DNA of 64,000 nucleotides, from positions 384,001 to 448,000 of the forward strand of contig BK006939.2 of the NCBI GenBank assembly GCA_000146045.2, in the 5' to 3' direction. The notes beneath the pieces were generated by a model, which did no database searches, was not told the origin of the DNA, and saw only the letters and a program-made list of their open reading frames with translations. The DNA is from TPA_inf: Saccharomyces. Taxonomy: Eukaryota. The position numbers were made by a program, and so were the translations under genes. Below, piece after piece: positions 1 through 64,000 of the stretch (the first letter of the stretch is position 1; every line of letters begins with the position of its first letter).

Positions 1-1876
1 GCTGACCCAAGCTCAATATTATCGAATCCATATAAGATTTTATTATCATTGGATTTTTGGACTTATTAACGCTCAATTCAATTAAATAATGAAATGGCAA
101 TCTTCCATTTACGTCGGGAGTTATAAGACATATTTTTAAGATGGATATTATTTCATCGAAAGCATTCTCCTTGTAGCAATTGTTGTAGAAAATTGATTTT
201 GTGATGCAATTAAAACCGAGCTTATTACACTGTAATGCATTAGCATTTAAGGTAATTAGCATTTTTATCAAAGGAATATTCGCCATAGCTGTAGCCCAAT
301 GGAGTGGAGTGTGACCTTGATCATCAATTTCAAAATTTATGTTAAAATTTTTGGGCGCCGGATATAAAGTAGCCAACAACGCTTGATCTACATCAGAAGA
401 CCTTTCCGATGATAGTATTGTTAATATCGTCTGCTTGTATTCTTGATCTGTCATTTTGTTTTCCAACTTGTTTTGAGATGAAGTATTTCCTGCGCTGAAC
501 GGTGTCATAGATCGTGAAGACATATTCATACTGTTATCATTTTCATTTGATGAAAATACTTCAATGGAGGAGCCATTGGATGCTACAGTGTTGTTGTTAT
601 TGTTGCTGCCGTTACTGTCACAGTACTCATTATGGTGATCATTTGGATTTTGAAAGGATTGCCATAATAAGGGTTGCTTCATTAATTTGAAATGCCTTTG
701 TATTTTTTCTTGCTGGTTGTAAAATTGTTGTTCATTAGATTGATTCAGCTTTTTCCTCCTTTTTTTACTATTGCCATTTGTAATGGAGTCCATCATGGAA
801 TGATTGAAGTTATTCGTCAAATATTCATGATGATGTTGTTGTTGTTGTTGGCTTTGCATAGGTCCGTCTGGAACTATGATCAAGTTATTATTATTGCCAT
901 TATTATTGTTATTACTGCTGTTAATGACATTGTCGATGTTATGGCTGTAACTATTACTGTCATTATTATTAGGGTTATTCAGAGCAACGTTCTTGTTTTG
1001 TAAATTTGTCGGAATTGGAAAAAATTGAAGAGGTTTCTGAGTTGCCGAATAATTATTATTGAAAGAGTTTTCATGAATGGATTTTTGTTGTTGAATAATA
1101 GTAGATTGATTGCTGTTGTTACTAATATTATTTATTAAATTGTGTCTTGTGTCATTGTTGAAATTCATCGTGGTGTGGTTATCATTATTGTTCATTATAT
1201 TCATTGATGAATTTACTTGGAACTGTTGAGGAGTTTGGAAAACAAGGTTTTGTAAAGGACTTGGATTCGGCTGGTTGATCGATGCATTTTTCTTGCCTTT
1301 CTTATTCGCAGCTGTAGTTGTAGCCGATGTTGATGAACTACTGTTCTTTTTTCTTGGTGTTTTATTGTAGCTCGATGGAGAAGTTATCTTCGTTCCCGGC
1401 GAAGTCTTCCTCAATATACTATTTTTGCTTCTCTTTGGTGGAGGGTTATTTGGATCGAATTGAAAAGTTAAGATGGAGTTGACCACAGGGTCAATTATTT
1501 CGTACTTATTGACTAAAAACTTCGCTGAATCCAGTGGGATCCAAGTACCTTGAAACCTACCATACCCACCTTGAACTTTTTCATGTTGCATATCATTTGA
1601 TTCCTTTTCCAGTATTTTAGTTCTTTTCGTCTTCGAAAATTGAGCTATTTTGAAAACCTGGGTAATATTAATCCAATCATCTTTAGTTCTTCTCATCACT
1701 ATTTTAGTTTCAAACCCACGTATATAGCATTCGTATACATCGGTTTCTGAATACGTAGCTATTTCAATCACTGGATGGTTTGAATGAGGCGCCAAAAGAA
1801 CTGATTTTGATATTGGCGTGATGTTCTGGTGATTGGTATTATCTTTTTGGTTTGATATCAAAACATCAAATGGCAT
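1..1876 (-). CDS. SWI4: SWI4, N-terminal ~625 codons (SBF DNA-binding subunit). ATG at complement 1874-1876; the 3' part of the gene lies left of the window.
   Basis: Minus-strand translation begins MPFDVLISNQ... and continues through an Asn-rich region (NNNNNGNNNN), matching my memory of Swi4. The ORF runs off the window edge, so the track did not list it. Confidence 0.85.
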   Translation of the reverse strand, partial: MPFDVLISNQKDNTNHQNITPISKSVLLAPHSNHPVIEIATYSETDVYECYIRGFETKIVMRRTKDDWINITQVFKIAQFSKTKRTKILEKESNDMQHEKVQGGYGRFQGTWIPLDSAKFLVNKYEIIDPVVNSILTFQFDPNNPPPKRSKNSILRKTSPGTKITSPSSYNKTPRKKNSSSSTSATTTAANKKGKKNASINQPNPSPLQNLVFQTPQQFQVNSSMNIMNNNDNHTTMNFNNDTRHNLINNISNNSNQSTIIQQQKSIHENSFNNNYSATQKPLQFFPIPTNLQNKNVALNNPNNNDSNSYSHNIDNVINSSNNNNNGNNNNLIIVPDGPMQSQQQQQHHHEYLTNNFNHSMMDSITNGNSKKRRKKLNQSNEQQFYNQQEKIQRHFKLMKQPLLWQSFQNPNDHHNEYCDSNGSNNNNNTVASNGSSIEVFSSNENDNSMNMSSRSMTPFSAGNTSSQNKLENKMTDQEYKQTILTILSSERSSDVDQALLATLYPAPKNFNINFEIDDQGHTPLHWATAMANIPLIKMLITLNANALQCNKLGFNCITKSIFYNNCYKENAFDEIISILKICLITPDVNGRLPFHYLIELSVNKSKNPMIIKSYMDSIILSLGQ

Positions 1877-2313
1877 GATTTCTCGAATAAATCAACCTTT
1901 TAGAACTACGCAAGAGGGACAGAAGGGAAATGAGAAAGAAAGAAGAGTTAATTTTCGGCAAAGAGCAATTATTGTTGACAATATATCAAATAACGTGAAA
2001 TAATGTACCTTTTTTTCAAAGGGTAAGTGGAGGAAGAATCGTTTGAAAAAGCGACGACCAATGCTAGATGTGATTCTGCTGTAACAACAATTAATAGTAA
2101 AAATAACACAATACACTAAAGAGTTTCTTTTTTTATTATCTCGAAAAAAAAAAAAGCTTCCAGTTGAATTTAGCAGCAAATATTAGTCAATTAGTTGATA
2201 TGCTAAACCAATGCTAAAGGATGGCAATAACTATAATATCTTTTGTGCGTTTTTCACGTTGACGTGCTTCTTAGTCCTTGTTCCTCTTTTTTTTTTGTTA
2301 GGTTAACCATTTA

Positions 2314-2330
2314 TTTCCTAAACGGGAAAT
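2314..2330. promoter_or_regulatory. Mcm1-type early cell cycle box (ECB) in the SWI4 promoter.
   Basis: The palindrome TTTCCTAAACGGGAAAT fits the CC(N6)GG Mcm1 core flanked by TTTCC/GGAAA. It lies about 450 bp upstream of the SWI4 ATG. Confidence 0.5.
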
Positions 2331-2362
2331 AAGCAGGCGGGGAGCTGAATATAATTAACTTT

Positions 2363-2397
2363 CGCGTCATGGTTAGTGACGCGTCACTTCAAACGCG
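2363..2397. promoter_or_regulatory. Cluster of MCB (MluI cell-cycle box, ACGCG) cores in the SWI4 promoter.
   Basis: An exact ACGCGT at 2379-2384, plus CGCGT at 2363-2367 and ACGCG at 2393-2397, all within 35 bp. Confidence 0.5.
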
Positions 2398-3231
2398 GGT
2401 AACAAAATCAAGTTGTTTTTAGCCGCCGAAGGTAATTGTATCCATAATGAAGGCTAGATTAAACCAATAATTTGTAGTGACAAAATTTATAGTCAGTAGC
2501 AGGTTCTCTTTAAATTGAGAGATTTCGACAGCCTTTTACTAGATGTCTAGTTTAGTAAAACTAATTTTCGTATGCTGCTAAACGACCTAAGATCCGCAGT
2601 CACCTATCGTTTAAAGTACGCAGTCACAATGCGGTTGAAATGTAATGTACTTATATTACCTCCTTCTTAAGTAACATTTCATTTTTTCCGCCACCGTACA
2701 CAGAGTAATTGCTTCGTTCGTTATCTACTTGTACTGAAGTCCCTCTAAACCTACTGCCTTTTATTTTTAGGCTCTAAAATAACCATGGACAACGTGAATT
2801 GGGTAGCATCTTTTTTTTAATAGATAGTTTATTATGTATAACAATAATTTAAAGATATTCATAGTGATAAGTAATTTTAAATGAGTTTAAAGTACTACTT
2901 TTCCTTTACCGCCAGTTTCCTGTACTATGAAAAAGGCAAATTCCGCATTGTAGCCGCCCACACGCATTTTGATCATCAATTACGAAATTTGCCGCACACG
3001 TGTCACGTGATAAGCACTCTTACTATCATGTTTTACGGAGTAGCAATGATGTTCAATTATTGCAGCTTTCTTTCGTGAAATCGTAGTATCATAGACCTTC
3101 CTAATGATGGAAGCGGTAAAGAAGGAAATCGTAAAAGTAAATTAACGAAGTAGTATTAGTAAAACAGAGTTGAAAAACTGATAAATCTTCAACTCGAACT
3201 GAAAAGAAACACAATAGAATATTTTTTCTCA

Positions 3232-3795
3232 ATGCTACCTTTATATCTTTTAACAAATGCGAAGGGACAACAAATGCAAATAGAATTGAAAAACGGTGAA
3301 ATTATACAAGGGATATTGACCAACGTAGATAACTGGATGAACCTTACTTTATCTAATGTAACCGAATATAGTGAAGAAAGCGCAATTAATTCAGAAGACA
3401 ATGCTGAGAGCAGTAAAGCCGTAAAATTGAACGAAATTTATATTAGAGGGACTTTTATCAAGTTTATCAAATTGCAAGATAATATAATTGACAAGGTCAA
3501 GCAGCAAATTAACTCCAACAATAACTCTAATAGTAACGGCCCTGGGCATAAAAGATACTACAACAATAGGGATTCAAACAACAATAGAGGTAACTACAAC
3601 AGAAGAAATAATAATAACGGCAACAGCAACCGCCGTCCATACTCTCAAAACCGTCAATACAACAACAGCAACAGCAGTAACATTAACAACAGTATCAACA
3701 GTATCAATAGCAACAACCAAAATATGAACAATGGTTTAGGTGGGTCCGTCCAACATCATTTTAACAGCTCTTCTCCACAAAAGGTCGAATTTTAA
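3232..3795 (+). CDS. LSM4: Lsm4, Sm-like U6 snRNP protein with an Asn-rich C-terminal tail.
   Basis: A 187 aa ORF with an N-terminal Sm fold sequence (MLPLYLLTNAKGQQMQIELKNGEIIQGILTNVDNWMNLTL) followed by an N/S-rich low-complexity tail. Confidence 0.9.
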   Translation: MLPLYLLTNAKGQQMQIELKNGEIIQGILTNVDNWMNLTLSNVTEYSEESAINSEDNAESSKAVKLNEIYIRGTFIKFIKLQDNIIDKVKQQINSNNNSNSNGPGHKRYYNNRDSNNNRGNYNRRNNNNGNSNRRPYSQNRQYNNSNSSNINNSINSINSNNQNMNNGLGGSVQHHFNSSSPQKVEF

Positions 3796-3931
3796 ACAAA
3801 TTTTGTATTATAATAATTATGTACATATATAAATATATTGGTACATATGTACTGTGTGTGTATGTGAATGTTGATTACCGTTTTCTTTAAAAAAAGCTTT
3901 TCTTCTTTTTATTACCGAGCTTTCCTTTAGT

Positions 3932-6052
3932 TTACAGGTTGACTTTCTGGTGGTATATTTTATTTATAAACCATGAAGCCGTTAAGTAACTTAATGCGCC
4001 AAGCCCTAAACTGCACATTACGTTGAAGATTAAACTATAACAAATGGAAATTAAGATAGATGAAAACCCATGGATGTTTAGCACTGCGAAAATGTAATAT
4101 AGCGAATACAATTCCATATATACACCACCGCTAAATCCCATTTCAAAGCACTTCCATCTCCAATTGTTGCGAACCACCTTATCTTCGAAGCAAAATCTCA
4201 TTAATAAATAACTTCCAATAATTGATATCTCCATAGTTAACACGCATAATAGTATGATACTCAAAAAAAGGAATCCGTAAAAATAATAAAATGTAGTTTT
4301 CTCCAACCAGAGAGATTTGTAAACGTATTGCATTTCCACGTAAATTACTAACAAGGGGAAAATACCACATAAATAAATGCCGCAGTAAACCAACGGGTTG
4401 AACTTGGCTCGTGATTTAGGTACAAATAATCCATTGCCATCGCTATTGCTTTCATCTTTAGTAATTCCACTCAACCAATATTGAGGCAAAGGTATATTAT
4501 TAGCTACAATACCACCAAACAAGCTGAGTGGTATACAGACGATGAAATAAATGCTCATGAAAAACACAATAGTCTTGAATGGTAATGCACTTGTAGAATC
4601 ATGTGCCCAAACAATACTATTTAATAAAAATGTGCTCACCATTACAATGCCAGGTAAGCTGGACCCACAAAGTATCGTAAAAATGGGACTAAACTTCTTG
4701 TAGTCTTTGAGGTATCTGTTATCGTCAAGGTAATTGGCCTTGGTTCTTTTCGTTTTCGTTACCATACTGAGTCTTGTCCCTACGAATGATGCCATGAATG
4801 CTCCAAGTACGAAAAATAAAATGGCCATAGTTAGCACACTGTTTCTTACATTATGCAATTTGTTCATTGAACATGATATCGTTAAGGATCCAATTATGGT
4901 AAATAAAAATTGCACCCCAAATGAGACCAGAAGGATTAAAACTTTTAAACCAAATAAATTTGGTCTACCATTTTGTATCCAGTCTTTCGCCACCGTGTAA
5001 ACGGAGTATTTACCATACTTGTCATCGTCCAGGTCATCCTCTGTTTCAATTCCTTCTATATTTATCATGTATTTGGGGGACTTTGAATTACTTTTATCCG
5101 TGTACATGACTCGTACGTAAATAATAAGCGTGATAAATGAGATGGACAATACAATTCCCACTGAATTGGCTAAGCTCATCCAATGAAACTGAATGCTCTG
5201 TTCGTCAGATAACTCACCTGCGTTCAAGAAATAATCCCATCTATGATTCCAGTCTACTTCAAATTCTTCCCTCCAATATACGGAGTAAGTAAATGGCAAA
5301 TATGTCAACTCATTTTCATCCTCAGGAATGACTATTTCGTATTGTTCGTAGTTCTTCGATGCCCCAGGACAATGATAATCTGACACAGATCTTGGATATA
5401 CTTCAAAGCCGACTATGGTATTTTTATCATTATCACTGGCATGAAAACGTATTACCAGCATTACGTGATTATGCAGATAGGTTTTATCTGTATCAGGATC
5501 TATGAAACCTAAAGGAAACCCAGATGCATAATATTTTTTATGATCAGTGGTGGAAATAAAGGTAGTGGCAGCCGGCAATTCATCATCAATTAGCCATTGT
5601 ACGACGTATCCCTCCCTGACTAACTTGTCTAAGGTCTGCATGCCCTCTTTGGTAGTTTTCCGGGCACACAACGTTTCACATGGATTGTCTTCGCCAAATT
5701 TGAGTTTATAGTCGCTTTCCCATTTCCTATCCCCTCTTATTATTTCGTTTAGAGATAAATGAAGCGGTTTTTTATGCATAGTAGGAGGACAAGTGAAGGG
5801 CAAGTCATAATATGCGTATGGCAATTGCGTTAAGTCAGATTCTACCTTATTCACAATCAATTCCAAGGGATCACCCTTTCTATAGAAATTGGGTGTTATC
5901 CACCCGTCATAAAGATTCTTTTGGCTGGAGGAGATGACTGGTTCCTGCCCATGCCCTCGCGTTCGTGATGAGTAGAACTGGTTTCTGAGGATGAGCATCA
6001 CGACTACTATCGCCATGAGTGTTATGACCGACCTCTTTGGTCTTACTCTCAT
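3932..6052 (-). CDS. TMN3: Transmembrane 9 superfamily (EMP70/nonaspanin) protein.
   Basis: A 706 aa ORF with a large lumenal N-terminal domain and nine C-terminal hydrophobic segments. Its length and position after LSM4 match TMN3. Confidence 0.85.
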   Translation of the reverse strand: MRVRPKRSVITLMAIVVVMLILRNQFYSSRTRGHGQEPVISSSQKNLYDGWITPNFYRKGDPLELIVNKVESDLTQLPYAYYDLPFTCPPTMHKKPLHLSLNEIIRGDRKWESDYKLKFGEDNPCETLCARKTTKEGMQTLDKLVREGYVVQWLIDDELPAATTFISTTDHKKYYASGFPLGFIDPDTDKTYLHNHVMLVIRFHASDNDKNTIVGFEVYPRSVSDYHCPGASKNYEQYEIVIPEDENELTYLPFTYSVYWREEFEVDWNHRWDYFLNAGELSDEQSIQFHWMSLANSVGIVLSISFITLIIYVRVMYTDKSNSKSPKYMINIEGIETEDDLDDDKYGKYSVYTVAKDWIQNGRPNLFGLKVLILLVSFGVQFLFTIIGSLTISCSMNKLHNVRNSVLTMAILFFVLGAFMASFVGTRLSMVTKTKRTKANYLDDNRYLKDYKKFSPIFTILCGSSLPGIVMVSTFLLNSIVWAHDSTSALPFKTIVFFMSIYFIVCIPLSLFGGIVANNIPLPQYWLSGITKDESNSDGNGLFVPKSRAKFNPLVYCGIYLCGIFPLLVIYVEMQYVYKSLWLEKTTFYYFYGFLFLSIILLCVLTMEISIIGSYLLMRFCFEDKVVRNNWRWKCFEMGFSGGVYMELYSLYYIFAVLNIHGFSSILISICYSLIFNVMCSLGLGALSYLTASWFINKIYHQKVNL

Positions 6053-6589
6053 TTTTTCTCGTTTCGGTTCACGTCTTTATATTAGTGCTTCAGTACCTGA
6101 TGCAAGAAATTCAAACGGAGAGGAAGCAGTCTAGTGAAGAAAAAGCGTAGATATACTACTATGCAATTTTGAAAAATAATACGTTGCTTTGTTCATCGAA
6201 GCAAACGAACGAGGTGCTTTGGAATGTAGATCTTAGAGTGGAAAAAAGTAAAACAAAAAAAAAAAAAATTGAAATATATTTTCCATTTTCGCGAATGCGA
6301 TTTCGACAAATTAGAGACCTCTTAGAAGGGTCCTAAAATTTTAATAGCCTTGAAACAGAAGTCACTAAACAGATTAACGGCATCTTTTGTTTAGCTTTCT
6401 TGTAAATTATATATGGTTACAAACCCCAATCCCTAACCTCACGCAAGTAAAACTATATAGAATAACATTTAAAGGATCATCGGCATCCTTTCATTTTCAA
6501 ATAACTCCATTCTTTTTTGCCCATGAGAACAATAGCTTAATGAGTTTATGCATCAAATTTGAGGCGCATCTTTTTCAATAGCTTTAAAA

Positions 6590-9500
6590 TTATATTTTGT
6601 CGGTTTTATGTTTTGAATTATCCCCGAAGTAATCCTCTTCCGTTGAGAATTTACCCTTTTTCTCTGTTCCACGCATACTACTATTGCGAGCCACTCCAGG
6701 CGATAACAATCCGGAAGCTAGTAAGAACGGACTGGAAAATCCATTTGAGCCAATGGTTGTATTGTTAGCAGAGGACAAATTCGGAGTAGATATAGTATTA
6801 TCCTCGTCGGAAGTTCGTTGGGTTGACGCTGATATTGTGCGATCAGCTTGCCCTTGATTATTGTCATGTTGCTGCTGTTGAAGCTGCTGTTGATCCCATA
6901 AAAACTGGTCCTCATCTTCCTCGTTCTCTAGCATTTGCTGTTCCCTTAGCTTGGTCTCTTCTCTCGCTTCTGCTAACATCTCTTGCGCTTTGCTCAAGGA
7001 AACCGTAGGTGTTGTATAGGAACTGATAATTGGCACTGATGTGTCGATATCAATGGTGGTTTTAATTAGTGCAGCCATCCAACCTCTCATCTCTTCTTTA
7101 TTATCTACTGCAAAATAGTGCGTGCGAGGTTGTGTAAATGTCAAACCTTTCTTTGATCCTGGTTGCGGAGGTAATAGTTTGAAACAATACCGTCCTTTAC
7201 CTGTACTGGCTGCATATAATGAAACTAGTTTATCATCTTCCTTAGCAGGCACAACGCGATGAGCAGTAATGTCGATAAGACCTCTTTCTCTCGTGTCCGT
7301 AGTGGAGCTGAAGTATGACAATCTAGTACCATGCAATGTGAAAAATCTCGTCTTCCAAGTACTCATGGCACCGCTGCCTTTCTTGCTCATCCAACCAGAA
7401 AAGTCAGCATCCTTCATTGCCTCTTTAACACTAATACTCCTTAAACCTTCTATAAATGCAGAAGTTTGCTTTTTCTTGGCTACAGGTCTAGCGGTCATTT
7501 GACGCAAGCTTTTGCCCTTGAGCGTTTCACCTTTAATAGCCTCACTCGCAGACCTCTTATTTTTATCATCTTTCACAGTTTCGGTAAAGATTTCAGCTTC
7601 CTTTGCGCTAACTGATCTTCTTTTAGATCTACTCTTTTTGGAAGACTTTTTATCAACTATCGGTGAGCTGTTTTTTTCTGACGGCATTGAGGTTATGGGA
7701 TTCTCTTCAGGACTTGAAGAGCGAGCAGCATTATCAGTAAATTGTTGCCTAAAGGGACTTAGCATGAAGGAACTTTTTTTGAATGAACTAGTTCGCGATG
7801 CACTGCTGCTTCTCTTTAAAGACGAGTTCCTCCTGGAATCGCTTTTTGATTTAGAAGATAATGAAGACGAGTGTCTCGTTGGTTTTTTCTTCCCCTCCTT
7901 CTCATGTGCCAATTTGTCATTACTTATGGATGCAATGGTAGATCCATCAGCGTATATACTGGACGTGGGTCTTTCGAATGTGTTCATTGTTTCTTGAAAC
8001 TGCTCTTCCTCATGGCTGGAACAAGAGGATTTTCTATCCGAAGAAGATTCAGGAGCGTATCCATAATAAGGGACAGAATTCCTCTTCGAAGACGATGTTA
8101 GCTTGCCTTCACTATCTTCATTTCTAACAGAATTACGGGTGGGGGATGGAATAGGTGACAACGCCTTCCCACCGCCTTGGTTGTTCTTTGGGAGTGCGGA
8201 ACGGGAATTGAAATTAGAATCTGATGAAGAATATTGATCGATATAAGAAGTTCTTTTAGGCCCTGAGAAAGATAAAGTAGGTGATTGCCATGAATAAAGT
8301 TGAGCAGGAGAAGGTGACGTCCTTGTGTTATTCAATAGGGGCGATTTTGGAGGTTGTGCTGGACTAGGGTAAGATGGGGGTTTGGGGGCTCTCCTCGGAG
8401 AAACAAACAAATTTTCATTACCTGCCATTTCCTCTACCACCTGAGGAATTTGAACATCTGGAGCTATATTAGCATTAGCCTCTTGTGAATCAAAAACTAA
8501 AGATTTAGGCCGGTGCTTGGAAGCTGAGGAGTTCCTAGTATTTCTGGGAGTGGGGATAAAATTCTGTTGTGACGGAAGGTCCTCTAACGACTGTGAAGTC
8601 TTTCTAACATGGCCTCTGTAGGAAGCTCTCTGGTCAACGTTTGCGGGAGGCATCAATTGGTTATAAATGTTAGCGTTATTGGTCTTACTAGCTCTATTCA
8701 GGGAGCGGCCATTAGTTCTAATAGCCTCTTTGATTTTTTCTATTTCTTTGAAAATCTCAAATCTTGTCCCAAAAGAATTTATGTCCAACTCTTTTAAATG
8801 AACAAGCTCTAATTCTAACAAAATTTTACCCGATATTTTGTGCTTCTGGAATCTAGAGGCAGATTGGACATCGTATCCTTCCATAATAAAATAAGCTGTT
8901 ATTTCTTCGGGTGACCAAAACTCTGCTTCTACAGGGTTCAATTTAGTAGTATCAATTCCATTAATTAAAGTAGCTTGATTTTCCAAATCTCCGTTCAGGA
9001 ACCCAGTAGAACTACTCGTTGTTGGCTTACTGTTAGATTCGACTACATCCAGTCCATCAGTGGCTGATAGAATTGTTTCATGCGTAATGCTATGTTCCTC
9101 GTCTCTGCCCGAATTGATGAAACGATCTGGTGGACCTATAGAGTCGTCTTTAAACTCCAGTAGTGCATTGTCTATGTCACTCATTGTATTCTTTAAAGAC
9201 AAGTTTCTTTCGATCTTTCCATTGGCAGTTCTCGAAATAGAGGCGGCGGTTTCAATTGGTTGCGGGGTTGGCAGTTCACTGTTTGAATCGTTTTCACTGA
9301 TAAAAGTGCTGGAAAGAAGAGGATCTTCATTGGTTAATGGACTATATATCCTTTTGGTAGACTTGGCTCTCATCAATGTCGGAGCCTTCTCCACTGTTAT
9401 CTTTTGAGTAAAGACCACCGGATATAAACCTTCCTCATTGGTTCTCAGATTTCGACCAAAATACCAGCCATCCTTGTATTCTTCGTCATCAGTTATTACT

Positions 9501-9712
9501 TTGATCTTGTCACCGGGCTTCATATCTAGTTCATCTTCCATTCGCTTAAAATACTCATTAATGGCAATATACATTGGGAAATTGCCACCGTCACGCCCGG
9601 TTGCACTTCCTTTGCTGTCAAAATCCGGTGACAAAGTGTCCGATACGTCTTTATCTCTGCTGACAGTTGTGTTGAGCTGCGAGAGTGTGGGTACTTCCCT
9701 GTCATTACTCAT
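6590..9712 (-). CDS. BOI2: Boi2 polarity protein (SH3 + SAM + PH domains).
   Basis: A 1040 aa ORF with an N-terminal SH3-like segment (GDKIKVITDDEEYKDGWYFGRN), a Ser/Pro-rich middle region and a C-terminal PH-like region. The length matches Boi2. Confidence 0.9.
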   Translation of the reverse strand: MSNDREVPTLSQLNTTVSRDKDVSDTLSPDFDSKGSATGRDGGNFPMYIAINEYFKRMEDELDMKPGDKIKVITDDEEYKDGWYFGRNLRTNEEGLYPVVFTQKITVEKAPTLMRAKSTKRIYSPLTNEDPLLSSTFISENDSNSELPTPQPIETAASISRTANGKIERNLSLKNTMSDIDNALLEFKDDSIGPPDRFINSGRDEEHSITHETILSATDGLDVVESNSKPTTSSSTGFLNGDLENQATLINGIDTTKLNPVEAEFWSPEEITAYFIMEGYDVQSASRFQKHKISGKILLELELVHLKELDINSFGTRFEIFKEIEKIKEAIRTNGRSLNRASKTNNANIYNQLMPPANVDQRASYRGHVRKTSQSLEDLPSQQNFIPTPRNTRNSSASKHRPKSLVFDSQEANANIAPDVQIPQVVEEMAGNENLFVSPRRAPKPPSYPSPAQPPKSPLLNNTRTSPSPAQLYSWQSPTLSFSGPKRTSYIDQYSSSDSNFNSRSALPKNNQGGGKALSPIPSPTRNSVRNEDSEGKLTSSSKRNSVPYYGYAPESSSDRKSSCSSHEEEQFQETMNTFERPTSSIYADGSTIASISNDKLAHEKEGKKKPTRHSSSLSSKSKSDSRRNSSLKRSSSASRTSSFKKSSFMLSPFRQQFTDNAARSSSPEENPITSMPSEKNSSPIVDKKSSKKSRSKRRSVSAKEAEIFTETVKDDKNKRSASEAIKGETLKGKSLRQMTARPVAKKKQTSAFIEGLRSISVKEAMKDADFSGWMSKKGSGAMSTWKTRFFTLHGTRLSYFSSTTDTRERGLIDITAHRVVPAKEDDKLVSLYAASTGKGRYCFKLLPPQPGSKKGLTFTQPRTHYFAVDNKEEMRGWMAALIKTTIDIDTSVPIISSYTTPTVSLSKAQEMLAEAREETKLREQQMLENEEDEDQFLWDQQQLQQQQHDNNQGQADRTISASTQRTSDEDNTISTPNLSSANNTTIGSNGFSSPFLLASGLLSPGVARNSSMRGTEKKGKFSTEEDYFGDNSKHKTDKI

Positions 9713-10291
9713 CTTTATATGTTCAAATTTTTTGCGGAGAAGTTGGTATGATTCAATAAATATGTGGCTAAAAATGAAAAGTTAAAACTGAAAAAGCAGT
9801 TACAGTCTTTTTGACCACTCTAAAAAAAAGTGTAAGCAGAAGGGAATTACGCAAATAGTGTTAAAAGCAACTTTAATATCTGTTGTCTTTAAAAACTGCT
9901 AAGTTTTATCGTGGGGCTAACTATCGCTTAAAAGGAAAGAGTAAATATGGCTAGTCTAACACTAAATATTAAAACCAGCTTTTTTCAACGCTTCTAAATA
10001 GGGAGACCTTACTTTCTTGACGAATTTGTCCTCATCAATCTGAGCATTTTGAATAGCGGCTGTGATAAGTTTTGTTTTTTTTTAAAAAAAAAAAAGAAGG
10101 TCTCCTTCTTCGTTCATACCGCATCGATCTAGAACGATGGGAAAAAAAGGCACCACGTGACTAGAGAATCACCTTTTTAGCGAAATATTTGTTTACTACC
10201 CTATGCATCTTGCGATGAGAAGCTACATGGAAAAGGGACCTATAATTTAGTTATCTTACAAAGTTTATTTATGGAATTGTTTCTCCTGTGT

Positions 10292-10867
10292 TTAAAAATA
10301 TAGGGATGAAAACTCATCGGCTATACTGTCATAGACCCGTGTGGAGGAGGCAGCGCAACCAAGTACAGCAGACTGGTCACAACTAAACCGAGCTAGTGGA
10401 CTTGGAAAGAGGGTAGCTTGCTGACATGCACACCTCTCCCCGGGTTTTGGATGGACACCATGTTTTATGCCGTGGAGCGGGCACCTGGTACCTCTCAAAT
10501 CTCTGATTCCTGCAAAATTTCCGAAACGTAGAGTCACGGGTCCTGACAAGCAACCATGCTCCAGAGTGATTGGTTTCCTTGATTTTTTTTGCTTTTTCAA
10601 AAATTTCTTAACGTGGGTTTTCTTCTTCCTACTTGGACTCATCCCCTGAAGGTAATTCTGCTGCTTATTTGGGTCACACGCGCCCTGTAGCAACAATTCA
10701 ATCATCCTGTCATTAAGTATATCTTGAATATCATTACATCTTCTTTTCAATAATATTTCTGCTGTAAATGATGACTTTACATTTTGTGAACAGTTATTGG
10801 TATACAGAGGATAAATCCAATGTAAATTGGAGGAAGAGTACGATTGCCATATATTAGAAACAGCCAT
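10292..10867 (-). CDS. SPR6: Sporulation-specific protein Spr6.
   Basis: The track ORF starts at a TTG. The first ATG gives MAVSNIWQSYSS..., 191 aa, which matches my recollection of Spr6. Confidence 0.7.
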   Translation of the reverse strand: MAVSNIWQSYSSSNLHWIYPLYTNNCSQNVKSSFTAEILLKRRCNDIQDILNDRMIELLLQGACDPNKQQNYLQGMSPSRKKKTHVKKFLKKQKKSRKPITLEHGCLSGPVTLRFGNFAGIRDLRGTRCPLHGIKHGVHPKPGERCACQQATLFPSPLARFSCDQSAVLGCAASSTRVYDSIADEFSSLYF

Positions 10868-11347
10868 ATACAAGTTTGAACAAAATACAACTCAAAGTAA
10901 AATGGTAGCTGCACGACAAAAAGTAATTCCTTGAATTTTATTTATGTTGTACCTGGTAACCTTAATTTTTTTTTTTCTTTTCTTTGTAATACCTTAGCTC
11001 TGGTTATATGCTTGGTCCCCTTAATTGTTTATGTACCCACTACACATTAATATTGAGGGGAGGATTAAATACATACTCTGCCTTGATTAGTGCCTCTTTT
11101 TCTTTTGTCCTTTTTCCTTCATTTATAGCCATTTTTGTGTAGATGGTCCAAATTCCTCGGAGTGCTTTGTTTAATCAGAAAAAGTATCAATGAGCAGGAA
11201 GCAAAAAAAAAAAAGGTAAAAATTTACGATTGTGCTGGGGTTAAAGAACTCTCATCTCCTGATGAAAACCCGGCTACTCCATAGAATCTTCTTTTGAGTA
11301 TGCCTGTAAAACGTACTTTAATAAAGAGAACACTCGGTTATTGACAG

Positions 11348-12172
11348 CTAGCTTTTTACCTTCTTCTTGACTTGCTTTTTCCTTAGAATAATTAACCTCA
11401 CATCCTTTAAGTACACTTTACTTCTACAAAGAGCGCAATGGCCGAACTGTCTACATGTTCTTGAGCTATTAACCATTTGAAATAAGCATGGACAACAAAA
11501 GACGTGCCCACATAACGTCATGAGGGCTGTCTCTGGAGGTTCAAAACAAATCGGGCAGCGATAGTCCTTGGCTGCACCATACTCTTTGGGTGCTTCTTTG
11601 GTTTCCTCCTGAAAGTCGTCATCTGATATTTGCAACACTTGTTGCTCTTCAGCGTCTAAGTCTATGGCATCTGCAGTTAAATCAACAGTTTGTTCCTTAC
11701 TATTTGTTCCAGGTTTCGTTGTCGGCGGTGCTGCGTCAAGCATCGGGGAAGCACTCGGAGTGTTTGCTGTTTGTGAAAGAACGTCCATTGTGTGCAATTC
11801 TTCAACATTATTCGTTAATGTGATATTGTTACCAGAACTTGCTTCTGGCTCTTCGGTATGCATTGTTTCCCTGTCATGATTCCCAGAATCGTTGTTACTG
11901 GTGTTATGGTCGCTACCTGGATCTTCTTCAAGTGCTCTAAAGAGAGATAAATCATCATCACCATCTTCCTCAGAAGTATTCTCAAGAGCTCGCTCTCCAA
12001 TGATTTCGACTACGGCCTCTGGGCTGTCATGGCGGTTATCTGTGACGATATTTTGTGTTCTCGATACTTCATTTTCTTCCTCCTCATCGTTCTGCCTGAC
12101 CGACTCTAGTCTTACCCTTTTGATTCGTAGATTTTCACCTTCTGGATTTTGGTTATCAGGTCTTCTTGCCAT
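11348..12172 (-). CDS. SLX8: Slx8 SUMO-targeted ubiquitin ligase subunit with a C-terminal RING finger.
   Basis: A 274 aa ORF whose C-terminus carries a C3HC4 RING (CPICFEPPETALMTLCGHVFCCPCLFQMV...CALCR). Confidence 0.85.
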   Translation of the reverse strand: MARRPDNQNPEGENLRIKRVRLESVRQNDEEEENEVSRTQNIVTDNRHDSPEAVVEIIGERALENTSEEDGDDDLSLFRALEEDPGSDHNTSNNDSGNHDRETMHTEEPEASSGNNITLTNNVEELHTMDVLSQTANTPSASPMLDAAPPTTKPGTNSKEQTVDLTADAIDLDAEEQQVLQISDDDFQEETKEAPKEYGAAKDYRCPICFEPPETALMTLCGHVFCCPCLFQMVNSSRTCRQFGHCALCRSKVYLKDVRLIILRKKQVKKKVKS

Positions 12173-12378
12173 ACAAGGTGTAATTAATTTACTCGTTTGT
12201 TACTTGGCCGCCCCTTTATATTGACTCAGTAGGGGAAAAAGTACTGTTGATCGAAGAAAGAAAGTTGTTCCTACTAATCTTCCGCATGCTCTAATATCTG
12301 ACATATTATCCCTTCTCTTCTGTAATTTCCTAAAATACAAATAGATGTAGAAAACAGTTCTTTCTTTCCCTGTTGTAT

Positions 12379-12410
12379 ACATCCGTACACTTTTGTGAAC
12401 CCAAACATTT
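12379..12410. promoter_or_regulatory. Two tandem Rap1-like sites in the RPL23B promoter.
   Basis: ACATCCGTACACT (one mismatch to ACACCCRYACAYM) and AACCCAAACATTT lie about 370 bp upstream of the RPL23B ATG. This arrangement is typical of ribosomal protein promoters. Confidence 0.4.
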
Positions 12411-12768
12411 TTTGTTTAATTTGAAAGATTTTTTTCTATTAGGAGCCGTCTCCTTCAATTCTCGGCAAAGCGAGGGTTCCTCTCATGCTTACTGTTCTCT
12501 TCCCCACCGGCAGCTGCTGGGAACCCTCCAACATGCTGTGCACGGGGGAGGGACAGTAGCTAACTACCTTTCACTTGGGCGGGAAACTGAAACTAATACG
12601 GTGCTGTCCCGGCTTGCGCCTCTGAGACTTACTGGAAGGAAGCCCACGGTTTCTTTTCAGTTGGATGGAGAGTTATAATCAAGAAGTATATAGATTTTGA
12701 ATATTGATTAAGCGAGTAATATTGCTATTTCGAAATAATCGAGAAATCACGATAATAATACAGCAAAA

Positions 12769-12810
12769 ATGTCAGGTAACGGTGCTCAAGGTACAAAATT
12801 CAGAATTTCT
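12769..12810 (+). CDS. RPL23B: RPL23B exon 1 (14 codons, MSGNGAQGTKFRIS).
   Basis: The ATG at 12769 is followed by a GTATGT 5' splice site at 12811. Confidence 0.9.
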
Positions 12811-13281
12811 GTATGTTAAAACCGAAACAAGTGGAAATACCCATTTAAATCACACAAGATGTCGTCAATCAACAAATAAAAAAGTATATTCCCGAGACTG
12901 AATGTTACAATTGAGACAAGCAATGTTCAAGAAATGTGGGAGTCTATCAATGAATATAGTGGATAGCCAAAATGGAAGATGCCAAATTTATCCTTAATGG
13001 CTTCTCCATGCCTACATCCAGATAGCGAAATCTACTTCTGGGCCTTAAAGCGTTAAATGGATGCCTTTCCAACTGATTACTGAGAAGGTTACTTTTGTTA
13101 AGACTATTGGAAGTTCTATGCGGAATATACAAACTCCAAAAATGTCCAATTGTTGTAAGATCATTTATGTCCAAGAAATATATTTGTGTTGATGGTTCCA
13201 TTCTTGCCAAGATAGGATTGATTTACTAACAGATTAATTGTGTGCTCATTTTTATGTGTCACTTACATTTTTTTTAAATAG
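12811..13281 (+). other. RPL23B: RPL23B intron (471 nt).
   Basis: GTATGT at 12811, TACTAAC branch point at about 13222-13228, and the AG acceptor ends at 13281. Joining the exons reconstructs the conserved uL14 sequence ...[17 protein letters not shown]. Confidence 0.9.
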
Positions 13282-13653
13282 TTAGGTTTACCAGTTGGTG
13301 CTATCATGAACTGTGCTGACAACAGTGGTGCCAGAAACTTGTACATCATTGCCGTCAAAGGTTCTGGTTCTAGATTGAACAGATTACCAGCCGCCTCTTT
13401 AGGTGACATGGTTATGGCCACTGTTAAAAAGGGTAAGCCAGAATTGAGAAAGAAGGTTATGCCAGCTATTGTTGTCCGTCAAGCTAAGTCTTGGAGAAGA
13501 AGAGACGGTGTCTTTTTGTACTTCGAGGACAATGCTGGTGTCATCGCTAATCCTAAGGGTGAAATGAAGGGTTCTGCCATTACTGGTCCAGTCGGTAAGG
13601 AATGTGCCGACTTATGGCCAAGAGTTGCTTCCAACTCTGGTGTTGTTGTTTAA
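13282..13653 (+). CDS. RPL23B: RPL23B exon 2 (ribosomal protein L23/uL14, 137 aa in total).
   Basis: [27 protein letters not shown]...SNSGVVV followed by a stop codon. Confidence 0.9.
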
Positions 13654-13951
13654 ATAAAATTTCCAAGAAAAATTCTTTTAAATCATTATGTAACCTTTTA
13701 AAATATTAATATAAACAATCCAAGTCAAGTCAATGACATGAGAGTGCATATATACATTGTTGGAGAATATTTCAGTGAAGCGGTTGCCTTTTTCTTTGTG
13801 AACATCCTAGAGTAAACATAATACATAAGAATGATTTTTCCTACAATTACAGAACTATATTCTTCAAAACATTACTGTAGAGGGTCATAAAGATAGGTTT
13901 CTTTATTTTTTTCCTTTGACTCGAGAATCCATGCTATAAGATTGTTAATCA

Positions 13952-15055
13952 TTAACGATGCATTTCTTCTGGACCATCGATTAGTTGAACATAATTGCTT
14001 GGAATAATACCTGTTTCACCGTTTGCCCTTCTTGCCTTCCACCATCTGCCTTCAATGTCAGAGACTTGTAGGATTTCATTTTGTTCAAATGAGATTTCGT
14101 AAGCATCATCGTCATCAGCGTCGTATGGGTACAGTGCTTTTGCCTTGTAAATGAAATTATCATCACCGATATCGCTATACAGACCCAAAGTGTCTCCCAT
14201 CGTAGTTTCCGTATTGCCATTTGAAAAATCAGTATCGAACGTATTACCTATATTAGTATTGGTTTGATTATTGCTATTATCATTGGTTTCCTTCGCGTTG
14301 CTTGCGCTATTGATACGTTGTTGTAGAGTGTTCAAGTGAAGATTAACGGCTTCTGAAGTATTTGGCTGAGTATTCTCAAAACCAGCCAATGCCGTAGAAG
14401 ATACATAATTTGTGTGAGAAGGTTGCTGCTGTGGATATCCATCAAACTGTGTCGCGTAGCCTGAGTCTCGTATAGCATCATTATAGACATTATTTTGGTA
14501 AGGCGTTGTGTTCCTATTGCCTCTTCGACGAGCTCTATGAAGAGAATTCTCTAATGGCGAAGGCCTGATACCCTTAATGGAAAACGAATCAATCCATCTA
14601 TTGGTTGGGGAAGCATTATCACCGCCGTAGTACAGAATCCAGATTAAATTTATGATGGAAAGTAAGATGACACCTGCTGAAGCAGCAGCTTTCTTGGGAC
14701 CATCCGCATACACTAAATTCGTTGCACTGTTTGTATTATACACAAATGCCACTGCAATAGATGTGGTGATGAAGATTCTGTAATGATCGACTAAATCAAA
14801 ACAATAGAACAGCATTAAAGAACAAATAATTAGAAATTGGTATACTATACCCCACCAAGTAAAACGTGGGAAGGATTCATTGGTGGATGCAGATGAGATG
14901 GAGCCCCCGATGGCGATGACCCACGATACAATTGCCAAAGAAATTGATGATATAGCGAAAGGATCGGCATAAAATTTTTTCATTTTAAAAGAATGGTCGG
15001 TAGCCATACGTGAAGGTTTACGAGGAGTTGGTCTTATCTTTGATGATATTGACAT
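13952..15055 (-). CDS. SHO1: Sho1 osmosensor (four TM segments + C-terminal SH3).
   Basis: A 367 aa ORF with four N-terminal hydrophobic segments and a C-terminal SH3 (ALYPYDADDDDAYEISFEQNEILQVSDIEGRWWKARR). Confidence 0.9.
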   Translation of the reverse strand: MSISSKIRPTPRKPSRMATDHSFKMKKFYADPFAISSISLAIVSWVIAIGGSISSASTNESFPRFTWWGIVYQFLIICSLMLFYCFDLVDHYRIFITTSIAVAFVYNTNSATNLVYADGPKKAAASAGVILLSIINLIWILYYGGDNASPTNRWIDSFSIKGIRPSPLENSLHRARRRGNRNTTPYQNNVYNDAIRDSGYATQFDGYPQQQPSHTNYVSSTALAGFENTQPNTSEAVNLHLNTLQQRINSASNAKETNDNSNNQTNTNIGNTFDTDFSNGNTETTMGDTLGLYSDIGDDNFIYKAKALYPYDADDDDAYEISFEQNEILQVSDIEGRWWKARRANGETGIIPSNYVQLIDGPEEMHR

Positions 15056-15495
15056 ATTTTGAAAACGTGATTTTTGGTGTTTCTGAAAAGATGGCGTTGA
15101 TCTATAATGTCCAATGTTGTTTTCAAATTATTGGGTTGGCTACTGTTAATAACACGCCCTTTCTTTTAGCGATTCTGTTGAGCAAAGAAAGCTGATATGA
15201 TAGACAATGATACCTCACTGAAAACGAGGCTCAATGACTTTATTCGTGTTCCTGTGTTCTTTGCATATTTCAGCAATCGCTGAAATTTTTATAATACGTA
15301 TGAAGCAAAAGCCCGACTCCGAAAGCTGTTGTGTGTAAATAGATTGAACGCGTTGGGAATGTAAAACGCGATTAAGAATTTCTGATTTAACGCAGGTGCT
15401 AGGTTATTAATAGTTTCTTACGCGGATATGTAGGTTCAAGGGTCTATGTACGTATGGAGGAATAGCAAAAAAAGAATGAGTATACTCTTGCTTAT

Positions 15496-16842
15496 TTAGT
15501 TTAGCTTCAAAGCTGCGGTCAGGCAGGTGATCATGATTATTAGCCCCCAGATAAACAAGAGAAGACCTGTGTATTTGAAAATCTTTGTCGTCAATGGCAC
15601 GGCTGTCTTGTGCTCAGTTCCTATAAGCTTGTAGCCAAAGAGCCCGGGCAGAATGAAAGAAATAGAAGTGGAGCCTGTGGCCCCAACAATGGCCAGTACA
15701 CGGGCCAAGGAGGAAACCGAAATGGCGACAAGATATGATGCAACTAAAATGCTGCACGTTATAACAATAAAGCTCTTGCCTCTCAATGGAGTCTCCTTAG
15801 GCTGATAAATAGATTCTTCTTCAATTACCTCATTGAGGTCAAGGCTACTGTCGCGAATCAACGGAGAACTTTCGGTAGCAACAGTGGGTTCATCCGCCGA
15901 TGTAGCACTTATACTTACATTTTCCTCGGCGAAGTGTTGCAAAATCTGATGGATTGAAGCTCTTGCAGGATGACACTGTAGTGGGAACGCCAGCATCACC
16001 AACAACACAATCGCTATTCTGCCGATGGTGCTCGAGACCGCTTGCGGGTACAGCATGATAATGTTTCCAATGATGTTGTCGCCGAATGTCAGGTATCCAG
16101 CACAGCCGATCGCAATATATAAGATGAGAGCCAAAGATATTGCTATCAGTGGAATCTTCATCACATGCTCGAACCGGCTTGACCTCTGCTCATTGATTAT
16201 TGAAAACATATTGTGGTGACATGTGTAGGCAAAGACAAAAATTGGAAGAGTGTTTAGCACGTTCAAATCATGCGATTGTGGTGGCAGGAGGTAGGAGATC
16301 CGGCCTTTCAAGCGAAGAATCTCATCTGATGGTGCTACATAGTGCAACAACACCAAAACACACAAGTACGCTACAGAAGAGATGGCCACCATGGAAGCGT
16401 ACCTCAACGAATTCAACTTCTTCAGAAAAGACAGCGGGGCCACGAAAAAAAGCATGATCAGTGAAATTTGCACGTTCCTGTTCAACAGCCAAGCATTTCT
16501 GGTCCACACAGACATTATTTGGGGCATCAGATCCCCAACTACAATCATATAAGAGACGCCCACACCAAAACACTTGATAGCGATCGCTAGGTCAAACACA
16601 ATACCTAGATTTGGGTTAATCAACCGCGTCAGAGCACTGAACGAGGCCCTCCCCTGTGGTACGTATTTAGCTACACGAGCTTGTATGAACAAGCTTTGCA
16701 TAGCGCACGCCCCACACAGCACTATCATTATCACTCCAGGAATTAATCCAAACGGCTTGAATGCGTACGGCATGGCCAGGATACCAGCACCGCACGCCGT
16801 GTGTAAAAGTGTCAGCACACCTGATCTAATACTAGCTACCAT
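15496..16842 (-). CDS. AVT6: Vacuolar amino-acid transporter (AVT family).
   Basis: The track start is a GTG. The first ATG gives MVASIRSGVLTLLHTACGAGILAMPYAF..., 448 aa with multiple TM segments. Confidence 0.8.
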   Translation of the reverse strand: MVASIRSGVLTLLHTACGAGILAMPYAFKPFGLIPGVIMIVLCGACAMQSLFIQARVAKYVPQGRASFSALTRLINPNLGIVFDLAIAIKCFGVGVSYMIVVGDLMPQIMSVWTRNAWLLNRNVQISLIMLFFVAPLSFLKKLNSLRYASMVAISSVAYLCVLVLLHYVAPSDEILRLKGRISYLLPPQSHDLNVLNTLPIFVFAYTCHHNMFSIINEQRSSRFEHVMKIPLIAISLALILYIAIGCAGYLTFGDNIIGNIIMLYPQAVSSTIGRIAIVLLVMLAFPLQCHPARASIHQILQHFAEENVSISATSADEPTVATESSPLIRDSSLDLNEVIEEESIYQPKETPLRGKSFIVITCSILVASYLVAISVSSLARVLAIVGATGSTSISFILPGLFGYKLIGTEHKTAVPLTTKIFKYTGLLLFIWGLIIMITCLTAALKLN

Positions 16843-17134
16843 ATGATGCACGATTCCTTTCTATGGTTATTGAGCTGTGAAACTAACCCGTCGTTCGACC
16901 ATTGTTGTTCTATATACTTCTAGTTGCTGTATAGATAAGCTCTCCGATCCCCTAAACGTGCGTGGTGATCTTACTCTTTCGCCCTCGCTTTTTTTTTTTC
17001 GCTTGTTGTTTTCGCAAGGTGAATAGAATGGTTTTAGTAGCAAAGTGCATTGTTTATTGTGTGGTGTGGTTTGACGCACATTCTGTGTTAATAGTGTAGC
17101 AGAAGGGTATTCTACAATCTCCGCGAACCTAAGT

Positions 17135-17869
17135 ATGTCTGCTGTTGAAATTTCCCCTGACGTGTTGGTGTATAAGTCTCCATTAACGGAGCAATCGACA
17201 GAATACGCTAGTATTTCCAACAATTCAGACCAAACCATTGCATTTAAGGTCAAGACCACAGCCCCAAAGTTTTACTGCGTGAGACCAAACGCCGCAGTTG
17301 TTGCTCCAGGTGAAACAATCCAGGTTCAAGTTATCTTCCTGGGTTTGACTGAAGAGCCTGCCGCAGACTTTAAGTGCCGTGACAAGTTCCTGGTTATCAC
17401 GTTGCCTTCTCCTTACGACCTCAATGGCAAGGCTGTTGCAGATGTTTGGTCCGACTTGGAGGCTGAGTTCAAGCAACAGGCTATCTCTAAAAAGATAAAA
17501 GTCAAATATTTGATAAGTCCAGATGTACACCCAGCACAGAACCAAAATATACAGGAAAACAAGGAAACTGTTGAACCAGTAGTCCAAGACAGTGAGCCAA
17601 AGGAAGTGCCTGCTGTGGTAAACGAAAAGGAGGTCCCTGCTGAACCGGAAACTCAACCTCCCGTCCAAGTAAAGAAAGAAGAGGTCCCACCTGTCGTTCA
17701 GAAAACCGTTCCTCATGAAAATGAGAAGCAAACGTCCAACAGCACTCCGGCCCCACAGAACCAGATAAAGGAAGCCGCAACCGTACCTGCAGAAAATGAA
17801 TCATCCAGCATGGGTATATTCATATTGGTTGCACTCCTTATCTTGGTTTTAGGATGGTTCTACAGATAA
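17135..17869 (+). CDS. SCS2: Scs2 VAP homolog (MSP domain + C-terminal TM anchor).
   Basis: A 244 aa ORF with an MSP domain (FKVKTTAPKFYCVRPN) and a C-terminal hydrophobic tail (IFILVALLILVLGWFY). Confidence 0.9.
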   Translation: MSAVEISPDVLVYKSPLTEQSTEYASISNNSDQTIAFKVKTTAPKFYCVRPNAAVVAPGETIQVQVIFLGLTEEPAADFKCRDKFLVITLPSPYDLNGKAVADVWSDLEAEFKQQAISKKIKVKYLISPDVHPAQNQNIQENKETVEPVVQDSEPKEVPAVVNEKEVPAEPETQPPVQVKKEEVPPVVQKTVPHENEKQTSNSTPAPQNQIKEAATVPAENESSSMGIFILVALLILVLGWFYR

Positions 17870-18374
17870 TAGGGAGATTGAGGATATAGCTGTATTCTAA
17901 ATATATATTTATATATGTGTGTGTTTTGCCCTTTCCTTCCTTTCAGTCTTTATTTTACTTTGTTTTTCTACAATCTTTTTTTATTGTTTCCTTCTGTAGC
18001 CTTTACAATACTAGAACAAGGAACTAAAAGATCATACTTTCCTAACTTTTTTATATGTTTTATTTTTTAAATAGGAGAATAATCGATAACTATACCACTG
18101 TTGTAACATATTACTTGTTTAATTTATTCATGTTCGGTTTCCCTAGTGTAGTAGGCGCTATCTTGGGCAAATAACTATCCGTTATTAACCATAACAATGC
18201 GGGGTCTACTAAATGAGGGGAGGGTCTTGGATGCACATTAACGAAGATCTTGCGAGGGGGTCGCGCCTAAAAGGTCCATAAATAAATGAATACATAAACA
18301 GCCACCTACTTTCAGTTTGTTTTTTGCTAGGTCTCATAGTGAACGAGGGACTCACATATTGACAATATAGTAAC

Positions 18375-18719
18375 ATGGGCTTATCGCGCTGGCACGACAA
18401 GAATTCAAGGCCAGCAGAGGAAAAGAGCGAAGAAATGCAACAGGATGCGCACTACTACGCCCTTGCGGCAAGTGATAGTTTAAATGCAAGTGTTTCTAAC
18501 GAATATGGTAATCAAGTAATGAACTCGTTTTGGAAAGTGGGTATAGACTCTCCCTATGTGGACGATGAAGCAATTAGAAACAGAGATGTCGAAAATAACT
18601 TACCTTCTTTAAAGCAAAGTGTTTATAATGCTAATGAACCAAATGCTACCTCGTCTGCATTTTCAACCGCTTCATACGCACATGAAACTTTCGATTTTAG
18701 AAACCTTAAACTAAGATAA
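18375..18719 (+). CDS. Small uncharacterised protein (YER121W).
   Basis: A 114 aa ORF in the right position and of the right length. I see no recognisable domain. Confidence 0.55.
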   Translation: MGLSRWHDKNSRPAEEKSEEMQQDAHYYALAASDSLNASVSNEYGNQVMNSFWKVGIDSPYVDDEAIRNRDVENNLPSLKQSVYNANEPNATSSAFSTASYAHETFDFRNLKLR

Positions 18720-18870
18720 GGGGGGATGAAGAATAAGAATAAACGCACGTACAATGCATATACAACCGTTTCTATGTACCATAAATATAATTATCATATA
18801 ATGAAAAATGAGAATAAAAAACAATGATAACAATGAAAAAAAAAAAATTCAATTAAAGAGAAAATTAAAC

Positions 18871-20352
18871 TTATTTTCTTAAGTAGTCCCTTAAATAACT
18901 ACCGAGTTTTTCAGCACCCTGTTCTACAACGTCTCTCAACATCTGCAATTCATCATCTGCGGAGGCATTAAAATCGATGAAACCGTTATTAGAATTACGG
19001 CCATCAAAATTCCCTGCTCCACTTCCACTACTATTGATGGGATTACCAAATTCATCCACTTCTTTATCTTCTCCAAAGTATGAAGAAGAGGAAATTGATG
19101 TAGCATTGTCAAATGTTTTCAACTTGTCATGCGCTTCCCTGTTTGCTGCTTCATCAAATGAGCCACGACCAAATAATTGATCAGATGATATAGCTTTTTG
19201 TGTGCCGTACCTTTCCGCGATTCTGCCCGTATATCTTGGTCCCTGAGCTATTTTCTGAGATTCTTTTTGTTGCTTTGCCAAATCATTGGCGTCATTCATG
19301 GTCATACCAAATCCCAATTTGGCAAACTTGGGTGTTAAAGTATCTTGCTGTTCTTTTCTAGTTGTGTCGAAGCTGTTTGAAGTGTCATTTAAAAAATCAT
19401 TGAATTCATCAGGCTGGGTATTAATATCATCTATACTGTTATTATTGTTGCCTTTACTGTTATTCATAAATTGGGAATCGTAATCATTTTGTCTAATTTT
19501 GGTGCTAGAAGACGAATTAGTGAACTCGTCCTCCTTTTCTTGTTGAGCCTCTTTTTTAAATTGATCAAACAAGTCTTCTGCCTGTGATTTGTCGACTTTC
19601 TTTGCGGTTAGTCTAGTGGGCTTTCTTGACGAAGACAAAATTGAATGTTTCTTTTTATCTTGCGAGTTTAATACCGGTTTCTTTCTGCTAGCCGTTAAGA
19701 TGGAACTTCTCGTTTTAGTGACAGTGGTCTTGGGTGTGCTGCCTGTGGTGTTGTTTTTTGGGGCGAGAGAGCCTGTATTTACATTGAGTTTAGAACTGGA
19801 ATTGGAGCTTGGTTTTTGCCAATTAGAGAAAAAATCGTCAACACTATTTTCTTTGGAAGTCGACCTGGAAGCGTCTGAATCGGTGTCCAACGGTGAGTCC
19901 GAAGAATCTTGACCGTTCAAGACTAATTCTGATGGGTATAACTCCATATCCTTTTGAACCTTCTTGTCGAGATGTATCTTATATTTCTTAGCAACAGGGC
20001 TCGTATATTTTGTTTTCGCGTCAACATTTGCTGTATTTAGTAGCTGTTTCCCATTGTTCTTTAAGAAAAAATCACGAGCCTTATGGTTCCCACCCAACTT
20101 AAACCTTCTTAAATTGTTAATTGTCCATTTATCTAATGTAGAAGACTTTACAAAGGTGATATGAACACCCATGTTTCTATGCACAGCAGAGCATTGAATA
20201 CACAGCATCACACCAAAAGGTACCGAAGTCCAAGTAGGATTCTTGTTACCACAATCAAAACAAACTCGATTTTCCATGTTGCTACCTAGCTTCTGAAAAA
20301 CTTGTTGAGTAGTCTGTTCCGTGGCAAATGTTTCTCCTTCATCGTTACTCAT
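18871..20352 (-). CDS. GLO3: Glo3 ArfGAP.
   Basis: A 493 aa ORF with an N-terminal ArfGAP zinc finger ([29 protein letters not shown]). Confidence 0.9.
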
Positions 20353-20812
20353 TGTCGCTATGTGTATACTAAATTGCTCAAGAAGACCGGATCAACAAGT
20401 ACTTAACAAATACCCTTTCTTTGCTATCGCCTTGATCTCCTTTTATAAAATGCCAGCTAAATCGTGTTTACGAAGAATAGTTGTTTTCTTTTTTTTTTTT
20501 TTTTTTCGAAACTTTACCGTGTCGTCGAAAATGACCAAACGATGTTACTTTTCCTTTTGTGTCATAGATAATACCAATATTGAAAGTAAAATTTTAAACA
20601 TTCTATAGGTGAATTGAAAAGGGCAGCTTAGAGAGTAACAGGGGAACAGCATTCGTAACATCTAGGTACTGGTATTATTTGCTGTTTTTTAAAAAAGAAG
20701 GAAATCCGTTTTGCAAGAATTGTCTGCTATTTAAGGGTATACGTGCTACGGTCCACTAATCAAAAGTGGTATCTCATTCTGAAGAAAAAGTGTAAAAGGA
20801 CGATAAGGAAAG

Positions 20813-22387
20813 ATGTCCCAACGATCTTCACAACACATTGTAGGTATTCATTATGCTGTAGGACCTAAGATTGGCGAAGGGTCTTTCGGAGTAATATTTG
20901 AGGGAGAGAACATTCTTCATTCTTGTCAAGCGCAGACCGGTAGCAAGAGGGACTCTAGTATAATAATGGCGAACGAGCCAGTCGCAATTAAATTCGAACC
21001 GCGACATTCGGACGCACCCCAGTTGCGTGACGAATTTAGAGCCTATAGGATATTGAATGGCTGCGTTGGAATTCCCCATGCTTATTATTTTGGTCAAGAA
21101 GGTATGCACAACATCTTGATTATCGATTTACTAGGGCCATCATTGGAAGATCTCTTTGAGTGGTGTGGTAGAAAATTTTCAGTGAAAACAACCTGTATGG
21201 TTGCCAAGCAAATGATTGATAGAGTTAGAGCAATTCATGATCACGACTTAATCTATCGCGATATTAAACCCGATAACTTTTTAATTTCTCAATATCAAAG
21301 AATTTCACCTGAAGGAAAAGTCATTAAATCATGTGCCTCCTCTTCTAATAATGATCCCAATTTAATATACATGGTTGACTTTGGTATGGCAAAACAATAT
21401 AGAGATCCAAGAACGAAACAACATATACCATACCGTGAACGAAAATCATTGAGCGGTACCGCCAGATATATGTCTATTAATACTCATTTTGGAAGAGAAC
21501 AGTCACGTAGGGATGATTTAGAATCGCTAGGTCACGTTTTTTTTTATTTCTTGAGGGGATCCTTGCCATGGCAAGGTTTGAAAGCACCAAACAACAAACT
21601 GAAGTATGAAAAGATTGGTATGACTAAACAGAAATTGAATCCTGATGATCTTTTATTGAATAATGCTATTCCTTATCAGTTTGCCACATATTTAAAATAT
21701 GCACGTTCCTTGAAGTTCGACGAAGATCCGGATTATGACTATTTAATCTCGTTAATGGATGACGCTTTGAGATTAAACGACTTAAAGGATGATGGACACT
21801 ATGACTGGATGGATTTGAATGGTGGTAAAGGCTGGAATATCAAGATTAATAGAAGAGCTAACTTGCATGGTTACGGAAATCCAAATCCAAGAGTCAATGG
21901 CAATACTGCAAGAAACAATGTGAATACGAATTCAAAGACACGAAATACAACGCCAGTTGCGACACCTAAGCAACAAGCTCAAAACAGTTATAACAAGGAC
22001 AATTCGAAATCCAGAATTTCTTCGAACCCGCAGAGCTTTACTAAACAACAACACGTCTTGAAAAAAATCGAACCCAATAGTAAATATATTCCTGAAACAC
22101 ATTCAAATCTTCAACGGCCAATTAAAAGTCAAAGTCAAACGTACGACTCCATCAGTCATACACAAAATTCACCATTTGTACCATATTCAAGTTCTAAAGC
22201 TAACCCTAAAAGAAGTAATAATGAGCACAACTTACCAAACCACTACACAAACCTTGCAAATAAGAATATCAATTATCAAAGTCAACGAAATTACGAACAA
22301 GAAAATGATGCTTATTCTGATGACGAGAATGATACATTTTGTTCTAAAATATACAAATATTGTTGTTGCTGTTTTTGTTGCTGTTGA
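20813..22387 (+). CDS. YCK3: Yck3 casein kinase I isoform with a C-terminal poly-Cys palmitoylation tail.
   Basis: A 524 aa ORF with a CK1 kinase domain (IYRDIKPDNFL) that ends ...KYCCCCFCCC. Confidence 0.9.
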   Translation: MSQRSSQHIVGIHYAVGPKIGEGSFGVIFEGENILHSCQAQTGSKRDSSIIMANEPVAIKFEPRHSDAPQLRDEFRAYRILNGCVGIPHAYYFGQEGMHNILIIDLLGPSLEDLFEWCGRKFSVKTTCMVAKQMIDRVRAIHDHDLIYRDIKPDNFLISQYQRISPEGKVIKSCASSSNNDPNLIYMVDFGMAKQYRDPRTKQHIPYRERKSLSGTARYMSINTHFGREQSRRDDLESLGHVFFYFLRGSLPWQGLKAPNNKLKYEKIGMTKQKLNPDDLLLNNAIPYQFATYLKYARSLKFDEDPDYDYLISLMDDALRLNDLKDDGHYDWMDLNGGKGWNIKINRRANLHGYGNPNPRVNGNTARNNVNTNSKTRNTTPVATPKQQAQNSYNKDNSKSRISSNPQSFTKQQHVLKKIEPNSKYIPETHSNLQRPIKSQSQTYDSISHTQNSPFVPYSSSKANPKRSNNEHNLPNHYTNLANKNINYQSQRNYEQENDAYSDDENDTFCSKIYKYCCCCFCCC

Positions 22388-23341
22388 TAAAGCGATTTTT
22401 ATACTTTTCTCTTTTTCCTTTTTTTTTTTGATTGGCTGTTTCCTTATGCCGCTCTTTCCCAATTTATGACTTTCCAATAATGTATTATTTTGTTTCTCTT
22501 TCTCTCTGTTACCCTTTATTTTATCATCTACAATAATTGAATTCCGGAGAGGGTAAAGAAACAGGAAAAAGAAGAAAATGAGACATAGTCAGCATCGTAA
22601 TCGTTTTCCTTCTGTATATTCCTTTATCAAAAGACTACACGCACATATATATTAATCCCGGTATGTTTTTGGTGTGCTAAATCTATCTTCAAGCACTATT
22701 ATAGCATTTTTTTAAGAATATCCAAAATAATATGTAATTTATGATTAATCAAGGTTCAAGAATTGGAGAAACCGTGAGCGACTTCTTTGATACTTGGATG
22801 TAAGCTTTTATTTAGTTGCTTTTTCGTTTTCTTTTATTTACGCCCTTGTTTTGCGTGTATACTTTACTTTTCTAATTCACTTGAGAGCGGGACTATATAT
22901 AAAAAAATGCACAATTACAAACTTGAGAATGAATGCATATCGTGAAGATTTTGATATTAAATTAAGAAGCCAAAAAAACGTAGGCAACCATAACAAATTT
23001 CGGCATTGAACTTGATTCTAAATGCTACATACAATTACGCGCGCTGTTTTGATATACACACACATATATATATATATACATTGTGTAAGAAAAATTCAAA
23101 GCTTAGTAAAACATACAGATCATGGAGAAAAAAAAAAAACCGAATACTTGTGTTACCAGAAGGATCCACTGACTGGACTTGGGTCACAATTTGAATTTTA
23201 TTGATTTTCACCTTCATCAAGGAGGATGGTCGTTAGTAATAAAGGGCATTCTGAGTGACAGACAAAGAAATTATCTTCAAAGAAATGTTACTTTGATTCA
23301 TTGATATGTTATTTGTTTTTATTTGAAAGCACTCAAGGAAA

Positions 23342-25063
23342 CTAGACAACAGTAGTATCAATAGTAGATCCACTTAAATGCACATCATTTACAGAATACA
23401 TCCTCTTTGTGAAGACGATATCCTCTTGGTCATCATTCAATCTACCTTCGCTAACAGTATTTGCTGAAGAACAATCCCAATTACCAGAATTTGAGAACAT
23501 ATCATCAGATGTTTCTGTCATACTATGGTCACTCTCATTGGATAATGATAACATAGAAGAATCAGATATTCCACTCTTCCCAGTACCATTACCATCGATT
23601 ATTTTACCGGTATCGACATTGAATTGAACTTGACAAATTTGATGTAATCCCAGTTCACAAAAATTGTCAAGAGTTACTAAACTTCCATCGTTTGCCATAT
23701 CAAGGAATAAAAATCCACATCCTTTTCCATTGGCCTTAGTGTCATTGCTCTTCAAGCAAATATTTTTATCACTCATACCACTCACAATAATGTTTCCACA
23801 TTGGAAGACTTGCTTGGTTAATAGTAGTTCACTTTCACTATCTAGGCTAATTGAGTTAAATCCATGGACTAACTCACCATATTTCATGTTTTGTAGGTTT
23901 TGTAAATCCCAACAAATGACAAAGCCTTGGTCATCACTGCTATATAACGCGCCTGTGTTTTCGTTAAATTTTAGACTTTCAATGTATCCTTTCTTAGCAT
24001 ATAATTCACAAACTGGTTTACCGTCGCAGGATTGAATGTCCCAAATTTGAATTTTATCGTTCAAGCTCTGTGCAACGTGATGATTACTTATCCATACGCA
24101 ATCCAAACTTGTGTTCTTTCTTTGCAAATGGTCTTTTCCACATCCTGCAGATATGCTATTATCTAAAATATCTGGAATATAGAGATTTGTTCTCAAATCA
24201 AGCAGCGAGATGCCATTTGGTCCAAATTTTGAGCCAACTAAGGCCAGTAAGAAGGGATCATGGAATTCATTAACGGCAAAAGAATTTATACCTGGATATG
24301 ATTGCAAAAAAATAGGTGTTTTTATGCAATCAAGATTTGATTTCAAGTCATATATAAAGAGGGAGTCATTTAGAAGGGAAACAAAACCGGTCTTGTTCCA
24401 TGGCGAAACCTTCAAAATAGGTGCTGTTTTTGGCGTTATTTCCAGAATCGGAATCGACGTTGATACGGTAGATTTTAGAAACTTGTTGTGGTTAAACCTT
24501 TTTATTATTTTAGCACATCCCTTATATGTTGAAGTTGCTATCAGATTGACTATACCGTCTTGATGACCTGTCAATATTAATTGGTTGTGGTTAGGATTTA
24601 TTTGAGAGCTGGGGAAAATCTGTGGCGGAAAATCTACCATGGGCAATAAGCAGATACAAGTAATGGGTTTACCGGGAACAGTAATCGTCTGTAGTTCCTT
24701 CAGCTTTTTCTCAGCGGAAATTTCAAAAAGTTTCAAGTTGTCTTTCTCGTTCATTGTAGATACTAGAAGTATATTATCCACAATGGACATGTCTGAAGGT
24801 ATGGATAACTCACTTTCATCAACACCGTACAGTTTCCAATAATCTGATTTTAATTTTTTAGTTGTATAATAGTCATTGAAGTTGTCTGATGCTTTTCGCA
24901 AAATCGGTGAATTCATTTTCGAAGTATTGTTTTGCCACGTTTTTTTGTATGTGGATAAAGTCATCATCGATTGTAAAATCCTCTTTTTATCTGATCTCTT
25001 CTTTATATTAATAGCAGGCTGACGAAAAATATTTGTTGGTTCGTAGTATTTGGTATCTTGCAT
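23342..25063 (-). CDS. DSE1: Dse1, daughter-specific expression protein (WD-repeat-like).
   Basis: The track ORF starts upstream at a non-ATG codon. The first ATG gives MQDTKYYEPTN..., 573 aa. Confidence 0.8.
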   Translation of the reverse strand: MQDTKYYEPTNIFRQPAINIKKRSDKKRILQSMMTLSTYKKTWQNNTSKMNSPILRKASDNFNDYYTTKKLKSDYWKLYGVDESELSIPSDMSIVDNILLVSTMNEKDNLKLFEISAEKKLKELQTITVPGKPITCICLLPMVDFPPQIFPSSQINPNHNQLILTGHQDGIVNLIATSTYKGCAKIIKRFNHNKFLKSTVSTSIPILEITPKTAPILKVSPWNKTGFVSLLNDSLFIYDLKSNLDCIKTPIFLQSYPGINSFAVNEFHDPFLLALVGSKFGPNGISLLDLRTNLYIPDILDNSISAGCGKDHLQRKNTSLDCVWISNHHVAQSLNDKIQIWDIQSCDGKPVCELYAKKGYIESLKFNENTGALYSSDDQGFVICWDLQNLQNMKYGELVHGFNSISLDSESELLLTKQVFQCGNIIVSGMSDKNICLKSNDTKANGKGCGFLFLDMANDGSLVTLDNFCELGLHQICQVQFNVDTGKIIDGNGTGKSGISDSSMLSLSNESDHSMTETSDDMFSNSGNWDCSSANTVSEGRLNDDQEDIVFTKRMYSVNDVHLSGSTIDTTVV

Positions 25064-25306
25064 AATATTAATACGTGTCACTCTCACTATCACACCTACA
25101 ATCAAATTTTTTAGCAAACACAGATTAAAATTTGGAAGTCATGCAAGAAGAAGAAGCCAAAAGATAGTTTGAGGAAAGCTTGGGAGAGATATTTCTACCT
25201 TTTTATATATTGTAAAACGTTTACGCACTTATTTATGTAAACCAGTAAGCACCCACCCAGCTATGTCGTCATGACTACAAATTGGTTATGAACCAAGCCT
25301 TATTCA

Positions 25307-25660
25307 GTAAACCAGCAAATTTAACATCATGCCGGCATTGAATCATACATAGAAATCAACACAATAGCTTTGAGAACTGAGAATGTAGCTTTGACGCTGC
25401 TATTATTATTTGGTATTGTTTACCTTTTAATGTTTATTTGTTTAGAAAACAGACTGCTGGTTTGTTTACATTTGAGAGCAGAAAAAAAAAATTGCTGGCG
25501 CAGACCAGCCGCACAGTCACGTGACAGTATACGATCATGTGATCTTACGTACATAATGACATTATACGAGAAAGGGGAAAAAACAAAAATTTAGTGGAAA
25601 TTTTTGGTAAAGACCAAATTGCAGTGATCTTCATGGTGAAAGGTAATATTTTTTGCTGGC
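25307..25660. promoter_or_regulatory. Cluster of Ace2/Swi5-type CCAGC sites in the DSE1 / RSP5 divergent promoter.
   Basis: AACCAGCA at 25309-25316, GCTGGT at 25456-25461, GCTGGC at 25497-25502, ACCAGC at 25507-25512 and GCTGGC at 25655-25660. Confidence 0.4.
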
Positions 25661-26188
25661 GGGGGAGGGGGCTTCTATCTCGACAATTAAAAGACATACG
25701 CTTAACCATTTTTAGGGTACTCGAGTATCGCATCTGCTAATTGATAAAAGGACTTTGTTGTGTTTTGAGGCTGTTTTCCATTTTCTTCGTTAGAGCTACA
25801 AGAGTCGACTTTTTCGTTAAACAAAAACGATTATAAGATAATAAGCGCTGTCAGTTTTTTCCACAGTTTTGGACTTGTTACTATAATTCGTGAAGCACAT
25901 TTTGCAAGTGAGTCAAAATTTCAGTTCAGTCCTTCTTTAGAAGAGTGAGTGCGTAGCAAATAAAACAGCAGGAAATAATTGCTTGTTTTTGTGTGTAAGT
26001 ACCTTTTAGTTGGAACTACCGAATATAGTGTTATTCGACTTTCACTTTCATAAGCCACAGCTTTTTCTTAGTGCGTTTTTAGTTCGATAAATTTACCAAA
26101 AACTATTTTCCCCTTTTCTTATTCCCTTTTCTTTGTTAGCTTGGGTATTATATTTAAAGTAACAGAAAGGAAAGAAAAAAGAAAAAAA

Positions 26189-28618
26189 ATGCCTTCATCC
26201 ATATCCGTCAAGTTAGTGGCTGCAGAGTCATTATATAAGAGGGACGTATTCCGTTCCCCGGATCCGTTTGCTGTTCTGACTATTGATGGTTACCAAACCA
26301 AATCTACATCCGCAGCGAAGAAAACGTTAAATCCCTACTGGAATGAGACTTTCAAATTCGACGATATCAATGAAAATTCTATTTTAACCATCCAAGTCTT
26401 TGATCAAAAGAAATTTAAAAAGAAGGATCAAGGGTTTCTTGGCGTGGTTAACGTCCGCGTGGGTGATGTTTTGGGCCATTTGGATGAAGATACTGCTACA
26501 TCGAGTGGTAGACCTCGCGAAGAAACTATTACTCGTGATTTAAAAAAATCTAATGACGGAATGGCCGTCAGCGGTAGGTTGATTGTTGTTTTATCAAAAC
26601 TACCTTCGTCAAGTCCGCATTCACAAGCTCCTTCTGGCCATACTGCATCTTCTAGTACGAATACAAGTTCAACTACTCGAACAAATGGTCATTCTACTTC
26701 CTCCACCCGTAATCATTCAACGTCTCATCCTTCCAGAGGCACCGCGCAAGCAGTAGAATCAACTCTTCAAAGCGGTACAACAGCTGCTACTAATACGGCA
26801 ACAACCAGTCACCGTTCCACCAATTCCACATCCAGTGCTACCAGACAATACTCTTCGTTTGAAGACCAGTATGGTCGTTTACCCCCTGGTTGGGAGAGAA
26901 GGACCGATAACTTTGGTCGTACATATTACGTCGATCATAACACAAGGACTACCACTTGGAAACGTCCAACGCTCGATCAAACAGAAGCCGAACGTGGCAA
27001 CCAATTAAATGCAAATACTGAGTTAGAGAGAAGGCAGCATAGGGGAAGAACTTTACCTGGTGGATCATCAGATAATTCCTCTGTAACAGTTCAAGTGGGA
27101 GGTGGTTCCAATATACCTCCTGTTAATGGTGCAGCAGCAGCAGCGTTTGCAGCTACAGGTGGTACCACATCTGGTTTAGGCGAATTACCTTCAGGCTGGG
27201 AGCAGCGATTTACTCCAGAAGGAAGAGCTTATTTCGTTGACCATAATACTAGAACAACCACTTGGGTGGATCCAAGGAGACAACAGTATATACGTACTTA
27301 TGGCCCTACAAATACCACCATTCAGCAACAACCGGTCTCCCAATTAGGTCCTTTGCCTTCTGGATGGGAAATGAGATTGACCAATACGGCACGTGTATAT
27401 TTCGTTGACCACAATACAAAAACAACGACCTGGGATGACCCAAGACTTCCATCATCGCTAGACCAAAATGTTCCACAATACAAGCGTGACTTCAGACGTA
27501 AGGTTATTTATTTCAGGTCCCAGCCCGCTCTTAGAATATTGCCGGGACAATGTCATATTAAAGTACGTAGAAAGAACATTTTTGAGGATGCTTATCAAGA
27601 AATTATGAGACAAACCCCAGAAGATTTAAAGAAAAGATTAATGATCAAGTTTGATGGTGAGGAAGGTTTAGATTACGGTGGTGTTTCCAGAGAATTTTTC
27701 TTTTTATTATCACATGAGATGTTTAATCCATTTTATTGTTTGTTTGAATATTCTGCGTATGACAACTATACCATTCAAATAAATCCTAACAGTGGCATCA
27801 ACCCCGAACATTTGAACTATTTCAAATTCATTGGTAGAGTTGTGGGTCTTGGTGTTTTCCATAGAAGATTTTTGGATGCATTCTTTGTAGGTGCACTTTA
27901 CAAAATGATGCTACGTAAAAAAGTCGTATTGCAAGATATGGAAGGTGTTGACGCAGAGGTGTATAACTCATTAAACTGGATGCTTGAGAATAGTATAGAT
28001 GGTGTCTTGGATCTGACGTTCAGTGCCGACGATGAAAGATTCGGTGAAGTTGTAACAGTGGATTTGAAGCCAGATGGGAGAAATATTGAAGTTACTGATG
28101 GTAATAAGAAAGAATATGTCGAATTATATACCCAATGGAGAATTGTTGATAGAGTTCAAGAACAATTTAAGGCATTCATGGATGGTTTTAACGAATTAAT
28201 CCCCGAAGACTTAGTAACTGTGTTTGATGAGCGTGAACTAGAACTATTGATCGGTGGTATTGCGGAAATTGACATTGAAGATTGGAAGAAACACACTGAT
28301 TATCGTGGTTACCAAGAGTCAGACGAGGTCATTCAATGGTTTTGGAAGTGTGTCAGTGAATGGGATAATGAACAAAGAGCCCGTTTATTGCAGTTCACCA
28401 CTGGTACTTCTCGTATACCTGTCAACGGGTTTAAAGATTTGCAAGGCTCTGATGGTCCAAGAAGATTCACTATTGAAAAAGCTGGTGAAGTACAACAATT
28501 GCCAAAATCTCACACATGTTTTAACAGAGTTGATTTGCCACAATACGTTGATTATGACAGCATGAAACAGAAGCTAACATTGGCCGTGGAAGAAACCATA
28601 GGGTTTGGTCAAGAATGA
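26189..28618 (+). CDS. RSP5: Rsp5 NEDD4-family HECT ubiquitin ligase (C2 + 3 WW + HECT).
   Basis: The track start is a TTG. The ATG at 26189 gives [19 protein letters not shown]..., 809 aa. Three WW motifs ([27 protein letters not shown] and two similar) are followed by a HECT domain ending GFGQE. Confidence 0.9.
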
Positions 28619-29393
28619 TTATTCCGCACCAATTTTTTTTTTATTTATGGTGTCCGTTTTCCCAACATTCTTTCTGCCTCAATCATCTTGTTTTATATTT
28701 CAGCTAACAATAGTAAAGAGAAAACTCTTTTTTGTTAATTTTATCTGAGTTGCTCATGAAATGATTAATCATTGTTGTTTTTACAGCAACATGGAAAGCA
28801 GCAAAGAAAATGCAGGAAAACGTGAAGTGCTTTTTTTGATGATTACGCAAAGTTCTTTTCAAGTTCGCCATAAGAGGAGGTTTTCCTTTTCAAAAGGAGC
28901 ATGATACCAATAATTTATATTGCCTTACGCCTCTTATTTTTTATATCCTCTTTTTAGATTTTATTAATTTTTTTTTTTATTTATATACATATAATGTGCC
29001 CTGCTTTTTACAACCATACGTTTTTTGTTTTTTAATTTTCTTGCATTTTAAAACTGAATAGTGACCTGGGTATTATACTACAGTTGAAATTGCTCTCGTG
29101 AGGTACATACTTGAAACGAGCGTACTAGGCAATCCCTCTCTTGCCAGTCACCTACACACGGAGAGTATCGGTTATTTGTCGTGAGGAAAAAAGAACCGGA
29201 TAATAAATTCTTGATTTGTTATATTGTACAGAGAATGACGAGAAGTAAAAAGAGAAACCCGAACAGGACAGAGCGTACATTTTTTATATACCTGTTCTTT
29301 TGTGCTTGTAGACGTATATCGTATTATTAAATTAAAAGTAAACCTAATTTGAACCATCGAGATAAAAAAAAAAAAAACGGAGCACTTTTTTGC

Positions 29394-30179
29394 TCATACA
29401 AGCAAAACCGCATTGACACAGCCGTCTCTGTCTGGTTCGTTTGTGACCTGAGCATACTTACCCCAGACAACTTTACCACCAGCAGTAACCATCCCCAATT
29501 CCGAAACGTTAACTTCAATAATGGTACCTTTAGTCAAAACACCTAACTGAGTGTACATTGGAGATTGTGGATTCTTCTTAACTGCCAAAATTGGCAAGAA
29601 GACAGTTACACCTAATTCCGGATGAGTGACGTTTGCCTTTTTCTGTCTCAACGCACTTGGTCTGATGATTCTTTCCATTTTAACTGGTCTTCTAGTGAAA
29701 CCTTCACCCACAAAAGTGTGTTTCGTTATCATTCTCTTCCATGACTTGGATCTAGATTTACCTGTTTTAATAACTTTGAACATTTCTTCTTCACTTATAC
29801 CACGAACCTTTGGTAACGGAACTGAAAACTTATCAGCTTTTTCCAACCTCTTTTGTTTGATCGATGAAGAAATAGCTTTGGCTGTGTTATTTTGTTCTCT
29901 GTCCAATAGATATGTCGGCAAAGCATCACCATCGGTATCCAATGGTTTGGATGAACCCTTGACCTTAGATTGTTCATGTGCCTTAATCTTCTTTCTCATT
30001 GATACCTTTTCAGCATATCTCTTCTTAGCAAATTGCTTACCCTTCCAACCAGTCAACTTCTGGGCCCGTTCAGAAATCTTATGAGACTCTCTTGCCTCTC
30101 TCTTACGTTTCCTTTCTTCGTGATCTAATCTTTTACCATGCTGTTTGATGTGACGCTCGATATAATCGTTTTGAGGCAT
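29394..30179 (-). CDS. NSA2: Nsa2 (TINP1) pre-60S ribosome biogenesis factor.
   Basis: A 261 aa [32 protein letters not shown]..., with a ribosomal S8e-like fold. Confidence 0.9.
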
Positions 30180-30303
30180 TGTTTCGTTGTATATATCAGT
30201 ATTGATACGAGACTGACTACTGACTAAAGATAAAAACGCCAGATACGAAAACCAAGTTCTTCTCTAACTGATACCTAATCCATTCAATTGTCTTAAAAGT
30301 GCA

Positions 30304-30412
30304 TCTCATCGCTGTCCGGAAAATTTTTCATCGGATTGTTACTAGAACCGTTGCCGACGACATAAAATTTTTTACGCCTTTCCTGCAAGGTTGAAGAAAA
30401 GAAACCGATGAG
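30304..30412. promoter_or_regulatory. PAC and RRPE ribosome-biogenesis promoter motifs in the NSA2 / LCP5 divergent promoter.
   Basis: A PAC motif on the reverse strand (GCGATGAG, at 30304-30311), RRPE AAAATTTTT at 30319-30327 and 30364-30373, and a second PAC-like CGATGAG at 30406-30412. Confidence 0.5.
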
Positions 30413-30480
30413 CTATACCATTCTAAAGTGTCAAAAGAGATGAAGAAATTAAAATTGTCAACTAACACACAAATCCAAGA

Positions 30481-31554
30481 ATGTCTGAACTTAATGCATT
30501 ATTAAAAGATATCAACGGCTCGCTCACTGCGACATCAGAATCCTTGGAGAGGTTGTCTGGGATTTATAGTAATTCTGCGACCGATGAGATTCCTGAAAGT
30601 AACCAACTACATGAGCATCTATTTTACGACGCTAAGAAGCCTGCTGAGAAAGTATCGCTGCTATCCTTAAAAAATGGGAGCATGCTAGGGTACATAAATT
30701 CTCTATTGATGCTTATAGGCAATAGGCTAGACGACGAGTGCAAAGATCCTTCTGCTATGGATGCACGTGAACGCTCTATTCAACACCGTGTGGTATTAGA
30801 GCGTGGTGTTAAACCACTAGAAAAAAAGTTGGCTTACCAATTGGACAAGCTGACTAGAGCATATGTGAAAATGGAAAAGGAATATAAAGACGCTGAGAAG
30901 CGTGCACTGGAAAAATCTACCTTAGTGAATCATAGCGGCAACGACGATAGCGAAGATGATGAGTCTAGTGAGGATGAAATAGCATACAGGCCAAATACCT
31001 CTGGAATTATCAACACAAATAAAAAATCATCAGCATACAGGGTGGAGGAAACGGCTAAGCAAGAAAACGGGGAAGAAAACGATGACAATGAGACTGGCGT
31101 GTATAAACCACCAAAGATTACGGCTGTTCTACCACCGCAACAAACGCATTTTGAAGATAGATTCGATGCCAGAGAACACAAAGATCGTAGTAACAAATCG
31201 CGTATGCAAGCCATGGAAGAATATATTAGAGAGTCATCGGACCAACCGGACTGGAGTGCATCTATTGGTGCTGACATTGTGAACCATGGAAGAGGCGGTA
31301 TCAAATCTTTGAGAGACACAGAGAAGGAACGTAGAGTCACTTCATTCGAAGAAGATAATTTTACCAGATTGAATATTACAAATAAAGCTGAAAAAAGGAA
31401 GCAAAAGCAACGAGAAAGAAATGCAAGGATGAACGTTATCGGTGGTGAAGATTTTGGTATATTCAGCTCAAAGAGGAAGCTGGAAGATAGCACTTCGAGA
31501 CGTGGGGCCAAGAAGACTCGTTCTGCCTGGGATAGAGCTCAAAGGAGACTGTAG
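30481..31554 (+). CDS. LCP5: Lcp5 U3 snoRNP / SSU processome protein.
   Basis: A 357 aa ORF, charged, with a Sas10/Utp3-like C-terminus. Its position and length match LCP5. Confidence 0.8.
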   Translation: MSELNALLKDINGSLTATSESLERLSGIYSNSATDEIPESNQLHEHLFYDAKKPAEKVSLLSLKNGSMLGYINSLLMLIGNRLDDECKDPSAMDARERSIQHRVVLERGVKPLEKKLAYQLDKLTRAYVKMEKEYKDAEKRALEKSTLVNHSGNDDSEDDESSEDEIAYRPNTSGIINTNKKSSAYRVEETAKQENGEENDDNETGVYKPPKITAVLPPQQTHFEDRFDAREHKDRSNKSRMQAMEEYIRESSDQPDWSASIGADIVNHGRGGIKSLRDTEKERRVTSFEEDNFTRLNITNKAEKRKQKQRERNARMNVIGGEDFGIFSSKRKLEDSTSRRGAKKTRSAWDRAQRRL

Positions 31555-31858
31555 ATACAAAAAGTTTATTTTCTTATATCCTAAAGCGTTTATAGACTTA
31601 ATATTTAAAAGTTAAATATAAATGAAGGGCACTGGTATATAAGCTATTAAAAACAAGAATTTTGGCTTTCACGACATTAACGTGTGAGAGGTTTAGGCAC
31701 CATTGCCTTTATGATTATTAGTCCCTCCAGAATAAACTCTACCTTTTTTTTTCTTTTTTTTTTTTATAGTCCTAAGCAGAACATGACTAAATCGCCATAA
31801 ATTAACAATATAGTGGGAATAAGGCACACCAGAAGTGCCACGATATAGTATATATACA

Positions 31859-32470
31859 ATGATAAATGAGTACGTTGCCAGAAAGGTCGCTCTAAAGGAC
31901 ATGCAACCATGTGCGATCTGTAGCAAACCATCCACTACCGTCCTTTACAACGCATCTGGTCCAGATTGGCTATATACATGCGAAATACATTTACAAGATA
32001 ATCCACAATTTGTCATTCCCCTCTATAGTACAGAGTATAATGAAGCCGTGGCTCAATTAAAACTAGTAAAGGGGAAAATGGATAGTCTGACATCAGCTCA
32101 AACCCAATTAGGGTCCTGGGATGGTTGGGTTACTAAAATATTCTCCAAGAAAGAAAAGGAGACAAATAACTCTAAAGACCCTGATCCAACTACAACCGAC
32201 TCTACTGATACATCTCCACAGGCTAAGAACGATGCAGAAATCTTGTCAGAAACAAAGAAACAGTACAGCAAAATACTTGACAAAGTTACAGAACTGCAAA
32301 GGAAAAACAGAAAATACGAACTAGCAAAAATCATGTTTGAAAGCAGACTCCTAAGAAAAAGAACAGAACAAGTAAATCGCGAACGATACCTCAAGGAGCA
32401 AGAGAATTACTCTAATACGGATCCTGAAGAACTGCTTCGAAAACACGTGTTCCCCTCCGTTCCAAAATAA
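31859..32470 (+). CDS. VFA1: Vfa1 (Vps4-associated protein).
   Basis: The track start is a GTG. The ATG at 31859 gives MINEYVARKVALKDMQPCAICSKPSTT..., 203 aa. Confidence 0.7.
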   Translation: MINEYVARKVALKDMQPCAICSKPSTTVLYNASGPDWLYTCEIHLQDNPQFVIPLYSTEYNEAVAQLKLVKGKMDSLTSAQTQLGSWDGWVTKIFSKKEKETNNSKDPDPTTTDSTDTSPQAKNDAEILSETKKQYSKILDKVTELQRKNRKYELAKIMFESRLLRKRTEQVNRERYLKEQENYSNTDPEELLRKHVFPSVPK

Positions 32471-33280
32471 GGACGCAACGGTTGGACCGTTCCTCTTCCT
32501 ATGGCCTAATACCCATGAACTATTGATTATATAGTATATAAAACTCACCATGGATTATCTATTCATGGTTCGTAACCAAAAGCTAAATGCTCATCACATT
32601 CTAAAGATCACAAAATAAAATCAACACGTATCAAGCGACTAAATTGTAGCTAATTTTTTTCTTTCTTTCCAGGGAAGGCAGAAAGTGTGAGTGATGTTTG
32701 TATTTCTGACAAGCTGTTGAGAGCAGGCAAATGGTGCTTCATCAAGTTAAATAATCATCGTTGAACGACTTCAAATTAACAGCGGCTTGTTCCTTCGTTC
32801 CCTTCATATTCATCACTGAGCGTAGAAAGCTAACGTATTACTCTTTTTTTTGGAAAGGGAGTCAATTGACGCTTAAAGACTAGTCATTTTGTTTAGAAAA
32901 AGTCTTATATTTATTTCTGCAGGTGGCAACATACTAGCATATGGAAAAAGTTTAGGTAACGAATTTTGATCAAACTAAATCTCACTTCTGAACTGACTAC
33001 ATATTCTTTATTTAAGGAGTTGACATTTTTCATTTATCCAGTCACAATTTTAAAAGCACTTCGTTAACACGTTTGGTTGTCCTTATTTTTGCATTGTGAT
33101 TATATCAGGCGGCATTAAGTGAAGTATACCTTGTGACCTGAAGATTTACTTTGGAAAGTAATTGATGTTTTAAGACAGTACCGGTTTCCTTTTTTTTTAT
33201 TTGGATTTTTTGTCAGTAAGAATTTGTAATTATAGATTAAGATAAAACGAAAAGAAGCATATTAATAAGGAGTTTTGAAC

Positions 33281-36200
33281 ATGGATAGGAGTGATAAAAA
33301 AGTTAACGTCGAAGAGGTCAATGTACCTTCAAACTTACAAATAGAATTAGAAAAATCAGGCACCAGTAGCAGTGTATCACTCCGAAGCCCGACTAAGAGT
33401 AGCGCTACCAATTTGGCGGGCATGGCCGAAGGTGCAAGAGATAATGCATCAATAGCGTCTTCATCGGTAGATTCCCTCAACATGCTATTAGAGCGGCAAA
33501 GAGTAAGGCAGTTAAACCATCCACAGCACCAACAGCATATAAGTAGTTCACTAGCTAAGACCCCGACAACGACTTCATCATTTTGTTCGAGCGGGAGTTC
33601 TAAGAATAAAGTTAAGGAAACTAATCGAATATCTCTAACATACGACCCGGTGTCAAAGAGGAAAGTTTTAAACACTTATGAGATCATCAAAGAATTAGGC
33701 CATGGACAACATGGAAAAGTAAAATTAGCAAGAGATATATTGAGTAAGCAATTAGTAGCGATTAAAATAGTGGATAGACATGAAAAGAAACAGAGGAAGT
33801 TTTTCACGTTTATCAAATCAAGTAAAATATCCGAAAATGATAAAATAAAACGAGAAATTGCCATTATGAAAAAATGCCATCACAAACATGTCGTACAACT
33901 GATAGAAGTTCTGGATGATTTAAAATCAAGAAAAATTTATTTAGTTCTAGAGTATTGTTCTCGAGGCGAGGTAAAATGGTGTCCACCGGATTGTATGGAA
34001 TCAGATGCTAAGGGTCCCTCTTTACTAAGTTTTCAAGAAACGCGAGAGATTTTAAGAGGCGTTGTGCTCGGCTTAGAATATCTCCATTACCAAGGAATCA
34101 TTCACCGAGATATTAAGCCTGCCAACTTATTAATATCAGGAGATGGCACTGTTAAGATTTCCGATTTTGGTGTTTCTTTAGCTGCTAGCAGCACGAATAG
34201 TTCCGATAGTAGCGAATCCTTAGACGAGTTAGAATTAGCCAAAACAGTGGGCACGCCTGCATTTTTTGCTCCCGAAATGTGCTTGGGTGAAGATGCATTC
34301 ACCAGGTATAACTTAACAAAGGAAAATTTATTTCGTGGTTCTTGCATCTCATTCATGATAGATATTTGGGCTGTGGGTGTGACCTTGTACTGTCTTCTTT
34401 TTGGAATGCTGCCTTTTTTTTCTGATTTTGAGCTCAAATTATTTGAAAAAATTGTAAACGACCCGTTAAAATTTCCAACATTTAAAGAAATACAGTCCAA
34501 CAAAGTATCTAAAGTATCTTGTGAGGAGGAATACGAAATGGCAAAGGACCTTTTATTGAAATTGTTAGAAAAAAATCCCCAAAAAAGAATGACTATACCT
34601 GCCATTAAAAAACATCCTTTTGTTTCATGGGATTTTGACCACGTACCGGAGAACGATGAAAAGTTACTATCTTCTGTCCTTGAGCAAAAATTACGTTTCC
34701 AATGTAACCAAACTGATCAATTTGAACCCATTTCTATTTCAAAGCACGAATTGAAAAACGCTGTCTCCGGTGTCGGGAAAAAAATCAAAGAGTCCGTACT
34801 AAAAAGTATCCCGCTAAAGGATCCGTCAGATCTCTCTAATAAAAACTACCTTCATCCAACGGAAACCACTAGGGGCAGAGGGGATGCCAATGTTATTGTC
34901 AGCGAAGGTTCAGTGTTATCGAATATTAAGGAATTAAGTGCTAATGATGGATGTTTGAACACTGATAGCGACACTAATATTAATATCAACGACGATGATC
35001 ATTATAGTGGTGATGATAACGATGGACATTTAACGAAAAGAGAACTAGAACGAGAATTAAACAAATTCGATGATAAACACGAGGCCGGAAATATGGTTAA
35101 TTTACCTATCAATTCCTCATTTGCATCCTTGGACAGCTTCTACATAGATAATTTTGCGATGGCTAGAATGGGAATGAGTTCTCCAGAAGCGGGAGATTCG
35201 GTTTCGTCTGTACCAAACCTTCCTTCTGCACCGTCTTCAACAAGGCTTGGACGATCACCAGTCTTTAGTGGAGTCACCAACCAACCAAGTCCAATTCGCC
35301 CCGTTTTGCCACAACAAAAGTCATCGTTTTGTGCAACAGGTCGGTATGATAAGAGTCACAATAGTCTTCTTAGAAATTCTTCATCTCATCTAACGTCATA
35401 CAACTCCGGCAGACCATCTTCAAGGACTGGCCGAATGAATTCACGCAACCAAAACTTACCGAAAATACCAAATAGCCTTTCAAAAATCTCAACAACGAAA
35501 TTGACTGAACTAAGAGTTCCAAAGGATTCAGAAATTCCATCACCTGCAAAAAACCCTAACGCTGATCGTTTGAGAAGGTTTCCCGTAAAGAAAAATACCA
35601 AAACACCCGCCATAAAAGATCCTCCGAGAATAAACATTAATAGCAGCGATAAGTCAGGCTCCAAAAATTCTCCTATAAAATCCTTATACCAACGGATGAA
35701 ACAGTCTAAGGATAATTCAAAAACCTTCGAGGTACGTAGAGGAAACTTTTTCAGTCATTTTAATGGAGATGATGATGATAGCAGTAGCCAGTCGTCCGTA
35801 ACCAGTTCTGGTTCAGAATCTGATTCTGAATTATCATCCACTTCATCGTCCTGTACATCTGGAACCCAATCTCGGAATAGCTCCAACAATAATGCATATT
35901 CAGAAACGGAGTCATTACCTTTCGAGTTTGGTGTTGATTCAGAAGATGGAAGTGGAGTATTATTAAGAGATTTACCTAACGAAGATCAAATAAGGCCGTT
36001 TCTGGATATACAACCATGTCGACGCATGAAAGTTAAAAGTTCATTGAACCTCGAACCACCTTCTGTCTCATCTTCTTCATCTTCATCCTCCGACGAAGAT
36101 GAGCTAATTTTAAATGTCGGGACTGCAGGTCATCGAAGAAGGCATAATTCTTCAAAACTTAGTGAACTATCCAATAGTCCGCAGAAGGGATCAAATAATT

Positions 36201-36709
36201 TCATGTATTCCAATGGAAGTGTTCATGACAGTGAGACGACGATAACGCCGCAAAATATGGATGACTTGACGCTGCATCAGGCACTGAGCCGCAGCCAACC
36301 CATTAGTAAGCCTGGCCCATTAGTATTACCAAAGCGTTTAGACCAAAAGAAAGCTACGACGGAAACCTCAAATTTAACAGATATCGTTGAATTTAACGGT
36401 AATAACGATCATCGAAAGGACAAAAATTTCGATAAAGTTCTTTATTCAAGGGACTTGTTAAAAGATGCTCTAAGTTCCACTAATGCAGGCAGAAGGAGAT
36501 CCATACCTTCAAATAAAATAAGAGGACGAAAGGACGCAAGTATTACCATGAGTACTAATGTTGGTAATGATGAACATGCTAGAAATACCAGCTGCCATGG
36601 TGATAAAGGACAAGAAAATGGCGCTATAAAACAAAGGACCCATGAAAGATCGCGATCTTTAACAGTCGCTGAACTAAATGAAGAGAAGAGAAGGAGTGCA
36701 CTTCCATGA
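33281..36709 (+). CDS. SAK1: Sak1 (Pak1), upstream Snf1-activating protein kinase.
   Basis: The track start is a TTG. The ATG at 33281 gives MDRSDKKVNV..., 1142 aa. Kinase motifs (GHGQHGKVK...AIK, HRDIKPANLL, DFG) are followed by a long Ser-rich C-terminal tail. Confidence 0.85.
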   Translation: MDRSDKKVNVEEVNVPSNLQIELEKSGTSSSVSLRSPTKSSATNLAGMAEGARDNASIASSSVDSLNMLLERQRVRQLNHPQHQQHISSSLAKTPTTTSSFCSSGSSKNKVKETNRISLTYDPVSKRKVLNTYEIIKELGHGQHGKVKLARDILSKQLVAIKIVDRHEKKQRKFFTFIKSSKISENDKIKREIAIMKKCHHKHVVQLIEVLDDLKSRKIYLVLEYCSRGEVKWCPPDCMESDAKGPSLLSFQETREILRGVVLGLEYLHYQGIIHRDIKPANLLISGDGTVKISDFGVSLAASSTNSSDSSESLDELELAKTVGTPAFFAPEMCLGEDAFTRYNLTKENLFRGSCISFMIDIWAVGVTLYCLLFGMLPFFSDFELKLFEKIVNDPLKFPTFKEIQSNKVSKVSCEEEYEMAKDLLLKLLEKNPQKRMTIPAIKKHPFVSWDFDHVPENDEKLLSSVLEQKLRFQCNQTDQFEPISISKHELKNAVSGVGKKIKESVLKSIPLKDPSDLSNKNYLHPTETTRGRGDANVIVSEGSVLSNIKELSANDGCLNTDSDTNININDDDHYSGDDNDGHLTKRELERELNKFDDKHEAGNMVNLPINSSFASLDSFYIDNFAMARMGMSSPEAGDSVSSVPNLPSAPSSTRLGRSPVFSGVTNQPSPIRPVLPQQKSSFCATGRYDKSHNSLLRNSSSHLTSYNSGRPSSRTGRMNSRNQNLPKIPNSLSKISTTKLTELRVPKDSEIPSPAKNPNADRLRRFPVKKNTKTPAIKDPPRININSSDKSGSKNSPIKSLYQRMKQSKDNSKTFEVRRGNFFSHFNGDDDDSSSQSSVTSSGSESDSELSSTSSSCTSGTQSRNSSNNNAYSETESLPFEFGVDSEDGSGVLLRDLPNEDQIRPFLDIQPCRRMKVKSSLNLEPPSVSSSSSSSSDEDELILNVGTAGHRRRHNSSKLSELSNSPQKGSNNFMYSNGSVHDSETTITPQNMDDLTLHQALSRSQPISKPGPLVLPKRLDQKKATTETSNLTDIVEFNGNNDHRKDKNFDKVLYSRDLLKDALSSTNAGRRRSIPSNKIRGRKDASITMSTNVGNDEHARNTSCHGDKGQENGAIKQRTHERSRSLTVAELNEEKRRSALP

Positions 36710-37114
36710 GTGTAAAATTCAAAGTAATTTCCATCGGACTACGATGTTAATCAGATATATGGTAGAAAGCTCTAACTTTTTACCCTTGCCAACATGCACG
36801 CATATATGTGTATGTTAAAATAAGTTCTGTATTTGAAATGCATGTGATTTACAATCCTCTTGCAATGAACTTAATATCATTAACAGGCTAAAAATAATAT
36901 ATGATGTAGATCTTTTTAGTTTAGCATAATATAATCTATAAATCTATAATATTTTTATTCTAAATTATTAAAAGGGCGGCGAGAGAAGTGTATCTGTGCT
37001 TAGAAAACTTTTCGTTTCTTCGTCTCACCCTGAGAAGTGCCTTTTCGTTTCAAAATCATTACTGGTGAGTGTCATTAAACTTTTTCAATTTGCAATTTCC
37101 GTATCTTTAAAATT

Positions 37115-38446
37115 TCATAAGGAAGCGTGAGTTTTAACGTGCTGATTCAAATTATCGCTTCTGCTGAAGTTCTTATTACAGATATGGCATGTAAATGGTT
37201 TTTCGCACATATGTAAAGATCTGACATGCCTCTTCAAATGCTCTTGTCTTTTAAATCTTCTATCGCAAAATTCACAACCAAATTGCTTGGAAGCGTCCGG
37301 AATTAAAGAGGGCTTCCTTCCGCGCGTCTTCTGCATGCTTCCTGTCTTCTTCCTCACCACTAAGCCATGAGAAGAAGAGGAAGATTGTACTGAAGGTGAT
37401 GGTGCAGAAGGAGAAGGAGAAGAGGATGGTTCTGATATGGCAGCCAATAAGTCCTTTCTCGAATCATTGCTGAATTTTGAAACTGGCTCAATCATCTTAA
37501 AATCACTGCCAGACTTAAATGGATTCGTTGTCTTAGCAATGCTTTGAGTAGAGATATCCTTGTTATTTCCCACCAGCTTTAACGGATTTATTATCGCGTG
37601 GTCACTCTCATCACTTTCTTCATTAGAGGAAACATCAAACCCTGAATTTATAAGCACTTCATTTTCTTGCTCAAGAGGAAGAGACTTGATTAGAGTGCTT
37701 TTCCTACTTCTGAAGAATCTATTTTTGAACATTTTCTGCGAGGAAGAGTTTTCGGTCTGAATGGGTTCACAACCAAGGCTATTACTGTTATTATTACTAC
37801 TGCTACTACTGCCGAATATGTTTAATTTGAAATAGTCCCTAACTTTTTTTTTAGATTGGGGCACAGTGGTAAAAGAGTCTTCAAGCTCATCGTCAATGTT
37901 TTCCGTTGGATCTATTATAAATTCATGTATCTCCAGATTTTTCAAGTTATTAGTACTGGAAATCCTGTTCAGCCCGTCAAGAGGCTGTTGCTTGAGAAAG
38001 GAAAATCTTTCATTTACCTCCAACTCGTCGTCGCTAACCATCAATACATCACTTTCATTATTTAGATCGATGTCATCATCATTTTCTACGATGTCGTTAT
38101 TAAATAATGGTTCGTTAAGTTCCCTCCTACCAAAAAACTCGTATTCGTAGTAGTTACCGTTTTCGGTACGATAGTCGGATATCGAAAGCCTTCTCTCCAA
38201 CTGATTTGATGAAGTAGCTGTAGTTACACAATTGTCGACAATAGTATTGCCTGTTAGATCGTTGATAATTTCTACATTATTATTGTCAATTTCCTTGGCA
38301 TTGGCGTTGGCATTTGGTATGAGTTGAAGGGTAAAATGTTGCTTGTCGTTATTGCGGCTTTCGTTAAACAGCTCAGTCTTAGAATTCAAAGTGTAACTGA
38401 AAACCGTGTCATTTGATTCAAATCTTTGTAAAGGGTATAAAGACAT
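37115..38446 (-). CDS. COM2: Com2 C2H2 zinc-finger transcription factor.
   Basis: A 443 aa ORF with two C-terminal C2H2 fingers ([24 protein letters not shown] ... [23 protein letters not shown]). Confidence 0.8.
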
Positions 38447-39951
38447 GCTTGTCTGTCTATGTTATCGTAAAGCTTTATTTGTCCCTGGATAGTTTATGAA
38501 GTCTAGCAGGCCTACTGTACAAATTCAAAACAGAAAATCATCATCTTGCTCGAAGCCAGCCCATGCTACCTATGGCTCTCAGTCGCCCATTCAGCTATCT
38601 ATATATATCTTGGATGGCCACGCTAGGAACCGCGCCGGGCAACAACTTGGGCAAAAGCCCTCGGAACAGTAAAAGCCACCTTTCCGTGGGTTATCCGCTG
38701 AAATTTTTTGCTCCATTTCCGAAGCGTCGCACTCGTAACCGTAAATGTAAAAAAACAGCACCCAATTGGGCCATGTGTGATTAACGCCGGGCGGCTATGC
38801 ACGTTTGAACAAGTATATCCGCATGGAGCAACAACTGCTATAAGAAATTCCGTCAGAGAAATGGCTTGACTTGCTGCAAGCACAGAGGTGTTTATGGATA
38901 ATATGTATACAATAACCTCATAGGTGTTTGGCAGTGTGAATTCACTGTTCCCTGCGTTCCCGGAATGGAGAAAGGGGTATGACAGGCGCCAAAAAAAAAA
39001 AACACTGAAAAACAAGAGAAAAGAGTAAAGGAGATGGCTTGAATATAATATTTATTCCTTGCTAAGTTTAATAGCGTATTTTCTTATATTAATTCCGTGG
39101 ACGATCAGATGCGGGAATACAATGTTGGCAGTTATCTGTTTCATCGCTCCCTCCTTGCGTAAATATCGAACCTTCTATCATTCGATAATCAAGAATTAAA
39201 ACTGACAGCCGCGCCTTTTCGGCATCTTCTGGGGTTGATCAAAATTATAATAAGAGGACTGCTGCATATTTACCTCCGTACACCTTCTACACCCAACCTT
39301 ATTATGGGGCCTACTAAATTTTCTTTTGAGAAGAATTGCGTTCTTTTCATCGTGTTGTGTTTTTTTGAGATCTTTCGCGCGATGGCATCTCACATTCGCA
39401 GTTTGCATGAAATTTCAGATAGTATTGACAGCATTCGATCGTGCACCGGGAAATAACGCTAGGCGTCTATCGTAACATAACAGAGTGTTTTATTATCTAT
39501 ATAGTGATATTTACCTTAAATTCTTGCTCTTAAGCGTGTCTCAATTTACTTTCAAAAAGAAAGATAAATACACATAATCAAACAGGAAAAGTATGTTATA
39601 AGAGCGAATAATGTGATAAAGGAGCAAAGTGGAAGGAAAGAATTATAAAGAATGACGTTGCCGTAAAGCCAATTTTTCAACCAACAAAATTGCAATAGTT
39701 TCAAGCAAATTATGGTGTGTCCGGGATTGGCGGTAGTAAATTGTAAAACAATAGCTGGTCAATAGTTGATATTCATACCGACACTATAATCCACAAAAGA
39801 TGGGTGACATTGATGGCTGAAATGGTAGAGGCAAGAAAATTTTTTAAAGCAATAAGGCATAGACGTTTCTATTAATCCTTTGTTTTATTCAGTATTTTCG
39901 ATATTTCCTCTTTACTAACTTCAATTTACTGAATTTGTATGTAATTTTTAG

Positions 39952-40311
39952 ATGCCAAAAAAGAGAGCTTCCAACGGTAGAAACAAGAAGGGTAGAGGTC
40001 ACGTCAAGCCAGTGAGATGTGTTAACTGTTCCAAGTCCATTCCAAAGGATAAGGCTATCAAGAGAATGGCTATTAGAAACATTGTTGAAGCTGCTGCCGT
40101 CAGAGATTTGTCCGAAGCTTCTGTCTACCCAGAATACGCCTTGCCAAAGACTTACAACAAGTTGCACTACTGTGTCTCCTGTGCTATTCACGCCAGAATT
40201 GTTAGAGTTAGATCCAGAGAAGACAGAAAGAACAGAGCTCCTCCACAAAGACCAAGATTTAACAGGGATAACAAAGTTTCTCCAGCAGCTGCCGCAAAGA
40301 AAGCTTTGTAA
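39952..40311 (+). CDS. RPS26B: Ribosomal protein S26 (eS26).
   Basis: A 119 aa [42 protein letters not shown]..., which is conserved eS26 sequence. Confidence 0.9.
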
Positions 40312-40699
40312 ATATGATGAGAGAATAATATAAATCAAACGCTCGCTGATTAAGGTGTCATTTATTTTTTTTAATAGAGGCTTTGTCTTTTATAATTGTG
40401 TATTTTAATAATATGATTATAGTATATTTTCAAGAATAGAATTTTTGCGCATGTAACTTCGTTCATACTCAATTCACAGTAGGCAGCTGTATTTGTATCC
40501 GTACTACTGGCGTACGTGCGATGAATTAATCGTATCCTACGGCACCTTGTAAGCAGTCGAGAAATTTTTTTTTCACTTTTTCCTTTTCATACCTATATAA
40601 ATAGAAGTGTTCTTGTCGATTTGAAGAAGGTTTATTTCGTTTCGCTGTAGTTTTTTTGTCATTGATCTTTTCATTTTTTTATTTCAAAATCCCCATCAA

Positions 40700-40885
40700 C
40701 TATTACAGTCGATGAGGATAGGTTATAGTTCATGTGTAACATCTGTGTTTTAAAATAACTCTAGTTATCCGGGGCGTTTTTCACAAAGTTTGTGTAAGAT
40801 GCTTTCCTGGGTCGATGTGGATTGTGCCGTGGCCTTTTTCACCACCTTTATAGCGGTGCTTTAACTATTAATAACTGAGGCTGTA
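40700..40885 (+). ncRNA. Candidate box C/D-type snoRNA between RPS26B and PMD1 (possibly SNR4).
   Basis: A strong TATA box (TATATAAATAGAAG, about 40595) lies upstream. A box C-like GTCGATGAGGA sits near 40712 and a CTGA box D-like motif near 40877 (AACTGAGG), with complementary flanks (CAGTCGATG ... ACTGAGGCTG). I recall a snoRNA gene somewhere in this interval but cannot verify the sequence. Confidence 0.3.
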
Positions 40886-41187
40886 TTTTGAATTCTTACG
40901 TAAATCTTGGAATCTATGGAGCATCCAGTCTCACCTGGGTTGGCTCTGGTAACGCATGACTTGGTATGAAAAAATTGTTTTAATTTGACGAGGAAATTTT
41001 GGCATCCGTGAAGTTCAATACTTCCTTAAGTATTGGTTTTCAAAAAAAAAAATTCTAAAATTCTAAAATTCTTCTATTATACCAAAGTTATAACGTCTAT
41101 AAATATCTATAACTGAAACCTGTTTTGTCATAATACCTTGTTTTAGTTGTGCTTTTTTTTGCTTTATCTGGATATTATCTAATATGT

Positions 41188-44100
41188 TTATCTTCGTTTA
41201 CCGAAAAAAGGAAATGGGGCAATATTATCGTTATCATTTGTAGTTGCGTCTTCTTTCCTATTTGTTCTGTTGGCAGTCGCTGATCTATCCTCACAATGCC
41301 CTTCACTCTCCTTACGTCCAGTATTCACTGCAGAAGGCATAAAGGCAGGATTCATGAATAGAGCAGATGTGGAATGTGTCGTCTGAGTACTGAATCTTTT
41401 ATTCATATGTTGTCTCCGTTGTTGAGATGCAGTGAAATCTGTAACGGAAGTCCTAGGTGAGATCTGAGTGGAAGGCGCCTGTGAGAATTTGATGGACGAT
41501 TTCCTGAATCCCTCCGAGATCGGGGAACTTGATGCAAATTTTAAAGCTGGTCTTGTATTTTCTTGCTGTTTTAACGGTGTCGCGACATCAGAGTGCTGCC
41601 TACTTAGAGTAGGAGAAGAAGATCCGCGTGCAAAAATTGGTTTTCCAGTCTCTCTCATTTCGTCATCCATTTGTGAAATGTCTTGTAATACCTTTTTTTT
41701 TAACTTTTTCAAGACTTTGGATAATTCGATTGCTTCCTTCGTGCGCGTCATCAAGTTACTGTCATTAACCAATACAGAAGTTCTATAAATAGACTTCATG
41801 ACATAGTCGACAGGTGGTAGTGCATTGGGTGAGACCATATTTTCCAGGCTAGATATATTAACATATTCCGAACCATCTTCTCTTTGTGAATTAGGTCTAA
41901 TGTATTTGGAAAATGATCCATGTAATCTTGAAGAGCCTGGAGTGCTGGATCCTATTTTATATAAAGGATCAATAGAATCATCAAATTCTTGAGATGTCTG
42001 CTCCTGTAATTTTTTATTCATTTTTGTGAAAGGCAAAATACCTAGCTGTGAATCAAGGTCATCAGAATCAGAGCGGAAGGAAGAACCTGAATCACTATCA
42101 AAACTATCACGAATAAACGGGTCTGTCTCTAAATTGGATGAGTTTTGAGGTATTTCTGTTCCTCTGTTCTTCAATGGATCATTAGTGCGGTCTAAATCTT
42201 TCCCATCGTTGCTGTTTCTCTTTTGCAACGTTTCAACCTTGTATTTATCGAAGTTCGAAATGTCCTGGAGCGTAGCTTGTTCGTTTTGTTCCTCTTTATC
42301 GTCCGAAGCTCTGTTTGACTTACTAGAGTCCAAATTTTGGTAATTATATCTCGTAGGTTCTGTGGGAACTGTTTCAGTAAAACTACTACTTCTTCTTGGA
42401 AAGTTCTGTTGCCGGCTGACTGGTCCACTATCAGGAACATCATCAGTAAATTGATCGGAGGTATCTAATGGATCTGTTTCCCTACTTAAGCTGGATTTCT
42501 TCTTCGTCGCTGGGCTAAATAAGGACACAGAGCGGCGAATATTTTGAACACCCGAATTACTGGGGAATGCAATTGAACCAATCGAATTATGGCTGTCTCT
42601 AGGACCACCGGCAAAAACAGTAGGAACAGCCCTATTGGCAAGCGATCCTATGCTAGAAATTCCCGTGTGGTGCATATCTATTTCGGTTTCTCCATTACTG
42701 TCATCCGTGTAGTGTATTGATTGCGCCATTGAAGTGTTTCGCAAAAGATATGAATCAACGTATCCGTTGTCTATATTGGCTAGGGAACGTTTTATCTCTA
42801 AGGTGTCCTGATATGATTCGCTAGAATCCAACTGCTTTCTTATTTTGCCCTCATTTTCATTGCAATATCTCGAAACCTTTTGCTGGAACAGATTTAGTAG
42901 TGCTTCGCAAGTAACTGAAAGACCTTCTTCCTTTTTGCTGATTATCTTATACAGCACTTCTGTAATCAGTTCGTATAAAATTGGAATTTCGTATATTTTA
43001 GCCATGATAAGCAGGTCCAGGGTCACAGGAGCTAATAGCCATTTGCCATTAATTTGTGCGGTGTAAAAGAACTCTGCAAATGCTCTTACAGAGGCGGTCG
43101 ACCAAGGCATATACAATGATCTCGGGGTTAATAAGGGTTCTAACTCGATTATGGCGTTATTGTTCGAATTTGTACTTTCTACACTTTCAGGGTTTGAAAT
43201 GTAAGAAAGTCTTCTACTCTTTTCATTATTAATATATGATTTTGAAGAAAAAAATTCACCTTCTTTGAAATTGCCGTTTATATTGATTGCATTAATGGTG
43301 GAAAAGATGGGCCTTATATTGGAAGGTGAGATACAGCCGTAGTCTTGATTGTCCCCATCTTCCTCTTCATCTCTTCCATTGTTCATGCCATATTCTTGAA
43401 TACTTGCTTCGTAAGGAATGTCACTGCCATAACTATTACTTAGCAGTTGCGAATCTAGAGTATTCCTCAGCAAAGAAGAGTTAGAGATACGCCTTGCATC
43501 CGAGGAGCTCGATTTTCTGGTGGAATGAGAAGACCTTCTTGACGCGACTGGACTATCCCTACCAAATTGAACGTACTCCGCCAAGGAACTGCTTCTTCTT
43601 GAGGGTGCTTTTGGCACCGGCGGTAGTGGTTCTAGTGGGATCTTTTCTTGTGGGGGTAATGGGATATTCAACACAGGCAAGATAGGCGAGTTTGGTAAAC
43701 TTGCAGAGCTTCCTAAATGAGAAATTTGGTTAGAGTTGCGCCTTCTTCCTGAAGTAGAACTTACAACAGAGGCAGTGCTGGCAGTAGATGCAAATGAAGT
43801 CTGTCGCGACTGATTTGGACTTGCTATAAACCTTAATGCGGATGATTTTCTACGTGAGAAAGCTTTTTCCGCGGGACTAGCCTTTGATATACTACTGGGT
43901 GAAGATTTGGCTATAATGTAAGATTGAAGAGGGTGTGAGGCTCTCCGAATGGATGAAAAGCCGTCATCTACCGAACTATTCGTGGTGGTTCCCACTGTGG
44001 AAGCTCGCCTATAAACTAAAGGTGTATTGGAAAGTGTACAATTGCTATCATTACCATCGTTAGTTGATTTTTTATATACCGGAGGAGGTGAAACAGAGCT

Positions 44101-46449
44101 TGCTCGAGTAGAGCGACCAGACTGTTCTGAAAGCCCCAGCTTTGAATTTTTCATGTCCTGAAAGGGAACCCTAAAGACCATACCTGTAGAAGAGCAAGTG
44201 GTGGATATCGGCCTTTTGTTCGAGGTGCCTGTTTCTTTCAGGCCAGTATCTCCAGTTGCATGTTGTTTTAACGTGTTTGACCGACTGTCCTCCTCATCCG
44301 CACAAAGTATCGGTTCTGAAGGAGATAGTTTATTATGCGAGATGGCTCGCTGCTTGGGTGACGATGTTGATGAAGTAAAGTCTACGCTATGTGGTTTCTT
44401 AAGACTTGTATTACTGTTCGATTTACTATTTCCGTTTTTAGAAAAGTATTTTTCTAGGGATCCGTTGGATGATTGACTAGAGTTACCAAACTTGGTAGTT
44501 TTTGAGGCTGTATGAGGTGAAAAACTTATGATATTAGAAGTGTCTCCATTAAACTCATAATTGAAAGATGTATTTGCATAGCCGTTTGATAATAGTGAAT
44601 CAAAATATCTCCCCCATCTTTTTCTCAATAAATATACTGGAACACCGATAGAATCACCATCAGCAGTGATAAATTCGAAATCAGATAAAGTCTTGCCGAA
44701 TATTTCTAGAGCATCTTTACCTAAAACCATAGCATATGGCGGAAATATAGAACTAGTTGATTCCATTTCTAATGGTACAGTTATATATCTGGAATAGTTC
44801 TCAAATTGTGAGGTCGCAGTCGAAGTCAAGCGGGGGATCCCTGAGTCGTCTAAGGAATATCCTTGAGTTACTGTGTATGGATTTGTGTGCTCAATCGTTG
44901 ATGAATTAGAGTATGGAAGATGATCATAAAGACTTAGATTTACGTTTAAGTTATGACTATTAGCGATGCCATTATTAGTGCGTGTGTGTTTGGTATTCAC
45001 TAATTTATTATAGCCGTTTAACATTGGTAAAGAGAATGATAAAATGTGATCGAATTTTTGAACGCTAGGTGAACAAAAATCATCTGTTCTGGTACCAAGT
45101 AATAAAGCTTGATGATGAGACTTCCAAATCAGAAGCTTCCAAAATCTATGCATACTAATACTGCACTCAGTACATGCTATGTTTACTCTTATCCATTTTC
45201 CACTAGCGATATTATAAATGAAACAATGAAGATTGGAAGGTTGGGGGTCTGGATAAAATCCTATTACAACAATGTTATAATTAAAGTAATTACCTGAGGG
45301 ATACTGCAAGTGAAAAGGTACTTGTAAAATAGAGTTTTCTTTGTTGTTTTGTGTAGGGTTTGATGTCATCCTAGCGCCCTGAGAGTTTCCAAGTAGTGGC
45401 AAAATTACGATAGGCGACATAAGTGTTTTTACTGCGTTTTCATCTGCATCATCGCTTTCAAAATACTTAAGATCGCCATGATGGTGATGGTGATGTTTTG
45501 GTAGTTTGGATTTGTCGTCTAGATCATGAGCGTAAGTAGAGAAACTACCATCGTCGGTTCCCCTTCTGGACGTGTTTGCCTCGCGTTGAGGGTAATATAA
45601 TGCCAATGTCGGAATTTCTGCCTGATTATTTTCAATCAGAACTGAGAAGTTGGAATCGTGAGATAAAGAAATTGGCATCCCATCAATATTAACCAGTATT
45701 TTTGACGACCCCTTTGAAGCTGGGTTTTCGTCCGATTTCGATTCTGACTCCCATAAACTTGTACGTAGGTTAAATATATCAATTTTTTTAACAGGAATAT
45801 CCATATTATCTAACCCACCTACAATGATTAGCTTCGTATCTTGATTTTCGTTATTTTCATTTAGGACGTGCATACTATGATTAAAACGTCTTGTAATTTG
45901 AGGGTTTTCACTTATCAAAGACCAGCACTTTGTTTTAAGATCTAATTTCCATAATTCGTTTGTTGCTATCAGCTCATAGCCGTTGTGAGGCGACACCATA
46001 AGCCCACCGAAAATGTAAATGTTGGATTCTGTGAAGCACATCGAATGAAACAATCTCTCTTTAAAGCTTAAGCCGTTATTCAACTCATTTTCTGATGTAG
46101 TATCTATTGTAGTATTTATTCTTTGCCATGTTCTGGAAATTAAATCAAGGAAAAATATCTCAGGGCTTATCCAATCAGCTAATGTTTTAAAATCAGCATT
46201 TCTATCCTTCTGTTTACCAAAATATAGAATTAGCTCCTTTTGCAGTTGTAATGAATTTATAATAGTCAGATTTAAAGGTAGTGTGAGCCCACCATGGACA
46301 AAAACACCTGAACGGGCTAGTTCTACTGCAGCTCCAGTTCTGCATTCCAAAGTGAGCTTCTTCCTTGTTGCTTCATCCAGATTGGGATTCGGTACAATAG
46401 GGAGGTTGAGCGGATAACAAACACTAGATGGTGGTTGTAATACGGTCAT
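41188..46449 (-). CDS. PMD1: Pmd1, Kelch-repeat paralog of Mds3.
   Basis: A 1753 aa ORF with an N-terminal Kelch/beta-propeller region followed by a long Ser/Asn-rich disordered region. Confidence 0.85.
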   Translation of the reverse strand: MTVLQPPSSVCYPLNLPIVPNPNLDEATRKKLTLECRTGAAVELARSGVFVHGGLTLPLNLTIINSLQLQKELILYFGKQKDRNADFKTLADWISPEIFFLDLISRTWQRINTTIDTTSENELNNGLSFKERLFHSMCFTESNIYIFGGLMVSPHNGYELIATNELWKLDLKTKCWSLISENPQITRRFNHSMHVLNENNENQDTKLIIVGGLDNMDIPVKKIDIFNLRTSLWESESKSDENPASKGSSKILVNIDGMPISLSHDSNFSVLIENNQAEIPTLALYYPQREANTSRRGTDDGSFSTYAHDLDDKSKLPKHHHHHHGDLKYFESDDADENAVKTLMSPIVILPLLGNSQGARMTSNPTQNNKENSILQVPFHLQYPSGNYFNYNIVVIGFYPDPQPSNLHCFIYNIASGKWIRVNIACTECSISMHRFWKLLIWKSHHQALLLGTRTDDFCSPSVQKFDHILSFSLPMLNGYNKLVNTKHTRTNNGIANSHNLNVNLSLYDHLPYSNSSTIEHTNPYTVTQGYSLDDSGIPRLTSTATSQFENYSRYITVPLEMESTSSIFPPYAMVLGKDALEIFGKTLSDFEFITADGDSIGVPVYLLRKRWGRYFDSLLSNGYANTSFNYEFNGDTSNIISFSPHTASKTTKFGNSSQSSNGSLEKYFSKNGNSKSNSNTSLKKPHSVDFTSSTSSPKQRAISHNKLSPSEPILCADEEDSRSNTLKQHATGDTGLKETGTSNKRPISTTCSSTGMVFRVPFQDMKNSKLGLSEQSGRSTRASSVSPPPVYKKSTNDGNDSNCTLSNTPLVYRRASTVGTTTNSSVDDGFSSIRRASHPLQSYIIAKSSPSSISKASPAEKAFSRRKSSALRFIASPNQSRQTSFASTASTASVVSSTSGRRRNSNQISHLGSSASLPNSPILPVLNIPLPPQEKIPLEPLPPVPKAPSRRSSSLAEYVQFGRDSPVASRRSSHSTRKSSSSDARRISNSSLLRNTLDSQLLSNSYGSDIPYEASIQEYGMNNGRDEEEDGDNQDYGCISPSNIRPIFSTINAININGNFKEGEFFSSKSYINNEKSRRLSYISNPESVESTNSNNNAIIELEPLLTPRSLYMPWSTASVRAFAEFFYTAQINGKWLLAPVTLDLLIMAKIYEIPILYELITEVLYKIISKKEEGLSVTCEALLNLFQQKVSRYCNENEGKIRKQLDSSESYQDTLEIKRSLANIDNGYVDSYLLRNTSMAQSIHYTDDSNGETEIDMHHTGISSIGSLANRAVPTVFAGGPRDSHNSIGSIAFPSNSGVQNIRRSVSLFSPATKKKSSLSRETDPLDTSDQFTDDVPDSGPVSRQQNFPRRSSSFTETVPTEPTRYNYQNLDSSKSNRASDDKEEQNEQATLQDISNFDKYKVETLQKRNSNDGKDLDRTNDPLKNRGTEIPQNSSNLETDPFIRDSFDSDSGSSFRSDSDDLDSQLGILPFTKMNKKLQEQTSQEFDDSIDPLYKIGSSTPGSSRLHGSFSKYIRPNSQREDGSEYVNISSLENMVSPNALPPVDYVMKSIYRTSVLVNDSNLMTRTKEAIELSKVLKKLKKKVLQDISQMDDEMRETGKPIFARGSSSPTLSRQHSDVATPLKQQENTRPALKFASSSPISEGFRKSSIKFSQAPSTQISPRTSVTDFTASQQRRQHMNKRFSTQTTHSTSALFMNPAFMPSAVNTGRKESEGHCEDRSATANRTNRKEDATTNDNDNIAPFPFFGKRR

Positions 46450-47124
46450 TTTTAAAAACTTTATGCTTTCACCTAATTATAGAAACGCGTACTAATGTTT
46501 TTTGTTATTGAAGAAACTGGAAATGACTAAAGAATACTCAGGCAACGATGAGCATAGCCAAAAAAAAAAAAAAATTTGTTAAAAGTGATACTGGTAACTT
46601 TAATACAATATCCAAAGTTTATGATATCAAGTTGGAAACGGTGTCGATGTGGACTTTGTTAGAGGTTAATCTGTATTTGTGACTGGGCTCTGCCAAACTT
46701 ACTATCTTCTATTATCTAGGCTCAAGTAAGTAAGATGAAAAAAAGAAAAAGAAAAAAAAGCAGAAAAAAAGCAGAAAAAACAGTAAAGTGGGTGTGAGTG
46801 CACTGGAAAGCCTGTGTAATAAGTTTTTGATGTACTGTATTCCTTGCGAGTATTATCACAAAGCTCTACTGTGTTTGCACTGTGGGCGTATAGGGATATC
46901 GCGAGGGCAACGCAAAACTAGCAAGATACACATATTCCATACATTAAAGCGGTAATTTTTAGTAGTTAATTTCGAAATTTCAAACCCGGCAATGATACGC
47001 ACATTAAGAAAAGGGAAAAAAAAAAGAATAAATTGGCCATAGAAAAATTCTGTTATCCACTAGACAGAAGTTTGCGTTCCATACTGTCAGAGGTGGCATT
47101 TTACATAACAATAGTGACAAAAAA

Positions 47125-47220
47125 TAAATTTCAGAAGGAAGGCAACATAAGTTTTTCTAATCCTAAAATCTTTCGATTTTGTATCAGAGATTGTTCACGC
47201 TAATGTCATTCATCATAGTA
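47125..47220 (-). ncRNA. SNR52: snR52 box C/D snoRNA, mature region (Pol III transcribed).
   Basis: The reverse complement reads ...TACTATGATGAATGACATTAGCGTGAACAATCTCTGATAC...CCTTCTGAAATTTATTTTTT. It has box C ATGATGA, a box D CTGA near the 3' end and a T6 Pol III terminator (A-run at 47119-47124 on plus). The adjacent upstream sequence matches, as far as I recall, the widely used SNR52 promoter. Confidence 0.8.
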
Positions 47221-47489
47221 GATCATTTATCTTTCACTGCGGAGAAGTTTCGAACGCCGAAACATGCGCACCAACTTTCACTTCTACAGCGTTTGACCAA
47301 AATCTTTTGAACAGAACATTGTAGGGTGTGAAAAAATGCGCACCTTTACCGCTAGCCCAAGAGGGCACTACAAAATCTAGAGTTGTACTTCAAACGTACA
47401 TGTAATCACCTTGTATATACTCGAAAGAAAACATCAAGTTTCTGTATAAATATGAGTGAAAGCATAATCATACATTATCTTTTCAAAGA
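47221..47489 (-). promoter_or_regulatory. SNR52: SNR52 leader / promoter segment carrying the Pol III A-box and B-box (B-box GTTCGAAAC).
   Basis: About 269 bp whose reverse complement begins TCTTTGAAAAGATAATGTATGATTATGC... and ends ...GGTGCGCATGTTTCGGCGTTCGAAACTTCTCCGCAGTGAAAGATAAATGATC. This matches my recollection of the SNR52 promoter cassette used in gRNA vectors. Confidence 0.75.
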
Positions 47490-47822
47490 TGAAGAGTGGG
47501 TGAATTTTGAGATAATTGTTGGGATTCCATTTTTAATAAGGCAATAATATTAGGTATGTAGAAAGTACTAGAAGTTCTCCTCGAGGATTTAGGAATCCAT
47601 AAAAGGGAATCTGCAATTCTACACAATTCTATAAATATTATTATCATCATTTTATATGTTAATATTCATTGATCCTATTACATTATCAATCCTTGCGTTT
47701 CAGCTTCCACTAATTTAGATGACTATTTCTCATCATTTGCGTCATCTTCTAACACCGTATATGATAATATACTAGTAACGTAAATACTAGTTAGTAGATG
47801 ATAGTTGATTTTTACTCCAACA
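47490..47822 (-). repeat. Solo delta (Ty1/Ty2 LTR), about 333 bp, abutting the SNR52 promoter.
   Basis: The reverse complement begins TGTTGGAGTAAAAATCAACTATCATC and ends ...CCCAACAATTATCTCAAAATTCACCCACTCTTCA. It has a TG...CA terminus and is near-identical to canonical delta, including CTCCTCGAGGA. Confidence 0.85.
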
Positions 47823-48494
47823 AAAGAATTACAGTCAGTGGCTGTTTGCTGACATTTCATTGCTTCCCTTACAACCTGATTTCCATTCGAGTTGAAAGGT
47901 TGAGAAAAATTGCAAGACTTCTCTCTCATCTACCTTCCCCTTTTCTTGAAGACAAGGTGAGAGACAATTTAGTACTAAAGCTTTTGCGGTTGTTATTCAA
48001 TTGAGGTAGATACCTGGCAAAACATTTCTTGTGAGCACAACCTCAATTAAAGTTAGACAAGTAGGTGCACTATTGGTTGCTTGTTGGCTCATCTCGTTGA
48101 GGAATGTAATAACTACTTGTTATTAACCTGTTTTTGTGCCATCTATAGTGGAGAGCTTATTGCAATTTGTTTTTTATTTCTTGACTGCATATATCAGTCT
48201 TTGACAGGCTGCATGGGGATGACAGTTAGAAACTAGCCAAATTACCCCTTATGTAGATAACAATCATTGCTTATTCGCTCTTCCCCCATTTTTTTTCTTG
48301 CTCTTGCTGTTTTTTCTTTTAGCGTTCGTTTCAAGGAACAAGAGAGGGAAAAAAAAATCAAAAGTAGAAAAGAAGAAGAAAAAAACAACGTAACACAAGT
48401 TAACACCACAACTGAAAAAAAAAATAAGAGGTGAACGAACGAGTAACTGGGGAGAGGAAAGCAGATTACCACAATATACATTCAAATTAAAGAA

Positions 48495-48671
48495 ATGGAC
48501 TCACAACCAGTTGACGTTGATAATATCATCGATAGATTATTGGAAGTAAGAGGATCTAAACCTGGTCAACAAGTTGATCTAGAAGAAAATGAAATCAGAT
48601 ACTTATGTTCGAAAGCCAGATCTATATTCATAAAGCAACCCATTTTACTAGAGTTAGAAGCCCCAATTAAA
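48495..48671 (+). CDS. GLC7: GLC7 exon 1 (59 codons).
   Basis: [59 protein letters not shown], followed by GTATGT at 48672. Confidence 0.95.
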
Positions 48672-49196
48672 GTATGTTAATGTTGAACTTCGCAGTCAAG
48701 AGATAGAATGCCTAGAGCTTCAGGTGTTTTATGTGTTCTACTCCTGTTGCGGCAGTAAGATAGTTACAGCAGTTATTTCCGTTTGACTGAAAGAATTTAC
48801 CAAGCATCTGATGTTAGCCTACTCATATGTCGAGATAGCCGAGATAATGTGTGTGTTTAGCTCTTCATTTTTCTATCTTATTAGGCATTTTTTTACCAAG
48901 ATTTCCTTATGTTTTGTATCATCATCCGGCCGGCGCCTCCCATATTCAGAAAAATCCCCCTTGCTCACACTAAAAAAAGAAGGCATTTTTTCGTTATGAA
49001 GAAAACGAATCTTTTTTTTTTTTGAGCCCGAGAGAAAGGTCGGACGAAAACCAAGAAATGTGGATTTGCAGAAGGCATTGGGAGAAATGAAGCGTTTTTG
49101 ACAGCAGTAATTGTTCTCTTAAAGTCAACGGAATGAGCTAGATTTAGTGACAAATTCATTTACTAACTTATTTTTTTCTATTTTTTTTTTTTTTAG
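48672..49196 (+). other. GLC7: GLC7 intron (525 nt).
   Basis: GTATGT 5' splice site, TACTAAC at 49161-49167 and a poly-T...TAG acceptor ending at 49196. Splicing restores the PP1 motif ICGDIHGQ. Confidence 0.95.
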
Positions 49197-49958
<762 letters not shown>

Positions 49959-50540
49959 ATAGATTCACGTCCTAAATCAAAGTTTAAAAAGGAAAATACT
50001 TATTAACAAGAAGAGTAGTAGAAGAAAAATACAAGAAACATAAACGTAGAAAACTTTTAGTCAATTCTTTAAGCGAAGAATACGAAAGAAACATCAAGAA
50101 AACAAAGGAAGATGCAATCATCACTCGTCATATACACAAATAATTCCCTTTAGTGCAACAAACCGCGAAAAAGCATAAGAAACATAAAAAAAATATAAAA
50201 AAAAGGAGATAATAATAAGATGTGAAGGATTTGAATTAGTGGAAAAATGATAAGTCTACACTATTATTATTAACGAAATGCAATTTTTCTTTATTTTCTT
50301 TTATTACTATTATCATTACTATTATTATTAGTATTATTATTTTTTTACTTATTTTTATATTAAACTATGTTAAATTACTATATTATTATTTTGTCTAACT
50401 CTATATTGAGGCTGTCTTTCGTTGCACTGTTAAGAATGGTCACGTCTTCCTTTGGCTTTGAACCCTTTTATAAACAAGTTGGCCAAATCATTTAGTCAAT
50501 CACGTCAACCTGTCTAAAATAAGACAGGTAAAAAAGAAAA

Positions 50541-50612
50541 TGCCATCTCCTAGAATCGAACCAGGGTTTCATCGGCCACAACGATGTGTACTAACCACTA
50601 TACTAAGATGGC
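50541..50612 (-). tRNA. tRNA-His (GUG).
   Basis: The reverse complement GCCATCTTAGTATAGTGGTTAGTACACATCGTTGTGGCCGATGAAACCCTGGTTCGATTCTAGGAGATGGCA folds as a cloverleaf with a GTG anticodon. Confidence 0.95.
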
Positions 50613-50630
50613 GACTTTTCAATGGAGAAC

Positions 50631-50971
50631 TGTTGTATTACGGGCTCGAGTAATACCGGAGTGTCTTGACAATCCTAATATAAACAGTCTTAGGGAAGTA
50701 ACCAGTTGTCAAAACAGTTTATCAGATTAATTCACGGAATGTTACTTATCTTATATATTATATAAAATATGAATCATACTAAGTGGTGGAAGCGCGGAAT
50801 CTCGGATCTAAACTAATTGTTCAGGCATTTATACTTTTGGGTAGTTCAGCTAGGGAAGGCCGGGTTTTATCTCATGTTGTTCGTTTTGTTATAAGGTTGT
50901 TTCATATGTGTTTTATGAACGTTTAGGATGACGTATTGTCATACTGACGTATCTCATTTTGAGATACAACA
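50631..50971 (-). repeat. Solo sigma (Ty3 LTR), 341 bp, 18 bp upstream of the tH(GUG) 5' end.
   Basis: The reverse complement begins TGTTGTATCTCAAAATGAGATA... and ends ...CTCGAGCCCGTAATACAACA, matching my memory of the sigma element. Ty3 characteristically inserts 16-19 bp from the Pol III start, which is the position seen here. Confidence 0.85.
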
Positions 50972-51069
50972 AGAACCGTATCCTTATTTTGTACTTTTGT
51001 GTAAATATTTAATGAATTGTTTGAGCAATTACGAAATTGTTTGGAATCCAAAGGAATCTTCAGTAAATT

Positions 51070-51157
51070 TGTTGGAATAGAAATTAATTGGCTTCTATTA
51101 ATCAGTGCGTATGTTACTGGTATATTGGGAATGGGTGAACAATTTGAGACAGTTGTT
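51070..51157 (+). repeat. LTR debris: short delta 5'-end fragment (TGTTGGAATAGAAAT...).
   Basis: TGTTGGAATAGAAATTAATTGG and following bases resemble a delta terminus immediately next to the tau-like LTR. Confidence 0.35.
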
Positions 51158-51478
51158 GGATTCCATTGTTGTTAAAGGCTGCAATATTACGTAGAACGAA
51201 TATGCTGCAATTCTCCTCGAGAAAAAATAGGAATCTACAAAAGGCGAATCGATAGCTCTACATAATAATGTTACTTTATCTTCTTCCTTTTATACTTTGT
51301 CATTCTTTTTCTTATTACGTTATCAGTTCTTGCATTTCAGGTGCTATTATATTTGGTGACTATTTCTCAATCTCTATGACATCTTCTTATACCGTACGTG
51401 ATAATATAATAGTGATATGAATACCAGTCGATAGACGATAGTTAGTTGGGTTTTATTTAACAAATAGGTTCCCGAGAA
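51158..51478 (-). repeat. Diverged solo LTR of the Ty1/2/4 (delta/tau-like) family.
   Basis: It begins with the delta-type TGAGA...TTGTTGG terminus, has an internal CTCCTCGAGAAAAAATAGGAATC delta-like core, and is about 85-90% identical to the inverted copy at 58733-59075. Confidence 0.55.
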
Positions 51479-51751
51479 AAAGTTCTAATATTTTCTATTT
51501 ACCCAATAGTACTACCCCATCAAATAATAGAATCATAGTAATTATCAGTAACAAAATATACAGCCCTCATCAGCAATGTAGTCTCAACAACTGCCCCCAG
51601 AATTCACCGCTTTTCTTCGATCGTCAATATGGAAGTGAGGAAACTCGGGCTCACTTAAAACGAACTGCATGTTTTAAAATCATTATCCATGCAAGTGTGG
51701 CATAAAAGCCGTAGTTAGATATATCTCAAACGCGCAAAAAGTTAAAAAGAA

Positions 51752-51824
51752 AGCCCTGTAGGGGGCTCGAACCCCTAACCTTATGATTAAGAGTCATACG
51801 CGCTACCGATTGCGCCAACAAGGC
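51752..51824 (-). tRNA. tRNA-Lys (CUU).
   Basis: The reverse complement GCCTTGTTGGCGCAATCGGTAGCGCGTATGACTCTTAATCATAAGGTTAGGGGTTCGAGCCCCCTACAGGGCT has a CTT anticodon. Confidence 0.95.
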
Positions 51825-51947
51825 TCTTATTGTTGTTTTTCTGATTCTTATGGAGGGATTAGAGAGCAAAGTAAAGTACTTATATGTAATTTAACATTCG
51901 ATGAACCGCGGATAATTAGTAATATGAAATGGGTGATGTTCATAATG

Positions 51948-52277
51948 TAGAGAATGTGGATTTTGATGTAATTGTTGGGATTCCATTGTGATTAAGGCTA
52001 TAATATTAGGTATGTAGATATACTAGAAGTTCTCCTCCAGGATTTAGGAATCCATAAAAGGGAATCTGCAATTCTACACAATTCTATAAATATTATTATC
52101 ATCGTTTTATATGTTAATATTCATTGATCCTATTACATTATCAATCCTTGCGTTTCAGCTTCCATTGAAAACGATGACTATTTCTCATCATTTGCGTCAT
52201 CTTCTAACACCGTATATGATAATATACTAGTAACGTAAATACTAGTTAGTAGATGATAGTTGATTTTTATTCCAACA
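51948..52277 (-). repeat. Solo delta (Ty1/2 LTR) about 125 bp upstream of tK(CUU), with an extra duplicated terminal fragment at 51922-51947.
   Basis: Near-identical to the delta at 47490-47822 (GATTCCATTGTGATTAAGGCTATAATATTAGGTATGTAGA...TTTTTATTCCAACA). Confidence 0.8.
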
Positions 52278-52605
52278 CATAATTAGAATTTAAAAGGCAG
52301 TATTGGTGAAGATTGAACATTAATTTTCTTATGCTTATATAATAGAGGTATGAACACACGCATATAGGATCATTATATAGTTATGGCTAGTATTATCATG
52401 GCTCTGGTAATTTCATACATTTGATGTCGTCACGACTCATATTATTTGCTCATATATATAACTTCCTCATATATATAACTTCCTCATCAAGTTCAATTAA
52501 TAGATCTTTAGTTCAAATTCAGAACATTCTGAATTTGTCGTTTAACATTTCCTTCTGCAAGAGTACATTCACACTGGAACGTATACGAGGTGTAAATTGG
52601 TATAC

Positions 52606-52800
52606 TGTTGGAATAAAAACCAACTATCGTCTATCAAGCGAGGCGCTGAAATCCTACTATTCGCTCGAAAGACCGCTGAACGCAGGAGATTCTTTTTTGA
52701 TCTTGAATATCATTTGAGTATTTTTGTTCTACATTCTAGTTTTAGGAAAATCATCAATCTATGGCAGGAATCAATAGTGTTGGAATAAGAAATGCATATT
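52606..52800 (+). repeat. LTR debris: two TGTTGGAATA... LTR 5'-terminus fragments (tau/delta-like).
   Basis: TGTTGGAATAAAAACCAACTATCGTCTATCAAG at 52606 and TGTTGGAATAAGAAATG at 52778. Confidence 0.35.
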
Positions 52801-53266
52801 TGCCTGCGAAAAAAAGTTATTCTTTTTTTTTGGTTAACGTAGTTAAACTACTCTGTTAAAAATAATGGGTTAAGGTTCATGTTCGTCACATAATGTTTCG
52901 TACACTTAAAATTCAAACGCTATCAGTAGCATTACAACGTGTATGAAGATCATTGGAGAAAAGCAGATGGTTAAGAGCTTCTTGCACTGAAATTTGAAAA
53001 TATTTGTCTGAACTTAGTAGTGAAAAGTGGTGAATGAACCAGGTTTTTATACATAGATATATGGTTAAGTTATGAAAACTCTTTTTGGAAGAACAAATTA
53101 GTACAAAGGCTGAGGCGGATTGGTTAAAGTTTTTAAATTAAAAGTGAGCTTCTATTTTGATAAATCACAAATATATAATTTTTAACAGTGATGTATCATC
53201 TTCCCATAAATGTAATGACTTCTTCTTATGCTCAGATGATGCTCTGTGAACTAAGTGCGCAGTCCT

Positions 53267-53803
53267 TCAAACCTTTCCACTCAGGTAATCTTGATAAAGT
53301 TTCCAAGATGGTCCATTCTCTGGGTCTCTTACATAAACAAACTTCACTCCGTATTTCTCCACTTCTTTGTTTCTACTTTCATCATCAAATAAACAAATCT
53401 TTTTCGATTTTAAATCGCTGGTATTATAAAGATCTTTCAAACCGTCCCTTAAATGGCCAATTTTACTTCTTTCTCCCCACTGAAATTCATCGAACAGGTT
53501 GGCCAACGGGGTTACGACACCAGCATACTTGACCTTGAATATTTTCAGTATTTCCTGGGCAATCTCAGGTGCCCACGTTCGTGACGCGGTCATTAACTTA
53601 ACTCCATTATCTTTAAGATCACCTAGTATACGTGGGATATCTTTGTAGATTGTGAGCTCGTAACCATCTCTACATATAATTGTGAGAACTTCGCCATTAC
53701 TACTTTTAACTGGCTTAAAGGGACCGTGCAAATGGGTATCACAATAGCAGGGCCAAATGGTGTAGTCCAAATCGAAGGCGGCCACGTCAGGGTATCCAGT
53801 CAT
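53267..53803 (-). CDS. Mg-dependent acid phosphatase (MDP-1), HAD-like (YER134C).
   Basis: The first ATG gives [24 protein letters not shown]..., 178 aa. It has the HAD motif I DxDxT and a later GDxxxD-like motif. Confidence 0.7.
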
Positions 53804-54699
53804 AATAAACGCGTTGAGACTATTTTGGAGCAGGATTTGTAACAAAATTGTTCTCTTTGTAAGTTTAAGGACAAAAATGCTTGTTTCTCGAGAAGGTCTC
53901 CTTTTCGGCAGGTCCTTCTTCTAGTGCGTGAAAAATATTCTACTCAATCCCTTAGTATTCTTTGTAAACAATACACTTTAAAGAAATATGAATGCTTATC
54001 TGCTTTTCAACAATCATTTTAGAGTTCTTATTCACTGAGGTGCGAATGGGTACGAAATTTGTTTCAGGAGAATTTAGCTTGTTGCACACAAATTTCTGCC
54101 ATTTATATCTGCAAGATCTGTTTCCCTCTTTCCAACTAGCGAGGCATATTAGAAAAAGAGTGAATAGTAACTTGTGTAAGTTTTGATGTAACGGTAGTAT
54201 AGAGTACCTATAATATTCGCCGATTATATTCTCAAAACTTGTAAATAACGCCATGTCACCGTATGGAGAAAGTGCTAACCAAATTGTAATATCGACCAAG
54301 ACCTTTTTCTGTGAATTATGTAAGTTTCTTAAAGTCCATGTCATGCTTGAAAGATTTTAATCAACCTTGCATTTGTGGTCGTTAAACTCAAAGGGGATAT
54401 TCAAACGACAATCGACAACTAACTTCGAATAAACTAAGATTCACTTTATTGGGATATAATCAATTACCCTTCATTAAGTGGTGTATATGTTCCTGACGTA
54501 TTGTCATTTTCGGGATAAGAGGTTTGATGACTATTTCTCGATTTTCATGTCATCCTCTTTACACCGTACGTGATAATACACTAATTACACGATATAACTG
54601 AGCAATGATATTTTAGAGCTTCATCTCCACAATTTCATGTGTAAATCTTAAGAATTGTAGATATATTCTATTTTTTAATGAAACTTTTTCAACAAATTA

Positions 54700-54773
54700 G
54701 GTTTCGTGGTCTAGTCGGTTATGGCATCTGCTTAACACGCAGAACGTCCCCAGTTCGATCCTGGGCGAAATCA
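54700..54773 (+). tRNA. tRNA-Val (AAC).
   Basis: GGTTTCGTGGTCTAGTCGGTTATGGCATCTGCTTAACACGCAGAACGTCCCCAGTTCGATCCTGGGCGAAATCA has an AAC anticodon and is followed by a T-run terminator. Confidence 0.95.
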
Positions 54774-55615
54774 ATTTTTTTTTTCGAAAACGTTATAATT
54801 TACGTTAATTTACAAAGGGCATTCCTTTCATACTAAGCAATGTTTACTTCCAATCTCTTGAGACATCTTCGAAACTAGTTGAAAAGAGACAAATCCGCTT
54901 AATAACTAATAGTTACAAGAATGGCCAATCAAACTCTTGCCAAGCGATACAAGCTTTACAATCCTGTAACAAAAACATACTTTTAGCGGTTCCGACGGTA
55001 TTCTTCTTTTTCTCCATATATTTTGCTTATGTTGGCTACTTTAAAATAATTACCGCTTCCCCCACCAGAAACTAAACATGAGCTAAAGGCGCAAAACTTA
55101 AAAAATTACATAGCCAAGACTGTTTTCAAGAAAAAAATATCAGACCACATTTGATAAAGTACATACCTCTGTTAACTCCCGTAATACACCCATATTCTTG
55201 TACTTTCTACAATCTATCACTCAAACTTCTCTATTATCCAACATCTGCTGTTGCATAGTAAAGTAGGCCGTAAACGCTCAAAACCGTTATCTTTAGGTTA
55301 CCCTTATGTTTGAATCGTTTATCTCACATTGGCGGTGTTTTCCCCTCTCCTGTGGGCTCCAAAATCTTGGCCGTGGGAAGCTTCAGCGAGGGATTGTAGA
55401 TGTAGTTTCAACACGTCGGCTGATTTATCCCGATTTTGTTAGTAGAAAAGGTTCTACTTCATTCTTGCTTGAGACGTCGTCCCATCAAATTTCTAACATA
55501 GTCTTTTTTCAAGGAAGGATATTTTTCAAAGCAGGACTGCAATTAGTCTTTTCCTTTTCTTTACTCCCCTTCCATCATAACTGTTAGTGAATAACCACTT
55601 ATATAGCATAACACA

Positions 55616-56971
55616 ATGGATCAAGAAACAATAGACACTGACTACGACGTGATTGTCTTAGGTACCGGTATTACCGAATGTATCTTATCTGGTTTACTCT
55701 CTGTAGATGGAAAAAAGGTATTACATATTGACAAGCAAGACCATTATGGTGGCGAAGCTGCTTCTGTGACCTTATCTCAATTGTATGAAAAATTTAAACA
55801 AAATCCGATCAGTAAAGAGGAACGGGAGTCCAAGTTTGGTAAAGATAGAGATTGGAATGTCGACTTAATTCCTAAATTCCTGATGGCCAATGGTGAGCTG
55901 ACAAATATTTTAATACATACCGATGTGACCAGATATGTCGATTTCAAGCAAGTTTCTGGCTCCTACGTTTTTAAGCAAGGCAAAATTTACAAAGTGCCAG
56001 CTAATGAAATAGAAGCCATTTCATCGCCATTGATGGGTATTTTTGAAAAACGTAGAATGAAGAAATTTTTAGAATGGATTAGCTCTTACAAAGAAGATGA
56101 CTTGTCCACTCATCAAGGATTAGACTTAGACAAGAATACCATGGATGAAGTGTATTATAAATTTGGGTTAGGCAATTCTACCAAAGAATTCATCGGTCAT
56201 GCAATGGCTTTATGGACCAATGATGACTACTTACAACAACCTGCTAGGCCATCGTTTGAGAGGATTTTGTTATATTGCCAAAGTGTTGCCCGTTACGGTA
56301 AATCACCTTATTTGTATCCTATGTATGGGTTAGGCGAACTTCCACAAGGATTTGCTCGTTTGTCGGCTATTTACGGTGGTACTTACATGCTAGACACTCC
56401 AATTGATGAAGTATTGTATAAAAAAGACACAGGAAAATTTGAAGGGGTCAAGACTAAGCTGGGAACTTTCAAGGCCCCATTGGTTATTGCTGATCCAACT
56501 TATTTTCCCGAAAAATGTAAATCTACTGGTCAAAGAGTTATTAGAGCCATCTGTATTCTTAACCATCCAGTTCCGAACACCAGTAACGCGGATTCTTTAC
56601 AAATTATTATCCCACAAAGCCAACTGGGAAGGAAAAGCGATATATACGTTGCGATTGTTTCAGATGCGCATAACGTTTGCTCCAAGGGTCACTATTTAGC
56701 AATTATTTCTACAATCATTGAAACTGATAAACCACATATAGAATTAGAGCCTGCTTTCAAACTTCTGGGACCAATCGAAGAAAAATTCATGGGAATTGCC
56801 GAATTATTTGAACCAAGAGAAGACGGCTCTAAGGATAACATTTACTTATCCAGATCATACGACGCATCCTCTCATTTCGAATCCATGACTGACGATGTTA
56901 AAGATATTTACTTCAGAGTAACAGGCCACCCATTAGTTCTAAAACAAAGACAAGAACAAGAAAAGCAGTAA
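55616..56971 (+). CDS. GDI1: Rab GDP-dissociation inhibitor.
   Basis: A 451 aa ORF, MDQETIDTDYDVIVLGTGITECILSGLLSVDGKKVLHIDKQDHYGG..., with the FAD/GDI fold. Confidence 0.9.
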   Translation: MDQETIDTDYDVIVLGTGITECILSGLLSVDGKKVLHIDKQDHYGGEAASVTLSQLYEKFKQNPISKEERESKFGKDRDWNVDLIPKFLMANGELTNILIHTDVTRYVDFKQVSGSYVFKQGKIYKVPANEIEAISSPLMGIFEKRRMKKFLEWISSYKEDDLSTHQGLDLDKNTMDEVYYKFGLGNSTKEFIGHAMALWTNDDYLQQPARPSFERILLYCQSVARYGKSPYLYPMYGLGELPQGFARLSAIYGGTYMLDTPIDEVLYKKDTGKFEGVKTKLGTFKAPLVIADPTYFPEKCKSTGQRVIRAICILNHPVPNTSNADSLQIIIPQSQLGRKSDIYVAIVSDAHNVCSKGHYLAIISTIIETDKPHIELEPAFKLLGPIEEKFMGIAELFEPREDGSKDNIYLSRSYDASSHFESMTDDVKDIYFRVTGHPLVLKQRQEQEKQ

Positions 56972-57372
56972 ATTCATACCTTTACGACTAAAGCAGCAAT
57001 TGGAGGGTAAACTTATTTTTTCCGATAATGTTCTTGGCAAATGAGTTACCAATAAATGACATGAATTACAGAAAACAAGAAAATATTTGCCAAAAAAAAA
57101 CCAATACAAAAATATAGGGGAAAAGATTATCCTTTATTCCTTTCTCATTCCACTTTTTTTTTTTGTTATATGCGTATTCTGATTGATTCATAACTAAGTA
57201 TCTTTCCTTTTCTTTTCTTTCAATTTCTTTTTTCCATATATAAATACATAAATTTACATACCTTATGTAGTATAATATATGGAAGAATGCTACTGAACAC
57301 ATCAGTACACATGCTATGTACTTACAATCTTAGTAAGGTAGATGTAGGTCTAATGCTTCGATGATCCCTTCA

Positions 57373-57819
57373 TTATTTCTTGGGTATAACTGTCAGTCTC
57401 GCACCGCAGTGTGCCCTTGTGTGGCCAGCCTCGTGACAAAATGAACATTTTATCTTATTTTTTTTCTTTTTACTACTCTTTTTGCTGGTTACTCCCTGAA
57501 TAGTGCTCGTAGTTTTATCTGCCTCTTCCTTGGCTTTAATCGGTATCAGGGCATATTTTTGATCGTCTTTTTCCATGATCTCTATTCCATTCCGCAGTAC
57601 CATGTCAAGAACACTAGTATTCATCATACTTCCCACAGTGCTTTCATGCAATCCCAGTAGTAGGTTAATGAATTTCTCTAATTCTTTCAACTTATGCTCG
57701 TACTCAACTTGTAATTGTGATCCATCTTTTTGCTTTGAAATGATCAACTTAGCCAGGACATCCATAGCTTGTGACAATCTGACTATATCATTTTCAGTCT
57801 TATTTGATGATTCACACAT
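57373..57819 (-). CDS. Small uncharacterised protein with a C-terminal CCHC zinc knuckle (YER137C).
   Basis: A 148 aa ORF whose C-terminus carries [22 protein letters not shown] (CX2CX4HX4C). Confidence 0.6.
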
Positions 57820-57986
57820 TCCTTGTTATAACAACCCTCGGTATTCTTTTAACAAACTTACGATGACTATATTGTATTAGTGTCAACCTCATCGCCAGGA
57901 ACTTTTCATTGAAAATCTTCTGACAAATTTTCTGTGTAAAGGAAAGAAAATGGAGTATAAAATCGAAAGTTTATTCCAATTGTGCT

Positions 57987-58508
57987 AGGCTGTAATGGCT
58001 TTCTGGTGGGATGGGATACGTTGAGAATTCTGGCCGAGGAACAAATCCTTCCTCGCGGCTAGACACGGATTGCACGCCCTTTGGGCAAGGGATAGTTCTC
58101 TATTCCGCACCGTGCCCTGTTGTGGCAACCGTCTTTCCTCCGTCGTAAATTTGTCCTGGGCAGAGCTGTCTGCCCGGAGGCGGGAGAGTCCGTTCTGAAG
58201 TGTCCCGGCTATAATAAATCGATCTTTGCGGGCAGCCCGTTGGCAGGAGGCGTGAGGAATCCGTCTCTCTGTCTGGTGCGGCAAGGTAGTTCTGGGTCCT
58301 TAGGGGCTCCACCTTCACCGCTGTTAGGGGAGTTTTATCCAGCGTCAGCAAAGGTGACCCGTGATGGAGGCGGCCGGGATAGCACATATCAGTCGGATAA
58401 TTGTGCAAGTTGATCGCTTCGGCGGTTTAATTTGGCGGTGCCATCAGGATTTACTCGCACATTGTGGCCGTTCCCTCGGGGATGGAGTGTGTCCTGAACC
58501 ATATTTTT
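57987..58508 (+). ncRNA. SCR1: SCR1, signal recognition particle 7SL RNA (about 522 nt).
   Basis: A GC-rich structured block starting AGGCTGTAATGGCTTTCTGGTGGGATGGGATACG... and ending in a T-run (ATATTTTTT). This matches my recollection of scR1. The short ORFs the track predicts across it are artefacts. Confidence 0.85.
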
Positions 58509-58732
58509 TAACATTTTTTTGAACTAATTAACCGTCCCAATGAGGGATGTTGGAAGAGTAAGTTGATTTAATGTCCTATTCTTGTTCTTTTCGAATATAA
58601 ATGACGATTGGAAGGTGCATGTCAATGTTTATCATCATGTTCTTGTTGTAGGTAGTCCTTACCTTGGTTGTAGAGTGAGTAGCGACAGGCGGCAGCGGAA
58701 TATAAGAAGGATAAAATGAGAATACTTAGAAC

Positions 58733-59075
58733 GTGTTGAAAGAAGAATAAACGATCATCCATCGACTAGTACTGCTGCTACTAGTGTGCTGTCATACTAC
58801 TAATATATTATCATATACAATATAAGAAGATGTCATAAACATTGAAAATAGTCATCAAATCTAATGGAAGCTGAAATTCAAGGGTTGATAATGTAATAAA
58901 ATAAAGAATGACAAAGTATAAAAGGAAGAAGATAGAGTAACATTATTATGTAGAGCTATCAATTCGCTTTTTGTAGATTCCTATTTTTTCTCGAGGAGAA
59001 TTGCAGCATATTCGTTCCACGTAATATTGCGGCCTTTAACAACAATGTAATTCCAACAATTATCTTAAAATTTGT
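58733..59075 (+). repeat. Diverged solo LTR (delta/tau-like), the inverted partner of 51158-51478.
   Basis: It begins TGTTGAAAGAAGAATAAACGATCATC and ends ...GGAATTCCAACAATTATCTTAAAATTTGTC, and shares the internal CTCGAGGAGAATTGCAGCATATTCGTTC core. Confidence 0.5.
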
Positions 59076-59201
59076 CTATATTTTTAAAAAAGTATGAACA
59101 ATTACCAACATGTGGTACATATTGGAGGCCCGCAAAGCTGAGTTGGCATTCATTCATTCTTTAAGTTGAACAAAAAGACAAAAAGATTTTCAAAAAAAAT
59201 A

Positions 59202-59275
59202 TGGTCTCTAGCGGGATCGAACCGCTGATCCCCGCGTTATTAGCACGGTGCCTTAACCAACTGGGCCAAGAGACC
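59202..59275 (-). tRNA. tRNA-Ile (AAU).
   Basis: The reverse complement GGTCTCTTGGCCCAGTTGGTTAAGGCACCGTGCTAATAACGCGGGGATCAGCGGTTCGATCCCGCTAGAGACCA has an AAT anticodon. Confidence 0.95.
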
Positions 59276-59369
59276 AAATTTTAATGAAATACTTTTACTG
59301 GAAAGAAGGTAACAAACCATGGAAGATGCTTTTCTACCACCCATGAAAGTCTGAGATTTTTATTAATGA

Positions 59370-59395
59370 TGTTGGAATAAAAATCAACTATCATC
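59370..59395 (+). repeat. 26 bp delta 5'-end remnant (TGTTGGAATAAAAATCAACTATCATC) directly abutting the Ty1 3' LTR.
   Basis: An exact match to the canonical delta start, in the opposite orientation to the adjacent full LTR. Confidence 0.5.
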
Positions 59396-59396
59396 T

Positions 59397-59733
59397 TGAG
59401 AAATGGGTGAATAATTAGATAATTGTTGGGATTCCATTGTTGATAAAGGCTATAATATTAGGTATACAGAATATACTAGAAGTTCTCCTCGAGGATATAG
59501 GAATCCTCAAAATGGAATCTATATTTCTACATACTAATATTACGATTATTCCTCATTCCGTTTTATATGTTTATATTCATTGATCCTATTACATTATCAA
59601 TCCTTGCGTTTCAGCTTCCACTAATTTAGATGACTATTTCTCATCATTTGCGTCATCTTCTAACACCGTATATGATAATATACTAGTAATGTAAATACTA
59701 GTTAGTAGATGATAGTTGATTTCTATTCCAACA
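59397..59733 (-). repeat. Ty1 3' LTR (delta).
   Basis: TGAGAAATGGGTGAATAATTAGATAATTGTTGGGATTCC ... TTCTATTCCAACA, with a TG..CA terminus. Confidence 0.85.
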
Positions 59734-59755
59734 TACCACCCATAATGTAATAGAT

Positions 59756-62700
59756 CTAATGAATCCATTTGTTAGTTAATAGTTTAAATGTTTTTATCGG
59801 AAGAGGTTTTGTCATCACATCAGCAATGTTCTTCTTGGTCTCGATGTAGTATACGTATAAATTATTACCTGATACTTCATCTCTAAGTCTCATTGCCTTT
59901 GTGCCAAAAAATCTGTTTCTAAATTTCTCTTCATTTGTAGACTTAATTATACTGATCGTTGATCTACTATCAGTAAGTAAGCCTTTAATAATTGGTTTCT
60001 TGTTAAGTTCTTGTATCAGGTAACTTAGATTATTTAATAATGGGACAGATTCACTTATCGCGTGTATTTCTGCTTCCGTAGTTGAAGTACATGTTAATGA
60101 AGCCTTGGTGGACTTTCCTCCAATTACCTTTCCATTAAGTAAATATATGTTGCCAATTTGTGATTTATAATACGGTTGGTTGCCATACGAAGCATCACTT
60201 ATTGCGACTAGTTTATTATCTGGCTCGGTAGGTTTGTTTTTGTGCCATATCAGTTGTTTATCTCTAGTGTCCCACATGAATTGTATCAACTCATATGTCA
60301 TGTCTAAAACTTGCCTAGAGGGGAATAGTATATGTTGAGCAAGTGTGTTGATGTAGTATAGTAAGTCAAATCTAAATTTATATCCAACATATGAAGCTAG
60401 ACCAATCAACTTTTGCATTTCATGTACCTTCTCTTTGTATTCATCTTCATCTATTTCTAGTTCATCCTGGTCTATATAAAGACCTGGTTGACCTGGAGCG
60501 CTAAGTTTTCTTCCTTTTGGATTCAAAGGTACGTTTAATTTGGGTATTTTCTCAGTTAATGAGTTTTCCATACCTAATTTCATGTATTTACCTCTTTGAT
60601 ATTTGATTTCTAAGCCAAGTATGTCGTACTGAATTTCGTTATCACTTTCACCCAGATTTATTATCTTTGTATCGTATTGTTTCTTGAGTGTTGTTATGAT
60701 TTTCTTATTTGCATTTAAGTCTTTGCTGAATAAAATCATGTCGTCAACAAATAAACATATTGTTACTTGACTATTCTTAAATACGCATGACCATCCACGA
60801 ACTTCTTCCATACCACACTGTTTTATCAGGTATGATTTGATAGTTTCGTACCAGTTCGCTCCACTTTGTTTCAATCCATAAAGTGATTTCTTCAAACGTA
60901 TCAACTTATCATTCATTCCTAAATGTGGTGGAGGTCTTATGTATAATTCTTCTTTGATGTCTGCATACAAATATGCCGAAGATATGTCTAATTGTGTAAT
61001 ATAGTAGTTATTGTCTAATGCAAGTGACAGGGATGTCATTAATGCATAGTGATGTACGGTATTGGATTGCATGCCTGAGTCGTAAGTGTCAGGATGCTGA
61101 ATATCACCTCTTGCAACAAATCTAGCTTTATGAGTACCGTCACGTTTCTTGTTGAAGATAAACATTGAGTTTATTACTCTTTTAGGGTCTATTTCTTTTC
61201 TGTCATAATATTCGTCAGTGTCCCAAGTTTTCATCTTCAACAGTTGATTGACTTCTTTGTGGTATGCCTCGATATATTTTTCTTTTTCTTTAATATCTTT
61301 ATTATAGGTGATTGCCTCATCGTATCGTAAGGTTGTCCGTATTGGTTTGATTGATTTTACTGCTTTTACAGCTGCAATCAGGTGAATTCGTTTCTTCGAT
61401 CTCGGAGGTTCTAAACTACGCATATTCTTAGTATTCCATGTGTCTCGTGATACCTTAATTTCAGTTTCATTATCTTCTAATGATCTTTTCTTACTGTTGA
61501 TAGTAGTATAGGCATTAGAGTCACCAATACCACCCAAACTGGAATTAGTTTGATGAGAATTTATCGGTGGGAGTTCTTTAAATGGGTCAGGGAATTCGGT
61601 AGGAGATTCTGGAGGTAGATCAGGGAGTGGGAGATCAGCGATGATAGATTCCTCGGTATTCTGTTCAGAAACAGTAGTTGGCGTTTTGATAGGAACAATA
61701 TTGTGCGATGAATTATTTTCCGGTGGAGAAGCATCGATTGAAGGTGAACGGTGTATAATCCTTTTCTCAGTCTCTTGGTCACTTATCTGCGGAACAGTTT
61801 TGTTGTTGGTACCACCCGTACTGGATATTGGTACGTTTGTATGATTAGTCTCATTTTCACTGTACGAGTCTGAGTGTCTGAAATCTTTAGATTTACTGGC
61901 GTGCGACGACTCATGTGTGTTAGATTGGGACATGGGAGCAAGTAAAGGAACATTTAATTTATGCATACCACCCGAACCGGTACTCTCGATATTGGAAATT
62001 TGGGGGGTGCTAGATCTCTTCTTTGATGGAAGAATATTAGATTCAGATATGTTGGGGTCAACTTCTCTGGGTGCGCGAATATTGGTTTTAGAAACACGTT
62101 TCGAATCTTCAGTATGAGTTGACGGAGGTGTGGAATCGGTTGGACTCACAGCTTTTGAAAGGACATTTCTCGGTTGCTCAGGATGTAGTTCGATGTCAGA
62201 TTGGAAGTCATGGTCAGATTCTATGTTAAGATCATCGGATTGTTGGATCTCATTTGACGCAATGAACGATTGATATGAAGCAGTTAAACGGTTTAAGTCT
62301 TCATCGAAAGTGAGTGCGTCGTAATTGAATTGATCTAATCTGGATTCCTTGCCCTGAAGAATAACATAGTTAGTTGTATCTACTGTCTTCTTTAAGGATG
62401 GAAGATAGATGATATATCCATAAGAGTTTCGAGACGGATGTAGAGCGTAGCCTGGGATGCCACGAGGATGTATTTTGGAGTTAGGGTTGTGATCATTGAC
62501 GATAACAGGTTGACCGAAAGGTAACAAAGTACTGATATCAAGTCCTGCCAAGCCAGCATGTTGTCTTGCAGATTTTTTGCTTTTAGGTGAAGCTAGTGAA
62601 TTTCTCACAATAGTAGAAAATTCGATTGCAGAGAACCATAAATGGTTCGGTAAACCACTACATTGCAGTTGAGTACGGCAGTCATCTAATAAGGTACGGT

Positions 62701-63718
62701 TGAGCCGTTCAGCGACTCCATGTGCTCGGGAATCCGCTGTGGTTGTATAGCATGGAGTTATACCATTTTTTTCAAGGAATTTATGGAGAGTTCTGTTAGT
62801 ATACTCAGAACCACGGTCCATTTGTATAACCAAGACACTGGCCTGAAACTGGTTCTTAATAAAAGCTAGTATCGTAGTAAAAACATCGAGGATAGAGTCC
62901 TCGCGACGGTCGTGTAATGGATAAACCCAACGGAATTTTGTTGTCTCATCAGTAAATGAGATGAAATAGGATGGTGCACTTTTTGGTAGGTTGTGAACTG
63001 GACCAAATATGTCAGTATGTAGGTATTGAAAGGGTTCGTATGAATTTTGGTATTTTAGTCGTGAACCTTTGATATGTCTGTGTTTGGTGCTTTTGCCGAT
63101 TAAACAATCAGGACATTGATAGTCAATAGCACTAGACCAGTCGACATCTGATTCGTTAAAATACGTGATGGTGTTATTTTTAAGTGAGTATCGAATTGTC
63201 TGTGCATTGGCATGTGCAAGCATTCGATGAATGAAAGGATAAGGATATTTGCGTGTACTTTCACTTGTATGGACATTATTGATGGTGGGTACGGAGATAT
63301 TTGATGGAAGCAAGTACTTTTTAGATACCCAGTAAAAGTCTCCATATTTTACGATAGGTGCAAGTACAGTGCCGTCAGATCGTTCTAAGACGTTTTTGGT
63401 AAAGCATGCTGTGATATCTACTGCAGCCAATTCATTCAAACTGAGTAAGTCATAGGCTATGTTAGGAGTGTGCAATACCTTTATTGATGTTTTGGTGTTG
63501 TCCTGGAAGTGAAATTGTAGGTCACCAATAGCGTTAATTGGTATATTTCTTTTTTGAGCATCAACTACGTTTATGTCAGGATTAGATGATGCTGAGTGTA
63601 TGTGATGAGCAGATCTTATAAGGGTTCGTGATGCTCCTGAATCGAGAAGGAGGTGTCCAGGGAGTTCATCATCAGAATGATTAGTGTGATTTACCGTAGA
63701 TTCAGTAAGTTCCTGGCC
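59756..63718 (-). CDS. Ty1 TYB (protease-integrase-reverse transcriptase-RNase H), expressed as a TYA-TYB fusion through a +1 frameshift.
   Basis: Protease DSG, the integrase HHCC/DDE (…[15 protein letters not shown]…), reverse transcriptase YVDD (FVDDMIL) and RNase H. The reading frame is open from the frameshift site down to the stop at 59756-59758. Confidence 0.85.
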
Positions 63719-64000
63719 TAAGGTGAAGGTCGTGCTTATTGTTCAATTGAATCGGTTCAGTAGTTGATTTACTGATGGAATCGTTGTCCGTGCTGGGAGA
63801 GTTATTAGATGTGGATACATTGTGAGCCCTGGCTGTTTTCGATTTCGAATTATTTGTTTTTTGAGGATTCCGAGCTATAACTTTGGGTTTGGTTGTATTC
63901 GTATAGCTGCGAGAATCATTCTTCTCATCACTCAGATTTCTCCTGTAATTAGGTTTGCTGTTTCTCGATCCCTGTTGTTCTTCATAAATAGCATGGATAT
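63702..64000 (-). CDS. Ty1 TYA (Gag) C-terminal portion. The zero-frame stop TGA is at complement 63702-63704.
   Basis: The frame containing CTT-AGG-C runs CTT AGG CCA GGA ACT TAC TGA and continues upstream past the window edge. Confidence 0.6.

Follow-up and report, generated by a model that had tools for sequence, protein, structure and literature searches.

Spliceosomal introns in the 5'-untranslated regions (5'UTRs) of yeast genes have been collected in a 24-gene table (Table 1, PMC3226532); for the RPS26 family it lists RPS26A (YGL189C), with an intron at -378..-11, and RPS26B (YER131W), with an intron at -361..-1, chrV 423591..423951. Talkish et al. 2019 (PMC6726248) likewise count the RPS26B intron as standard and label it 'Ares intron'; their S1 Table ('Standard introns') places it at chrV 423590-423951 (0-based start) on the plus strand, with a length of 361 nt, distances of 328 from 5' splice site to branch point and 33 from branch point to 3' splice site, and the signals GTATGT / TACTAACT / TAG. 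It further appears in construct work: RPS26A and RPS26B were cloned 'and introns' by Segev and Gerst, and Frumkin et al. put 'the natural intron of RPS26B' into YFP, with the donor at 0, the branch point at 328 and the acceptor at 361.

The DNA analysed here, a window of 64,000 nt, is a piece of S. cerevisiae chromosome V; adding 384,000 to a window coordinate gives the chromosome coordinate published for RPS26B features. At 39591-39951 on the plus strand (chrV:423591-423951) it carries a 361-nt arrangement of splice signals, which the original prediction, made from the sequence, had put forward as a candidate 5'UTR intron of RPS26B. Taking the annotation table, the junction reads and the orthologues together, we regard it as very nearly certain that this feature is the 5'UTR intron annotated for RPS26B (YER131W), and that it is spliced constitutively and with high efficiency. 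The supposition that came with the prediction, that RPS26B has no annotated intron, is wrong, the intron being listed in Table 1 of PMC3226532; and of the two readings offered, an overlooked intron or a coincidental arrangement, neither holds for an annotated intron with 41,886 junction reads. There is nothing new in its existence: the reference annotation includes it, as does each of the genome-wide yeast splicing datasets consulted.

The gene downstream of the intron is identified by its product: the 119-residue open reading frame (ORF) at 39952-40311 (plus strand) is an exact match to Rps26b (RS26B_YEAST) and matches full-length homologues of the eS26 family (PF01283), and it is contained entirely within a single exon, exon 2. 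On either side lie ORFs on the minus strand, upstream one of 443 residues for a zinc-finger protein and downstream one of 1753 residues for a Kelch-domain protein. About 390 nt beyond the stop codon of RPS26B, at 40698-40883 (plus strand), is the known gene for the C/D-box snoRNA snR4, matched by Rfam over its full length (222 bits, E = 2.9e-50).

The intron opens with the consensus 5' splice site GTATGT at 39591-39596 and closes with a T-run and the 3' splice site TAG at 39945-39951 (T-run 39945-39949, TAG 39949-39951), the acceptor AG at 39950-39951 directly abutting the RPS26B ATG at 39952; between the two lies the branch-point sequence TACTAAC at 39913-39919, in which the A at 39918 is assigned as the branch nucleotide from consensus and geometry. 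Direct reading and a motif scan agree to the base with the prediction on donor and branch-point motif, as does the acceptor; the predicted length of about 361 nt is exactly 361 nt and matches the published table, and the predicted distance of about 30 nt from branch point to AG had the geometry right, though counted from the branch A to the last base of the acceptor AG it is 33 nt. This acceptor is the first AG 3' of the branch point, so that TACTAAC stands at a workable distance upstream of the first usable AG, and the boundaries (GTATGT...TAG) are those of a standard S. cerevisiae spliceosomal intron of the GT-AG type. The intron lies wholly upstream of the ATG, its AG ending at -1, and the first exon carries no ATG, as expected of a 5'UTR intron: the 3' end of this non-coding exon, ATAATCAAACAGGAAAA at 39574-39590 (plus strand), is conserved in a 4-species alignment, and a scan of the candidate first exon (39520-39590) found no ATG. 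The intron itself contains eight ATGs. A second GTATGT, read directly at 39937-39942 (plus strand) between the branch point and the 3' splice site, is not the donor of this intron, as had been predicted; the junction reads use 39591.

Further upstream, a block nearly invariant in the 4-species alignment, GGGAAATAACGCTAGGCGT at 39448-39466 (plus strand), presumably has a promoter function. A pattern scan finds within it, at 39459-39465, the sequence CTAGGCG, which we take to resemble the IFHL-type ribosomal-protein (RP) promoter motif; it is the only such match, the strict Rap1, Abf1 and TATAWAWR patterns having zero matches in 39000-39591. The TATA-like element that had been predicted near 39507 is present, as CTATATAGTG at 39498-39507 (plus strand), with 39507 as its last base, but it does not conform to strict TATAWAWR. 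Its TATATAG is kept in S. kudriavzevii and degenerate in S. eubayanus and S. uvarum, in contrast to the conserved ATAGTRATATTTACCTTAAATT next to it.

Reads joining 39590 to 39952, which had been named as a check on the prediction, are abundant: Talkish et al. 2019 (S1 Table, PMC6726248) count 41,886 across the exact RPS26B junction. These reads, joining 39590 to 39952, imply transcripts that begin upstream of 39591. The junction is thereby documented from published RNA-seq tables, not from new data. Counts of 23,351 and 15,408 before rapamycin fall to 1,740 and 1,387 after 60 min (PMC6726248), a drop that fits, as expected, with the repression of RP genes. Read mapping from the paralogue RPS26A is an unlikely source of these counts, because the 5' exons of the two genes differ. 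In the supplement of a 2025 DMS-MaPseq study, the retained-intron fraction of RPS26B rises from 0.0185 in untreated cells to 0.564 with pladienolide B, an inhibitor of SF3B1; removal of the intron is therefore efficient and depends on the spliceosome. In a heterologous YFP context the intron is poorly spliced, according to Frumkin et al., as compared with about 98% removal in the native gene, and its efficiency thus depends on context. A search of JGI metagenome and metatranscriptome contigs for the junction sequence, ATCAAACAGGAAAA joined to ATGCCAAAAAAGAG, returned 0 matches.

Two minor junctions accompany the main one in an NMD-deficient strain. A donor of sequence GTAGAG at 39825-39830 (plus strand) is joined to the same 3' splice site (chrV 423824-423951, 79 reads, 'downstream_shared_with_Ares'; Talkish S2 Table, PMC6726248). 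A 71-nt junction inside the RPS26B coding sequence, at 39977-40047 (plus strand), has 33 reads in a published 'filtered reads' table. Among the RPS26B rows listed from the Talkish tables, none uses the second GTATGT at 39937-39942.

Within S. cerevisiae, 10 strains are 99% identical over the region and all splice signals are invariant, the second GTATGT included. A T-run in the intron at about 39684-39688 reads TTTTT in the window and TTTT in the nine other strains, in which the intron is therefore 360 nt long as against 361 nt here, the allele given in the S288C-based tables; an A/G polymorphism is found among the strains at about 39827-39828. For the other Saccharomyces species, syntenic loci were fetched, with the zinc-finger gene on one side of each and the Kelch gene on the other, and positions were taken relative to the ATG: the donor GTATGT and the branch-point motif TACTAAC are at -362 and -50 in S. 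kudriavzevii, at -396 and -43 in S. eubayanus, and at -394 and -43 in S. uvarum, each of these loci having exactly one GTATGT and one TACTAAC and ending the intron in TTTAG/ATG. In an alignment of five species (S. cerevisiae, these three, and the published S. mikatae intron) the GTATGT donor and the TTTAG/ATG junction are invariant, and a single TACTAAC is present in all orthologues; the GTATGT/TACTAAC pair, whose absence from sensu stricto orthologues had been named as an argument against the intron, is thus kept in all five. Identity to S. cerevisiae in this alignment is 0.75 in the donor block and 0.70-0.80 in the branch-point and acceptor blocks, and 0.32-0.50 across most of the interior; conserved signals around a drifting interior are the signature one would expect of a functional intron without internal functional elements. 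Spliced reads are also available in two other species, where junctions are flagged 'exact_match_RPS26B' (S. mikatae, 350 nt, 149 reads; S. bayanus, 399 nt, 415 reads; Talkish S6 and S7 Tables, PMC6726248). On the conservation that separates standard introns from protointrons, the RPS26B intron falls with the former: its signals are found in S. mikatae, S. kudriavzevii, S. eubayanus, S. uvarum and S. bayanus, with splicing seen in two of them. Of the five Saccharomyces species compared, S. cerevisiae alone has the second GTATGT; S. mikatae, S. kudriavzevii, S. eubayanus and S. uvarum lack it and show GTATTT instead, which points to a recent addition in the S. cerevisiae lineage.

The bare arrangement of motifs would by itself leave room for coincidence, that is, for splice-like sequences fallen by chance into the RPS26B promoter or leader, with transcripts starting downstream of 39596 and never being spliced. 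When GTATGT, followed by TACTAAC within 40-1000 nt and by AG 10-60 nt further on, was scored on both strands, such arrangements occurred 1.33 times per dinucleotide-shuffled 64-kb window, and at least once in 74% of shuffles; for any one start codon, about 1.7e-4 arrangements are expected to have their AG within the 15 nt preceding it. The window contains five. Those at 12811-13281 (plus strand), just upstream of the main coding exon of RPL23B (a 115-residue ORF at 13306-13653), and at 48672-49196 (plus strand), just upstream of the main coding exon of GLC7 (a 224-residue ORF at 49284-49958), are presumably the known introns of these genes, their acceptor positions being approximate. Those with donors at 3860 (3860-4385, plus strand, downstream of LSM4 and antisense to a 706-residue ORF) and at 55920 (55920-55421, minus strand, antisense to the 5' end of GDI1) are probably chance occurrences, because about 1.3 are expected per window; with them, at least two arrangements lie antisense to genes or outside them, in favor of a coincidental reading of the one at RPS26B as well. 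The bare arrangement is thus weak evidence, and transcript data and conservation settle the question. They do so against coincidence: 41,886 reads cross the exact junction, the unspliced form builds up under inhibition of the spliceosome, the signals are invariant in five species while the interior has drifted, and the intron is annotated. We consider a chance arrangement vanishingly improbable and reject it on the junction reads. Three TACTAAC matches on the minus strand, at 47796, 52251 and 59707, have identical downstream spacing and lie in near-identical repeats beginning TGTTGGAATA...ATCAACTATCATCTACTAACTAGTATTTAC, which we take to be copies of the Ty delta LTR; these repeats inflate the count of TACTAAC in the window.

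Other readings accept the intron and give it a further role. It might be mainly regulatory, with Rps26 protein or the paralogue RPS26A feeding back on its splicing, as has been reported for yeast RPL30, RPS14B, RPS9 and RPL22 and, in vitro, for human RPS26; PMC5748985 cites cross-regulation through introns between duplicated RP genes of yeast, and both RPS26 paralogues have kept their 5'UTR intron since the genome duplication. Against this, retention in the native gene is just 1.85% of reads, which leaves little room for steady-state repression, and a stable structure that could mimic a protein-binding site is missing: the intron folds with a minimum free energy of -68 kcal/mol, as compared with a mean of -69.6 for shuffles (z = +0.29), and the table of the 2025 DMS-MaPseq study calls neither a zipper stem nor a stem between branch point and 3' splice site, the longest in-vivo stem having 5 bp. 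With its poorly conserved interior, the intron thus departs from the structured autoregulatory type of RPL30 and RPS14B, and a literature search found no published report of such feedback for yeast RPS26. We therefore reject a structured autoregulatory intron, since the fold resembles that of shuffled sequences, the interior has drifted and retention is about 2%, and we consider a mainly regulatory role improbable. Several yeast RP-gene introns host snoRNAs, and snR4 lies close by, only some 390 nt past the stop codon; a non-coding RNA such as a snoRNA within the RPS26B intron is nonetheless exceedingly improbable, as the sole match of an Rfam scan at E<=1 over 38400-41200 is snR4 (40698-40883), which lies outside the intron; the intron folds no better than shuffled sequence, and its interior is of low conservation. 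A host role is rejected on these grounds. Very doubtful, too, is the proposal that the second GTATGT (39937-39942) acts as a decoy for U1 or tunes the second step of splicing, or that Rps26 feeds back on the splicing of its own intron; were it true, the second GTATGT could be part of why the intron splices poorly in a foreign gene, and could make the splicing of RPS26B respond to competition in a lineage-specific way.

For the constitutively spliced 5'UTR intron, which is the reading we prefer, a course of events can be laid out with the snRNP recognition steps of the standard yeast splicing mechanism. RNA polymerase II would start in the short non-coding exon ending at 39590; U1 snRNA would pair with GUAUGU at 39591; the branch-point binding protein (BBP), followed by U2, would recognize UACUAAC, with the branch A at 39918; and the first AG downstream, at 39950-39951 and 33 nt away, would serve as the acceptor. 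Ligation would then join ...AACAGGAAAA to AUGCC, yielding a short leader without an upstream AUG; in the joined sequence exon 1 supplies all of positions -1 to -4, each of them an A. The unspliced RNA would instead present eight upstream AUGs and a U-rich context, for which reason splicing would be needed for efficient synthesis of Rps26b, and transcripts retaining the intron are likely to be poorly translated. Ferretti et al. 2017, as summarized in a review, describe Rps26 as favoring mRNAs with A at -4; the AAAA/AUG formed by splicing (39587-39590 joined to 39952) would therefore put RPS26B mRNA into the class favored by its own product. This context is common in highly expressed yeast genes, and its occurrence here is probably not significant.

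The paralogue, with which a comparison had been proposed, indeed also has a 5'UTR intron: at the S. cerevisiae RPS26A locus GTATGT is found at -378, TACTAAC at -71 and AG at -11, in agreement with the published entry. The two introns thus share gene family, 5'UTR location and the consensus signals GTATGT and TACTAAC, with lengths of 368 nt in RPS26A and 361 nt in RPS26B; they differ in that the RPS26A acceptor stands 10 nt upstream of the ATG, whereas that of RPS26B abuts it. Their 5' exons are unrelated in sequence, and only a weak similarity is left between the introns (z of about 2.9 in a global alignment, relative to mononucleotide shuffles). In S. eubayanus, the RPS26A orthologue SEUBUCD646_0G00920 is annotated with 126 residues and an N-terminal extension, MSFRSFK, and translation of the sequence conserved in RPS26A, ...tcatttag/atcattcaaaATG, gives ...SFRSFKM; the extension thus appears to continue across the 3' splice site of that gene's 5'UTR intron, suggesting an error in the gene model that arose from ignoring the intron.

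Species that branched off before the whole-genome duplication were examined in the gene order COX4-RPS26, their introns being predicted from motifs. In Z. rouxii and a second Zygosaccharomyces assembly, GTATGT is at -74 and TACTAAC at -21, with cag/ATG at the acceptor; the corresponding values are -208, -19 and tag/tATG in Lachancea mirantina, and -416, -65 and cag/aATG in K. marxianus. The post-duplication Naumovozyma dairenensis has GTATGT at -496 and a branch motif AACTAAC at -65. Because Zygosaccharomyces, Lachancea and Kluyveromyces carry these signals, the RPS26B intron appears to be older than the whole-genome duplication. The geometry in which the acceptor abuts the AUG, found in Zygosaccharomyces and nearly so in Lachancea and Kluyveromyces, appears to be ancestral as well. 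In C. glabrata, whose RPS26 locus is syntenic with RPS26B, and in T. delbrueckii, no donor of the GTAYGT type and no branch motif of the ACTAAC type was found within 1 kb upstream of RPS26; with both motifs absent, the intron has presumably been lost there, which suggests independent losses.

Set beside the RP-gene introns described as autoregulated, those of RPL30, RPS14B, RPS9A/B and RPL22B, the RPS26B intron likewise belongs to a duplicated RP gene and lies at the 5' end of the transcript; the former, however, bear structures bound by their own protein, whereas in RPS26B none is detectable either in silico or in published in-vivo probing, and retention is about 2%. Among the listed rows of the 24-gene table (PMC3226532), the only other intron whose AG abuts the start codon is that of RPL32 (YBL092W; -333..-1), also the 5'UTR intron of an RP gene and of similar length, but in an unrelated gene on a different chromosome. 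As a discovery the result carries little weight, its novelty being nil because the intron is known and annotated, and the fresh details are minor: the apparently ancestral acceptor-AUG geometry, the apparent loss in C. glabrata and T. delbrueckii, and the extra GTATGT of the S. cerevisiae lineage. It is useful as a calibration, in that the donor, branch-point and acceptor signals by themselves sufficed to reconstruct an intron with single-base accuracy: it coincides with the SGD-annotated five_prime_UTR_intron of YER131W/RPS26B, being identical in coordinates, 361-nt length, donor, branch point and acceptor.
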